A stretch of DNA of 60,630 nucleotides, counting the filler. It is 4 parts of 4 records of this genome, joined end to end, with 100 filler letters (N's around TTAATTAATTAA, not from the genome) between each part and the next. Parts side by side here need not be neighbours in the genome. Positions count along the whole stretch, not along the records: positions 23,851 to 50,835 come from SRR20825006_1388; 3 more parts are not named here. One strand, written 5' to 3'. The position numbers and the translations under genes were made by a program. Below are positions 1 to 60,630 of the stretch, piece by piece (position 1 is the stretch's first letter; every line of letters starts with the position of its first letter). The notes beneath the pieces were generated by a model, which was not told where the DNA came from, ran no database searches, and saw only the letters and a list, made by a program, of their open reading frames with translations.

Positions 1-1
1 A

Positions 2-3000
2 TTTGGGACAAGTATTTCGAAAGAACTAGAAAGCATTCTTGAAGAGTTTTTAAAAACGTTGGAAGCGGATAAAAAAAGTAGTCAACTCAATGAACAGCAG
101 AAAATAGAATTAAAGTCGGCAAGTATCAAAGAATGGAATGACTACCTGAAGTCCAATCTGGAAGTTTACGGCGTTGATCAGCTCCAACAGCTTCTGTCGA
201 TGAACAATGCTCAGGATCTGTGGAGTATCGAGCAAATGACACAGATCTACGAAGACTCACTTGAACAGCGATTACCGATGGTGTTGAATGCTTTACTGAT
301 GCAGTTTTGGAGAGAAGACAAAGCGATTCCTGAAGATTCTCTAGTTCAGAATAGGGTGCGTTTAACCGAGAGTTTGCGGGCACAAATGAGAGAGGTGGAG
401 TTGGAGGAAAACGAGAAAAAAGAGGTTGTTCAAGAAGAAGAAATTGCCTTTTTTCAGACAATGATCGAAAGGTTTTCAATGGACGCAAGTTGGCTTCCAA
501 GAACACTCAAAGAGTATGAAAACGTATTTAATCGAAAAATCCCTGCTGATGTAAGAGACATTCTTTTTGCATTTACTCAACGCATCAAAAAAACGTTCGA
601 TGAGGCTGTCACAGAGAAAAGCACACAGAGGAATTCAAGAATGAACTTGGAAAGGTTTCTCAAAGAGCATGAAAGTCAAAACGGTGTAAGCCAACTTCTA
701 GAGCTTGTTAGAGCAAGCAAAGGTCTCGATAAAAGTTCTTGGTTTTCTAAGTTACTGCGTGAATACCGGAGTCAATTTCAAAGTGAAATGCCTGTTAATT
801 GTCAGGAATTACTTTTGAGTTACAGTGCAGATTTCGAATGGAACACTTGGAAAATGGTGCCTTCGAAATTGAGAAATGAACTGATTTCTCAAGTAAAGCC
901 GGTGCTGGTTAAATTATCTAAGGAGGAGAAGCATACCGAAGAAAACACAACCAAGGGAATCGAGGAACTGGGATTTCTACTTTCTCTTTTGGAAGTTACT
1001 CCTATAGATGCAGGATGGTTGGCAACAATTTTAAAGCAATTCAAACTAAAGTTTAACACGGAACTCTCTGTATCAGTCAAGCAATTACTCATGGATTTTT
1101 CCATTCAATTGTACGCTGAAAGTTCGAAAGAATTCGTTGCCGACGAAGAATCATCTGATCATTTGTCCTTAGAAATTCTCTCAAACAATCTTTCTGCTGA
1201 TTTGTCTGCGGTTGAATTAAAGTGGGTTCAAACGATATTTCTGAAATCGAGAAAAACGGGAGAATGGAAAAATTGGGTAACCAAATTCTTTGAGATCTGT
1301 TCAAAAAATGGTCATTCTTTATCAGAAAATAAGTGCGAACAACTGATTCAATTTGACGTACATTGGAAAAACGCACTTAAAATTTCTAAAAGTCAACAAT
1401 TGCAGAAAATACTTGGTGTGTTGGTAAGCAATTATTTTGTCAAGATTCGTTCATCCATAGATGATTCTGCATCCCTTGAAGAGATTGAAAAGGAGAACTT
1501 TACCCTCGCGTTTATTCAAAAGACGAATGATCGATTACTTGTTGATTTTATGGCTGAGTGGAAACAACGTTTTCAAGAAGAAATGGATCCTGAACTCAAG
1601 GGCATTTTATGTGAATATGGCATTGCAATTCAACTCGCAAAGGATAATCAGCAATCTGTTAAGAGTCTTTCAAGCGCGGATGAAAAAAGCATTGAAATTA
1701 CTATCAGTGATGATATTGAACAATCAACTAAGGAAAAGGAAACAGAGAAAGAATACTTGGTGGCAATGTCCCAAGAGTTGATAGATGGTTGGATAAATCT
1801 ACACGATTTAGAAATGGGGTATCAGCAAGTATTTGGGAAAGAATTGACGGAACAACTCAATTCCATTTTTAAGAATCTTCCTTTTCCATCCATGGAAACA
1901 CGCAGTTATGATTCAATTTTAAGAGAATTTCGGAAGTTTCTGGAAAACTCGAAGCCAACGAAAAGCGTTCATGAACTGTTCGAACTATTGGACGAAGAGA
2001 TTCATTGCTCGCCCGAAAATTGGTTTGAAGTTGTTATGAATACCTATGCCGATCGATGGAAGACAACGATGCCTTTTCCACATCAACAATTGTTATTGAA
2101 CTTTGCACAAACGAGAAAATCGGAACCTGACAACCATGGAAGTCTAAGTCAACAACAAATGTCACGAAGAACGCTGCTTCTGGAAAAATGGGAAGGTTTC
2201 TTAAAAAGTGAACAGCGCAAATTCGTGAACGGAGGAAAAAGTGATTCTGATCAACAAGCGGATTTTATAACGTCCTTTTTGAAAACACACACGTTGGATG
2301 CAACGGGATTCGAACTACTAAAGAAAATCTTTGAAGCAAAGTTTAGTTGTAAAATCGTCCAAGAATGGTTGGCTTTTTTGACTGAACAAGAACGTTCTAT
2401 CTCATTAAAAAAGAACGAGCAGTTGGCAGTGATTAGTCGACAAAAACGTGGAGATTTTAAACAAACCATAGTTGAACGAATTGAAAAAATATCCAAAAGC
2501 AAAGAAACCGATGAATTGATAAATCTAGTCCAAGAATCGAATGGGCTGACGGTCGAGAATTGGTTTCAGCAACTTCTTCAAGCCTATTCTAAGATATATT
2601 CAAATCAAATGCCGATTGGTCACCAAGCTGTTTTGTTGGAAATTGCGAAAGACGAAAAACTGTTTATAGACGAAAAAGAGGCAGTTCTTAATGAGAAAAA
2701 CGTTTTCGATAGAAAAGCTCAAGTACAGAAAGAAATCGAGAAACACTTTTTTTCATACTCCAATCAGCATGGAAAAAATATAAAAGGAGTACTGAAACAA
2801 ATAATGGCAAACTGTTTTAGTCAACCATTCAACGAAAATTGGATGGCTCATTTTTCGGCGAGTTATGAAGAATTTTTTAAAGCAAAAGTTCCGCGAGAAC
2901 TTCAAGAGAAAATGGAGTCGTTATCGTTAGAGTTTGCACAAAAGATTCGAAGAGATGAACCAACTGAACTTTCGATGGAAGACGAAGTAATCGAAGAAGT

Positions 3001-3910
3001 GAAGAACTTCTTTATGGTGAATTCGGAGGAAATTCCTACGCAGAAAGCCCATGAAATTTTTATTATTGAGCATCTAAAAAACACCTTGCTTAACGAAATA
3101 AATAAAAAAGAATTGGACCTTCAATTTTCAGACAGTTTTGGGATTTCTATTCCTGAAGAGATCAGTCAATTACTCGATCAAACGATTGCTGAGAAGACAA
3201 ACGATCCAACGCAACAGTTCGATTTTTTAAAGGCTCAATTCTCTGCACTTTCGGGTAAAACCAGAATCAAGAGTGTAACGATGCCTTCCGCGATTCGAAA
3301 GGAAAGAAATTACCTACCTTCCAATAAGGTTAGGTTGTTGAAATTGAAGGAAAAACTGAAACAATTGCAGAAGGGAAAAAAAGAAGAACCTGATATCCCT
3401 GTTTCAAACGCTGGAATCATTATAGGATGGGTGCTTTGGAAGAGCATTTTTACTCAGTTTGGTTGGTTGAAAGAAGGCAAATTTATTCATACTGAAGAGA
3501 TCGACACACGACAAATGGCGGCAAGTTGGCTTCATTTATCCGTAGGAGAAGATCCTGAGAATGCTAATCCACTCATATTGTTTATGTGCGGAATCGAGGA
3601 ATACGATATCAATCCCATAAGTAAAGAGCGGTTACAAGAGCAACTTGGGGCAACAGACATCGATGCATCAATCAATGATTATTATGAAATGCTGCTTTCT
3701 ATGTGGCCTATTTTTGAACCAAGTCAGGTAGGAGATTTAATCGAATTGTTTATCCGAAGAGAGGGACTGATGAAATCAACAGGACTGGGAATGAAATTGA
3801 GATTAGTGAAAGAACCGTACGATTTGTTAAGGGATAAAAATCCTATCCCGTGGCCGATCAGTTTAATTAATTTTTCGTGGACAACGAGTATAATTGAGGT
3901 AGAATGGTAG
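2..3910 (+). CDS. Contractile injection system tape measure protein (Afp14/CIS_TMP-like), 5'-truncated
   Basis: Frame is open from position 2. The C-terminus resembles the CIS TMP domain (VSNAGIIIGWVLWKSIF...FMCG...LFIRREG...PYD...PWPISLINFSW...IEVEW). Overlaps the start of the AAA ATPase gene. Confidence 0.75.
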   Translation, partial: FGTSISKELESILEEFLKTLEADKKSSQLNEQQKIELKSASIKEWNDYLKSNLEVYGVDQLQQLLSMNNAQDLWSIEQMTQIYEDSLEQRLPMVLNALLMQFWREDKAIPEDSLVQNRVRLTESLRAQMREVELEENEKKEVVQEEEIAFFQTMIERFSMDASWLPRTLKEYENVFNRKIPADVRDILFAFTQRIKKTFDEAVTEKSTQRNSRMNLERFLKEHESQNGVSQLLELVRASKGLDKSSWFSKLLREYRSQFQSEMPVNCQELLLSYSADFEWNTWKMVPSKLRNELISQVKPVLVKLSKEEKHTEENTTKGIEELGFLLSLLEVTPIDAGWLATILKQFKLKFNTELSVSVKQLLMDFSIQLYAESSKEFVADEESSDHLSLEILSNNLSADLSAVELKWVQTIFLKSRKTGEWKNWVTKFFEICSKNGHSLSENKCEQLIQFDVHWKNALKISKSQQLQKILGVLVSNYFVKIRSSIDDSASLEEIEKENFTLAFIQKTNDRLLVDFMAEWKQRFQEEMDPELKGILCEYGIAIQLAKDNQQSVKSLSSADEKSIEITISDDIEQSTKEKETEKEYLVAMSQELIDGWINLHDLEMGYQQVFGKELTEQLNSIFKNLPFPSMETRSYDSILREFRKFLENSKPTKSVHELFELLDEEIHCSPENWFEVVMNTYADRWKTTMPFPHQQLLLNFAQTRKSEPDNHGSLSQQQMSRRTLLLEKWEGFLKSEQRKFVNGGKSDSDQQADFITSFLKTHTLDATGFELLKKIFEAKFSCKIVQEWLAFLTEQERSISLKKNEQLAVISRQKRGDFKQTIVERIEKISKSKETDELINLVQESNGLTVENWFQQLLQAYSKIYSNQMPIGHQAVLLEIAKDEKLFIDEKEAVLNEKNVFDRKAQVQKEIEKHFFSYSNQHGKNIKGVLKQIMANCFSQPFNENWMAHFSASYEEFFKAKVPRELQEKMESLSLEFAQKIRRDEPTELSMEDEVIEEVKNFFMVNSEEIPTQKAHEIFIIEHLKNTLLNEINKKELDLQFSDSFGISIPEEISQLLDQTIAEKTNDPTQQFDFLKAQFSALSGKTRIKSVTMPSAIRKERNYLPSNKVRLLKLKEKLKQLQKGKKEEPDIPVSNAGIIIGWVLWKSIFTQFGWLKEGKFIHTEEIDTRQMAASWLHLSVGEDPENANPLILFMCGIEEYDINPISKERLQEQLGATDIDASINDYYEMLLSMWPIFEPSQVGDLIELFIRREGLMKSTGLGMKLRLVKEPYDLLRDKNPIPWPISLINFSWTTSIIEVEW

Positions 3911-5289
3911 AAAAAACAATAGATCCTGAGACGGCTACAAGAATCCAGACAGGAATAAATTCTTTCGATAGTGAGTTTTCATGGATCGAATCCCTGATTC
4001 AATATCGAATTAAAGAATTATGTGAAGAAGAGAGCACCAGTAAAATGCCAATAATTCCTGACCTTGAAGCTGGAGTTAATGCGTATTTTGATGAATTGAT
4101 TCGCTTGCAAGCGACTATTTTGGAAAGAATAGCACTTTCATTGGCGCTCGTAAGTAGAACGATGCCGCAGTATTTGGATTTTTTACACACCAAGAACAAG
4201 TTTACCGATCAGATTTTTACAGAATTCGGAATGCGAATAGATGCCGATACAACTCGGATTATTCCCACTTGGAGAACGGCATTTTTTCTGTTCTGCGGGA
4301 ACAATACCAGTACTCAATTCGAACTGCTCTTTCATGTACACAAGGATCATCGCATTTATTCAGATAAGTTTCTTGAATTCCCAGAAAGAAGACCGAACAA
4401 CCCATTCGATACTCAATTGTTGATTGCCAACGACCGATTTCATCAATGGGTTTATCCAACAAATTCTCGATTTTTAGCAAATGAAGAATTTCCTGCTCAT
4501 GAAATCTCTTCGCCACTAGAATGGGATGATTTATTCATTCACGAATCCACTCGAAAGGGACTTGAAGAAGTGCGCTTATGGCTAAAGTATGAAGGAAGGA
4601 TGAGGGAGATTCCTAAACTGAATCGTCACTTAAACCTTGGAATGCGTGTGCTGTTTTACGGACCTTCTGGAACCGGAAAAACGTTGACAGCGTCTTTATT
4701 GGGAAAACAATTTAACATGCCCGTTTACAGAGTTGATCTCTCGCAGATGATCTCAAAATGGGTGGGGGAAACTGAAAAAAACTTAGCGCGTGTCTTCGAT
4801 ATTGCAGAAAATAACCAGTGGATTCTATTTTTCGATGAAGCGGATGCTCTTTTTTCTAAACGTGGATCAGTGAGCGATTCGAATGATCGAAGATCAAATC
4901 AAGAAATCTCCTATTTACTACAAAGAGTGGAAGATTACAATGGAACCATCATTATGGCGACCAATTTGAAAGATAATATTGATGAAGCGTTTGCAAGAAG
5001 ATTTCAGCAAGTGATAGAGTTTCCGATGCCAGATAAATTCATTCGTGCAGAAATGTGGAAGCAATTGCTAGAAGGAACTTTTCCTCTTGAGAGAGACGTC
5101 AACTTAGATCAAATTGGAAAAGAATTTGAGCTGACAGGAGGAAGCATGAAAAATATTTTTCGCTCCATCATGCTCAGTGTATTTGATAAAAAAATTGATG
5201 AACAGAAAATTGGGATGCGCGATATTCGCTCGGCAATCGAACAGGAATTGATCAAAACCGGAGTGTATATTATTCAGAAAAAATATTAG
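3904..5289 (+). CDS. AAA+ ATPase, eCIS Afp15-like
   Basis: Walker A GPSGTGKT, Walker B LFFDEAD, SKWVGETEKNL, ATN...DEAFARRF; lies between TMP and DUF4157 genes. Confidence 0.85.
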   Translation: MVEKTIDPETATRIQTGINSFDSEFSWIESLIQYRIKELCEEESTSKMPIIPDLEAGVNAYFDELIRLQATILERIALSLALVSRTMPQYLDFLHTKNKFTDQIFTEFGMRIDADTTRIIPTWRTAFFLFCGNNTSTQFELLFHVHKDHRIYSDKFLEFPERRPNNPFDTQLLIANDRFHQWVYPTNSRFLANEEFPAHEISSPLEWDDLFIHESTRKGLEEVRLWLKYEGRMREIPKLNRHLNLGMRVLFYGPSGTGKTLTASLLGKQFNMPVYRVDLSQMISKWVGETEKNLARVFDIAENNQWILFFDEADALFSKRGSVSDSNDRRSNQEISYLLQRVEDYNGTIIMATNLKDNIDEAFARRFQQVIEFPMPDKFIRAEMWKQLLEGTFPLERDVNLDQIGKEFELTGGSMKNIFRSIMLSVFDKKIDEQKIGMRDIRSAIEQELIKTGVYIIQKKY

Positions 5290-5394
5290 AACATAGGTTT
5301 TAGTGTTCGAACATATATGCAAGGGAATGTTCCGTGAAAATTTTACTTTGTTCGAGTTGAATAATGGCTTAACCACACCCGAAAAACAAAGAAT

Positions 5395-5970
5395 ATGCAT
5401 ACGTACGACAATCGTTCAAAAGAACAATCAAAAATGGATAGCCGAAAAGTGGGTGTTCAATTAAAAAAGAGCACGTCGAAAAAGAAATCAAGAATTGTAT
5501 CAGTTCAGGACATAGGAGGCGTTGGAGAATCACATGAAATCGTTCAGCGACAAGTATTCACTCGAATGGCTCCTGGCAACATGTATTTTGATGCAATTAA
5601 TGACGCGATTCGAAGATATGTGCCACGCGGGGTACAAATAAACATCACTGCGACAGATTTTGCAGGGAGTTACCAGATTACATTCGATACGGATACTTAC
5701 AATGATTCGGATGTAAATGGATGGATGGCACGGGCGTTTCCAGAATCGAGCTCTGAAGATGAGGAGGAGGAAGAGGAAGAAGAGTCCAGTTCTAGTTCTG
5801 ATGACGATCAGTTTGAAGCCTTCGATACAGCTATATCCTTATCTGACGGTACAATGGTAGGAGCAAGAATAACAGAAGATCTAGGAGGCGGTTATTTTCT
5901 AGCTCAAATTGAGGAGAACCAATATACCCGAGTTCAGAGAGACGAAGAAGGCGGATACGAACAAGCGTAA
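5395..5970 (+). CDS. Hypothetical acidic protein, candidate eCIS cargo
   Basis: 191-aa ORF with Lys-rich N-terminus, IVQR motif and a poly-E/S/D tract; eCIS context. Confidence 0.55.
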   Translation: MHTYDNRSKEQSKMDSRKVGVQLKKSTSKKKSRIVSVQDIGGVGESHEIVQRQVFTRMAPGNMYFDAINDAIRRYVPRGVQINITATDFAGSYQITFDTDTYNDSDVNGWMARAFPESSSEDEEEEEEEESSSSSDDDQFEAFDTAISLSDGTMVGARITEDLGGGYFLAQIEENQYTRVQRDEEGGYEQA

Positions 5971-6006
5971 GTAGTTTAGAATCAAGTCACTTAAATTGTA
6001 AATGAA

Positions 6007-7149
6007 ATGAATTCAGCATTCGAACGATCAAAAGAAGATAATCTCAAGACAGATAAAAAAACAAGGAAGGGAGAGACGCTTCAAAAAAAGGGAAAAGACG
6101 GTAAGGACAATTCTTTCCAACCAATCCAGAAAAAAGCGAATAGAAATGGGCTTCCTGAGCAGTTGAAATCAGGAATAGAGCAGCTATCGGGATATTCAAT
6201 GGACGATGTGAAAGTTCATTACAATTCTCCAAAACCCGCTCAACTTCAGGCACATGCTTATGCGCAGGGAACAGATATTCACCTCGCGTCGGGACAAGAA
6301 AAACACCTTCCTCATGAGGCATGGCACGTCGTTCAGCAAAAACAAGGTCGAGTTAAACCTACAATGCAATTAAAAGAAAAGGTGAACATCAACGATGATG
6401 AACGATTAGAAAATGAAGCGGATGTGATGGGAGCCGTAGCCATGTCTAAAGGACGTAATTCTTCTCAGGCGTCTCTGCTAAACAATGGTTCAGTTCAACG
6501 TAAAGTCGTTCAAAGAAATGTAGTTGTGGAGGCATCTCTGGATCCATTACAAGACAATTTATTTAGTAATCTTTCTGTAGCTGGACGCCCACCAACATTG
6601 TTAGGAGGATCAACCCAAGGAAATCACACAACCCCGTTTGCAGTATTCGTTTCTGGAATCCGGAATCACATCGTTGGACGTACATATCAGCAAGCATTTG
6701 GAAACATTCTGTCGATTGCGAAAACAGATAAGGATGAACTTCCAGGCATGGCAATTCAACCAGGTAATCAACGTGCATTGGCGGCCTATCAAAATTTTCT
6801 TGATTATGCAGGCAAAATCAATCCCAGTACTAGAGGGGAAAGACATTGGGTGGAGGACATTCAACAGTTGACTGCGAGGTATCTTACATTCAGAAATTTG
6901 GTACCATTAACAACGGAAGCGGGAGATCCTCACGGTGGTGATAGTGAGGGAGACATCACAAGAGAATTGGAGTTGATTGATATCAAGTTGAAGAACGATA
7001 AGGATTTTAAACCTCCCAAAGATCAAATTAAGATCATATTTGACAGTCTTTTTGATAGTCAGACTAACTTGGGTCCAGGGTCAAAGGAGCAACATAAAAT
7101 TTCGATCATAAATGCTTATCCGACAACCTATGATTATACATACAGCTAG
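6007..7149 (+). CDS. DUF4157 (eCIS core) domain protein with unassigned C-terminal domain
   Basis: GLPEQLKSGIEQLSGYSMDDVKVHYNS...AHAYAQGTDIH...LPHEAWHVVQQKQGRV (HExxH), followed by VQRKVVQR and a variable C-terminus. Confidence 0.9.
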   Translation: MNSAFERSKEDNLKTDKKTRKGETLQKKGKDGKDNSFQPIQKKANRNGLPEQLKSGIEQLSGYSMDDVKVHYNSPKPAQLQAHAYAQGTDIHLASGQEKHLPHEAWHVVQQKQGRVKPTMQLKEKVNINDDERLENEADVMGAVAMSKGRNSSQASLLNNGSVQRKVVQRNVVVEASLDPLQDNLFSNLSVAGRPPTLLGGSTQGNHTTPFAVFVSGIRNHIVGRTYQQAFGNILSIAKTDKDELPGMAIQPGNQRALAAYQNFLDYAGKINPSTRGERHWVEDIQQLTARYLTFRNLVPLTTEAGDPHGGDSEGDITRELELIDIKLKNDKDFKPPKDQIKIIFDSLFDSQTNLGPGSKEQHKISIINAYPTTYDYTYS

Positions 7150-7169
7150 GATTTTTTAGCCAGAGGGAA

Positions 7170-9359
7170 CTAACCGATCAAAACGCCTATTTCTCTGAGA
7201 GAATTCATGGGTTTCGAATACCAGAACAATTCGAAGTCGTCTAGTTCTTCCTCAAAGCTGGTTTTTAGAACTGAAATGGTAAGTGCATCATTCGAATGGA
7301 TTGAGAGAAATGGAAGTTGATCCATAAACCATTTTCCTTCTTCGGCATTTAAGTGAATTTCGCTTGCGTTCTTTTTCGAGTGAACGTGCATTTCCATCAT
7401 TTCCCAAGAATTTCCGCGCTTTGATTTTGTGTAAGTAGAGAACGAAGGCGTTCCTGCCAACCAAATGGGTTTTGTAGTAGGTTTTGAAAAAGACAACGGT
7501 TCTGAATTAACACATTCTTCAATGAACGTAGGAGAAATTTTCGTTCGCGGAATTTTCATTTCAAACCATTCTTGCAAAGGAAGCTCAAACCCAATTCCAT
7601 GCATGTAATTGAAAAGAGACTTCTTTAAACCAAAGCTGAATTGTTCATGATCGATTCCTGTTGAATCTTGAAACTGGATGTCGTTGTCTGCAAAGGAAAT
7701 GGATTGATACACGGGTATAATTCCATAAGCTTCTGGGTTTTTTCCAATCGGACTATGCGTCGTTAACGCGAATTGATGCCAAAACCCAGATTGAATAATT
7801 CCAAGTTCAAAAAGTTGACGGACCATTTCTAAACTATCCACAGTTTCTTGAACGGTTTGTGTTGGATAACCATACATCAAATAGGAATGCACCATGATTC
7901 CAGATTCCGTAAGGTTTCTGGTAACGCGAGCAACTTGTTCAACAGTCACACCTTTTTGGATGAGCTCCAATAAACGATCAGATGCCACTTCTAAGCCTCC
8001 TGAAACGGCAATGCATCCGGATGCACTCAAAAGTTGACATAATTCTAGCGAAAAACTCTTCTCAAAGCGAATATTTGTCCACCAAGTAACAGTTATTTTT
8101 CTTCGAATGATTTCTATGGCCAATGATCGCATTAATGCTGGTGGAGCGGCTTCGTCTACAAAGTGGAATCCATTTTCTCCCGTTTGAGCAATCAATTCTT
8201 CCATTCGGTCGACCAACAATTTCGCTGCGACGGGTTCATACAACTTAATATAGTCAAGTGAAATATCGCAGAACGTGCATTTACCCCAATAACATCCATG
8301 CGCCATCGTCAGTTTGTTCCATCGCCCATCGCTCCACAAACTATGCATGGGGTTAGCAATTTCAATCACAGAAATGTAATCTTCAAGCGGTAAATCAGTG
8401 TAATCGGGCGTTCCAACTTGCGATTGCTTATAATCAGCTTGAAGGCTGGTGTTATGGTAAACGACATTTCCGTTTTCACAGGAGAATGTGCGTTTTAATT
8501 CAGTATAATTGTTCGGATCAAGGATGTGTTTGAATAACAACTCCAAGGGCAATTCACCGTCATCAAGAGTAATGTAATCGAAGAATTCAAAAACTCTTGG
8601 ATCTTTCAAAGAGCGCAATTCGGTATTTGGAAAACCTCCACCCATGGCAATTTTAATCGATGGATGATGTTTTTTAATGTGTTGTGCACAACGAAAAGCG
8701 CTGTATAAATTCCCAGGGAAAGGAACCGAAAAACAAACGATTTTTGGCGAGTATTCTTCTAGTTTCTTCGCGAGAAGTTCCAGTGTAATTCCATCAATAA
8801 ACGTAAGTGGCTCATTCAGTTTTTGATAGAGTTCATCGAAGCTATTTGCACTCCGCCCCAAACGTTCAGCATAGCGACTAAATCCAAAATCACTATCAAC
8901 GCGTTCGACAATAAAATCGGAGAGATCTTCTAAATACAAAGTGGCCAAATGCTTCGCCTTGTCTTGCATTCCCATAGTCCCAAACGCCCATTCCATGTCG
9001 TCTAGTTGCTCAAAGCGACTCGCTTCCGGAAGATAATTTCCAGAACAAATCGTACGCGCAAGTGTCGGCTGCTTTCCTTGCAAAAAGCGAATAACGCTCT
9101 CAATAGTGGATAAATAATCGTGCTTGAGTGCTCGAATCCGTTCAGCGTTTTCAGTGAGTATTTCTTCGTTTTCATCCGAAAACTCAAAGATCCGTTCCAA
9201 ATAGTCTTTCGAGAAAAGCACCAAAATGACTTCAATTCCTAAATCTGCTTGTCCCGCAGAAATGTCTTTTGTATTCAAAAAACCTTTGAGATACGCAGTT
9301 GCCGGATAGGGCGTATTGAGCTGAGTAAATGGAGGTGTAATGAGAAAGAAATCGGTCAC
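7170..9359 (-). CDS. B12-binding domain radical SAM protein
   Basis: CYWGKCTFC (CxxxCxxC), N-terminal TPPFTQLNTPYPATAYL, MGGGF, FVDEAAPP; GTG start. Confidence 0.85.
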   Translation of the reverse strand: MTDFFLITPPFTQLNTPYPATAYLKGFLNTKDISAGQADLGIEVILVLFSKDYLERIFEFSDENEEILTENAERIRALKHDYLSTIESVIRFLQGKQPTLARTICSGNYLPEASRFEQLDDMEWAFGTMGMQDKAKHLATLYLEDLSDFIVERVDSDFGFSRYAERLGRSANSFDELYQKLNEPLTFIDGITLELLAKKLEEYSPKIVCFSVPFPGNLYSAFRCAQHIKKHHPSIKIAMGGGFPNTELRSLKDPRVFEFFDYITLDDGELPLELLFKHILDPNNYTELKRTFSCENGNVVYHNTSLQADYKQSQVGTPDYTDLPLEDYISVIEIANPMHSLWSDGRWNKLTMAHGCYWGKCTFCDISLDYIKLYEPVAAKLLVDRMEELIAQTGENGFHFVDEAAPPALMRSLAIEIIRRKITVTWWTNIRFEKSFSLELCQLLSASGCIAVSGGLEVASDRLLELIQKGVTVEQVARVTRNLTESGIMVHSYLMYGYPTQTVQETVDSLEMVRQLFELGIIQSGFWHQFALTTHSPIGKNPEAYGIIPVYQSISFADNDIQFQDSTGIDHEQFSFGLKKSLFNYMHGIGFELPLQEWFEMKIPRTKISPTFIEECVNSEPLSFSKPTTKPIWLAGTPSFSTYTKSKRGNSWEMMEMHVHSKKNASEIHLNAEEGKWFMDQLPFLSIHSNDALTISVLKTSFEEELDDFELFWYSKPMNSLREIGVLIG

Positions 9360-9413
9360 AATGTGTTCATTAAATTTGGCTGAAAGATACGGTGAAATTT
9401 TCGTCGGTGTATT

Positions 9414-10436
9414 CTATTCCTCCTTCGGTTGATACAATTCCAAAGCACGTTTCATTTTTCGTTTAATAATTCTGCGAATTTTTGGTGGCTCCAACACCTC
9501 CATAGAGTCACCAAAACCTAGGATCAGACGTTCCATCTCATAATTGTGGTGAACGTAAATTTCGACGAGAATCGATCCATCTTCGTATTTTTCGATTAAT
9601 TTTTGCGATTTATGGAGAGGTTTAGTGATTACATACGGAGCATTTTTACGATCAATTTTTAATACAAGGCGTTCAATGTGTTCATCTCTCAACACCGTAA
9701 CTCCAATCGTGTTTTTATAGTATTCGTCACCGTCAAAATCCTCTTCAAGGAAGTCTTTTTTTGTGTCGAAATCGATGGAAATGATTCTGTCCAAGGCAAG
9801 TGTCATAATGGGCTGCGCCTGTGTTTTTTTACCAACGATAAACCAGCGATTATTGAATTCTTTCAAAATATACGGATGAAAGGTGATCTCCGAAGCCTCG
9901 TATGCATTAAAGGATTGATACGTCAATTTCAACACCATTTTCTTAATGATCGCTTGGTAAAGAGTGTCGAGGTGTTCAAGTCCACGCAAGTCCTCGTTTT
10001 TATCTAAGTGAATCACCGACGGACGATGTGTTTTCTCCGTGTAGATTTTATCTTCGAGTCGTTGAATAATTCCTCCGAGTTCAGAAAAAAGTGAAAAATC
10101 TTTGAATTGCTTCAACATTTCTACTGTCTCCGAAAGTACGTTCATGTCGTTTTCTGTCAACGGAATATTGGTGATCGAATAGTTCTCGTCTTCGTAGATG
10201 TAGTATTTTTTCTCTTCAACAATAATAGGGGCGTTGTAACCAAGTTTATCGCTTCGCATCAGTTGAATATCCAGCTGAATGGTGCGCTTGCTTACATTTA
10301 CATCACGACCTTCGTATTCATAAAGTGCATCAGAACAGGCATCGATCAAATCTTCCAGTGTCCACCGACGATAGTTGTTTTGGAGACATTTATCGATTGT
10401 TTTGTAGCGAATTAATGCATTTTTGTTCTGTGCCAT
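9414..10436 (-). CDS. HTH-WYL domain transcriptional regulator
   Basis: N-terminal wHTH (VSKRTIQLDI), WYL-like HPYILKEFNNRWFIVG...LALDRI, WCX-like ILGFGDSMEVLEP. Confidence 0.9.
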   Translation of the reverse strand: MAQNKNALIRYKTIDKCLQNNYRRWTLEDLIDACSDALYEYEGRDVNVSKRTIQLDIQLMRSDKLGYNAPIIVEEKKYYIYEDENYSITNIPLTENDMNVLSETVEMLKQFKDFSLFSELGGIIQRLEDKIYTEKTHRPSVIHLDKNEDLRGLEHLDTLYQAIIKKMVLKLTYQSFNAYEASEITFHPYILKEFNNRWFIVGKKTQAQPIMTLALDRIISIDFDTKKDFLEEDFDGDEYYKNTIGVTVLRDEHIERLVLKIDRKNAPYVITKPLHKSQKLIEKYEDGSILVEIYVHHNYEMERLILGFGDSMEVLEPPKIRRIIKRKMKRALELYQPKEE

Positions 10437-10472
10437 GCAGTTTTTTTTGAAGAAAAATACGGAAGAAATTTA

Positions 10473-10495
10473 ACTACGCAAAATAATTGCGTAGT
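10473..10495. promoter_or_regulatory. Perfect inverted repeat, candidate WYL-regulator operator
   Basis: ACTACGCAA-aataa-TTGCGTAGT in the divergent intergenic region between the WYL gene and rtcB. Confidence 0.6.
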
Positions 10496-10581
10496 AGTTG
10501 CTAACCTTTGTCTTGTTCAAATGTTCATATTGAACTTACAGGTAAGCAATTCCGCTGATAATGGGATCGGCGGAGTTTTAA

Positions 10582-12367
<1,786 letters not shown>

Positions 12368-12379
12368 AAAAATGAAGTA

Positions 12380-13126
12380 ATGAAAACAAGAATACTTGAA
12401 AAATTAGCAGAAATAGAACGCGACAAAAACATAGAAATCTTGTTCGCGGTAGAGTCAGGAAGTCGGGCGTGGGGATTTGCTTCTCCCGATTCTGATTATG
12501 ATATCCGATTTGTGTACCGACATCCGAAGGAATATTACCTGAGTTTGTGGGAAGGAAAGGACACGATCCAGTTTATGACCGAAGATGATTTGGATGGATC
12601 GGGATGGGAACTTCGAAAAGGCCTGCGTTTATTGGCGAAATCGAATGCTTCCTTTTTGGGGTGGTTGTTTTCCGATGAAGTTTACTTCTCAAAGGAAAAT
12701 CATCTTGAAACGTTCAGAACTTTAGCAGAGCGAAATTTCAATCCTGTTGCTGGATTCTATCACTACCATTCAATGAACAAAGGGTTTGATGAACTTTTAG
12801 GTTCGGATGAGATGACTTTGAAAGGTTTTTTCTATGCGATCAGAACGGCGATGTGTGCAAAATGGATCGCTGATCGTGAAACAATCCCGCCAGTTCGATT
12901 TAAGGAAATGTATGCGTTGATAGATGAAGAACACGGAAGATTGTTGGATGAATTAATCGTTCTGAAAGGTCAAACTGGAGAGAAGGGAAAGGAAGAAGTC
13001 CACCCAAAATTACTCTCCCTCGCGAAGGAAATAGTAAAGGAGAATCACGCAAAAAAGGATCTGTTGATCAATCGAAAGGCGTGTCTACAGGAGTTTGATG
13101 AATTTTTCTTAACCTTAGTGTCATGA
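12380..13126 (+). CDS. Pol-beta superfamily nucleotidyltransferase (RlaP/YcgL-like)
   Basis: ESGSRAWGFASPDSDYDIRF (GS...DxD motif). Confidence 0.85.
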   Translation: MKTRILEKLAEIERDKNIEILFAVESGSRAWGFASPDSDYDIRFVYRHPKEYYLSLWEGKDTIQFMTEDDLDGSGWELRKGLRLLAKSNASFLGWLFSDEVYFSKENHLETFRTLAERNFNPVAGFYHYHSMNKGFDELLGSDEMTLKGFFYAIRTAMCAKWIADRETIPPVRFKEMYALIDEEHGRLLDELIVLKGQTGEKGKEEVHPKLLSLAKEIVKENHAKKDLLINRKACLQEFDEFFLTLVS

Positions 13127-14196
13127 CGTTAGAAGAACTCAGAACATCTGGACATATTATTTTTGAATGCATTAGCGGTAGTCGAGCGTATGGTTTGGCT
13201 ACCGCTTCTTCGGATACGGACATTCGTGGCGTTTTTGTACTTCCAAAAGAGCAATTCTACTCGTTGGATTACGTGAGTCAAATCAATAACGAAACGAACG
13301 ACATTGTTTTTTATGAGTTGTCGAAGTTTATCGAGCTTTGCGCGAAGAACAACCCGAATATTTTGGAATTACTGAACGTTTCCGAGGAATGTGTGTTGTA
13401 CAAACATCCTGTGTTCGAAATGGTAGAAACTTCAATTTTTCTGTCGAAGAAATGCAAAGAGTCGTTTGCGAATTATGCTTACGCTCAAATCAAGAAAGCC
13501 CGTGGACTAGAAAAGAAAATCGTGAATCCAGTCGAGAAAGAACGCAAGTCTGTATTGGATTTCTGCTTCATATATGAAAACGGGAAATCTGTTTTAGCCA
13601 GTGATTTCCTGAAACAAAAGGATCTCTCACAAAAGAACTGTGGATTGAGTTCAATCCCGCATTTGAAAGGATGCTACAATGTGTTTCATAATGAAGAGAT
13701 TCCTTACAAAGGGATAGTGAAAAATGAAGATTCGAATGATGTTTCGTTGAGCATCATTCCAAAAGAAGAACAAGCACTCGGTTTGCTCTATTTCAATAAA
13801 GATGGTTATTCCACTTATTGCAAAAAGTACCGCGAATATTGGGATTGGGTGGAGAAACGAAACGATGATCGCTACCAAACAACGATGAATCACGGAAAAA
13901 ACTATGATTCTAAAAACATGATGCATACCATTCGTTTGCTCTTAATGGCAAAAGAAATTGCTGAAGAAGGAAAAATAAACGTACTGCGAACGGATCGCGA
14001 ATACCTGCTCGATATAAAACAGGGCAAATTTGAATACGACGCATTGGTACAACGCGCTGATGAATTAAAAAATGAATTAGAAATGCTTTACGAAAGTTCG
14101 ACGTTACCGACACAACCTGATTTGAAGGTGGTGAATGAGTTACTGCTTCGAATGCGTGAAGCGTTTTACAAAGAAAAGTCACTGTTGTCCGATTAA
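13123..14196 (+). CDS. Pol-beta superfamily nucleotidyltransferase (RlaP-like, long form)
   Basis: SGSRAYGLATASSDTDIRG, NNPNILELL, YDSKNMMHTIRLL; ATGA overlap with the upstream gene. Confidence 0.85.
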   Translation: MTLEELRTSGHIIFECISGSRAYGLATASSDTDIRGVFVLPKEQFYSLDYVSQINNETNDIVFYELSKFIELCAKNNPNILELLNVSEECVLYKHPVFEMVETSIFLSKKCKESFANYAYAQIKKARGLEKKIVNPVEKERKSVLDFCFIYENGKSVLASDFLKQKDLSQKNCGLSSIPHLKGCYNVFHNEEIPYKGIVKNEDSNDVSLSIIPKEEQALGLLYFNKDGYSTYCKKYREYWDWVEKRNDDRYQTTMNHGKNYDSKNMMHTIRLLLMAKEIAEEGKINVLRTDREYLLDIKQGKFEYDALVQRADELKNELEMLYESSTLPTQPDLKVVNELLLRMREAFYKEKSLLSD

Positions 14197-14421
14197 TTTC
14201 GGAAAGGAATTGTTGGTTAGCGCGAAGCATAACGGACCATTGCAAAGGAAAAGTAGAAAATAAGATGAATGAAACGTTGCACAATCCCTATTTGAGCACA
14301 GCCTTCTGATTTTTGTCCAGAAAATCAGTTAAAGGCGTTTGCGAGTTGGGGTGCATGCAGTGACATGAGTCGTAATTTTCAAGTTTCCGAATGCAGGTCT
14401 AGACTTTTTTGGCTCCACCTT

Positions 14422-14521
14422 NNNNNNNNNNNNNNNNNNNNNNNNNNNNNNNNNNNNNNNNNNNNTTAATTAATTAANNNNNNNNNNNNNNNNNNNNNNN
14501 NNNNNNNNNNNNNNNNNNNNN
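14422..14521. other. Artificial contig spacer
   Basis: 100 nt of N containing TTAATTAATTAA (stops in all frames); abrupt GC shift across it. Confidence 0.98.
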
Positions 14522-15311
14522 TCCACACGACGTTCATGACGCCGACCGCAAACATCACCACCATCAGCGCCCAGCAGCAGCCCAGGCAGAACAGCCCTTC
14601 CTCCAGGCCGAGCCGGTACATGCCGTGGGCCGAGGTCCGCCAGCGGGTGAACAGGATCGAGAACGGCGCCCGGCATCGCACAAGGCACGCATATTTGGCC
14701 GAGGTGAACTGGTAGGCCCCGGCCGCGATCAGCGTGGTACCGGCCAGCGCCGGCGCCAGCGGCGTCATTGCCGGCGACAGCGTGCCGAGCCAGACCAGCA
14801 GCAGCTGCGCCGCTGTCGCGGCGACCGCAAACGCGATCCACACGCTCACGTAGCCAGACGCGAGAACCAGCACCGACGGCACCCGCATCTGCTTGCGCCT
14901 GGCCTCCGCGGCGATGTCGGAATAGGTGGTGAACATCGGCACGGCGGACGGCAGCATCATCGCGAACACCATCGCCACCCACATGGCCAGCGTCACCGCG
15001 ACTGTTGCGGCATCGAGGCCGGTCGCCAGCGTGGTCGGCGCGCAGAGCGCCAGCAGGAATGCCGGGATCGACGGGCCCGCGCCGAGCGCCGTCAGGTTCA
15101 TGCCCGGTCCAAGTGTCGCGCGCGCCGCATCCGGCACCGCGAGCACGACCGCCCCCAGATAGGCCCAGCCCAAGAGGACTGCCACCGCCGTGGCGGCGTA
15201 GACCAGCATTCGGCTGCGGACGAGCGGGCTGCCGGCGGGCGCGGGAGGTGCGCCCGGCGGCGGACCGTTGCCGGACGGTGCAGGGTGATGAAGCGGCTGC
15301 CGGGTCGGCAT
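14522..15311 (-). CDS. DUF2182 metal-binding integral membrane protein, 3'-truncated
   Basis: MWVAMVFAMMLPS, YQFTSAKYACLVRCRAP, CLGCCWALMVVMFAVGVMN; start codon uncertain. Confidence 0.85.
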
Positions 15312-15467
15312 GGGCGGCGCAGGGTCCGGGACGTGTCGGAACGGCCACGAAAGCAGCGAACGGTCCGGCAAACAAGGGCTTCGGCCCTTGGCACTCGCGC
15401 CAAGGCCGCCACATGGATATTAGCATCGCAGCAAAGCGTACGGCGAGACACGATCCGGAGACGGGCC

Positions 15468-16679
15468 ATGGACCAGAACCAGAGCAGCGAACGCCACGAG
15501 ATCGCCGTCGTCGGAGCGGGACCGGCGGGGCTCACCGCCGCGCTTCTCCTGAAGGCGCAGGGGTTCGACGTGGTGCTGATCGGGCCCCGTCACGCGGCCG
15601 ACCCGCGAACGACGGCATTGCTGACCGGATCGGTGAACGTGCTCGACGCCGCCGGCGCGTGGGAAGCTGCAAGGCCCAATGCGGCCCCGATGCGGACGAT
15701 GCGCATCATCGACGCGACGAACCGCCTCGTCCGCGCGCCAGAGGTGGCGTTCGAGGCGGGCGAGATCGGGCTGGAGGCGTTCGGCTTCAACATCGCCAAC
15801 GAGGCGCTCAATGCCGCGCTCGCCGATTCGGCCGCGACTGCGGGGCTTGCATGGATCGAGGCGCCCGTCACCGACGTCGTCCATGCGGGAGAGACCATCA
15901 CGCTGACCGCCGGCGACCGCACGCTGGCCGCCAGATTGGCGGTGGCGGCCGACGGCGCCCGTTCCTTCCTGCGCGAAGCCGCCGGCATCGCCGTGCGCAC
16001 CTGGGACTATCCCCAGCACGCCTTCGTGACCACCTTCGGCCACAGCGGCTCCCACCACGACACCTCGACCGAGTTTCACACCCCGTCCGGGCCCTTCACG
16101 GTCGTGCCACTGGAGTCCCGTCGCTCGAGCCTCGTCTGGGTGGAACGCGCCGAGGAAGTCGCCCGCATCGAAACCCTGTCCGACCGGGAGCTGTCGCGGG
16201 AAATCGAGCAACGCAGCCACCGGATCCTCGGTGCCGTCACCGTCGAGCGCCCGCGCGGCTCCATCCCGCTCGGCGGCATGGTCGCCCGCAAACTCGCCGA
16301 CAAGCGCACGGTTCTGGTCGCCGAGGCCGGCCACCGCTTCCCGCCGATCGGCGCGCAGGGGCTCAACCTCGGTTTTCGCGACATCGCCGGGCTGGTCGAA
16401 ATGCTGATTGCCGCGCGCCGCAACGCGGCCGATCTTGGCGGCGCCGGCACGCTGGCGGCCTACGAGAAGAGCCGGAAGACCGATATCGAGAGTCGCACCC
16501 TCGCCGTCGATCTCCTGAACCGATCGCTCCTGAGTGGCTTCCTGCCCGCCTCCGCCGCCCGCGGGCTCGGGCTCTACGCCGCCAGGCGGTTCGGCCCCCT
16601 GCGGCGGTTCATGATGCGCGAGGGGCTGACCCCCAGCATTGGTGCGCCCCGGCTGAGCCGCGGCCTGCCGCTGGGGTGA
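15468..16679 (+). CDS. UbiH/UbiF/UbiL family FAD-dependent hydroxylase
   Basis: AVVGAGPAG, AADGARS, EAGHRFPPIGAQGLNLG; ATG at 15468 after GGAG. Confidence 0.9.
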   Translation: MDQNQSSERHEIAVVGAGPAGLTAALLLKAQGFDVVLIGPRHAADPRTTALLTGSVNVLDAAGAWEAARPNAAPMRTMRIIDATNRLVRAPEVAFEAGEIGLEAFGFNIANEALNAALADSAATAGLAWIEAPVTDVVHAGETITLTAGDRTLAARLAVAADGARSFLREAAGIAVRTWDYPQHAFVTTFGHSGSHHDTSTEFHTPSGPFTVVPLESRRSSLVWVERAEEVARIETLSDRELSREIEQRSHRILGAVTVERPRGSIPLGGMVARKLADKRTVLVAEAGHRFPPIGAQGLNLGFRDIAGLVEMLIAARRNAADLGGAGTLAAYEKSRKTDIESRTLAVDLLNRSLLSGFLPASAARGLGLYAARRFGPLRRFMMREGLTPSIGAPRLSRGLPLG

Positions 16680-16688
16680 CGGCTGAAG

Positions 16689-17648
16689 CTAGAAGAGCGC
16701 CTTCGGGAGCAGGTCGTGGGTGACGAGGTAGAGCAGCGCGGTGACCGTGACCACCGAGGCGATCGTGCCGATCAGCACCGCGCTGGATGCCCGTTCCACG
16801 TAGACCTGGTACTGGCTCGCCAGCACGAAGCAGTTGGTCGCCGGCGGCAGCCCGGCCATCAGGACCGCCGTCGCGATCCACAGCGGATCGATGCCGCCCA
16901 CCCAGGTCAGCGTCACGAATATCAGGATCGGGTGCAGCACCAGCTTGATGGCCAGCAGGATCGGCAGTTCGCCCGGAGCCCGACGGATCGACCGGCTCGA
17001 GACCGTCACGCCGATCGCGAACAACGCGCAGGGTGCGGCTGCGGCGCGCAGCATGGTCAGCAGCCGGTCGACCGCCTCCGGCGGCTGGAAGTCGATCGCG
17101 GCCGCCGCTATGCCCGCGATCGTGGCCAGGATGAAGGGGTGCGTGAGGATCCGCTTGACGATGGTCAGCCCGGTGCGCAGCGCGCCCGCCTGTTCGCGGC
17201 TGCCGATCGACATCAGGATCGGCACGATGACAAACAGGAAGGCGCTGTCGAAGCAGAAGATCAGCGCGGTGGGGACGGTCGCGGCCGGGCCTAGGGCGGC
17301 CAGCGTAAGCCCCGGACCCAGATAGCCGATATTCGAGTAGGAGCCGACCAGCCCCTGAATGGCGGACACCCGCACGTCGCCGCGGGTCTTCAGGTAGCCG
17401 ACCAGGAATGCGACCGCGAACATCACCGCCGTTACGACGGTGGTGGAGATGATGAAACTCCAGCTCCCCAGCTGTTCGATGGGCGTTTCGGCGAGAAGCT
17501 GGAAGAACAGTGCCGGCAGCGCCAGATAGATCACGAAGAAATTGAGCCAGGCGAGCCCGTCCCTGGACAGGTCCATGAACTTGCCCGCGCCGTAGCCGAG
17601 AAAGATCAGGCCGAAGAACGGGAAGGCCAGCGAAATGACGTTGTTCAT
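16689..17648 (-). CDS. AEC (auxin efflux carrier) family transporter
   Basis: NFFVIYLALPALFF, SNIGYLGP, KLVLHP, AGLPPATN; polytopic hydrophobic profile. Confidence 0.88.
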   Translation of the reverse strand: MNNVISLAFPFFGLIFLGYGAGKFMDLSRDGLAWLNFFVIYLALPALFFQLLAETPIEQLGSWSFIISTTVVTAVMFAVAFLVGYLKTRGDVRVSAIQGLVGSYSNIGYLGPGLTLAALGPAATVPTALIFCFDSAFLFVIVPILMSIGSREQAGALRTGLTIVKRILTHPFILATIAGIAAAAIDFQPPEAVDRLLTMLRAAAAPCALFAIGVTVSSRSIRRAPGELPILLAIKLVLHPILIFVTLTWVGGIDPLWIATAVLMAGLPPATNCFVLASQYQVYVERASSAVLIGTIASVVTVTALLYLVTHDLLPKALF

Positions 17649-17972
17649 GGCGACCGGACTGGCGGGAGAAGCGTTTCGGACGGCGGCTCGGCGACCTGCT
17701 CGGGGCACAAGGCGGGTTCGGCGGGGATCGGACCTGCATCCACGTCTCGCGCCAAATGATTGAAAACGAAAGCGATCGTGGCGATGGTCCGAATCGGCTG
17801 GACGTCATCGTGGTCCGGTCACTCCGCCCGCTCCATCAAAGGTCAAAGCGATGCGTCCGTCAAAGCCCATGGACAGAGGGGGCGAAACCGCCCTACCCGT
17901 CCTCCCTCTCCCGGCCTCCGTGCGCCTTGCCCGCCCCCTGCACGTGACCTCCCGCATGCCCGGACCGATGAT

Positions 17973-18890
17973 GTGACGACGTCTCCGCTCTACTCCGGCC
18001 CGTTCGGCCTGTTGCGCATGCGACTGGAATATCTCGGCCTGCGGGCGGGGATCGCGCCGGTCCGCGCGCTGCCGCTCGAGACGGCCTCGGCGGTCAGCGG
18101 CCGGCTGTGGCGCGGCTTCGCACCGCGCATGCACCGCCATGCCCGCGTCCGGGAACACCTTGCCTCCGCCTTTCCCGAGCTCAGCGAGGAAGCCCGCGAA
18201 CGAATCGCCGTGGCAAGCTGGGAGAATCTCGGCCGGGTCGTGGCCGAGAGCGCCCACGTGGACGAACTGGTGGCCGATCCGTCCCGCTTCGAGCTCCCCG
18301 CCGACATCGATCGCTACCGGCGGCTGGCCCGCACGGGCTGCGTCTTCGTCTCCCTGCATCTCGGCAACTGGGAGGTCGCGGCCCTTCCGGCGCTCGGCAA
18401 GAGCGTCTCCGTTGCCGGCACCTACCAGGCGATCCAGAACCCTCTGGTCGATCGCTACGTCCACGGCCTGCGCTCGCCGATCTACAAGGGCGGACTTTTC
18501 CCCAAGGGCCACGCCACGGCCCGCAAGCTCGTTTCCATCGTGAAATCCGGTGGTTCGGTGGGTTTCCTCGCCGACCTGCGGGAACGGCGGGGCATCAAGG
18601 TCGTGTTTTTCGACCGTCTCGCCTATGCCAATCCCTTTCCCGCCAGCCTTGCCCGGCTCGCTGGTCTTCCCATTGTCGCGGGCTGCATGGTGCGCACCGG
18701 GGGCGTTCGTTTCCGCCTGCACCTCACGACGGTTGAGCAGACACGCACCGAAGATCGCGATCGCGACGTGCAAGCCACCACCCAGACGATCCACGACGTG
18801 TTCGAACACTGGATCCGCGCCTACCCGGACCAGTGGATGTGGTCACACCGCAAATGGGCCCTCCGGCCCGAGGACGACGAACCGGCCTGA
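17973..18890 (+). CDS. Lipid A biosynthesis acyltransferase (HtrB/LpxXL family)
   Basis: SLHLGNWE, FLAD, EHWIRAYPDQWMWSHRKW; start uncertain. Confidence 0.85.
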   Translation: MTTSPLYSGPFGLLRMRLEYLGLRAGIAPVRALPLETASAVSGRLWRGFAPRMHRHARVREHLASAFPELSEEARERIAVASWENLGRVVAESAHVDELVADPSRFELPADIDRYRRLARTGCVFVSLHLGNWEVAALPALGKSVSVAGTYQAIQNPLVDRYVHGLRSPIYKGGLFPKGHATARKLVSIVKSGGSVGFLADLRERRGIKVVFFDRLAYANPFPASLARLAGLPIVAGCMVRTGGVRFRLHLTTVEQTRTEDRDRDVQATTQTIHDVFEHWIRAYPDQWMWSHRKWALRPEDDEPA

Positions 18891-19085
18891 CCGGCCGCGC
18901 GACCGCGCGGGCGCGCCGCGGAAGCCCCATGCCCACCACCACCGGGGCTTGTTTTGCGCCGCAGCATGGGCATGATCTGGCAAGGAGCCGTTGCAGCCAG
19001 CGCCGCCCCCCGGGCCGCCCGGAAACAACGGCGGCACCCGTCCTGTCCGGCTCGCCGAAGGGCATGCGATCGTGAGTTCGAAGCG

Positions 19086-20129
19086 TTGAAGACACCCCGC
19101 GCCTTTTTCGAGCCGCTTGCCGTCGGCGCTCCCGCCCCCTACCGCACGCTCCCGGTGTGCCTGGAGCGCATGATCCATTTCGTGCCCCCGCACATCGAGA
19201 AGGTCCGCGCCAAGGTCCCGGAACTCGCGGGCAAGGTCGACGTGGTGCTCGGCAATCTTGAGGACGCCATTCCGGCCGACCAGAAGCTGGCGGCGCGCCA
19301 GGGGTTCGTCGAGATGGCCCGGGCGACGGATTTCGGCGCCACCGGGCTGTGGACCCGCATCAACAGCTACGACAGCCCCTGGATGCTGGACGACGTGCTG
19401 GAGATCGTGCCGGCGGTCGGCAGCAAGCTCGACGTCATCATGGTGCCGAAGGTCAATGGTCCATGGGACATCCACTATCTCGACCAGCTTCTGGCCCAGC
19501 TAGAAGCCCGGCACGCCATCGACAAGCCGATCCTGCTGCATGCCATCCTGGAAACGGCGGAGGGCGTTGAGAACGTCACCGCGATCGCCCAGGCCAGCCC
19601 CCGCATGCACGGCATGAGCCTCGGGCCCGCCGACCTCGCCGCCTCGCGCCGGATGAAGACCACCCGGGTCGGCGGCGGGCATCCCGGCTACCGCGTGCTC
19701 GCCGATCCGGCCGCCGACGGCGACGCGCGGTCAAGCTATCAGCAGGACCTGTGGCACTACACGATCGGCCGGATGGTCGATGCCTGCGCGACTGCCGGCA
19801 TCAAGCCGTTCTACGGACCCTTCGGCGACTTCCAGGACCCGCAAGCCTGCGAGGCGCAGTTCCAGAACGCGTTCCTGATGGGCTGCGTCGGTGCGTGGTC
19901 GCTGCATCCGAGCCAGATCGACATAGCCAAGCGCGTGTTCAGCCCGGACATTGACGAGGTGGCTTTCGCCCGCCGGATCCTGGCGGCGATGCCCGACGGC
20001 AGCGGCGCCGTGATGCTCGACGGCAAGATGCAGGACGACGCCACCTGGAAGCAGGCAAAGGTGATCGTCGACCTTGCGAAGGCGGTGGCGGAGAAGGATC
20101 CGTCGCTCGCCGCCAGCTACGGACTTTAG
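19086..20129 (+). CDS. CoA ester lyase (malyl-CoA/citramalyl-CoA lyase, CitE/HpcH family)
   Basis: [41 protein letters not shown]; likely TTG start ([11 protein letters not shown]). Confidence 0.85.
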
Positions 20130-20202
20130 GTCTTTAACCGGCGATCTATATATTGCAGTGCCTAGGGGGATTCGTTAGGAGGGGCTGCTCGAGGATTTGT
20201 GG

Positions 20203-20538
20203 ATGATTGACAAGGTGCGGACTGCGAAATTCCAGATTGGCCAGATCGTCTGCCACCGCATCTATCCGTTTCGCGGCGTGATCTTCGATGTGGATCCGAC
20301 GTTCGCGAACACGGAGGAGTGGTGGCTTGCCATTCCCGAAGACATTCGCCCGTCCAAGGACCAGCCCTTCTATCACCTGTTCGCCGAGAACGCGGAAACG
20401 GAGTACGTGGCCTACGTCTCCGAACAGAATCTCCTGCCCGACGATTCGGAGGAGCCGATCCGCCATCCGCAGGTGGCCGAGATGTTCGGCGGCCGCGAGG
20501 ATGGCGTCTACCAGACCCGCGAGATGCGCCGGCACTAG
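20203..20538 (+). CDS. hspQ: Heat shock protein HspQ
   Basis: AKFQIGQIV.HR...FRGVIFDVDP, RPSKDQPFYHL, YVAYVSEQNL. Confidence 0.9.
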   Translation: MIDKVRTAKFQIGQIVCHRIYPFRGVIFDVDPTFANTEEWWLAIPEDIRPSKDQPFYHLFAENAETEYVAYVSEQNLLPDDSEEPIRHPQVAEMFGGREDGVYQTREMRRH

Positions 20539-20775
20539 GCACACACCAGCGCGCAGTCGCTGCGCACCGATGCGCGCCCTGGCCTTCATTCCCCTAAGCA
20601 TCTGATTTCACTGACCTATAAGGTCATGTGCCTGCGCACGCGCGGCAGCGCGCACATCTGCGGTTTTTTGCGCGCAGCGCGCAGCGCGCGCACTGCAACA
20701 TCCCGGCATAAGCGCTGGTCAGCTAAGACGAAATCCGTTCCGGACGGCGGCGCACCGCGATCCTGCGCGCCCATG

Positions 20776-20806
20776 AAAAAAGCGCAGCCTTCCGGCCACG
20801 CTTTCT
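20776..20806 (-). terminator. Rho-independent terminator after ialB-family gene
   Basis: Minus strand AGCGTGGCC-GGAA-GGCTGCGCT followed by a T run. Confidence 0.65.
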
Positions 20807-20837
20807 CCGTCGGTCCTGTCTGCCGTGACCGGTAGGA

Positions 20838-21485
20838 TCAGTTGCTGCCTTCGGCCGCCTGACTGGCCTTCTTCTGCTCGTCGATGAGCCGCTGGCGGGC
20901 CTCCTGGGCCTTGCGGTTCAGCTCGTCCTGCAGCTGCTCCTGCTGCTGGCGCAGCGCCTGCGGGTCGAGCGCCTCGCCGTCGTAGGCGGACGTGAAGCCC
21001 TTGAGGGTGACGTCGAAGTTCACCGGCTTCGCCTGCTGGTTCAGCGTGGTCAGCTTCAGCGTGCCGCCGGCCTTGAGCTGGGTCACGAAGGCCGCGTCCA
21101 CCACCATCTCGGCGTAGCAGGCATTCGGGAAGCAGATCGAGTACCGCGCCTGCGCCTGCTTGCCGCCGTCGATCTGCACGCGCAGACCCGGCTGGATCAG
21201 CATGCCGACCGGCACCGCCGACAGCATCACCTTGCGCTCTTCGCCGGCGATCTCGCGGATCGCCACCGAGGCCAGGAACTGGCCGTTGTCGGTGCGAAGC
21301 TCCTGGGTGATCAGGCAGACTTCCTTGTTCGTGTTCGGGTCCGTGTTGCACACCTTGACCCAGGCGTTATCGCTCTGCTCGGTCTGCGCCTGGACCGGGG
21401 AGATGGCGCTCGCGACGGCGATCGCGCCGGCCACCAACAGGCCGGTTCGCGCCGGAGCATTCATCATCATCTTGCGCTCAGCCAT
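20838..21485 (-). CDS. Invasion associated locus B (IalB) family protein
   Basis: Signal peptide, WVKVC...CLITQE, ICFPNACYAE, LKGFTSAYDG. Confidence 0.85.
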   Translation of the reverse strand: MAERKMMMNAPARTGLLVAGAIAVASAISPVQAQTEQSDNAWVKVCNTDPNTNKEVCLITQELRTDNGQFLASVAIREIAGEERKVMLSAVPVGMLIQPGLRVQIDGGKQAQARYSICFPNACYAEMVVDAAFVTQLKAGGTLKLTTLNQQAKPVNFDVTLKGFTSAYDGEALDPQALRQQQEQLQDELNRKAQEARQRLIDEQKKASQAAEGSN

Positions 21486-21756
21486 TTGAACTCCATCCGG
21501 GTTAGTACTGGCCGCCTCTCGGGGATGCCGAGCGCGGGTCCGAAGCCCTGTTTCGCGGTTGTACCGCCGTGACGCGTCCGCGCCAAGGTGTCGATGCCGC
21601 CGAAGTCGGGCCTTCGCCTCACGATCACTCCGGCGCGTGACCTTCTAACCGCCCGCGCCCGGAATTTCTAGGTCGGCAACGGATGCACTAAAGGGCCCGC
21701 TTTGCTAGGTCTTTTGATCGGTTGACCCTGTGCGACCAACGATTCGGGAAGCGGCT

Positions 21757-23613
21757 ATGTTCCTTTTGCAACACCGACGTTACCCATCGCGGCGCCCCGG
21801 AGCCCCCTTCGCGCGCCGTGCCGGCGCCGTCGTCGCCTGCCTGATGGCCCTCGCCGGACCGGTCGCGGCCGAGCCGGTGCACGGCATCGCCATGCAGGGC
21901 GCTCCTGCGCTGGCGCCCGGCTTCGGCCACCTGCCCTACGCCAATCCGGACGCGCCGAAGGGCGGAACGGTCACCTACGGCGTGCTGGGATCGTTCGACA
22001 GCCTCAATCCGTTCATCATCCGCGGCGCCGTCGCGGTCGGGCTGCGCGACCCGTTCTACGGCAACAACGTCTACGAGAGCCTGCTGGAACGGAACCGCGA
22101 CGAGGCGTTCAGCCTCTACGGCCTGCTGGCGGGCGCGGTGGAGATGCCGGAGGACCGGAGCTCCATCACCTTCTTCATGCGGCCGGAGGCCCGGTTTTCC
22201 GACGGCACCCCCGTCACAGTCGACGACGTCGTCTTCTCGTTCGAGATGCTGCGGGACCGGGGCCGGCCGAACCACCGGAGCTACTATTCGAAGGTCGACC
22301 GCGTCGAGCGCGTCGGCGAGGACGGCGTCACCTTTGTCTTCAAGGACGGCGCCGACCGGGAGCTGCCGCTGATTCTCGGGCTGATGCCGGTGCTGCCGGC
22401 GCATGTCCTCGATGCGGAGACCTTCGACCGGACGACGCTGACGCCGCCGGTCGGCTCCGGTCCCTACGTGGTCGAAAGCGTCGATCCCGGCAAGCGCGTC
22501 GTGCTGAAGCGCGACCCGGACTACTGGGGCAAGGATCTCGCCATCAACCGCGGCCGCTTCAACATCGACGAGATCCGCTTCGACTATTTCCGCGACCAGT
22601 CGAGCCTGTTCGAGGCGTTCAAGAAGGGGCTCGTGGACCTCCAGCTGGAGACCGACCCGACCCGCTGGGCGACCGGCTACGACTTCCCCGCCGTCGCCTC
22701 CGGCGACGTCGTGGCGGAGCGCATCGAGACGGGCACGCCCCGGGGCATGCTGGCGTTCGCCTTCAACACGCGCCGGCCGCAGTTCCACGATGCGCGGGTG
22801 CGCGAGGCGCTCGGCTACCTGTTCGACTTCCCGTGGATCAACCAGAACCTGCTGCACGGGCAGTTCGTGCGCACCGCGAGCTACTTCCAGGGTTCCGAGC
22901 TCGCCTCGACGGGCAGGCCGGCCAGCGACACCGAGCGTGGGCTGCTGGCGCCCTACCCCGACGCCGTCCGCGCAGACATCCTCGACGGCAGCTGGGCGCC
23001 GCCCAAGGGCGACGGCTCCGGCCGCGACCGCGCCAACATGCGCAAGGCGCTCGCCCTCTTCAAGGAGGCCGGCTACGCGATCCGGAACGGTCAGCTGGTG
23101 CACGAGGAAACCGGCGAGCCGTTTGCGTTCGAGATCCTCGTCACCACCCGCGAGGACGAGCGCCTGGCACTCGCCTACCAGCGGCTCGTGAAGCCGGTCG
23201 GGGTCACCATCGACGTGCGTTACGTGGACAGCGCCCAGTACCAGTCACGGCTGCAGACCTTCGACTTCGATGTGGTCCGGATGACCTGGCCGTCGTCCCT
23301 GTCGCCGGGCAACGAGCAGCTGTTCCGGTGGGGCTCGTCGGTGGCCGACGCACCGGGCTCCTACAACTACACCGGCGCCGCCGATCCGGCGATCGACGCG
23401 ATGATCGACGCGATGCTGGCAGCCGGGAGCAGGCCGGAGTTCGTCGACGCCGTGCGGGCCCTCGACCGCGTGCTGCTGTCGGGCTTCTACGTGCTGCCCC
23501 TCTACAACTCGCCCGACCAGTGGATCGCCCGCTGGACGCGCCTTCAACACCCCGAGCGGCCGAGCCTGACCGGCGCAGAGCCCGATACCTGGTGGGTGGC
23601 GCCCGGACGCTAG
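21757..23613 (+). CDS. ABC transporter extracellular solute-binding protein, family 5 (YejA-like)
   Basis: HGIAMQG, YANPDAPKGG, FDSLNPFI, ARFSDGTPVT..DV.FS, SLSPGNEQ, RALDRVL, TWW. Confidence 0.9.
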   Translation: MFLLQHRRYPSRRPGAPFARRAGAVVACLMALAGPVAAEPVHGIAMQGAPALAPGFGHLPYANPDAPKGGTVTYGVLGSFDSLNPFIIRGAVAVGLRDPFYGNNVYESLLERNRDEAFSLYGLLAGAVEMPEDRSSITFFMRPEARFSDGTPVTVDDVVFSFEMLRDRGRPNHRSYYSKVDRVERVGEDGVTFVFKDGADRELPLILGLMPVLPAHVLDAETFDRTTLTPPVGSGPYVVESVDPGKRVVLKRDPDYWGKDLAINRGRFNIDEIRFDYFRDQSSLFEAFKKGLVDLQLETDPTRWATGYDFPAVASGDVVAERIETGTPRGMLAFAFNTRRPQFHDARVREALGYLFDFPWINQNLLHGQFVRTASYFQGSELASTGRPASDTERGLLAPYPDAVRADILDGSWAPPKGDGSGRDRANMRKALALFKEAGYAIRNGQLVHEETGEPFAFEILVTTREDERLALAYQRLVKPVGVTIDVRYVDSAQYQSRLQTFDFDVVRMTWPSSLSPGNEQLFRWGSSVADAPGSYNYTGAADPAIDAMIDAMLAAGSRPEFVDAVRALDRVLLSGFYVLPLYNSPDQWIARWTRLQHPERPSLTGAEPDTWWVAPGR

Positions 23614-23750
23614 CGCGCCTGCCGGGACCAAGGCCGCCCCCTCACGCGAGGTTGCCTCCGGTGCCGTTTCACCCCACGTTTCGACCACCCCGGCGAGCCG
23701 TCGCCATCCGGCAACGGCACCGGACCGTCCCCGCCCCAACGAAAGGCGTC

Positions 23751-23850
23751 NNNNNNNNNNNNNNNNNNNNNNNNNNNNNNNNNNNNNNNNNNNNTTAATT
23801 AATTAANNNNNNNNNNNNNNNNNNNNNNNNNNNNNNNNNNNNNNNNNNNN
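23751..23850. other. Artificial contig spacer
   Basis: 100 nt of N with TTAATTAATTAA. Confidence 0.98.
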
Positions 23851-23852
23851 AA

Positions 23853-24668
23853 CCGACCCACAGAGGTCCCAGATGGACCTTCTTTCTTTACTACGCCTCT
23901 CCGTTGCCGCACACACCGTGGATTCCGAACGAGCGTTTCAAAGGAACATCGCGGAGAGGCACGTACGGTGATGTGATTCGGGAAATCGACTGGCAGGTCG
24001 GTGAACTTATGACAGTTCTCGACGAACAGGGCGTCGCGGAAAACACTCTGTTTATCTTCGCGTCGGACAACGGCCCGGTACTCGGGATGAACGGCGGTGA
24101 TGCTGGCCCGTTTCGCGATGGCAAATGGACCGACTTTGAGGGCGGCATACGTGTCCCATGCATCATGCGCTGGCCGGGTATGATTGAGCCCGATTCGACG
24201 ACCAGTCAGATCACCGGAATCGTGGATCTGCTGCCGACGTTTTGTTCAATCGCTGGAGTCGACTCGCCGGGCGACCGCGTGATCGACGGGCGTAACATTC
24301 TGCCGTACATGAAGGGCGAGAAGGTTACGAAGCCGATCCACGAAACATTTATCGTGCCCAGTTCGGTGATTCGTCACGGTCGCTGGAAACTGCTTGTTCG
24401 CGACTTGAAGCCGGGCGGTAAGAGCGGTCGCGAGGGAAAACGACCGGCGGCTTCCGCAGGATCGCTTTTCAATCTGCAGATCGATCCGGGTGAAACGCAC
24501 GATGTCTCAGCCGACTATCCCGAAGTCGTACTCGACCTTCGACGTCGGATGGACGCCGCGGTCAGGGAACTGAAAGCCAACAGCCGACCGATTGGCAGAC
24601 TCCCAGACGTGCCAGCTCCCGCAAAAAAGAACAACGCTGACAGCCTCCGCCAAACAAGACTGAAATGA
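23853..24668 (+). CDS. Arylsulfatase family protein, 5'-truncated
   Basis: FFLYYASPLPHTP, YGDVIREIDWQVG, SDNG, EGGIRVP, DPGE. Confidence 0.85.
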   Translation, partial: PTHRGPRWTFFLYYASPLPHTPWIPNERFKGTSRRGTYGDVIREIDWQVGELMTVLDEQGVAENTLFIFASDNGPVLGMNGGDAGPFRDGKWTDFEGGIRVPCIMRWPGMIEPDSTTSQITGIVDLLPTFCSIAGVDSPGDRVIDGRNILPYMKGEKVTKPIHETFIVPSSVIRHGRWKLLVRDLKPGGKSGREGKRPAASAGSLFNLQIDPGETHDVSADYPEVVLDLRRRMDAAVRELKANSRPIGRLPDVPAPAKKNNADSLRQTRLK

Positions 24669-26959
24669 CTCAACTCATCCACCAACCACTTCTTCGTGTG
24701 ACGCTGCCAGCGTTGATACTCTGTGTCAGCGTGAGCAGGCTGCTGGTCGCATCAGAGTCGCCACCGAATATCGTCTTCATCTTCGTCGACGACCAGGGCT
24801 ACTACGATCTCGGATGTTATGGCGCGACCGAGGTCAAGACGCCGCGGATTGACGCGATGGCCGATGAGGGAATCCGCTTCACGGATTACTACGCGGCTGC
24901 TCCCATTTGCAGTCCTTCGCGGGCCGGTCTGTTGACGGGGTGTTACCCGCGACGAGTCGGCAACCATATCTGGGTGCATCGCGCGGACTCGGCATCTGGA
25001 ATCCATCCAGACGAACTAACGATTGCGGAGTTGTTCCAACAGAACGGTTACGCGACGGCGTGTATCGGCAAATGGCATCTGGGATTCCAGGAACCGTTCC
25101 TCCCACGCAACCAGGGATTCGGTCACTACTTTGGTTTGCTGCACAATCTGGACCCGGTTGAAGTCGTCTATTTCGGGGACAAGGGCGTTCCCCTGATGCG
25201 GAATGAGATGGTCGTTAAGCGTCCCGCCGATCCTTCGGAATTGACGAAGCTCTACACGGACGAAGCCATCGCCTTTATGAAGAAGAACGTGGAGAAACCG
25301 TTTTTCCTCTATCTGCCACACACCATGTTGCACAATCCGCTTGGCGTGAGCGAAGGGTTCAAAGGAACTTCGAGATGGGGGGAATACGGCGACGCAATTC
25401 AGGAACTTGACCACAACGTCGGTCGCCTGTTCGATTCCTTGGAGCGTTTGGGCATAAGTGACAACACGATCGTCATTTACGCTTCGGATAATGGCCGTGG
25501 TCCTGGTCGTTCGCCGGAGCAGAAGATTCGTGGACGCAAGCTTTCAACGTACGAAGGCGGCATTCGCGTTCCAGCAATCGCATGGGGGCCCGGGCTCGGG
25601 TTGCAAAGGGGCAAGTCATCTGCGGCGGTGGTACGTGCAATGGACTGGTATCCGACCCTTGCGACGCTGGCCGGAATCGAGATTCCAGAAGGTCCTGTGA
25701 TCGACGGTCGCGACATGAGTCCATTACTGAAAGGAGACTCAGCGTTTGTTCCGGCCCCGGGGCTGGACAAATCACTGAATGCAAAAGTGCCCTTGCGTCG
25801 TCGCTGGGATCCGCCTGGGGAATGGGAGCCGCTGATTGAGCGATGGGAGTACAACGACGCGTTCTTCTACCACGGCAGTCAGGGAGCGCTGGCGGCGGTG
25901 CGTTGGAAACACTGGAAGCTCTATTTGAATCCAAGCCTTCAACTATACGACCTGTCGAAAGACCCGGGCGAATCGACTCTTGTTCGCAATGGCGATGTGA
26001 TTCGTAAGTTGCGCGGCATGGCGATCCTGTTTCAGGAAGAGATGCGGCTTGATGCCCGAGCGGCCGGACAGGTGACGCCTCGTCGAGCTGACGGCAAAAC
26101 CGAGATTCCAGCGGAAATCATCGATCGACTGCATAGCAAGCTAGACGTGACCTTCGCGCGCTACGGCGACCGCACACTCGAACTGGATATCTACCGCCCA
26201 AAGGACGATTGGCGATCGCTGCCTGCCCTCGTGTGCATTCACGGTGGCGGCTGGAGTAAAGGCCAGAAAACTCACTTCCGCAACGTCGCACAGGCTTTGG
26301 CCGCGAAGGGTTTCGTGACAGCCTCGATTGACTATCGCCTCAGTGGAGAGGCTCCGTTCCCGGCACACATTCATGACTGCAAGGCCGCCGTAAGATTTCT
26401 TCGAGCGAACGCCAGCGACTTTGGCATCGACCCGGGGAAGATCGGCGCGATTGGCCACTCCGCGGGCGGTCATCTCGCAGCGTTGCTGGCTATGTCGGCG
26501 GGTGTGCAGGAACTCGAGGGTAAAGGTGGCAACGCAGAAGTGAGCAGTGCCATTCAAGCGGCCATTTCGATGGGCGGACAAACTGATTTTCTGTCCGAAC
26601 GCAATCGTGAGATTTCGAGTCAGAAGGAGATCTGGCAACAGTTCCTGGGCGGTTCACAGGCAGAAAAGCCTCAGACCTATCGAATCGCCTCACCGCTGGT
26701 TCACGTCGATCAGACCGATCCACCCTGCTGGATCATCACAGGTGAAAATGACGATCCCAGCACTCACGCCGATCAGTTTCGTGAACGTTTTCAAACGCTA
26801 GACATTCATTCGGGGCTAACTGTCATCAAGGACGCTCCCCACGCGTTCCTGACGACGCAAGTGTGGTTCGACGAGGCAATTGAAGTCGCTGACACATTTT
26901 TCACGAAGACATTGAAACAAACGCGAAACGACGCTCCGGCGCGAAAACGCGATAACTGA
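24665..26959 (+). CDS. Sulfatase fused to C-terminal alpha/beta-hydrolase esterase
   Basis: PNIVFIFVDD, CSPSRAGLLTG, GKWHLG; then HGGGW, GHSAGG, END...APH. Confidence 0.88.
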   Translation: MTQLIHQPLLRVTLPALILCVSVSRLLVASESPPNIVFIFVDDQGYYDLGCYGATEVKTPRIDAMADEGIRFTDYYAAAPICSPSRAGLLTGCYPRRVGNHIWVHRADSASGIHPDELTIAELFQQNGYATACIGKWHLGFQEPFLPRNQGFGHYFGLLHNLDPVEVVYFGDKGVPLMRNEMVVKRPADPSELTKLYTDEAIAFMKKNVEKPFFLYLPHTMLHNPLGVSEGFKGTSRWGEYGDAIQELDHNVGRLFDSLERLGISDNTIVIYASDNGRGPGRSPEQKIRGRKLSTYEGGIRVPAIAWGPGLGLQRGKSSAAVVRAMDWYPTLATLAGIEIPEGPVIDGRDMSPLLKGDSAFVPAPGLDKSLNAKVPLRRRWDPPGEWEPLIERWEYNDAFFYHGSQGALAAVRWKHWKLYLNPSLQLYDLSKDPGESTLVRNGDVIRKLRGMAILFQEEMRLDARAAGQVTPRRADGKTEIPAEIIDRLHSKLDVTFARYGDRTLELDIYRPKDDWRSLPALVCIHGGGWSKGQKTHFRNVAQALAAKGFVTASIDYRLSGEAPFPAHIHDCKAAVRFLRANASDFGIDPGKIGAIGHSAGGHLAALLAMSAGVQELEGKGGNAEVSSAIQAAISMGGQTDFLSERNREISSQKEIWQQFLGGSQAEKPQTYRIASPLVHVDQTDPPCWIITGENDDPSTHADQFRERFQTLDIHSGLTVIKDAPHAFLTTQVWFDEAIEVADTFFTKTLKQTRNDAPARKRDN

Positions 26960-26983
26960 GTCAACCAAAGGAGCAAACAATCG

Positions 26984-28450
26984 ATGCGTTTCAGACTTGC
27001 ATTATCGATCTTCATCGGCGCGATCCTATCTCTTTCCGCATGTTCAGCCTGCGCCGGCGCGTCGCCGGACAAGCCAATGAACGTGCTGTTTCTGGTTGCG
27101 GATGATTTGAATAGTTGGCTGCTCGAGGATGCCGATCGGTACGCGGGCCGAGTCGTTGCCCCCAATCTTCGAAAGTTGGCTGCCAGTGGAGTCAACTTCA
27201 CGCGAGCGTATACCGCAGCGCCGGTTTGTTCGCCGTCTCGCACCGCATTCTTTTCCGGCGTAGCTCCTTGGAAATCGGGTATCTACAACAACGCGCAGAC
27301 CATCAACAAGAGTGAGGTAGTGAACCGGGACGAAGTGTTATCACTGGCAGGACTGTTCAAGAAGAACGGCTACGGCACTTTTGGGTACGGCAAAATCACT
27401 CACGGCTGGGACCAGAAAAAATACTGGGATGACAAAATTGGCCACAAACGCGATCCGGCTCCTCCCGGTGCGTCTTTGGCAGGACTCAGCGGCGGAGAAC
27501 AGGATTGGGGAATCATCCATCTCGCCGAAGAACAAATGAATGACACCGGAGGAGCCAACAAAGCGATCGCAGTGCTGGAGAAACAACACGACAAGCCATT
27601 CTTCCTGGCATACGGCACGTTCAATCCGCACATGCCCTGGTATGTGCCGAAGAAGTATTTTGACATGTACCCTCTGGACCAGATCGTCCTGCCCGAACTG
27701 AAGGCCGACGACCTGGACGACCTTCCTCCCTTGGCCAAAGCGGTGAGTGACGGGATCGGAAGTTTCGCTGACAAGGTCATCGAGTCTGGCCAGCATAAAG
27801 AGGCGGTGCAGGCCTACCTGGCCACAACGACCTACGTCGACACTCAGTTCGGGCGTGTCCTCGACGCCCTAGAAAACAGTCCGTACAAGGACAACACGAT
27901 TGTCGTTTTCCTCACTGATCACGGATTTCACCTTGGAGAAAAACATCACTGGCAAAAGACGACTCTCTGGGAAGAGGGCACGCACACGTTATTGATGTTT
28001 CGTGCCCCTGGAGTCAGCCAAACCGGCGGCGTGTCTGAACGGTTCGTTTCCCTGATGGACATCTATCCGACTCTTGCGGAGCTCTGCGGCCTCACGCCTC
28101 CAGCCTACATCGATGGACGCTCGTTAGTTCCGCTGCTCAAGGACCCAACGGCTCCGTGGGAAAGCACCGCCATCACCGGATTGTGCGATAAGAGCAAAAC
28201 GGATCTGGCCTATATCAGCATCCGCAATGAACTCGGACGCTACACCCGCTACGGGGCGAACGAAGAAGAATTCTACGACGCCACCAAGGATCCTCATGAG
28301 TGGACCAACCAGATCGACAACTCAAAATATGCCACCACCGTCGACAGACTCCGCGCCCTGGTCCCCAGTTTCGAGGATGCCGCTCAACCGCTTCCCTCAG
28401 CGTTGACTACGAAACGCAGGGGAACCCGAAAAGAGAAAAAGAAGAACTAA
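26984..28450 (+). CDS. Sulfatase (iduronate/choline-sulfatase-like)
   Basis: [33 protein letters not shown]. Confidence 0.88.
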
Positions 28451-28498
28451 TCCAATCCCTTAGCATCACAAAGACAAGTTGATCAAACAGGACGAACC

Positions 28499-29773
28499 AT
28501 GAACACCTTGCCTCAAAACAAGCCTTCACGTCGCACGGCTTTGAAATCCATCGGCGCGACCACCGCGCTTGCCGCGTCCGGCCTGTTGCCGTCATCGATG
28601 TACGCCACACCGTCGACCTCCGCAAACGGCAAGTTGCGAGTTGGCTTAATCGGTGCGGGCGGGCGAGCCAAATGGCTGACGCGTGCATTGGGTCGCGAAT
28701 CCCATCGAGCCGAACTGGTCGCGGTCTGCGATTGTTATCTGCCGCAGATCGATGTTCTCGCGGCAGACAACAAGAAAGATCCAAGAGCCGGTGACTCCTG
28801 GAAACGCTATCAGAGCTATGAGCAGATGTTTGAGCAGGAGGATCTCGATGCGGTCATGATCGCGACGCCGGATCATGTGCGCGTGCGAGCGGCAATGCTC
28901 GCTTGCACCAAAGGCCTGGATGTCTACGCGGAAAAGCCGCTTAGCTTTAGCATCCCGGAAGGTCGGGCACTGGTCAAAGCGGTGCGAAAGCACAAACGCA
29001 TTTTGCAGGTCGGCACGCAACAACGCAGCACTCCGATCAATCAGTACGCGTGCGAGTTCATTCGTGACGGTGGACTTGGGAAAGTCGCCACGATCCTCGT
29101 GAAAAAGTACTCAGGCTCTCGGCCTGCAACCGGCCTCGACAGCCAACCCGTTCCCGACGGCATGGACTGGAATCGATTTTGTGACCAGGCACCGCTTGTT
29201 GACTATCACGAACAGCTTCATCGTCGGTGGCGAAATTTCGACACCTTCACGGGCGGACCCATTTGCGATCGAGGGTCACACGCGCTGGACATGGTTCACC
29301 TTGCGATGGGTTGGGAGAACGTCGCCCCCACTCGGATTGAACCCACCACAGAAGCGGAGAATGCCAGGGACCGTGGTGTGAGGTTGTATTACCCGGACGG
29401 CACCGTCATTCGACTGGAAAGCACCGACGGACCGGCCTTTGGCGGCATCTTTATTGGCGAGCAAGGCAAAATCGAAATCAATCGAGGACGCTTCGCCTGC
29501 AACCCGAAGGACTTGCTTCAGCCTTTTACCGGCTCTCAAACGGAATCGCATGTTGGCAACTGGCTGGATTGCATTGAAACCCGCGAACAGCCCAATGCGC
29601 CGGTGGAAGTCGGCCACCTGATTACCAGTGTCGCGCACTTAATCAACATCTGTCGCACCACAGGCCGCACGATCAACTGGGACGCGACCAAAGAACAAAT
29701 CATCGGCGATGACGCTGCCAACGCATTGTTGACGAAACCGCGACGTCCCGAGTTTCCACTTCCCGCTGTTTAG
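28499..29773 (+). CDS. Gfo/Idh/MocA oxidoreductase with Tat signal
   Basis: [34 protein letters not shown]. Confidence 0.9.
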
Positions 29774-29787
29774 CCACAGGAACGCAA

Positions 29788-30498
29788 ATGCTTTCTCACT
29801 TCTTTCGTCGTTTGAATCGTGCGAAAACGCGACGGTTTCGGTCAACGATCGCTCTCGCTGCGATCGCGGTCTTGATGTGCTGTGGCACCGCCTTAGCCGA
29901 TGATTGGGTTCCCCTGTTCGATGGCAGAAGCCTCGGCGGCTGGAAACCGTCACGCGACAACACGCAGTTCGCGCTCACCGATGGTGTCATTACTGGCACG
30001 AGTTCCGGCCAGACTCATTTCCTGCACACGGTCGAAACTTATGGTGATTTTGAACTCGAGATGGAAGTCAAACTTCACGACACCGATCTGAATTCAGGCG
30101 TCCAAATTCGAACTGCGTTGACTCGCAATAACGCGAAAGGTCAATCGAGAGAATCGATTCATGGACCTCAGGTCGATATTGGAAAATCTCCCGGCCGCAG
30201 CGGGCACATCTTTAACCAGGGCAATGGTGCCTGGATCACACCCAAAGAAGACCTGGTCCGCAACGAGCTGATGGTCAATGACAAATGGAACAAGCTGCGT
30301 GTGTTGGCCGTTGGGCCACGAATTCAAACTTGGATCAATGGCAAGCAAGTCGCGGATGTCACTGATAACGAAGCCTACACAAAGTATCCCTCCGGCGTGA
30401 TCGCCTTGCAGGTACACGGTGTCAAAAATTCACCCGAGAAACCACGCCACGTTTCCTTTCGATCCATTCGCATTCGCAAATTCGAATCTGTCAAGTAA
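29788..30498 (+). CDS. DUF1080 (3-keto-disaccharide hydrolase-like) protein
   Basis: [38 protein letters not shown]. Confidence 0.88.
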
Positions 30499-30552
30499 CA
30501 ACTGCACTCTCATGTCAACCTACAGCAACGACAATACGTGAGCATCATAAAT

Positions 30553-31926
30553 ATGAAACATCTTCTAACGCTCCTGATACTCGCCGCGACTGCAGGTAGT
30601 CTCTGCGCAAATGACTCGCGCCCGAACGTCGTGCTGATCCTCAGCGATGATCAGGCATGGACCGACTACGGCTTCATGGGGCATCCACACATACAGACGC
30701 CACACCTAGATCAACTGGCTCGCCGGAGCATTGTCTTTGAACGCGGGTATGTGGCGGCTCCCCTGTGTCGGCCGTCCCTGGCGACGCTGGTCACGGGACT
30801 TTTTCCCTCGCAGCACGGAATCACCGGGAATGATGTCGATGGTTACAACAATCGCGCGGCTCTGGACGTTCCGCTGCGTGAGGCGTTTCACAAGCATGCC
30901 AGCGTGATCCGAATGCTTACCGCCAATGGCTATCTGACTCATCAGTCCGGCAAGTGGTGGGAAGGCTCGGCGCAGGACGGAGGATTCACTCACGGGATGA
31001 CTCATGGCGACCCGAAGCGAGGCGGTCGACACGGCGATGTCGGCCTGACCATTGGACGCGAAGGCATGCAGCCCGTGACGGACTTCATCGATCTTGCCGT
31101 TGAGGAAGACAAGCCGTTCTTTGTTTGGTACGCACCATTTCTGCCACACACTCCCCACAACCCACCGAAGCGACTGCTTGAAAAGTACGCCGTTGAAGGG
31201 CGGGCCAAAGACGTCGCCCGCTACTACGCAATGTGCGAATGGTTCGACGAAACCAGTGGAGAGTTGTTGAACTACCTTGACCGGAAAGGCGTCACCGAGA
31301 ACACGCTGGTGTTCTACGTTTGCGACAATGGCTGGGCCGCGCCGAGTACCAACACGGACGATCCCCATCAGAAACTGTGGAAAGCCTACGCCCAGCGGTC
31401 GAAGAGTTCCCCGTATGAAAATGGTATCCGCACACCAATCATGGTCTCATGGCCGGGACACGTGAAGCCGGGCCGGGCCGAGGACTTCGCTCACTCAATC
31501 GACTTTTTTCCGACAATCGCCGCCGCCACTGGTATCAATGCTCCGGCCAACCTTCCGGGCCTTGATCTTCTCGACGCAGAGGCTCGAGGGCAGCGTGATC
31601 GAGTCTTCGGCGTCACGCACGCAACCCACAATATGACGCCTGGGAATCCCGACGGCACATTGCAGTATCTCTGGTGCGTGGAAGACGAATGGAAACTGAT
31701 CGTCCGTCAGCAAGGCAAAGACACGACCAAGTACAAAGCTCTTCACGTCTGGGATCAGGCTCCCGCGAGGCTCTATCACATCGAATCGGATCCCCACGAG
31801 AAGAACGACGTCGCCGCAAACCATCCGGAAAGAGTTGCTCGCTTGAAGAAGGAGATCGACGGTTGGATCAGCAGCCTTGCCACGCGGGAAATCAAACCAG
31901 AAACCACGAGGAGACCCAACAGATGA
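30553..31926 (+). CDS. Sulfatase with atypical CRPSL motif
   Basis: [37 protein letters not shown]. Confidence 0.85.
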
Positions 31927-33470
31927 GGAACGGGATCGTCTTACTATTGCTGGCATCAATGCTGTCTGGCGGCGTTGCGATAGCGAACGACGTTACGAAG
32001 CCCAACGTTGTGCTGTTGTTCATCGATGACTGGGCGTGGAACGGGTCGCCGGTTGCGATGGATGACTCGATGCCGAATTCGCACATGCCGATCCTGCAGA
32101 TGCCGAATATCGAACGACTGGCTCGCGAGGGAATGAAGTTCACCAGCGCGTATGCTTCGCCGCAGTGTTCCCCGTCGCGAGTTTGTGTTCAGACCGGCCA
32201 GTCCTCGCCACGCAATGGCTTCACTGTGTTCATGAACGATCGCGGACAGGACTACTTCGACGAAAAGGGCTATCCCGACTTTCCGGTGATTCCCTGCGTG
32301 TCGGACATGACGATCGACGCGGACGCGGTGACGATCCCTGAAGCTTTAGAGCCGCTCGGCTATGTCAGCGCTCACATCGGCAAATGGCACATGCGAGGCG
32401 ATCCCGGGGATGAAGGATATGTGGTGCATGACGGCGACACCAGCAACAAACCTGGAAACACGTTGCCGGCTGGCGCAAACCAGCGACTGCCCGACGACCT
32501 GACCGATCCCAAGCTGATGTTCAGCGTCACCCAAAAGGCGATCGACTTCATGACCGAGCAGGCCACGGCCGACCAGCCTTTCTATTTGCAGATCTCACAC
32601 TACGCGATGCACGAAGGCCGCGAGTGCCTGCCGGCGACGCGTGAGAAGTACGTCCGACATCCACTCGTCCAGGCGTACTACCGGAAAATCGGGAAGACGG
32701 CCGAGACTGTCAAACGCAAGGAAGATCCGGCGATCTGGCTTGGGATGGGCGACGATCTCGACGGACGCATCGGAGCCGTGCTCGACCGAATCAGCGAGCT
32801 GGGAATCGAAGACAACACGTATGTTGTGCTGGTGTCGGACAACGGGTACCGGCACAAAGAGCTTCAGCTGACCGAGGGTCTCACGCAGCCACACCATGCA
32901 GCCAAGTGGTGGGTCTGGCAGGGTGGTATTCGCGTTCCAATGATCGTTCGAGGTCCCGGCATCAAGCCAGGTTCTGTCTTCAATGGCAACGTCGTCAACT
33001 ACGACTTCCTGCCAACATTTCTTGACTGGGCTGGCGGCGATCCGAACACACTGAACAACATTGACGGGGTCAGTCTCGCTGCCTACATGGCCGGCGAGCA
33101 GCCAACCGACGCGTTCCTCAACCGGAATCTCTATTTCCACTACCCGCACTATCGTTCGAGCATGCCGCATTCCGCCGTCGTCTCCGGCACGCATAAGCTA
33201 CTGCATTTCTACGAGCGACCCGACCTTCCCATGCTTTTTGACCTGACGTCCGACCTAGGCGAAGTTCACAACATCGCATCCACTCACCCGAAAGAACACC
33301 GGCGGCTCTACGACGACATGATGAACTACTTCGACCAAGTCGGCGCCCGTCTCCCAAAGCCAAATCCGAACTACGACGCCGCTGCCTACGGCAAGTCAAA
33401 GGAGCACGAAAAACGTATCCAATGGGGACCATTCGCCGGCAGCCGTCAACTGGCCGAGGACGAGAGATAG
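31923..33470 (+). CDS. Sulfatase
   Basis: [35 protein letters not shown]. Confidence 0.88.
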
Positions 33471-33707
33471 GATGCGTTCAATCAATCAAATTCCGTATCG
33501 GAATCGCGTTAGGGACTGCCGTCGCCGGAAGCCTCTGCACAGATTTGTACGTGAAGTTTTCCCTCATACGGCTCCTGCTCCGAGCCGGGCGTGATGCCCA
33601 ACATTGGGGCAAGGATAGCCTCGTCCAATACCGACAGAGTTCTGACTTCCGCAGATAGCGTTTCTTTTGACAAACCGTTTTAAAAGTGATGGACGAAGTC
33701 GCAGGCG

Positions 33708-33771
33708 GTACAATGGCCTTCCAGCCAAATCCTTTCGCGGATTGATCGAAAAGCCTTGTAGGCCCTCGTGC
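33708..33771. repeat. Degenerate REP doublet (intergenic)
   Basis: GTACAATGGCCTTCCAGCC ... GCCTTGTAGGCCCTCGTGC; decayed match to the consensus arms. Confidence 0.55.
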
Positions 33772-33823
33772 TCAATGAGACGCGATCACGAATCTGAATC
33801 ACACTTCACGCTCTTGAGCCGAC

Positions 33824-35212
33824 ATGAAGCAATCAAAATCAATGAGTCACCGATTGGCCGGATCGTACGATGGCCTTCCAAGGCCGTCGAGAAAACATCT
33901 TCGAAATGAGGCGACGGCCTTGGAAGGCCATCGCACTCCCTCCCGCCGCCGCATCCTGAAGGCGGCCGGCGTCTCGATCGCCCTGCCATTGCTTGAGTCT
34001 CTCAATGCGACCAATGCGGTTGCCGCACCGCAACGGGACGAACCAGCAAAGAGGATGGTCTTTGTCAGCACGGGACTGGGGATGAATCCTCGCACGTTCT
34101 TTCCTGACGAGTTCGGTGCTGATTTCGCTCCGTCCCCGGTTTTGCCAACCATGATGAAGCACCGGGATGAGTTCACGTTGTTCTCGCACATGGATCACCC
34201 GAATGTCTTCACCAAACACGCGGGCATCAGATCTCTGCTGAATGGCGTGCTGAATAAGAACGCCCGTCCTGGCCAAAACATTTCGATCGACCAGGTGGCT
34301 GCGGGTCACGTTGGCTACACCACGCGGTTTCCTTCGCTGCACATTTCGCTCGGTGGTGCCGAGAGTGCTTCGTATAGTTCGTCCGGAATCCTGCTGCGCC
34401 AGGAAACATCGCCGGAGGCTCTGTTCAAGAAACTTTTCGTGGCTGATTCAGCGGCCGCCCGGAAGGCTCGCGCATTGGAACTGGAAGAACAAGGCAGCGT
34501 CCTTGATCTCGTCCGCACCCGGGCCCGCCGATTGGAACGCAGCGTCAGTCGAACCGACCGGGCGAAGTTGGACGAGTACCTGACCGCGATCCGGGAAGCA
34601 GAAGAACGCCTTCAGGGAAAGCGTCGTTGGCAGAACATCCAAAAGCCGGAAGTCTCGAAGAAGGAATACGATCCCGCGGCCCGAGGACACGGCGACTTGG
34701 ACTACGGATTCCTCAGTCCGGTCATGTTCGATTTGTTGGCGCTCGCCCTGCAGTCTGATTCCAGTCGCGTCATCACCGCGAACTTCTCGATGCACAACCG
34801 TATGATCGAAATCGATGGCGTGACGAAGGGCTATCACACGCTTTCACACCATGGAAACCGAGAGAGTCATCTCCGCGAGCTTCAGATCATCGAAACGTTT
34901 TACATGGAGCAGCTATCAAGGTTCATCGGAAGACTGAAGGGAATCAACACGAACGGCGGATCTCTCCTGGATGACACGATGGTGTTCTTCGGCAGCGGTA
35001 TCAGCGACGCATCCCGACACTCCAACCGCAATCTCCCAATCATCCTGGCTGGCGGTGGGCTGAAGCATCAGGGCCACTTCGACGCCGAGCAGCGGCACAA
35101 CGGCAAACAAACTCCACTGAACAATCTTTTTACTACCATGCTTCAGCACTTCGGCATCGAGATCGAATCTTTCAATGGTGCAACCGGAAACCTAAACCAC
35201 GTTCTCGCCTAA
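33824..35212 (+). CDS. DUF1552 domain protein with in-frame REP-derived N-terminal segment
   Basis: SRRRILKAAGVSIALPLLESL, SIDQVAA, KLDEYLTAIREAE, YHTLSHHG, GSLLDDT, NLPIILAGG. Confidence 0.88.
   Translation: MKQSKSMSHRLAGSYDGLPRPSRKHLRNEATALEGHRTPSRRRILKAAGVSIALPLLESLNATNAVAAPQRDEPAKRMVFVSTGLGMNPRTFFPDEFGADFAPSPVLPTMMKHRDEFTLFSHMDHPNVFTKHAGIRSLLNGVLNKNARPGQNISIDQVAAGHVGYTTRFPSLHISLGGAESASYSSSGILLRQETSPEALFKKLFVADSAAARKARALELEEQGSVLDLVRTRARRLERSVSRTDRAKLDEYLTAIREAEERLQGKRRWQNIQKPEVSKKEYDPAARGHGDLDYGFLSPVMFDLLALALQSDSSRVITANFSMHNRMIEIDGVTKGYHTLSHHGNRESHLRELQIIETFYMEQLSRFIGRLKGINTNGGSLLDDTMVFFGSGISDASRHSNRNLPIILAGGGLKHQGHFDAEQRHNGKQTPLNNLFTTMLQHFGIEIESFNGATGNLNHVLA
33865..33936. repeat. REP doublet inside DUF1552 ORF
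   Basis: GTACGATGGCCTTCCAAGGCCGTCG - 22 nt - CGACGGCCTTGGAAGGCCATCGCAC. Confidence 0.9.
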
Positions 35213-35213
35213 C

Positions 35214-35276
35214 GTACGATGGCCTTCCGAGGCCGTCGTCCCACTTTCCCTCGACGGCCTTGGTAGGCCATCGTAC
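35214..35276. repeat. REP doublet (intergenic, upstream of RAYT remnant)
   Basis: GTACGATGGCCTTCCGAGGCCGTCG - 13 nt - CGACGGCCTTGGTAGGCCATCGTAC. Confidence 0.9.
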
Positions 35277-35289
35277 ATGTGACACATCG

Positions 35290-35604
35290 ATGACGGACCA
35301 CTTCAAACTGCCAGCGTCTCCTGGATTCCGCCGTCTTCATCCGGATCTGTCTGTCCGTATGTACCACCGCCATTTGCCGCATTGGCGGCAAGACGGTGCA
35401 ACTTACGCAGTTACTTTCCGGCTTGCCGATTCGATTCCACAGGAACATGTGAGAGACCTGAAACGCTGGCGCGAAATCTGGGAACGTTCTCATCCGCAAC
35501 CGCGCTCGGAGGCCTGGTTGGATGAAGGGCACCCTCGCGAACAATGGGTTCGCTGGATTCACTCGGAATGGGACGAAATGGGATGGGGATTCAAAGATGA
35601 GTAA
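35290..35604 (+). pseudogene. Truncated REP-associated tyrosine transposase (RAYT / Y1 transposase) N-terminus
   Basis: YHRHLPHWRQDGATYAVTFRLADSIP resembles the RAYT-type N-terminus; no HUH motif or catalytic Tyr region before the stop; REP doublets on both sides. Confidence 0.75.
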
Positions 35605-38152
35605 ATCCGATTCGTACGATGGCCTTCCAACGCCGTCGGAGTTTTGCTTGTGGTCCCGGATTCGACGGTCTTGGAAGGCGATCGTACTGTTGGTCATCTT
35701 GGTGTCCTCGGCACCAATCCACGCCAACGACCAGTACGCACCCATCCAACCGTTCCTCAATCGCTACTGCGTTGGTTGTCACGGCGAGACCAAGCAGAAG
35801 GGCGAAGTGCGTCTGGATGACTTTGCCCAAATCGATGGCGCTCTTTGGAACGATGTCCACGACCAAATCCATGACGCCAGTATGCCGCCAGAGGACGCAC
35901 GTCAACCGACGGCGAAGGAACGCAGCGACATCGCGAAACTTGTTCTGCAGATCTCACGCGACGAATCCTTTTCCATCTCGACAGGGTTTCGGCGTCTGAA
36001 CCGCCGCGAATTTCGCAACACCGTCCGTGACCTGCTTGGCCTGAAACCCGGCATCTATGATCCGGCAGCCCGAGTCTTCAAAGACGAGATCGAGGGTGGC
36101 TTTGACACCAACGCGGACGAACTGGTCATCTCCAACGAACTGCTTTTGGAGTACCTCGAATCAGCCGAACACAGTCTGCGCATGGCTCTTTACCTGGAGG
36201 ACCTCTCGCCTCCCGCGACCACGGTCGTCGAGTACAACGCTGGGAGTCTGCAGAGCGGCGATCGACGTTTTACCACGAACAAAAAGAACGCGACTGTCCT
36301 GCGAGGCTCCGGGCAGTACTCCACAAGCAAAGGTCCACGCGAGGTCGCGATTGCGGGCAACTACCGGGTCACGGTCACGGCCGCTGGAGTGGATCGCAAC
36401 AACTATGGCAGGATGAAATTCCCGCCTGCAAGCGGTCCAATCCGAATGGGAATCGGCACACGGTTGGACAGCGAGGGCCAAACGTCCGCTTCCAAGCTGG
36501 TGAAGTCTTTTGATCTGCAAGATGACGAGTTCCAGGAATACAGCGTTGTCATGTGGCTCGAGAAAGGAGCCTACCCGTGGGTTGGGTTTTTGAATGGTGC
36601 CGGCAAGCCCGCGTCCAGCGTCCGCCAGGCAATCCGGCAACGGAAAGTCGATCCGAAAGAGGTGAGCCCACAGAACTACCAAGGCCCGGGCGTGGAAGTG
36701 AGTCGGCTCACGGTCGAAGGTCCGTTGGATCCGGAGTGGCCGCCTGCAACTTACCGGACCGTCTTCCAAGCAGACGAGATGCCCGACTTCGAAAACGCCA
36801 AAGTCCGCGTGTCGCTGATCGAAAGATTCTTGACGCGTGCGTTCCGTCGTCCTTCGAACGAACAGGATGTGCGGGACTACGTCAAGTTTCTCAACGAAAA
36901 GTATGATGACCTTCCGAGGCCATCGCGAACAAGCCGCAGGAACTCTTCGGCCTTGGAAGGCCAGCGTTCACGTTGGCAGGAGGCATTCATCAAGACATTT
37001 GCCGCGATCATGGCCTCGCACGATTTCCTCTACATCAAAGAAGAGATCGGCCCGCTTCCGCCGTACGAGCTGGCCAGCCGTCTGTCTTATTTCCTTTGGA
37101 GCACCATGCCCGACGAGGAATTGTTCCAGCTCGCGAGGTCGGGCACGATTCTCGACGCGGACGTCTACGCGGGGCAGGTCGAACGAATGCTCCGCGATCC
37201 GAGAACGGATGAATTCGTCCGCGGATTCGCCACCCAATGGCTCTCGCTTGATTCGCTTGGAACCATGCCGCCGGACATCAAAGACCGACGCTACTCGGCT
37301 TACCACCGAGGCAAATACGAAGCTGCCTTTCGCAACGAGACGCTGCACTTCTTCCGGCATGTCCTGTATGAAAACCAGCCTGTCGGCGACTTCCTCGATT
37401 CCGACTATGCGATCATCAATGAAACTCTAGCAAACGTCTACAACCTACCGTTCCCCCGTAAGATGGCCTTCCAAGGCCGTCGAAACAGAGACTTCAAACC
37501 AAGCCCCGACGGCCTTGGAAGGCCATCGTACGAACAACTTCTGACATCCACTGGATTCCGGCGAGTCTCACTCCCCAAGGGATCGATGCGCGGCGGTTTG
37601 CTGGGACAGGGCAGCATCCTCGCTCTGACGTCCAACGGTGTCGAAACTTTGCCCGTCACCCGTGGTCACTGGATCCTCGACGAGCTTCTGGGGACGCCAC
37701 CGCCTCCTCCACCGGAAGAGGTTCCGGCTCTGGTTCCCGATCTGAACGGAGTGGACACACCACGCGACCAACTCGTTCGTCACCGGAAAGACCCAGCCTG
37801 CTTCGAATGCCACAAACAGATGGACCCGCTCGGCCTTGCTCTGGAAAGCTTCGATGTCATCGGCAGATACCGAACGACTTACGAGACCGGTCCCAAGATC
37901 GATCCATCCGGCGAGATGTTTGGTACTAGGTTCAAGGACGTGACAGAGCTACGTCAAATCCTCCGGTCCCAAGAAGATCAGTTCGCAAAGAGCCTGATGA
38001 TCAAGCTGGCTGAATACGCCAAAGGGCGACGGCTGAACCGGCGCGATCTCGATCTTGTGGATCAGCTCGCAGCGAAATCGAAGAGGGATGACTATCGATT
38101 CCAATCATTGCTGCGTCACCTCCTGCTGAGCGACCTCATGCGTGACCGCTGA
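35597..38152 (+). CDS. DUF1592/DUF1588 planctomycete cytochrome-c-motif protein carrying three in-frame REP segments
   Basis: [79 protein letters not shown]. Confidence 0.9.
35614..35687. repeat. REP doublet in 5' end of DUF1592 ORF
   Basis: GTACGATGGCCTTCCAACGCCGTCG - 24 nt - CGACGGTCTTGGAAGGCGATCGTAC. Confidence 0.9.
36901..36969. repeat. REP doublet inside DUF1592 ORF (diverged)
   Basis: GTATGATGACCTTCCGAGGCCATCG - 19 nt - CTTCGGCCTTGGAAGGCCAGCGTTC. Confidence 0.8.
37458..37531. repeat. REP doublet inside DUF1592 ORF
   Basis: GTAAGATGGCCTTCCAAGGCCGTCG - 24 nt - CGACGGCCTTGGAAGGCCATCGTAC. Confidence 0.9.
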
Positions 38153-38160
38153 ACCCACGC

Positions 38161-38268
38161 TACCCCGACGTCCCTGTGATTCCTTGCGTCTCGGACATAA
38201 CGAGTGGTGCGTACGCGGTGACGATTCCCGAAGCCTTGAAGCCCCTTGGTTATGTCAGCGTTCACATC
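38161..38268 (+). pseudogene. Sulfatase gene remnant, homologous to 32271-32378
   Basis: Translates as [36 protein letters not shown], versus [36 protein letters not shown] in the upstream sulfatase. Confidence 0.85.
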
Positions 38269-38429
38269 CCAAAGCTCAATCCGAATCACATCCTCGCTGC
38301 CTAAAGCAAGTCGAAGGAGTACGCACAGCGGATCCAATAGGGACCATTCTTCGGCAGCAGGCAAGTGAGAGAGGACGAGTGATACGACGTGTCAAAGTTC
38401 TCGCTTGCCTACTGCAACTTGTCCCTCAT

Positions 38430-39617
38430 TCAGCGTGTTTCGCGGAGCAGTGCATCGGTCTCTTCGATGCGGAAGCGAGTGGTCACGACCGAGTGTTTTT
38501 CTGGGCCGGGGCGATACTTGATGTAGGTGGTCGCCACGATCGTTCCATCGGGCAACAACTCGACGCCAGGATAACCACAATCGCGAACGTTCTTCGCGTG
38601 ACTGTGCAAGAGCTTGATACGATATTGCCCGGGCCGATTCTCGCGAATGTCCTCATAGGTTCCCACCCAAGCCACGAAGTGCCCAAGCGTCGGGCTGCCA
38701 GGAGCCTGATCGCGAAACGCGAACACCCAGCGACCGTCCGGCAACGCCACGCCGATGTGCCGATCGCCCGACAATCCCCATGGCGTATCAACAGGCGTGC
38801 TCCAGGTCTGCCCCTCGTCACGAGAGAACATCATCAAACTGCGACCGCGGTGCGTGTTCTCTCGCATCAGGCAGCACAGCTCTTCGCCGTCAGGTGAACG
38901 AAACACAAACGGCTCGCAGGGATTCTTTCCTTCCACCTCCGCGACAACTCGCGGCTCAGACCACGTGAACCCGCCGTCCGCCGTGATGGTTTGCAACACG
39001 GTCAACGGTGCTTTGTCTTTGCCGTCCGGTCCTTTGTGATACAGCCCCAACGTTCGGCCATCTTTCAGTGTCACCACGCTACTGAACGTCATCACACATG
39101 GAAAACCAAGTGGTGGCATCTCCGTCCAAGTCTTCCCATCATCTTCGCTCATGATGCTCGGCATTCCCGGACCGCCACGCTGATTGAGCGCCGCCGAGAA
39201 CACCCACAATCGTGGCTTCCCCTCGGGATCCGCAATCCGATAGATACTCGGACAATTCTGATGCTTGGAGAAATTGGGCGGCAACTGATCATCCAGTCGC
39301 GACCACGTCAGTCCACCATCCTCGCTCTTGGCCATCGGGCCGGCGGAGCCACCGTGATTGACACACCAAACACAATAGATCGTGTCGCTCTCCGGCAACC
39401 TCAACGTCGTCGGGTGGCCTTGATAGACTTCTTCTGTTCCCGCAGCGATGACGACCTGGCGTTCTGTTTGCTGCGACAAATCCACGACCGGTAGATCAGG
39501 ACCATCGCCGGATGCAACCGAAGTGGCCGAGATGATTCCAGCCATCCAAAGCAAAGGAAGGCAAGCCAAAACAGAGAACAGATTGCTTCGACCAGAGAGC
39601 GATCGATTCATGGTCAT
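38430..39617 (-). CDS. Sialidase-family / BNR Asp-box beta-propeller protein
   Basis: Asp boxes [37 protein letters not shown]; signal peptide. Confidence 0.85.
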
Positions 39618-39718
39618 TTCCAGTGGGGATACGAGGTGGGACTTCGATTCAAAACCGAAAGTCTACTCGCTTCCCAAGTCGTTTTGGCAACGACCGCGTC
39701 ACGGATGGTCGAGCCAGG

Positions 39719-41416
39719 TCAATCAAACCCGTTGCCAGCCTCATAAAGCTCTTTGACTTGCTCGGCGGAGAAAGCTCCGTCGAAGATAGCCACTTCATCG
39801 ATCCGGCCTCGCAGTTCTCGGTTGTAGCGAACCGATTCGACGCGAAGGGATGACTCGCCCGCACTTGCCTGTTCATCTGAATTCACAGCAACCGGATCCG
39901 CGACCGTTGTTCCGAAAGCACCGATGGTGCACGGACCAAAGGCAAGCGACGTCGTGTTTTCCCATTTTCTTTGCTGCGCGAGTTCGCCATCGATGTAGTA
40001 GGTGGCCTCACGCTTTTGAGCGTCAATCGATGCCACCAAATGCGTCCATCGCCCCAGAGGAACTTTCTTTTGCGCCGAATGAATCGTGTAGGCATGCGAC
40101 ACACCAACGCTCATCCCACCGTTCCTTTGGATGTTCCAATGGTGCTCACCGGATTGCCAGTCTCGCGTGTTGAAAAACGCCTGCAACGCTTGATCAAAAC
40201 GATTGACCTGAATCCATCCGGAGATCGTGAGTGCATCAAAGGTCCCAGGGACATCCAATTCCACACGATCACCAGCACGTTCCAGCAACAAGGCTCCCTT
40301 GTTCGGCCAGCGGCCTGTCGCCCAGATGCAACCTTGGATTTGCCCATCAATGCCCAACCCGGATTGACTCCGATCGCGAAGCAACGTGGGAGCGTCCGCG
40401 TCCGGCTCAAAATCAAAGTACAAAAGCGTCGAAGGATCTTCGCGCCGCGCCGTGCTGTCGGCGAGCCAACGCTGGTATCCGATTTTGCTGCGAGTTGTGA
40501 ACGCGACATCATCCGTCGACGAAAGATGCTTGGTGCCCACCGAGGTCAAGTGCACAGCGGTGTCCTCCTGGATCCGCCGCGAAGGCAAGTTGGCGGTGTG
40601 CACGTTGACCTCGCCGGCAAAAACGTGCAGCTCCACGTCTTGTTCTTCGCTGACATAGACACCGAATTCGGTGCCCAGGTCTTCGACATCCGCCGTGGGT
40701 GTTTGAATCACAAAGCCATGGCCGGTCTCGGGAACGATCGCGCGTGCTCGCCCCGCGTCCATCCTCATCCGTAGTGAATTGACGACGGTGAACCGTGCTG
40801 GTGCCTCGATCGACACATCGACCCCACTGTCAAAACGAAGCGTGATGGAACCTTCGGTGAGTTCGTAATCACCCTTTTCAAAGGAGTTGTTCTGAGGCGA
40901 CAAACCTTCGTTGAACCGGTGGTTGTACCCCGTCACCAACCAAGCCACTTCGGACGAGTCCTGCGTGACTGGCTCGTCGTCAACGGACTGCGGTGCCGTT
41001 GTCGACTCCGGCTGCGAATGAGCCACGGTGGGCTCGGGCGACGCTTTCCAAACGCCAGAGGACAACACGCCAACCACAGCAAGCAAACTGGCCGCAGCAG
41101 CGATCGTCAGCCATCGTGCATCGATTGGTTGACGAGATGCAGTGACAGGCAATCGCGGTTCGAGCGTCTCAGATTCGCTGGAGCTCGACAGGCGAGAACT
41201 CGCTTCGCTTGGCAGGAACGGCCGCGAATTTTCGTCCTCGCCGATGTCTTCGTTCCAGTAGTGTCGCAACTGCGCATCAATCGCAGCGGCGCGGCGAAAC
41301 CGGTCTCGGTAGCTTCGCTTTGCTTCCAATGCCAACCGGAGTTCGGCTTGCTCGGTTTCGTTCAACTCCCCGAGAAAGTACTTCTCGATCAAGTCATGGA
41401 TCTGTTGTTCGTTCAT
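39719..41416 (-). CDS. FecR + LamG domain anti-sigma factor
   Basis: TM helix, IEAPARF, GFVIQTP...EDLGTEFGV...HVFAGEV, LamG-like WTHLV...YIDG...GRIDEVAIF. Confidence 0.85.
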   Translation of the reverse strand: MNEQQIHDLIEKYFLGELNETEQAELRLALEAKRSYRDRFRRAAAIDAQLRHYWNEDIGEDENSRPFLPSEASSRLSSSSESETLEPRLPVTASRQPIDARWLTIAAAASLLAVVGVLSSGVWKASPEPTVAHSQPESTTAPQSVDDEPVTQDSSEVAWLVTGYNHRFNEGLSPQNNSFEKGDYELTEGSITLRFDSGVDVSIEAPARFTVVNSLRMRMDAGRARAIVPETGHGFVIQTPTADVEDLGTEFGVYVSEEQDVELHVFAGEVNVHTANLPSRRIQEDTAVHLTSVGTKHLSSTDDVAFTTRSKIGYQRWLADSTARREDPSTLLYFDFEPDADAPTLLRDRSQSGLGIDGQIQGCIWATGRWPNKGALLLERAGDRVELDVPGTFDALTISGWIQVNRFDQALQAFFNTRDWQSGEHHWNIQRNGGMSVGVSHAYTIHSAQKKVPLGRWTHLVASIDAQKREATYYIDGELAQQRKWENTTSLAFGPCTIGAFGTTVADPVAVNSDEQASAGESSLRVESVRYNRELRGRIDEVAIFDGAFSAEQVKELYEAGNGFD

Positions 41417-41427
41417 GAGAAGAGAGT

Positions 41428-41958
41428 TCAGAGAGGGAGATCGAAATCGGCCGAGGAAAGTCGCTGCACCACACAGTCGTGCAACTTCACGCGGAGACGT
41501 CCGATCCGCTTGTACAAACTATTCGCGGAATGCCCACCCGCTTCCGCCAAAGCCAACACGCCACCTCGCGAGGTGTGAGGAGCCAGCAACAGCTTTTGAT
41601 GGTCTTCGCTGAACGACTGCAGACAATGCTGGATCGCGGATTGCTGTGCCTGCCGCATTTCCGCTTCGTCCTCTGCGGATTCATCCATCAATTTGGAGAT
41701 CAACTCTTCGCTGAGCACCCAATTCTGGCGAGCATGCCGACGCCTCGCTTTCAAAATTTCGAAACGCAAGATGACTTTGGACCAAGGCAGAAACTCGTCG
41801 TCCGATTCCAGTTGATGAATCTTTCTCCACATCACCAAACTAGCTTCCTGCAGCACATCGTCGACGGCGTTCCAATCCGGCAGAAACGCGCGAGCGATGC
41901 TGGCGAGTTCTCGCTCGTGCTTGAGGAACAGTGATAAGAAACGACCTTCGTCCATCAT
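41428..41958 (-). CDS. ECF sigma-70 factor (Rhodopirellula/Verrucomicrobium type)
   Basis: DDVLQEASLVMWRK, FLPW, LYKRIGRLRVKLHDCV; co-oriented with the FecR gene. Confidence 0.88.
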   Translation of the reverse strand: MMDEGRFLSLFLKHERELASIARAFLPDWNAVDDVLQEASLVMWRKIHQLESDDEFLPWSKVILRFEILKARRRHARQNWVLSEELISKLMDESAEDEAEMRQAQQSAIQHCLQSFSEDHQKLLLAPHTSRGGVLALAEAGGHSANSLYKRIGRLRVKLHDCVVQRLSSADFDLPL

Positions 41959-42189
41959 CGATTGGGTTCAACTGAGGGGAAGATTGGAGATCGATCGAGC
42001 CTACCCGCGGGCCGCCTGATGTTGTCACGCCACCAACAAACTCCCGCCAACAAACGAACTTGCCGGTCGAAATCGGAAAAAAACGAATAAAAGGCAGGCA
42101 GGTTCCTTCGTCAGCGGGAGTATGCAGGACAACCACCGATCACAATCGGTGTTTTTCTGGCGTGCACGCGTCTCGTAGCGAGGTTTTTT

Positions 42190-45100
42190 ATGCTGAATTT
42201 CCGTTTCGATGCCTTTCGATCATTCTATCTGGCTGGCGTTGCGATCGCTGCTCTGGCGTCTTGCGACGTTCTGCCTGGCGTGTTGCAGGCGAAGGCCGAT
42301 GAGATCGAGACGGTGGACTTCAGCAGTCAAGTCAGACCGATCCTTTCCGATCGTTGTTTTCACTGTCATGGCCCCGACGCGGACAATCAAGATTCCGAGT
42401 TCCGGCTCGATAGCCAAGAAAACTTGGTCGCCGACCTCGGAGGCTACGCTGGCGTCGTGCCCGGCGATCTGGAGGCCAGCGAACTGATCGCCCGCATTCG
42501 CAGCGAGGACGAGTCAGACATGATGCCGCCACCGGACAGCAACCGGTCGCTCAGCGAAGAAGAAAAACGAATCCTCGAACAATGGGTCGCCCAAGGCGCC
42601 CCCTACGAAGGACACTGGGCGTTCGAACCACCAACCCGGCCGAAGGTTCCCACGGCGGCCGTGACCGAATCGGGATGGCCCAAAGACGTCATCGATCGCT
42701 GGACGAAGAACCCCATCGATGCCTTCATCGCTCAAAAACTGCTCTCCAATGAACTCACACCCTCACCCGACGCGGATCCCGCCACCCGCCTCCGACGCGT
42801 TTCGCTGACTTTGACGGGGCAACTCCCCAGCCCTGAACTGCAAGACAGATACTTGGCCGATCCAAGTGAACAAGCCTTCGAAGAGGCAGTCAATGAATTG
42901 ATGTCGACCTGGGACTATGCCGAACGTCAAGCATTGCTGTGGATGGACGCCGCTCGTTATGCCGACACCGACGGCTATCAAAACGACCCCGAACGCAGTA
43001 ACTGGCCCTGGCGTGACTGGGTGATCCAAGTGTTCCACAACAACATGCCGTTCGACCAATTCACGGTCGAACAGCTTGCCGGCGACATGCTCCCCAACGC
43101 AACGGACGAGCAACGACTCGCCACCGCGTTCAATCGAAACCACCGTCAAAACAGCGAAGGCGGTGCGTTGGCAGAAGAGTTCTTGGTCGAGAACGTGATC
43201 GATCGCGTGGAAACAACCGGAACCGTTTGGCTTGGTTTGACGCTTGGATGCACGCGTTGCCACGACCACAAATACGATCCCGTCTCGCAACGCGAGTTCT
43301 ACCAGTTCTACGGTTACTTCAATAACATCGGCGAGCGTGGGATCGGCAAAGGCGTGAGTGCTAACCCCACGATGAAATTCGCTTCGCCGCTGGCAACAGC
43401 ACCCCCACAAGAGCTCGCAGCGGTGCAGCGGGCCGAGCAAGCGATCCAGGATGCCGAGTCCGGGATTCATCAACGGATGGACCAATGGGCGGCCGAAACC
43501 CAACAACTGCTGCAAACATCCCTCGACGTGAAATGGCAGCACGTCACCCTCGACGAAATCCAACTGACCGGTGAAGGGAAACTGGAAAAAGAATCCGAAC
43601 ACACGGTTGTCTTCCAACCCACCGAAGGAAAAAACGCCAAGAACGTTGCCTATGAATTCGTGATCCCAGGCGATCTTTCCGGCACGAGCATGTTCAAGGT
43701 GACCGCTTTGCCGGACAAGCGTTTTGGTGCACCTCGCAAGTTGGCACCGAGCGTGAACGGCAACTTCGTGTTGACCGATTTTGAGATTCACGTCGGCGAC
43801 AAAACCCAAACGGTGCAATCCGTTTCCGCTTCCTTTGAACAGGAAAAATACCCCGCGTCGAACGCAATCGATGAGGATCCCAAATCAGGTTGGGCTGTCT
43901 TTGGACCGAACGTTGAAGAGCAACCCGTTGACATCACGTTCCTGTTGCAAGAACCGATCCAGTCCGACGCCGAGCAACCCACCAAGCTCACGCTTCGATT
44001 CGACAGCTCGTTCGCGAATCACGTCATCGGCAAACTCCAAATCGAACGTTCCGCGTCGGCGACGGATTTGCCCAAGCGGGTGACTGGACTGAATCAAAAG
44101 CTGAAGGACATCCTGTTGAAACCCGCCGAGGATTGGACGAAAGCGGATCGCAAACAATTGCTGGCTCACTACCGCAAAATCGACCCACCGCTGAAGGCCG
44201 CCCAACAACAATTCTCCGTCGCCGACAACGCGTTGATGCAGAAAACGGGTCCCCGTGTTCCGGTGATGGTGATGAAAGAACGTGAGTCGGATCCGCAACC
44301 GGCCTACCTTTTGGACCGAGGCCAATACGATCAACCGGTCAAAGACGAACCGCTGCCGCGAGGCGTTCCCTCGGCTCTGCTGCCTTCCTCGGATGCACGC
44401 CAACCGCAGGATCGTTTGGAACTGGCACGCTGGATGGTCTCTCGTGAGAACCCGCTGACAGCTCGAGTCACCGTCAATCGGATTTGGCAAAGTCACTTTG
44501 GGTCCGGCATCGTCAAAACGGCCGAAGACTTTGGTCTGCAAAGCGAGATGCCCAGCCATCGCGAATTGCTCGATTGGTTGGCTGTGGAGTTCATCGAATC
44601 CGGCTGGGATGTCCAAGCGATGCATCGTTTGATCGTGACCAGTGCGGCCTTCAATCAATCGTCCAAGCGGAGTCACGGGTTCAACGACCCGGACCCTGGA
44701 AATCGACTGATCAGCCGCGGGCCTCGCTATCGCGCCGATGGGTTCGTGATCCGTGACCTTGCCTTGCAAGTGGCGGGAATTGCCAACGACAAAGTCGGCG
44801 GGCCGTCCGTGAAGCCCTATCAACCGAGTGGGTTGTGGGAAAGCGTGGCTGCCAATGCCGGCACGCGATACAAGCCCGATCAAGGCGACAGCCTGTATCG
44901 CAAAAGCATGTACACGTACTGGAAACGAGCCGTCAATCCGCCGCGTCAAACCATCTTCGACGCCAGTGGTCGTGAGGTTTGCAACGTCCGCGTTCGACGC
45001 ACCAACACGCCGCTTCAGGCTCTGGTGTTGATGAATGACCCGACGTTTGTGGAAGCCGCCCGCAACTTGGCTCAACGTGCCTTGCAACTCGATGCCACCG

Positions 45101-45351
45101 ACGACGAACGCCTCTCGCAACTCGCTTTCTGGGCGATCGCCAAACGGCCTTCATCATCGACCTTGAAAGTGATGTCACGCAGCTTGTCTTACTTCCGAGA
45201 TCACTACCGCGCTGATCCGGAAGCCGCCGAGAAACTGCTGGCCGTTGGGGAATCGAAACCCGACAAACAACTGGATGCGACGGAGTTGGCGGCGATGACT
45301 GCCGTGGCTCACCTGATCTTGAACACCGACGAATTCATCACCGTTGAATAG
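42190..45351 (+). CDS. DUF1549/DUF1553 (PSD1) planctomycete cytochrome c domain protein
   Basis: VRPILSDRCFHCHGPD, HWAF, NPIDAFI, WMDAARYADT, CTRCHDHKYDP, NPLTARV.VNR.W, TNTPLQAL. Confidence 0.92.
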   Translation: MLNFRFDAFRSFYLAGVAIAALASCDVLPGVLQAKADEIETVDFSSQVRPILSDRCFHCHGPDADNQDSEFRLDSQENLVADLGGYAGVVPGDLEASELIARIRSEDESDMMPPPDSNRSLSEEEKRILEQWVAQGAPYEGHWAFEPPTRPKVPTAAVTESGWPKDVIDRWTKNPIDAFIAQKLLSNELTPSPDADPATRLRRVSLTLTGQLPSPELQDRYLADPSEQAFEEAVNELMSTWDYAERQALLWMDAARYADTDGYQNDPERSNWPWRDWVIQVFHNNMPFDQFTVEQLAGDMLPNATDEQRLATAFNRNHRQNSEGGALAEEFLVENVIDRVETTGTVWLGLTLGCTRCHDHKYDPVSQREFYQFYGYFNNIGERGIGKGVSANPTMKFASPLATAPPQELAAVQRAEQAIQDAESGIHQRMDQWAAETQQLLQTSLDVKWQHVTLDEIQLTGEGKLEKESEHTVVFQPTEGKNAKNVAYEFVIPGDLSGTSMFKVTALPDKRFGAPRKLAPSVNGNFVLTDFEIHVGDKTQTVQSVSASFEQEKYPASNAIDEDPKSGWAVFGPNVEEQPVDITFLLQEPIQSDAEQPTKLTLRFDSSFANHVIGKLQIERSASATDLPKRVTGLNQKLKDILLKPAEDWTKADRKQLLAHYRKIDPPLKAAQQQFSVADNALMQKTGPRVPVMVMKERESDPQPAYLLDRGQYDQPVKDEPLPRGVPSALLPSSDARQPQDRLELARWMVSRENPLTARVTVNRIWQSHFGSGIVKTAEDFGLQSEMPSHRELLDWLAVEFIESGWDVQAMHRLIVTSAAFNQSSKRSHGFNDPDPGNRLISRGPRYRADGFVIRDLALQVAGIANDKVGGPSVKPYQPSGLWESVAANAGTRYKPDQGDSLYRKSMYTYWKRAVNPPRQTIFDASGREVCNVRVRRTNTPLQALVLMNDPTFVEAARNLAQRALQLDATDDERLSQLAFWAIAKRPSSSTLKVMSRSLSYFRDHYRADPEAAEKLLAVGESKPDKQLDATELAAMTAVAHLILNTDEFITVE

Positions 45352-46864
45352 AGAACATGCCATGAAACCCAATGACATCACTGACGAGCATCGCATGATG
45401 CTGACTCGCCGTCATTTCTTTGGCCGGTCGGCATCGGGAGTCGGCATGGCCGCGTTGGCGTCCATGATGGGACGCTCGGCGATGGCGGAAACCAACGCGC
45501 CCGCGCCAAGCAACGTTTCGCAACCGGACTTCCCTCAGCCCAACGGGGTGATGAAGGAATACCACACGCCGCCCAAGGCCAAACGAGTCATCTACTTGTT
45601 CCAAAGCGGGGCTCCGTCCCAGCAAGAATTGTTCGACTACAAACCGGCCTTGCAGCAACACGAAGGCAAAGAGCTGGCTGATTTCGTGGACATGAATCAG
45701 CGAGTGACGGGGATGACCGCCGGGCAAAAGTCGTTTCCGATGGCCGGTTCGCGGTACAAATTCGCCAAGCACGGGGAAGCGGGTTTGGAACTCGGCAGCG
45801 AGCTGATTCCAAAGATTTCAACGCTGGCCGACGACATGTGTTTGATTCGCTCGATGCACACCGAGGCGATCAACCACGATCCCGCGATGACCTTTTTCCA
45901 AAGCGGGAACCAATTGCCCGGCCGGCCCAGCGTGGGATCGTGGCTGCACTATGGCTTGGGCACGATCAACGAGAACCTGCCCACCTTCATTTCGATGGTG
46001 TCGCGTGGCACGGGGCGTCCCAACTGCCAACCGCTCTACGATCGATTGTGGGGAAGCGGGTTCCTGCCGTCCACCTATGCCGGCGTCAAACTGATGAGCG
46101 TCGGGGATCCGGTGCTGTACCTGAGTAACCCAGACGGCTTTGACGCCAAGGCCCGGCGCCGGATGCTCGACGACCTGCAGCAACTCAACCAAGAGAAACT
46201 GGATGAGTTCGGTGATCCCGAGATCCATTCGCGAATCCAGCAATACGAATTGGCGTACCGAATGCAGACTTCGGTGCCTGAACTGATCGATTTTTCGGAC
46301 GAGCCCCAGCATGTTCTGGATGCTTACGGTCCTGATGTGACGAAACGTGGAACGTACGCCTACAACTGCTTGCTGGCACGTCGTTTGGCAGAACGCGACG
46401 TGCGATTCATTCAGCTTTTCCACATGGGATGGGATCAACACTTCACGCTGCCGAAGCAATTGCCCGGCCAGTGTCGCGACGTCGATCAAGCGACAACGGC
46501 GTTGGTGAACGACTTGAAACAACGCGGTCTCATGGAAGACACACTCGTCGTTTGGGGAGGCGAGTTCGGACGCACCTCATATTGCCAAGGCACATTGAAC
46601 GCAGAGACCTACGGTCGCGATCACCATCCACGTTGCTTCTCGCTCTGGATGGCGGGAGCCGGCGTCAAACCAGGGATGTCGTACGGAGCGACCGACGAGG
46701 TTTGCTACAACATCACCGAGAACCCCGTCCACGTGCACGACCTGCACGCCACGATGTTGCATTTGGTGGGCATCGACCACGAACGTCTCACCTACCGATT
46801 CCAAGGCCGCTACTTCCGCCTCACTGACGTCCACGGACACGTCATCCGAGACATCCTGACCTAG
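45344..46864 (+). CDS. DUF1501 domain protein (Tat)
   Basis: TRRHFF, AKRVIYLFQSGAPSQ, CLLARRLAE, WDQH, WGGEFGRT, GRDHH. Confidence 0.92.
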   Translation: MNREHAMKPNDITDEHRMMLTRRHFFGRSASGVGMAALASMMGRSAMAETNAPAPSNVSQPDFPQPNGVMKEYHTPPKAKRVIYLFQSGAPSQQELFDYKPALQQHEGKELADFVDMNQRVTGMTAGQKSFPMAGSRYKFAKHGEAGLELGSELIPKISTLADDMCLIRSMHTEAINHDPAMTFFQSGNQLPGRPSVGSWLHYGLGTINENLPTFISMVSRGTGRPNCQPLYDRLWGSGFLPSTYAGVKLMSVGDPVLYLSNPDGFDAKARRRMLDDLQQLNQEKLDEFGDPEIHSRIQQYELAYRMQTSVPELIDFSDEPQHVLDAYGPDVTKRGTYAYNCLLARRLAERDVRFIQLFHMGWDQHFTLPKQLPGQCRDVDQATTALVNDLKQRGLMEDTLVVWGGEFGRTSYCQGTLNAETYGRDHHPRCFSLWMAGAGVKPGMSYGATDEVCYNITENPVHVHDLHATMLHLVGIDHERLTYRFQGRYFRLTDVHGHVIRDILT

Positions 46865-47182
46865 TCGCCCCCACCGGGTGACCCAACGCACGACGGCCCC
46901 GCACGCGAGTCTCTCCGATTCTGACCGCTCGGGAAGCAAGGCCAAGCAGCAACCATCCGAAGATGGCGACGCTACCAATAGGCCCACAAAAAAGAATCAC
47001 GACTGCGTTTCCTGTATCCTGGCTGCGAGTCATGCCGCTTGAAATCACTGCGGCACAACTGCGTTCGCGCCAAAGGAAGAATCTTTTGCGAAGCATGCGA
47101 GGGTTCTTCCAAAAAACGCGAAGGATTCTCGCGTTGCCCGCGAATGCATTGGCAACGCCATCTTCCCCGGAGCCTTATCAGC

Positions 47183-50100
47183 ATGCCAAAACCCTCCACA
47201 CTGGCTGTGATCATCTCCATGATCACACTTTCCATCTTCGCCCCGGTGGATTGCCTCGCACAAAACATTCCGCTTGTTTATGACGTTGAGCACACGGGTT
47301 CAGAATTCCCGAAGCCCGTGTTGCCCGAATTCGATCAGTTGCCAACGGTGCGCCCTCTTCCCGATCCATTTGCCTGGTCGGATGGAAGCGGACGTTCCAC
47401 GGAATTCGCGGACTGGTCCAAGCGGCGAGCGGAGATCAAAGCGGAGATTGAAAAATACGGCGTTGGCGAAAAACCCGGGCGTCCCAAAGACATCACGGCA
47501 ACCTTCAAAGACGGCACACTCACCGTGAAGGTGACCGAAAATGGCGAGACTCTAACGCTCAACGCGAAGGTTTCGTTGCCGCAAGGCGAAGGGCCATTCC
47601 CTGCGGTGATCGGCATTGGCTTTGGCGGAGGAACCGGGAGTCTCCCTCCCGACATCTTCGCGGCGCGGAAGGTCGCGACCATTGGGTTCAACTTCAATCA
47701 AGTGATGTCGCACCAGCAGAATCGCGGCAACGAACCGATCAACCGGCTCTATCCGGAACTCACACACATCGGCGCCTACGCGGCTTGGCCATGGGGAATC
47801 AGCCGTATCATCGACGGCCTCGAGTTGGTCGAAAAAGATCTGCCGATCAACCACAAACGACTGGCCGTGACGGGCTGTTCGTTCGCTGGAAAGATGGCAC
47901 TGTTCGCCGGAGCATTCGACGAACGCATCGCCCTGACCATCGCTCAGGAATCGGGCGGCGGCGGCGCGGCTGCATGGCGAGTTTCCGAAACCCTTGGCAA
48001 CGTGGAAACGCTTGGCAAAACGAGTCGAGCGTGGTTTCGGGAAGAGATGTTTCAATTCTCAGCCGCCGTCGACAAACTGCCGTACGACCATCACGAACTG
48101 ATGGCGATGGTGGCTCCGCGAGCTCTGTTGGTTCTCGGTAATCCAGATTACGAATGGTTGGCCGATGAATCCGGATACGTTTCCTGCCGTGCTGCTCACG
48201 AAGTCTGGAAAACGTTCGGCATCGGCGATCGGTTTGGGTTCTCGATCGTCGCTGGACATCCGCACTGTCAGCTTCCTGACAGCCAACGACCCGAAGTTGA
48301 AGCGTTCGTCGACAAATTCCTGCTGGGCAAGCCCGACGCCAATACTGACGTCACCAAGCATCCCTTCGATTTGGTCGAGCACGAATTCTGGTACGACCGT
48401 TGGACGAAAGGAAAGTCGACGTTCCCAACCTTGGATGGCGAAAACATTGAGACCTTCACGTTCGAAGCCGAAGCGATGGAGCCCGGTTCGGACTGGCAAA
48501 TCAAATCCGCCGAGGACGCTTCGGCTGGAGAGTACATCACGATCAAGTCCAGCCTTGAAAGCCCACAAGCCGCTCCCGCTGGCGACAGTGGGTCCCTCAC
48601 GATCCCATTCACAACCACCAAAGACGCCAAGTACTACATCCACGCTCGGGTGAACTGTCCATCCGCGGACGACGATTCTTTCTGGATTCAGGTCGACGAC
48701 GGTGATTTCGTTGCCGCCAACGGCTTGGGAACCAAAGGCTGGCAATGGGTCAAGCTCCACGCGTTCAAGCCAACCGCTGGCAAGCACACGCTGACCATCA
48801 AGTACCGCGAAAACGGAGCCTTGCTCGATCGCATCGGAATCACAACCTACCCGTTCGGCGCAGACGCCCTCGACGCCGCCAAAGCAGAGCCAAGCCTCAA
48901 AGATGCGGTCGGCAAGCGGTTCAAGATCGGTGTCGGACATCGCGTTATTCAGAACGCGGAAGACGCAGCCCTGATTCGCAGGCACTTTCAAATCCTGACG
49001 CCTGAAAACTGCATGAAGCCTCAGGGCATTCATCCGCAGGAAGATGAATGGGTGTTCGAGCCCAGCGATGCGTTCGCCGACTTCGCCCGAAAACACAACC
49101 TGGAAATGGTTGGCCATTGCCTTGTTTGGGCCAAGGATGACCGAACCGACGAATGGATGATGAACGAAGGCGAAAAGCCAGTCTCGCGTGAGAAGTTGTT
49201 GCAGCGAATTCAAACGCACGTCAAGACCGTCGTCAGTCGCTACGCCGACGTGGCTACTCACTGGGATGTTGTCAACGAAGCCATCGGCGACAGCAACGAT
49301 GATCTGCTCCGCGATTCGGTGTACTCGCGAACGACCGGAATGGACTTCATCGTCACTGCGTTCAAGACCGCCCGAGCACACGATCCCGACGCTCTGCTGA
49401 TTTACAACGACTACAACGGACACAAACCCGGCAAACGTGAGAAGCTGATTGAACTGCTGACAAAACTGAAAGCCGCCGGAGCCCCCATCGACGCGTACGG
49501 CATGCAGGGGCATTTTGAACTGGGCGACAACTCACTGTCAGAACTCCGCACGACCTTCGATGAGCTACGCAAGCTCGACATCCAGGTCGTGGTTTCCGAA
49601 CTCGACATCGACGTGGTCAAACGAGGCCGCTGGTGGGCGGACGGAAACAAGTATCGCGAGGAATTGAAAACGTTCGATCCCTACAAGGATGGCATGCCAC
49701 CGGAAATCGAACAGCAGATGGTCCAGCAGTACGTCGAATTGTTCAAGCTGTTTCACGAGTACCGCGACACCATCGCACGAGTCTCTTTTTGGAACCTGCA
49801 CGATGGCCAAAGCTGGCTGAACTACTTCCCGTGGAATCGGGTCAATCACCCGCTGCTGTTTGACCGCCAGCGAAAACCCAAGGCGGCGTTCGATGCCGTT
49901 CACGAGTTGTTACAAAACTCATCCGTCAGCACGGCAGCCGTGCGTCACACGCCGCTTCAACGCAATGACGCCAATTCGAAAGAGGCCCACAAGCAGCTTG
50001 TCGCTAAGACGAAACTCGGCAAGGTCGACGTCTACTTTCAGGGTGATTCAATCACTCGACGCTGGGGCGCGACGGACTATCCAAAATTGTTGGCTCACTG

Positions 50101-50650
50101 GAAGAAGTCGTTTCATGGCTGGAACGCAGCCAACTTCGCCTGGGGCGGTGACAACACGCATCACATGCTTTGGCGAATGCAAAACGGCGAGCTTGATGGC
50201 GTTTCGCCCAAGGTCGTTTGCCTTCAAGCCGGAGCCAATAATCTTCCATGGAATGGTGCGGCCAATAAGTCTCACGTGACCGACGTTGTCGAGGGCATCG
50301 CGGCCATCATCGACGAGTTCCGATCGCGGTTTCCCGATGTGCCAATTGTGTTGACGGCCATGTTTCCAAGAGATCAAAACCCAGCGCTCGCTGACACGAT
50401 CAACGCAATCAACGAGAAGCTGAAAGTGATCAGCCACGCGGACGAACGAATTCACTGGATCAATATCAACGCCGACCTGGTGGACTCCGAGGGCAAGCTA
50501 CTACCAGACGTTTCATCGGATGGCATCCACCTCGAAGCGGCTGGCTACGAGACCTGGGCAGAAGCGTTAACACCAATCCTCGAAGAAATCCTCGGCAAGC
50601 CAGCTGACGTAGATCAGGCTCCACCACCCACAGGCAACCCAGGCCTATGA
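47183..50650 (+). CDS. Multimodular CE15 glucuronoyl esterase-like / beta-sandwich / GH10 endo-xylanase / SGNH esterase
   Basis: CE15: AWPWGISRIID, GCSFAGK, ESGGGG, DHHEL...APR. GH10: TPENCMK, GHCLVW, WDVVNEA, YNDYN, QGH, VSELD. SGNH: GDSIT, GANN, DGIH. Confidence 0.88.
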   Translation: MPKPSTLAVIISMITLSIFAPVDCLAQNIPLVYDVEHTGSEFPKPVLPEFDQLPTVRPLPDPFAWSDGSGRSTEFADWSKRRAEIKAEIEKYGVGEKPGRPKDITATFKDGTLTVKVTENGETLTLNAKVSLPQGEGPFPAVIGIGFGGGTGSLPPDIFAARKVATIGFNFNQVMSHQQNRGNEPINRLYPELTHIGAYAAWPWGISRIIDGLELVEKDLPINHKRLAVTGCSFAGKMALFAGAFDERIALTIAQESGGGGAAAWRVSETLGNVETLGKTSRAWFREEMFQFSAAVDKLPYDHHELMAMVAPRALLVLGNPDYEWLADESGYVSCRAAHEVWKTFGIGDRFGFSIVAGHPHCQLPDSQRPEVEAFVDKFLLGKPDANTDVTKHPFDLVEHEFWYDRWTKGKSTFPTLDGENIETFTFEAEAMEPGSDWQIKSAEDASAGEYITIKSSLESPQAAPAGDSGSLTIPFTTTKDAKYYIHARVNCPSADDDSFWIQVDDGDFVAANGLGTKGWQWVKLHAFKPTAGKHTLTIKYRENGALLDRIGITTYPFGADALDAAKAEPSLKDAVGKRFKIGVGHRVIQNAEDAALIRRHFQILTPENCMKPQGIHPQEDEWVFEPSDAFADFARKHNLEMVGHCLVWAKDDRTDEWMMNEGEKPVSREKLLQRIQTHVKTVVSRYADVATHWDVVNEAIGDSNDDLLRDSVYSRTTGMDFIVTAFKTARAHDPDALLIYNDYNGHKPGKREKLIELLTKLKAAGAPIDAYGMQGHFELGDNSLSELRTTFDELRKLDIQVVVSELDIDVVKRGRWWADGNKYREELKTFDPYKDGMPPEIEQQMVQQYVELFKLFHEYRDTIARVSFWNLHDGQSWLNYFPWNRVNHPLLFDRQRKPKAAFDAVHELLQNSSVSTAAVRHTPLQRNDANSKEAHKQLVAKTKLGKVDVYFQGDSITRRWGATDYPKLLAHWKKSFHGWNAANFAWGGDNTHHMLWRMQNGELDGVSPKVVCLQAGANNLPWNGAANKSHVTDVVEGIAAIIDEFRSRFPDVPIVLTAMFPRDQNPALADTINAINEKLKVISHADERIHWININADLVDSEGKLLPDVSSDGIHLEAAGYETWAEALTPILEEILGKPADVDQAPPPTGNPGL

Positions 50651-50767
50651 CCGCGAACTTCCGATCCGGTCGTGTCTCTCGGAATTAGTTCAACGAACGG
50701 CAGCTGTGCTCTGCAGTCTGCGTCTGTCGCGGGGAACTTCACTTGCGACACACCTCGCTCATTTTCA

Positions 50768-50835
50768 ACCACCGAGAACACAGAGGTTCCCAGAGATCAA
50801 TGCGAGCAACCCTCCGTGTACCTCCGTGCCCTCTG
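50768..50835. repeat. Second palindromic repeat family (CAC[A/G]GAG units), truncated at contig end
   Basis: ACCACCGAGAACACAGAGGTTCCCAGAG ... CTCCGTGTACCTCCGTGCCCTCTG, an imperfect inverted pair. Confidence 0.55.
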
Positions 50836-50935
50836 NNNNNNNNNNNNNNNNNNNNNNNNNNNNNNNNNNNNNNNNNNNNTTAATTAATTAANNNNNNNNN
50901 NNNNNNNNNNNNNNNNNNNNNNNNNNNNNNNNNNN
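50836..50935. other. Artificial contig spacer
   Basis: 100 nt of N with TTAATTAATTAA. Confidence 0.98.
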
Positions 50936-50936
50936 C

Positions 50937-51032
50937 GGCATCGCCGTTTTGACCTCCGTGTCCGGTGGCACCAAAGCCCTCGGCAACACCATCTCCACCG
51001 ATCTCGCAACACGCTCTGTTGTGGCTTACTAA
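50937..51032 (+). CDS. Flp-type pilin, C-terminal part (not in ORF track)
   Basis: GIAVLTSVSGGTKALGNTISTDLATRSVVAY*, upstream of cpaB. Confidence 0.7.
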   Translation, partial: GIAVLTSVSGGTKALGNTISTDLATRSVVAY

Positions 51033-51066
51033 ACACTCTGGCCCTCGGGCCATGGCGACAAAATCA

Positions 51067-51097
51067 AAAGCCGCGCTCTGGGACAGGGCGCGGCTTT
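51067..51097 (+). terminator. Stem-loop after pilin
   Basis: AAAGCCGCGCTCTG-GGA-CAGGGCGCGGCTTT. Confidence 0.7.
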
Positions 51098-51318
51098 CCT
51101 ATTGCTCAATGTCGCGGCATAAATCTGCGCTTTGATCCTGCGCCTTGGTAAAAAGACAACCCGGCCCTTTTACCCGCTTTGTCCCGAAACACGAAAAAAT
51201 TCACATCCTCGCCACCCCGCGATCACCGAAATGCCTCATTTGATCGGCACGGTGGCTGGATGGAGCATAAGGGGTGGCCGCTGAAAGCGACCTCAAACCC
51301 CGGAAGCAAAGGAAAGAC

Positions 51319-52167
51319 ATGATGCGTATTATTTTCGGATTGGTTCTCGTGATTGGGATCGCATTGGCCGGGTTCGCCGTCCATATGACCCGAGGATATA
51401 TGTCCACCTATCAGGCCGAGTTGAACCGCGAAAAAGAGATGCGGGCCCAGATGATCCAAACGGAAGAGATTTTTGTCACCTCTGCCTTGATCAACTTTGG
51501 CGACCCGATCACGACAGAGATGGTCAAAAAGGTCAGATGGCCGGTCGAAGCCATGCCAGAGGGTGTGTTTCGCACCGAAGAAGACCTTTTCCCCGAAGGC
51601 CCGGATACGCCCCGCGTCGCTCTGCGTGCCATTGAGCCGATGGAACCGCTGATGGCGGTCAAATTGAGCGCCCCTGGCGAAGATGCCGGCGTGGCCACGC
51701 GCCTGTCGAAAGGGATGCGGGCTTTTGCGATCAAGGTCGACGTGTCGACAGGCGTCTCTGGTCTGCTGCGTCCGGGCGACCGTGTTGACATCTATTGGAC
51801 TGGTCAATTGCCGGGGTCCAGCTCTGACTCGACCAAATTGATCCTGACCTCAATCCCCTTGGTGGCCGTCGATCAGACAGCAAACGGGGAACGCCAATCC
51901 TCCACCATCGCCCGCACCGTCACCGTCGAAGCCACCCCCACCCAAGTCGCAGGGCTGGCCACAGCTCAAAGCTCCGGCCGTTTGTCCCTCTCGCTGGTCG
52001 GACGCAACGACGACACCATCGTCGGTGGCGTCGAAGTGGACCAGCGCACGCTTTTGGGCATTGCTGAAGAACAGATCATCGCCGAAAAGCCCAAAGATCA
52101 GGTGTGCACAGTCCGCACCCGCAAAGGCGCAGAAATCATCGAAATGCCGATCCCATGCTCAAACTGA
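51319..52167 (+). CDS. cpaB: Flp pilus assembly protein CpaB
   Basis: SAF-like region, GMRAFAIKVD...GVSG.LRPGDRVD, ARTVTVE, LSLSL. Confidence 0.92.
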   Translation: MMRIIFGLVLVIGIALAGFAVHMTRGYMSTYQAELNREKEMRAQMIQTEEIFVTSALINFGDPITTEMVKKVRWPVEAMPEGVFRTEEDLFPEGPDTPRVALRAIEPMEPLMAVKLSAPGEDAGVATRLSKGMRAFAIKVDVSTGVSGLLRPGDRVDIYWTGQLPGSSSDSTKLILTSIPLVAVDQTANGERQSSTIARTVTVEATPTQVAGLATAQSSGRLSLSLVGRNDDTIVGGVEVDQRTLLGIAEEQIIAEKPKDQVCTVRTRKGAEIIEMPIPCSN

Positions 52168-52187
52168 TCAGGCCGGTGCAAAAGACC

Positions 52188-52215
52188 AAAGACGGCGGGA
52201 CACCCAGCCGTCTTT
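52188..52215 (+). terminator. Stem-loop after cpaB
   Basis: AAAGACGGC ... GCCGTCTTT followed by ATTT. Confidence 0.6.
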
Positions 52216-52391
52216 ATTTCGTCACCTTGCTCGATAACACTCACTATTTCACACAAACCTTGTGACTTATCCACATCACAAACAGCGTTCAACAGATTGA
52301 TTCTTGCAAAAAAACGGAAATTGACACATGGTTCCAGCAAGTGGACCAAAAGAGTCCGATTTTGAGGCGTGGTCGACAGAGGCAGGATCAC

Positions 52392-53801
52392 ATGAAAATG
52401 TTGAATATGTTTAAGGCAGCCCTTTTGGGGTGTGCTGTTATCGGAGCAATGCCCCAAGGGGCTTTTGCTGACAAACTTCGTGTCATGACCGGCTCTCCCT
52501 CGGGCGTCCTAAACGTGCCCATGAACCGCGCGGTCGTGGTCGAAAGTGACGAACCTTTCGCGGAAATTTCTGTGGCCAATGCCGAAATCGCGGATATCTC
52601 GACCCTCTCGGATCGCTCGATCTATGTGTTGGGCCGGTCTCCGGGGTTGACGACCATGACGCTTTTGGGCCCGGACGGATCGCTGATCACCAACGTGCAA
52701 ATTCAGGTGACCCCCGATGTCACCGAATTCAAAGAGCGCCTGCGTCAGATCATGCCGAATGAAAAGATCGAAGTGCGCACGGCCAATGACGGCATCGTTT
52801 TGTCGGGCGTGATCACCTCGGTGACAATGATGGAACGCGCGGTTGAGCTGGCCGAACGCTATGCGCCGGGCCGCGTGTCCAATCTGTTGAACATCGGCGG
52901 CACCCAACAGGTGATGTTGAAAGTGCGTTTTGCCGAAATGTCGCGCTCCGTGTCGAAAAATCTGTCCGCTTCGATCAATTCCATCGGCCCGAACATCGGC
53001 AGCAGCACAGGCACTTGGCTGAGTGCGGATAACACGCCGACCAAGATCACAGAGAACGGCGCAGTCATGGTCAAAGAAGGCACGCTTGGCGCGATGACCA
53101 TCGGCGGCTCAATTGGTGGAACGGAATTGTCGATCCTGCTGGAAGCCATGGAAGAAAAAGGCGTCGTGCGCACCTTGGCCGAGCCCAACCTGACCGCGCT
53201 TTCGGGTCAACAGGCCAAATTTCTGGCCGGTGGCGAATATCCGATCCCGGTGTCGGACAATGACGGCATCTACATCGACTACAAACCCTTTGGTGTTGAA
53301 CTTGAATTCATCCCCCGGGTGGTCAATGGCGATCAGATCAACCTTGAAATGCGCGCCGCCGTGTCGGGTGTGGACTCCACCGTCAACTATTCGGTCGATG
53401 GCTTTACCCTCAACTCCTTCAAACGCCGCGAAACCTCAACAACGGTTGAGCTGCGCGACGGGCAAAGCTTTGCCATCGCAGGCCTGTTGCAAGACGATTT
53501 CGAAGATCTCGTCGGTCAGGTGCCATGGCTGGGCGACATTCCGGTTTTGGGCGCGCTGTTCCGCTCGACCGATTATTCGCGCCGTCAGTCTGAATTGGTG
53601 ATCATCGTCACCGCCCATCTGGTCACCCCCGTCAACAGCATGGCCCTCGCGCTTCCGACGGATCGGGTCAAAATCCCGACCGAGAGCGACTTGTTCCTGT
53701 TTGGCAAAACCTTCGGCGGCACCTCGGCTCCCAAATCCGGCGCCGCTGCTGAAGTGGCGAAACAGGACTTCTCCGGGTCCTACGGCTATGTGATGGAGTA
53801 A
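52392..53801 (+). CDS. cpaC: Tad secretin CpaC/RcpA
   Basis: QQVMLKVRFAEM, LAEPNLTALSG, FLAGGEYP, VPWLGDIPVLGALFRS, ELVIIVT. Confidence 0.92.
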   Translation: MKMLNMFKAALLGCAVIGAMPQGAFADKLRVMTGSPSGVLNVPMNRAVVVESDEPFAEISVANAEIADISTLSDRSIYVLGRSPGLTTMTLLGPDGSLITNVQIQVTPDVTEFKERLRQIMPNEKIEVRTANDGIVLSGVITSVTMMERAVELAERYAPGRVSNLLNIGGTQQVMLKVRFAEMSRSVSKNLSASINSIGPNIGSSTGTWLSADNTPTKITENGAVMVKEGTLGAMTIGGSIGGTELSILLEAMEEKGVVRTLAEPNLTALSGQQAKFLAGGEYPIPVSDNDGIYIDYKPFGVELEFIPRVVNGDQINLEMRAAVSGVDSTVNYSVDGFTLNSFKRRETSTTVELRDGQSFAIAGLLQDDFEDLVGQVPWLGDIPVLGALFRSTDYSRRQSELVIIVTAHLVTPVNSMALALPTDRVKIPTESDLFLFGKTFGGTSAPKSGAAAEVAKQDFSGSYGYVME

Positions 53802-53805
53802 GAAC

Positions 53806-54471
53806 ATGCGCTCGACTGTAAAACTGACACTCGCGGGTTCTGCCCTTCTCGCCTTTGCTGCCTGTACCGATCAAAAAGTCTTTTCCTCTTGGTATCAAGA
53901 GGCCGGCGGCTACGTCGACAACGGCACCTTTGGCAATTCGACCATGAACAACACGCTCGTGCAAACTGGGCAACTCAGCTACGTGATTGATTTGAATGAA
54001 CGCTTTGCCGCCGAAGTGCCGACAACCGTGAATTTCGAATTCAACTCGGCGATCTTGGACGGGGCGGCGCGCGATGCAATCCGCAAACAGGCGCGTTATA
54101 TGGCGCAATTCCCCGAAGTGCGCTTCCGCGTCTATGGTCACACCGATCTTGTTGGCTCTGACAGCTACAACAAATCCCTTGGCCTCAGACGCGCCAAGGC
54201 TGTGGTCGCGGAACTTGCCCGCAACGGCATTTCACGGTCGCGGCTTGAGGCGATGGTGTCTTACGGCGAAACCCAACCGCTGATCGTGACGCAGGACCCG
54301 GAGCGCAAGAACCGCCGCACCGTGACCGAAGTCTCTGGTTTTGTCGAAAACGCCAAACTGGTCATGGACAGCCGTTACGCCGAGATCATTCACCGCGAAT
54401 ATATAGAAAGCGCCACTGCACCGTCCGAACTGGTCGATTTTGGTGCGCGTGAAATCGACCCAGGTCAGTAA
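53806..54471 (+). CDS. OmpA-family lipoprotein of Tad cluster
   Basis: Lipobox FAAC, VNFEFNS, GHTD..GS..YN..L..RRA, GE..P, NRR. Confidence 0.88.
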   Translation: MRSTVKLTLAGSALLAFAACTDQKVFSSWYQEAGGYVDNGTFGNSTMNNTLVQTGQLSYVIDLNERFAAEVPTTVNFEFNSAILDGAARDAIRKQARYMAQFPEVRFRVYGHTDLVGSDSYNKSLGLRRAKAVVAELARNGISRSRLEAMVSYGETQPLIVTQDPERKNRRTVTEVSGFVENAKLVMDSRYAEIIHREYIESATAPSELVDFGAREIDPGQ

Positions 54472-54681
54472 GCAATCGGCAACATCGTCCCGAATTAGCG
54501 AATTATTACGCGATTTCGGCCCTATTGTTGCCCCAGTTGCCCGGCATCTTATCCTCAATGGGAGCAGTCTGTCCGACACGCGAGTCGGGCATACGCGCCA
54601 GAGGATCAGAGCCGGGCTTTTCATTTGAAAAGATCTCGTCTCATGTGACGCTGGCGTTCTATAAAAGGACGCATAAAAGCA

Positions 54682-55935
54682 ATGACGAGTGAAACTGCAT
54701 TGCACAACGACCCGGCCCCACTTGTGGCCTGTACCGTCAGCCGGGACGTGCAAAACTTCGATCTTTTGATCGAAGACATGGAAAGCGAACTGGGTGAATC
54801 CTGGGGCGATCTATCCTTTGAGGATGCCAGACAGTTTTTCCGCCAGCCAGAAAGCGGCGGGTTGAAATTTGTCGCCATCGCCCTTGATCAAGAGGACGAA
54901 GGCCTTTTGGCCATGATCGCCGACTTGATCAAATCTGCAAAGATTCAAGGTGTTAAGGTCATCCTGATCGCCGACGAAGTCTCGCCGATGGCGTTGCACC
55001 AATTGCTACAATTGGGGGCCGAAGATTTCATCCCCTACCCGCTTCCCGAAAATGCGCTTCACGATGCCATCCTGCGCCTTGATGCCCCGCGCAAGATCGC
55101 AGCCGTCGATTTTATCGACGCCACACACCCCGCCCCCGCCGCGCCAAAAGGCGCCAATGGCATTGTCCTGCCGGTGCAATCCGTAGCCGGGGGTGCCGGG
55201 GCCTCGACCATCGCCGTGAACCTCGCGTGGGAATTGGCGAATATCGAAAAGAAAGGCCCGCAACCGCGTGTGCTGTTGATGGATTTCAACCTGCAATACG
55301 GCTCGGTTTCGACCTACCTCGACCTGCCGCGCCGCGAGGCCGTGTATGAGTTGTTGTCTTCGACCGACATCATGGATGACGATGCCTTTAAGGGCGCGTT
55401 GATGAATTTCAACGACAAATTGTCGGTTCTGACCGCGCCACCGGAAATCCTGCCGCTCGATTTCATCGAGGCGCAGGATGTGGAACGGCTTCTGGCCAAG
55501 GCGCGAGCACTGTTTGATTATGTCGTGATCGACATGCCGACAGTGCTTGTGAGCTGGACCGAAACCGTGCTCAACGCCGCCGATTTTTACTTTGCGCCCT
55601 TTGAGTTGGACCTACGTTCGGCCCAAAACATTTTGCGCCTGCGTACCGCTTTGCGCGCCGAAGAATTGCCGTTTGAAAAACTGCGCTTCCTGCTCAATCG
55701 CGCGCCCAAAAGCATGGATTTGTCGGCCAAAGCCCGCACCAAACGCATGGCCGAGAATCTTGAGATTTCGGTGGATGTGCAATTCCCCGACGGCGGTCGC
55801 CCGGTGCGCGATTCCTGTGATCAGGGTCTGCCTTTGGGCATTGAAGCCACCAAGAACCCGCTGCGCAAAGAAATCCAAAAACTTGCCGCGTCCATTCACG
55901 CGCATCAAACCGAACAGCTTGAAGCTGCGGAATAA
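54682..55935 (+). CDS. cpaE: Pilus assembly protein CpaE/TadZ
   Basis: Receiver-like N-terminus, GGAGASTIAVNLAWE, DFNLQYG, DYVVIDMP. Confidence 0.88.
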   Translation: MTSETALHNDPAPLVACTVSRDVQNFDLLIEDMESELGESWGDLSFEDARQFFRQPESGGLKFVAIALDQEDEGLLAMIADLIKSAKIQGVKVILIADEVSPMALHQLLQLGAEDFIPYPLPENALHDAILRLDAPRKIAAVDFIDATHPAPAAPKGANGIVLPVQSVAGGAGASTIAVNLAWELANIEKKGPQPRVLLMDFNLQYGSVSTYLDLPRREAVYELLSSTDIMDDDAFKGALMNFNDKLSVLTAPPEILPLDFIEAQDVERLLAKARALFDYVVIDMPTVLVSWTETVLNAADFYFAPFELDLRSAQNILRLRTALRAEELPFEKLRFLLNRAPKSMDLSAKARTKRMAENLEISVDVQFPDGGRPVRDSCDQGLPLGIEATKNPLRKEIQKLAASIHAHQTEQLEAAE

Positions 55936-55970
55936 ATAATGCCCCTGCCGGGGCCTTGAGGAACGATCAG

Positions 55971-57440
55971 ATGTTTTCGAGATACAAAAAGTCCGAGACC
56001 CAAAAGGCCGAACCGGTTGCAAAATCGGCGGCTCAACCGAGCGCCGTCAAACCATCCGCTTCCGCACCCGCTGTGTCTGCGCCGCAAGCGGCCGTGGCCT
56101 CCAAGTCCCTGCGCCGCGAATCCACCCAAGCGGCACAGGTCGTGCCGCAGGACAAGGAACGCCGCCGCAAGGAACGTCTGAGCGACATCAAGGTCGAGAT
56201 GCACAAGCGCCTGTTGGAAGACCTCAACCTGGGCGCTTTGGAAACCGCGGGTGAAAAGGAACTTCGGGCGGAAATAACTGAAATCACTGCAGAGTTTTTG
56301 GCCGATCAGGGCTTGGTCCTGAACCGCGACGAACGCCTGACGCTGAACCAAGACCTCTATGACGAGGTGCGTGGCCTCGGCCCGCTTGAAACGCTTTTGA
56401 AAGACGACACGGTCAACGATATTCTGGTCAACGGCCCACAACAGATTTTCGTCGAGCGCAACGGCAAGCTGATGCTGTCGGACATCACGTTCAAAGACGA
56501 AAAACACCTGTTGCGGATCATCGACAAAATCGTCTCCGCCGTGGGGCGCCGGGTCGATGAATCCAACCCCTATGTTGACGCCCGTCTCGCAGATGGCTCA
56601 CGTTTCAACGCCATGGTGCCGCCCGTGGCCGTCGATGGCTCGCTCGTCTCCATTCGTAAGTTCAAAAAAGAAAAACTGGCGATTGACGATCTGGTGCGTT
56701 TTGGCGCTTTTACCGAAGAAATGGCCGCCTATCTTCAGGCCGCCGTCTCGACCCGCCTCAACGTCATCGTGTCGGGCGGGACGGGGTCAGGAAAAACCAC
56801 CACGCTCAACGCGCTTTCCTCATTCATTGACAATGACGAACGCATTCTGACGATCGAAGACACCGCCGAACTTCAACTGCAACAGACCCATGTGGGTCGG
56901 ATGGAAAGCCGACCGGCGAACGTCGAGGGCAAGGGTGCTGTGACCCAGCGCGACTGTTTGCGCAACGCTTTGCGGATGCGTCCGGATCGGATCATCGTCG
57001 GGGAAACCCGTGGCGAAGAGGTGATCGACATGTTGCAAGCAATGAACACCGGCCACGACGGCTCGATGACCACGATCCACGCCAACTCGGCGCGCGATGG
57101 TGTGTCGCGCCTGGAAAACATGATCGCCATGGCCGGGATCGAAATGCCGCTCAAGGCCGTGCGGTCGCAAATCTCCTCGGCTGTGAACCTGATCGTGCAA
57201 GCCTCGCGCCTACAAGACGGCTCGCGCCGCATGGTCTCGATCACCGAGATCACCGGGATGGAAGGCGATGTGATCTCCATGCAGGAGGTCTTCCGCTTTC
57301 AACGCACGGGCCTCACGCCAGACAATAAAATTATCGGCCATTTCACCGCGACGGGTGTGCGCAGCCACTTTTCCGAACGCTTCCGCATGTGGGGCTATGA
57401 CCTGCCGCATTCCATTTTTGAACCCACAACCCCCCGCTGA
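55971..57440 (+). CDS. cpaF: Tad secretion ATPase CpaF/TadA
   Basis: [36 protein letters not shown]. Confidence 0.95.
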
Positions 57441-57457
57441 TATAGGAGTTTGACACC

Positions 57458-58429
57458 ATGGTCCTGTCCATAGAACCGCTCATCTACGGCGTCATTTTCA
57501 TCGCCGTGCTCCTTTTGGTCGAGGGGATTTATCTGACGGTGTTCGGCAAATCCATTTCGCTGAATTCCAAAGTGAACCGCCGCTTTGAGCTTTTGGAAAA
57601 AGGCACGGGCGACCGCGAAGCAGTGCTCAATCAGCTGCGCAAAGAGATGGGTCAACACCTGCAATCGCGGCAAATCCCGCTCTATTCGATCCTGGCCGAA
57701 AAGGCCCAAAAGGCCAATATCGCCTTTTCGCCGCCGCAACTGATCATGCTCATGGGCTTTTTGGGCATGGTTGCCTTTGTCGGTCTCTCGATCGGCACCG
57801 CCACCTCCGTTCCAATCCGCGTGGCCGTGTCGGTTGCCATGGGCATCGGCGGCGTGTTCGTGTGGATTCAGGGCAAGGCCAAAAAGCGCCTTGCCATGAT
57901 CGAAGAGCAACTGCCCGATGCGGTGGAATTGATGGTGCGCTCCTTGCGTGTGGGTCACCCGTTTTCCAATGCTTTGACGATTGTTGCCAAAGAGGTCCCC
58001 GATCCTTTGGGCACCGAAATGGGCGTCATCGCGGACGAGAGCGCCTATGGTCGCGACGTCGGGGAAGCGCTCAAAGACATGGCCGAGCGGCTCGACATGC
58101 AGGATTTGCGCTTTTTGGCCGTGGCCGTGGCGATCCAACAGCAATCGGGCGGCAACTTGGCCGAGGTGCTTGAAGGCCTCTCGAAAGTGATCCGCTCGCG
58201 CTTCAAACTGTTCCGCCGGGTGAAAGCGATCACCGCCGAGGCGAAATGGTCGGGCAATTTCTTGTCAGCCTTCCCGGTCGGTGCGCTCATCCTCATCTCA
58301 GTGACCAAACCCACCTACTTTGACACCGTCAAAGACACTGCGGTCTTTATCCCCGCCTGTCTGATCGTCGCAGGCTTTCTCATCGCCAATCTTTTCGTCA
58401 TGCGTTCCCTTGTGAACATCAAGGTTTGA
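57458..58429 (+). CDS. tadB: TadB type II secretion F family protein
   Basis: QLPDAVELMVRSLRVGHP, QQQSGGNLAEVL. Confidence 0.9.
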   Translation: MVLSIEPLIYGVIFIAVLLLVEGIYLTVFGKSISLNSKVNRRFELLEKGTGDREAVLNQLRKEMGQHLQSRQIPLYSILAEKAQKANIAFSPPQLIMLMGFLGMVAFVGLSIGTATSVPIRVAVSVAMGIGGVFVWIQGKAKKRLAMIEEQLPDAVELMVRSLRVGHPFSNALTIVAKEVPDPLGTEMGVIADESAYGRDVGEALKDMAERLDMQDLRFLAVAVAIQQQSGGNLAEVLEGLSKVIRSRFKLFRRVKAITAEAKWSGNFLSAFPVGALILISVTKPTYFDTVKDTAVFIPACLIVAGFLIANLFVMRSLVNIKV

Positions 58430-58448
58430 CACCGACAGGACACAGATC

Positions 58449-59432
58449 ATGCAACAGATTTTCACATCCATCCTCGGCGATCAACTTGGCCCCTTTGGTC
58501 CGCTGATCCTGATCGGAACTTTGGGCGCCGTCCTGATTTTGATCGCCCTGCCAACGCTTTTGAAGAAAAAGAACGACCCGATGGATCGCCTGCGCGCACA
58601 ATCGGACGCGGCCAAACCCAATGGTGGCAAAAAGGCCGCCAAACTGCGCACAGACAATAGCAAGGGCGCCTCTCTGGCCAAATACTCTGCCTTTCTTGAG
58701 CCGCAAGACGAGGAAGAATATTCCGCCGCCCAACTGAAGATGATCCAGGCCGGCTATCGCTCCAAAAACGCTGTACGGATTTTTCACTTCTCGCAATTTG
58801 CCCTTGGTCTCGGCGCTTTGGCCTTTGGCGTGCTCTACGCCATGCTCAAGTCCACCCAACAGGAGATGACGCCGAAATCCCTGATCCTGACCGTACTTTT
58901 GCCCGCCTGTATCGGCTATATGGCACCGAAATATTGGGTCACCCGCCGGATCGAAGCGCGCAAAGAGGAAATCATCAACGGCTTTCCCGACGCGCTCGAT
59001 TTGATGCTGGTTTGCGTCGAAGCCGGGCAATCACTGGACCAATCCATCATCCGGGTGGCCCGTGAAATCCGCTCCGGCTTCCCTGCGCTTGCCGATGAAT
59101 TTGAAATCGTGTCCTATGAGATCAAGGCCGGTAAAGACAAATCCGTCGTGCTCAAAGACATGGCCGAACGCTGTGGTGTGGCCGATGTGGCCTCTTTCGT
59201 CACTGTCCTGATACAGTCGCAACAATTCGGCACCTCAATTGCCGATGCGCTTCGTGTTTATGCGGGTGAAATGCGCGATAAACGCGTGATGCGCGCCGAA
59301 GAGACTGCAAACAAGTTGCCTACCAAGATGACCCTTGCCACAATGATGTTGACCGTGCCACCGCTGTTGATCATTTTGATCGGCCCGTCGGTCTATGACA
59401 TCTACACGCTGCTCAACGAGACCGAATTCTGA
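58449..59432 (+). CDS. tadC: TadC type II secretion F family protein
   Basis: FPDALDLMLVCVEAGQSLD, FGTSIADALR, AEE.ANKLPTKM. Confidence 0.9.
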   Translation: MQQIFTSILGDQLGPFGPLILIGTLGAVLILIALPTLLKKKNDPMDRLRAQSDAAKPNGGKKAAKLRTDNSKGASLAKYSAFLEPQDEEEYSAAQLKMIQAGYRSKNAVRIFHFSQFALGLGALAFGVLYAMLKSTQQEMTPKSLILTVLLPACIGYMAPKYWVTRRIEARKEEIINGFPDALDLMLVCVEAGQSLDQSIIRVAREIRSGFPALADEFEIVSYEIKAGKDKSVVLKDMAERCGVADVASFVTVLIQSQQFGTSIADALRVYAGEMRDKRVMRAEETANKLPTKMTLATMMLTVPPLLIILIGPSVYDIYTLLNETEF

Positions 59433-59469
59433 TCTCGCCATAAAGCCGCCGCAACCGACAAGGGACACC

Positions 59470-60066
59470 ATGTCTCACCGCTTTTCGCGCCGCCCTCTTC
59501 GTCCAACGAGCACCGCGCTGACCCTCGCCCTTCTGGCCGCCACGCTGTCCGCGTGTGACACTGGCGGCCTGAAACCTTTGAAAGATGCCGGACCCTATGC
59601 CCCGGTCGGTGTCAAAACCTCTGAGGCGTCGGTTGATGGGCTTTTGGTCGGGCATCGTTTGATGGCGGCGGGCGAATATGAGCTGGCGCTCAAGGCCTAT
59701 TATCGCGCCGCCGCCCACCAAGGCATGACCGTCGATACGCTCTCCGCCATTGGCTCCGCTAAACTACGGCTGGGGCGTTTGGGGCAAGCCGAAAGCGATC
59801 TGCGCAAAGCCATCAAGATCGAAGACGACTTTGTGCCCGCCTGGAACAACCTCGGTGTCGTGTTGATGGAGACCGGCCAATATGGCGAAGCCGAGCGGGT
59901 GTTCCGCACCGCCTATGCGCTCGACAGTGGCCAATCTGCCGAAATTCGCGATAATTTACGCTTGGCGCTCGCAAAATTGGAAAATCCTGCGTATATTCCC
60001 GAGGATGAGAGCGATTTCGTCTTGGTGCGACGCGGGACAGGAGAGTATCTTATCCTTGCGCGCTAA
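59470..60066 (+). CDS. TPR lipoprotein (TadD-like)
   Basis: LSAC lipobox, AWNNLGVVL TPR motifs. Confidence 0.8.
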   Translation: MSHRFSRRPLRPTSTALTLALLAATLSACDTGGLKPLKDAGPYAPVGVKTSEASVDGLLVGHRLMAAGEYELALKAYYRAAAHQGMTVDTLSAIGSAKLRLGRLGQAESDLRKAIKIEDDFVPAWNNLGVVLMETGQYGEAERVFRTAYALDSGQSAEIRDNLRLALAKLENPAYIPEDESDFVLVRRGTGEYLILAR

Positions 60067-60153
60067 ACGGTGGGCCTGAGATCCGAAAACGGACCGGCCT
60101 GATAAAAACCGACAAGATGCGAACAGAGCAGTTAAAAAGAGGTGGCAGGCACC

Positions 60154-60630
60154 ATGACCAGTCTTTCCAGTCGCAAAATTTGCGTGATCACATTCGCTGT
60201 TGCGAGTACGCTGGCCCTTTCAGCCTGTCAAAAACCCTTTGGCGGGGATGTGCGACGCGCCGACACGTCGGTCAACGCGATTGATGGCACAGGCCTGTCC
60301 GACATCATGCTGAATGCGGCCGACCCGAACGAAGCCGTGTCCTATTTCATGCGCGCCTCAAGCGAAAATCCGGACCGGATTGATCTTCAGCGCGGCTTGG
60401 CCATGTCCTTTGTCCGGGCCGGTCAAAATGAGGCGGCGGTGAAAACTTGGAAAGTCGTGATAGCCCATGAAGACGCCACCTTGGATGACCGCGTGGATTA
60501 TGCCGACGCGCTGATCCGTACAGGGGACTGGAAAGGCGCCGAAGCACAGCTTGATAGCGTGCCGCCAACCCATGAGACCTATAAACGCTACCGCCTCGAA
60601 GCGATGGTGGCCGACAGCAATCAGGAATGG
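60154..60630 (+). CDS. TPR lipoprotein, 3'-truncated (not in ORF track)
   Basis: MTSLSSRKICVITFAVASTLALSACQ...DPNEAVSYF...RGLAMSFVRAGQ; open to window end. Confidence 0.75.
   Translation, partial: MTSLSSRKICVITFAVASTLALSACQKPFGGDVRRADTSVNAIDGTGLSDIMLNAADPNEAVSYFMRASSENPDRIDLQRGLAMSFVRAGQNEAAVKTWKVVIAHEDATLDDRVDYADALIRTGDWKGAEAQLDSVPPTHETYKRYRLEAMVADSNQEW

Follow-up and report, generated by a model that had tools for sequence, protein, structure and literature searches.

How did short palindromic repeats come to lie in reading frame within two neighbouring genes of a marine planctomycete, and do the peptides that they encode serve the proteins that carry them? The stretch of DNA analysed (the window, 60,630 nucleotides) is made up of four contigs with N linkers between them; the one at positions 23853-50835 carries the REP/RAYT locus. 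Its features are the following.

33708..33732, +: at best a decayed half-REP; intergenic, upstream of the operon; 8 mismatches to the 25-mer, partner arm not credible
33824..35212, +: DUF1552 (PF07586) gene, Pfam 2.8e-70; start ATG 33824 or 33842
33865..33936, +: REP doublet in the N-terminal region of DUF1552, spacer 22 nt
35214..35276, +: REP doublet, left flank of the REPtron, spacer 13 nt; intergenic, 1 nt past the DUF1552 stop
35290..35604, +: RAYT (TnpA-REP) remnant, 104 aa, from alignment to the intact RAYT at L003:1802-2488
35597..38152, +: DUF1592-family multi-domain protein (Pfam); start ATG 35597 or TTG 35648
35614..35687, +: REP doublet, right flank of the REPtron, spacer 24 nt; today the 5' end of DUF1592
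36901..36969, +: REP doublet at site A (decayed), spacer 19 nt; in frame in DUF1592
37458..37531, with a tail to 37555, +: REP doublet at site B, spacer 24 nt; in frame in DUF1592

The REP hairpin and its doublets

The REP unit is 25 nt long, with a 9-bp stem and a 4-nt loop (folding z -4.7), and its foot reads GTAC, a variant of GTAG; sister copies with GTAG occur in loci L007, L016 and L046. No stop codon occurs in the hairpin in any of the six frames. All five doublets are inverted, with feet outside. Eight arms have at most 3 mismatches to the 25-mer (shuffled control 0/100), and the 36901 doublet has 4 in each arm. Four doublets fold far more stably than shuffled sequences, with z scores from -5.8 to -10.5, whereas the fold of the decayed doublet at 36901 is weak (z -1.8). 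The doublets therefore have the properties of a REPIN, or REP dimer, namely two inverted REPs, a variable spacer (here 13-24 nt) and a long hairpin, and the unit has the 20-40 nt imperfect palindrome and 5' GTAG-type foot of the GTAG superfamily, in the foot variant GTAC.

The initial annotation counted six inverted doublets. Five of these (33865, 35214, 35614, 36901, 37458) stand, and the in-frame peptides that it quoted are all correct. The sixth, at 33708, does not: its arms show 8 and 9 mismatches (partner at 33747-33771), its fold z is 0.07, and matches at the level of the partner are background, with 4-13 hits per shuffled window. A match at 60206 was likewise rejected as a REP copy, its 8 mismatches being at background level and its contig a different one from that of the locus. 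Outside the five doublets, the window holds no further copy of the 25-mer within 7 mismatches, which bears out the reported absence of copies elsewhere in the contig.

A decayed REPtron and its intact relative

A RAYT between cognate REPs constitutes a REPtron, and the remnant lies in just this way between the 35214 and 35614 doublets. It lacks NHVH, WEQES and YIGRNP owing to deletions of 15 and 107 codons, both in frame, the longer of which took out the HUH motif and the catalytic Tyr (YxxxNP). The transposase is identifiable, as had been proposed, but to judge from these motifs the local copy is a dead remnant and no active family member; present-day mobility would need a RAYT copy in trans. 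The reading frame of the remnant is intact after 3/3 deletions, and its stop codon overlaps ATG 35597. At locus L155, a mini-ORF begins in the left doublet and overlaps the remnant's own ATG. A family search with the remnant returned no Pfam or NCBIfam match.

An intact RAYT does exist elsewhere, in L003, a complete REPtron with the same 25-mer on either side; L213 and L216 have the same layout. The L003 protein carries NHVH, WEQESFDR and YIGRNP, the expected HUH, W-x-Q and YxxxNP motifs, and matches Pfam Y1_Tnp (PF01797) at 27.1 bits (cut-off 23); NF047646 is its best match (E 1.5e-17) but at 63.8 bits falls below the cut-off of 80. The claim that the doublets are cognate with the RAYT is strengthened by the way in which REP sequence tracks RAYT similarity: hairpins of the form GTACGAYGG...CCGTCG flank 10 of the 11 RAYT loci at least 61% identical to that of L003 (L003 included) and none of 29 more distant loci, 22 of which have other GTAG hairpins. 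With L003 as query, no REPtron with a matching hairpin was found in G245, G110, G016, G031 or G023, genomes that are REP-rich (86-284 copies each) and may be incomplete.

When the REPtron inserted between DUF1552 and DUF1592, 25 nt of the host sequence were lost, among them the start of DUF1592; the 35214 position in empty orthologues reads TAA-N-ATG. Other doublets inserted into two loops of DUF1592 and into the N-terminal part of DUF1552, and the RAYT catalytic core was lost later.

In-frame inserts at sites A and B

Four doublets had been described as lying within intact open reading frames, where they would add peptide loops. Two, at sites A and B of DUF1592, are indeed internal, whereas those at 33865 and 35614 are N-terminal, the latter having replaced the start of its gene. 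Site A (aa 435-458) lies in the turn joining two helices of the DUF1595 domain and is an indel against 27 of 31 homologues, i.e. filled in 4/31. Site B, a REP doublet plus a 24-nt non-REP tail (8 codons), lies in the loop ending the DUF1592 domain and is an indel against 28 of 31, i.e. filled in 3/31. Gaps of about 23-30 aa had been predicted; the indels are clean, with net gains of +18 aa at site A and +29 aa at site B; neither gain equals the length of the doublet, since some host sequence disappeared and site B includes the 8-codon tail.

Removal of the inserts leaves 712 aa in 15 of 17 DUF1592 proteins, the remaining two having 713 and 714. Empty sites were seen at the DNA level in G001, G050 and G061. 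An AlphaFold model of the filled protein shows both sites as low-confidence loops (pLDDT <50 at 623-641, site B), and in the model of an empty orthologue they are a 2-residue helix turn (A) and a 10-residue loop (B). Site B has two unrelated spacer alleles among near-identical proteins, the alternative one being found, among the loci compared, only in L155 and L156.

Starts of the two host genes

The DUF1592 protein comprises the Pfam domains PSCyt1, PSD3, PSD5, PSD4, PSCyt3 and PSD2, with two CxxCH motifs. The spacer of the 35614 doublet contains GGAG (35638-35641) and TTG (35648), and the right arm encodes RRSWKAIV, followed by a hydrophobic stretch of host sequence. RRSWKAIV is included from any of the starts 35522, 35597 and 35648, while starts 3' of the doublet give at most 12 aa and zero basic residues ahead of the mature N-terminus. 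Because the REPtron insertion took the native DUF1592 start, all plausible predicted signal peptides would now use RRSWKAIV, and the right REPtron doublet likely supplies the gene's start region as well as the basic n-region of its predicted signal peptide. The homolog P0002 has a shortened in-frame version of this doublet after the same MSK start. The literature searched, which covered few subscription journals, yielded no paper describing this locus, nor any in which a REP provides a signal peptide.

In DUF1552, the 33865 doublet corresponds to aa 14-38 counted from 33824, ahead of the SRRR motif. It occurs in 2 of 39 among the homologues listed, and also in P0278 and P0280. Some gene callers start the gene at an in-frame TTG in the right arm (33920); this gives an N-terminus of normal length and is the start used in P0262, P0264 and P0267. 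Between the window and G001, the arms of this doublet differ at 1 of 50 bases and the gene at 185 of 1267 (P ~0.004), a conservation that a pure passenger model does not explain.

Selection and allele history

The host genes are under purifying selection and the inserts are nearly neutral: dN/dS is 0.07-0.12 for the DUF1552 core and 0.085-0.123 for the DUF1592 core, and 0.43-1.0 for inserts where alignable. Between the window and L155, both with all inserts, core dN/dS is 0.12, with 35 synonymous versus 14 non-synonymous substitutions in DUF1592 and 27 versus 11 in DUF1552. Orthologues alignable without an indel, or host genes that were pseudogenes, had been named as evidence that would count against insertion; neither was found.

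Insert-bearing alleles are dispersed over the gene tree. An AU test on 13 of 17 rows, with groups set by insert state but run after an earlier tree had been seen, rejects a clade of A+ proteins (p-AU 0.020) and of B+ proteins (p-AU 0.025), and with it a single vertical origin of the alleles at either site, and keeps the N-terminal group as a possible clade (p 0.33). The inner gene tree is poorly resolved, and we claim neither an order of events nor donors. A close operon is found in 3 of 401 family genomes, and a metagenome scan reduced 76 candidates to 3 loci. P0002-P0005 were compared as protein sequences. Protein databases are dominated by intact frames and so overstate how well the frame is conserved.

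Distribution of REP in planctomycete genomes

The 25-mer occurs within 3 mismatches in 58 of 301 family genomes, with up to 284 copies, and a degenerate pattern matches 8 of 23 genus genomes. Many copies per genome are typical of the GTAG superfamily, the counts here coming from other genomes than the window's. When genic and intergenic copies were counted, as the initial annotation had suggested, only 1 of 103 scorable dispersed clusters in other planctomycete genomes lay deep within a gene (15 edge cases excluded), by a coding-score threshold that was chosen post hoc and is blind to N-terminal cases, and in a set that favours young exact copies. In chosen REPtron or cluster regions the count was 2 of 42. 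The element is thus predominantly extragenic, as in the superfamily at large, copies at gene ends being beyond the coding-score test. By coding score alone, candidate in-frame REPs also occur in L027 (a sulfatase), L246 and L255.

Origin of the inserts

We consider it probable that the locus consists of GTAC-footed GTAG-superfamily REPINs and a decayed REPtron, that the encoded peptides are mostly passengers, and that the alleles have been shuffled. The RAYT family would have made the insertions, most probably hopping locally at a time when the enzyme was still intact. Insertions that preserved the frame would have survived because none of the six frames of the hairpin holds a stop codon and because they fell in loops or at termini. 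The REP peptides would then be tolerated passengers with no selected function, the right REPtron doublet being the likely exception, and filled and empty alleles may later have been shuffled among gene lineages, most simply by homologous recombination. More tentatively, the dead REPtron might have been domesticated as a predicted translation-start and export module of DUF1592, which we regard as possible rather than probable. A signal peptide of 26 aa would take its basic n-region from the right doublet, which would also provide GGAG as ribosome-binding site and TTG as start codon; alternatively, this n-region would follow initiation at ATG 35597. The gutted RAYT frame would persist as a bridge that carries ribosomes from DUF1552 on to DUF1592, and the doublets would be exchangeable cassettes, their arms refreshed and spacers swapped in place, that move between lineages.

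The initial annotation favoured a RAYT-mobilised system that adds peptide loops to neighbouring proteins, and a version that inserts preferentially into genes and supplies useful loops can draw on the window itself, where 2 of 5 clusters are deep-intragenic and 2 more N-terminal, on the two intragenic cases in the chosen regions (L255, L246), which lie ~2.4 kb away from the DUF1552 doublet of G001 and at ~2 kb from an intact RAYT, and on the retention of inserts between proteins ~80% identical. Since REP so rarely lies deep in genes elsewhere (1/103), however, it is not a dedicated loop-adding system; reading frame, length and spacer all vary among the inserts, which evolve near neutrality, empty alleles are the majority, and an unrelated insertion in loop B of P0031 points to tolerance of the loop. 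We judge this explanation highly improbable. Hardly any credence attaches to a decaying or silent operon, in which inserts are tolerated as nothing is made. The operon is dispensable in places, because there are split alleles (P0242/P0243 and P0260/P0261) and a decayed, frameshifted copy in G305 that carries site B, and its presence is patchy; but the breaks in the split alleles are distant from REP sites, and the core dN/dS between the window and L155 speaks of constraint in genes that carry every insert.

Unlikely, in our estimate, is that the two N-terminal doublets are untranslated RNA hairpins and that sites A and B alone are translated, a general caveat for N-terminal REPs raised in the available parts of Di Nocera et al. 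(PMC3733652). The normal-length DUF1552 product from TTG 33920 would suit this, as would the conservation of the arms' DNA above the gene average, expected of RNA or DNA structure. Against it, the ancestral DUF1552 start, upstream of the doublet, is retained in P0280, the upstream start is likewise kept in P0123, which has apparently lost the doublet, the downstream DUF1592 starts leave no usable signal peptide, and the P0002 doublet was shortened in frame. A somewhat unlikely but real possibility is that a paralogue in trans placed the doublets, or that they came ready-made with a horizontally acquired operon, the local remnant being incidental. G001, a genome with only 5 REP copies, carries doublets both at this site in DUF1552 and 2.4 kb further upstream, while its operon lacks a REPtron; P0004 combines site A with the native start; and in run X1, which is near-identical to the window's DNA, another contig has REP-RAYT-REP matches ~870 nt apart. 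Yet all five doublets lie within 3.7 kb of the remnant, with none in the contig's other 23 kb, the remnant's REP variant is that of the closest intact REPtron type, and recombination can part doublets from their REPtron.

Relation to known systems

The REPINs of Pseudomonas and enterobacteria (Bertels and Rainey) are inverted doublets with variable spacers and a single-copy RAYT, present in tens to hundreds of copies and extragenic as a rule, whereas 4 of 5 window doublets overlap coding sequence. PMC3733652 and PMC6006769, in their available parts, already describe REPtrons and in-frame REPs of 20-30 aa, single or dimeric. The view that Rickettsia is the main source of known in-frame palindromic inserts fails on the many single and dimeric GTAG REPs within genes of Opitutus terrae (Di Nocera 2013) and on the in-frame REPs in tnpA-REP genes (Quentin 2018). 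In-frame REP inserts are a known kind of event; a REP that replaces a lost gene start is the twist.

The GTAG REPs of PMC3733652, as far as its available text goes, resemble those of the window in having a foot and short hairpin, feet-outside dimers, a flanked tyrosine transposase and a mostly intergenic location, but the foot is GTAG rather than GTAC. Intragenic copies are most numerous in Opitutus terrae (PVC superphylum), sometimes two per gene. Families GTAG-20, -21 and -22 are listed for R. baltica, and the peptides listed for its REPs differ from the window's. The supplements searched hold no match to DUF1592, DUF1552 or YDGLPRPS, and the parts seen include no analysis of selection or allele mosaicism for intragenic cases, both of which are available here. 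In the accessible text of PMC6006769, TnpA-REP class 2, subclasses 2.4/2.7, shares NHVH ... YIxxNP with the L003 RAYT, a likeness by motif only, the L003 protein having 228 aa against 213 tabled for subclass 2.7. Subclass 2.4 has in-frame REP insertions within tnpA-REP genes; in the window it is host genes that carry them, and what is left of the local enzyme is a deletion remnant.

Rickettsia RPEs, in the passages available (PMC3733652, PMC3184786), are palindromic DNA in frame in unrelated genes, with several frames read. The window REP has likewise inserted in frame at loop and terminal sites of unrelated proteins and is RPE-like in its behaviour at these sites. RPE-1 is longer than the window REP, and CGTC repeats, including RPE-4 and RPE-6, have no adjacent transposase (PMC3733652, in part), unlike the window REP with its cognate RAYT and mostly extragenic copies. 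Neisseria REP2 and Borrelia inverted repeats donate a ribosome-binding site, start codon or N-terminal residues to downstream genes and are not RAYT-associated doublets (PMC3184786, in part). Donation in the window follows deletion of the native start and, unlike in those repeats, appears to include a signal-peptide n-region.

The locus is an unusually complete example, with filled and empty alleles at four sites, an intact cognate transposase in relatives, readable junctions and selection estimates, so that two questions become testable in one operon. One is whether REP-derived sequence can become required by its host, here as a signal-peptide n-region. The other is how RAYTs insert REPINs, for which a natural GTAC guide predicts cleavage at GT/GA, not CT. 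The available passages of PMC3479197 hold nothing on a GTAC guide; in those of PMC8266576, Marinomonas TnpA-REP with a GTAC guide cleaves at GT/GA. Junction overlaps at GT/AC dinucleotides (left of site A and at the DUF1592 N-terminus) fit such cleavage, as a hint only.

REP doublets and the REPtron

Of the four contigs joined in the window, only the one at 23853-50835 carries the hairpin array. The 25-mer occurs at eight places in the window at three or fewer mismatches, against none in 100 shuffles, and at ten places at four or fewer, pairing into five inverted doublets. The initial annotation had described these five, with spacers of 13-24 nt, and the arm peptides it gave are correct; a sixth, degenerate doublet that it placed at 33708 is not supported, with a second arm at background level and a region without a doublet fold. 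Its interpretation, a RAYT-mobilized element that adds peptide loops to neighboring proteins, is supported in part.

Features of the REP-bearing operon
33824-35212, DUF1552 gene
33865-33936, REP doublet 1, spacer 22 nt, DUF1552 N-terminal region
35214-35276, REP doublet 2, spacer 13 nt, left side of REPtron
35290-35604, RAYT remnant
35597-38152, gene for DUF1592-family multi-domain protein
35614-35687, REP doublet 3, spacer 24 nt, right side of REPtron
36901-36969, REP doublet 4 (site A), spacer 19 nt, inside DUF1592 gene
37458-37531, REP doublet 5 (site B), spacer 24 nt, inside DUF1592 gene

A single REP unit is predicted to fold into a 9-bp stem that leaves GTA as an overhang, and the hairpin lacks stop codons in all six frames. 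Four doublets are predicted to form long hairpins, the one at 36901 a weak one. The linkers (14422-14521, 23751-23850 and 50836-50935) consist of N's plus TTAATTAATTAA; the four contigs have G+C contents of 39%, 68%, 57% and 57%, making the window a mix of unrelated DNA.

The host proteins have their nearest named relatives in Rhodopirellula, R. europaea among them. The sulfatase gene at 31926-33470 has a decayed counterpart at 38159-38392, directly after the DUF1592 gene. This copy has an internal deletion and contains stops; its two pieces are 79% and 60% identical. The operon is thus flanked by a sulfatase and its relic, which may be a trace of the operon's insertion or duplication. The rest of the contig (23904-33470 and 38430-50650) is rich in sulfatases and glycoside hydrolases and encodes an ECF sigma/FecR pair and a DUF1549/DUF1553 protein, a content typical of planctomycete polysaccharide loci.

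Insertions within the DUF1592 gene

Comparison with orthologs revealed the indels that the initial annotation had anticipated at REP positions. In an alignment of 31 DUF1592 homologs, taken from 120 listed, site A is occupied in four and site B in three, with net gains of 18 to 22 and 28 to 33 residues, respectively. REP peptides are absent from both sites in the remaining aligned homologs; one of the proteins, P0031, has extra residues at both loops, unrelated to REP. At the DNA level, both sites are empty in three genomes (G001, G050 and G061), and each insertion cost a few host codons. Site B also carries an eight-codon tail that derives from neither REP nor host. Structure models place the inserts in loops: in the model of an empty ortholog, site A is a two-residue turn between helices and site B a ten-residue loop, and in that of the filled protein both are low-confidence loops.

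Purifying selection acts on the hosts. Core dN/dS ranges from 0.085 to 0.123 in DUF1592 and from 0.067 to 0.122 in DUF1552, in both cases including the comparison with L155, a locus with all inserts, and alignable inserts give 0.43-1.0. These values make it most likely that the host genes function and that the insert loops are near neutral, rather than that the hosts are pseudogenes, the alternative named in the initial annotation. Evidence to the contrary comes from split alleles in some strains and from G305, where a frameshifted, decayed copy of the 3' end of DUF1592 (locus L126, G305:C155) retains the site B doublet.

The RAYT remnant and its relatives

An intact RAYT, which the initial annotation had proposed to seek elsewhere, was found in locus L003, with doublets of this 25-mer on both sides. 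It carries the motifs NHVH, WEQESFDR and YIGRNP, and passes Pfam model Y1_Tnp while missing the NF047646 cut-off. Relative to it, the window remnant has lost 15 and 107 codons, both in frame, and with them the HUH motif and catalytic Tyr. A third deletion, net 45 nt and again in frame, occurs in three runs of one study (X2-X4); the chance of three in-frame deletions is about 1 in 27. The stop codon of the remnant overlaps the ATG at 35597. A role as translational bridge is speculative, and two features count against it: the remnant lacks the purine-rich stretch that precedes the L003 start, and the mini-ORF that joins left doublet to remnant in L155 is shortened in the window.

A survey of 40 RAYT-homolog loci found GTACGAYGG...CCGTCG hairpins at 10 of 11 loci with at least 61% identity and at none of 29 below it; GTAG hairpins of other kinds occur at 22 of these 29. 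Searches with L003 as query found no cognate REPtron in five REP-rich genomes. A RAYT paralog acting in trans may exist, since run X1 has a second contig with REP-RAYT-REP matches. Loci L201-L241, L131 and L136 represent a large planctomycete RAYT clade in which almost every member is paired with a hairpin family of its own (GTAG, GTAC or GTGG). The clade lends itself to the study of guide specificity and of how REP and RAYT co-vary.

Gene starts and a putative REP-derived signal peptide

In empty orthologs, the DUF1552 stop is followed by one base and then the DUF1592 ATG. In the window the REPtron occupies this junction. The native ATG is missing as part of a 25-nt stretch of host DNA, and the sequences at the right junction overlap by TCGTA. 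Each of the in-frame DUF1592 starts at 35522, 35597 and 35648 includes the right-arm peptide. Start 35648 lies 6 nt downstream of GGAG; its 26-residue leader combines four basic residues with a hydrophobic core and a predicted IHA cleavage site, while later starts leave a leader of at most 12 residues with no basic ones. Two CxxCH motifs occur in the protein, and the attachment of c-type heme requires export. The homolog P0002 has the same start, its doublet 11 residues shorter and in frame. REP-derived sequence thus appears, from the sequence, to be now part of the DUF1592 signal peptide.

The DUF1552 N-terminal doublet is present in 2 of the 39 homologs listed, and in P0278 and P0280, the latter retaining the ancestral start upstream of it; P0123 has apparently lost the doublet secondarily. 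Translation may also start at a TTG that lies in the right arm.

GTAG REPs in Planctomycetes and REPtrons were described by Di Nocera (2013; PMC3733652), who reported intragenic REP dimers of 20-30 residues, most in O. terrae, and warned that N-terminal examples might be misannotated. Quentin (2018; PMC6006769) reported in-frame REPs inside tnpA-REP genes, and Delihas (2011; PMC3184786) reviewed repeats fused to ORFs and supplying start codons. Our literature search turned up no account of the present locus, nor of any signal peptide built from REP sequence.

Allele history and proposed mechanism

One supported clade of nine proteins holds both insert-bearing and empty members, and the site A and site B carriers are each rejected as a clade. 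Flanking changes common to site A carriers and the tail common to site B carriers point to a single origin for each insert. The simplest account of the scattered inserts is recombination of short tracts, which would move filled and empty alleles. Two observations fit no explanation offered here: two unrelated spacers occur at site B among 97%-identical alleles, and the DUF1552 doublet arms are much better conserved than their gene, with 1 of 50 bases differing against 185 of 1267. In-place cassette exchange is speculative.

We infer that RAYT-mediated local insertion placed the doublets. As a hint in this direction, the overlaps at the junctions lie at GT/AC, in keeping with the GT/GA cleavage by a GTAC guide observed in PMC8266576. 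The inserts would survive thanks to a hairpin free of stops in six frames, and REP sequence would have been exapted as a signal-peptide n-region. A further reading, in which the dead REPtron has been domesticated to provide start and export and the in-frame doublets act as exchangeable cassettes, seems to us less likely than not.

The hairpin family in other genomes

A 21-nt part of the hairpin matches at least 124 loci, all 80 titles among the matches listed being Planctomycetota. Copies of the hairpin occur in 58 of 301 family and 8 of 23 genus genomes. Genic position was judged by hexamer coding score, a test that does not reach gene ends, in two partially overlapping sets: 110 dispersed loci and 20 regions chosen around REPtrons or clusters. 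Deep inside a gene lie 1 of 103 scorable clusters in the dispersed set (L027), 2 of 42 in the chosen regions (L246 and L255) and, within the window, 2 of 5; 364 kb of shuffled sequence yielded no hits. For L027, L246 and L255 the position inside a gene is a prediction from coding score. The density seen in the window is an exception.

In L255 (10184-10254; G001:C34), the doublet is in frame midway in a 1772-residue beta-helix/PDZ protein; the DUF1552 ortholog lies 2.4 kb downstream of it. At least four variant REPs cluster in L246 (7227-7440; G147:C5), where a glycosyl hydrolase 116 gene reads through them in frame for about 71 residues; an intact RAYT is some 2 kb away. A lone REP (YDGLPRPS) is in frame within a sulfatase of a Planctomicrobium MAG (L027, 2501-2525). 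At L013, L035, L067, L068, L085, L093 and others, half of the hairpin is tandemly duplicated within one arm, a pattern suggestive of slippage at the stem.
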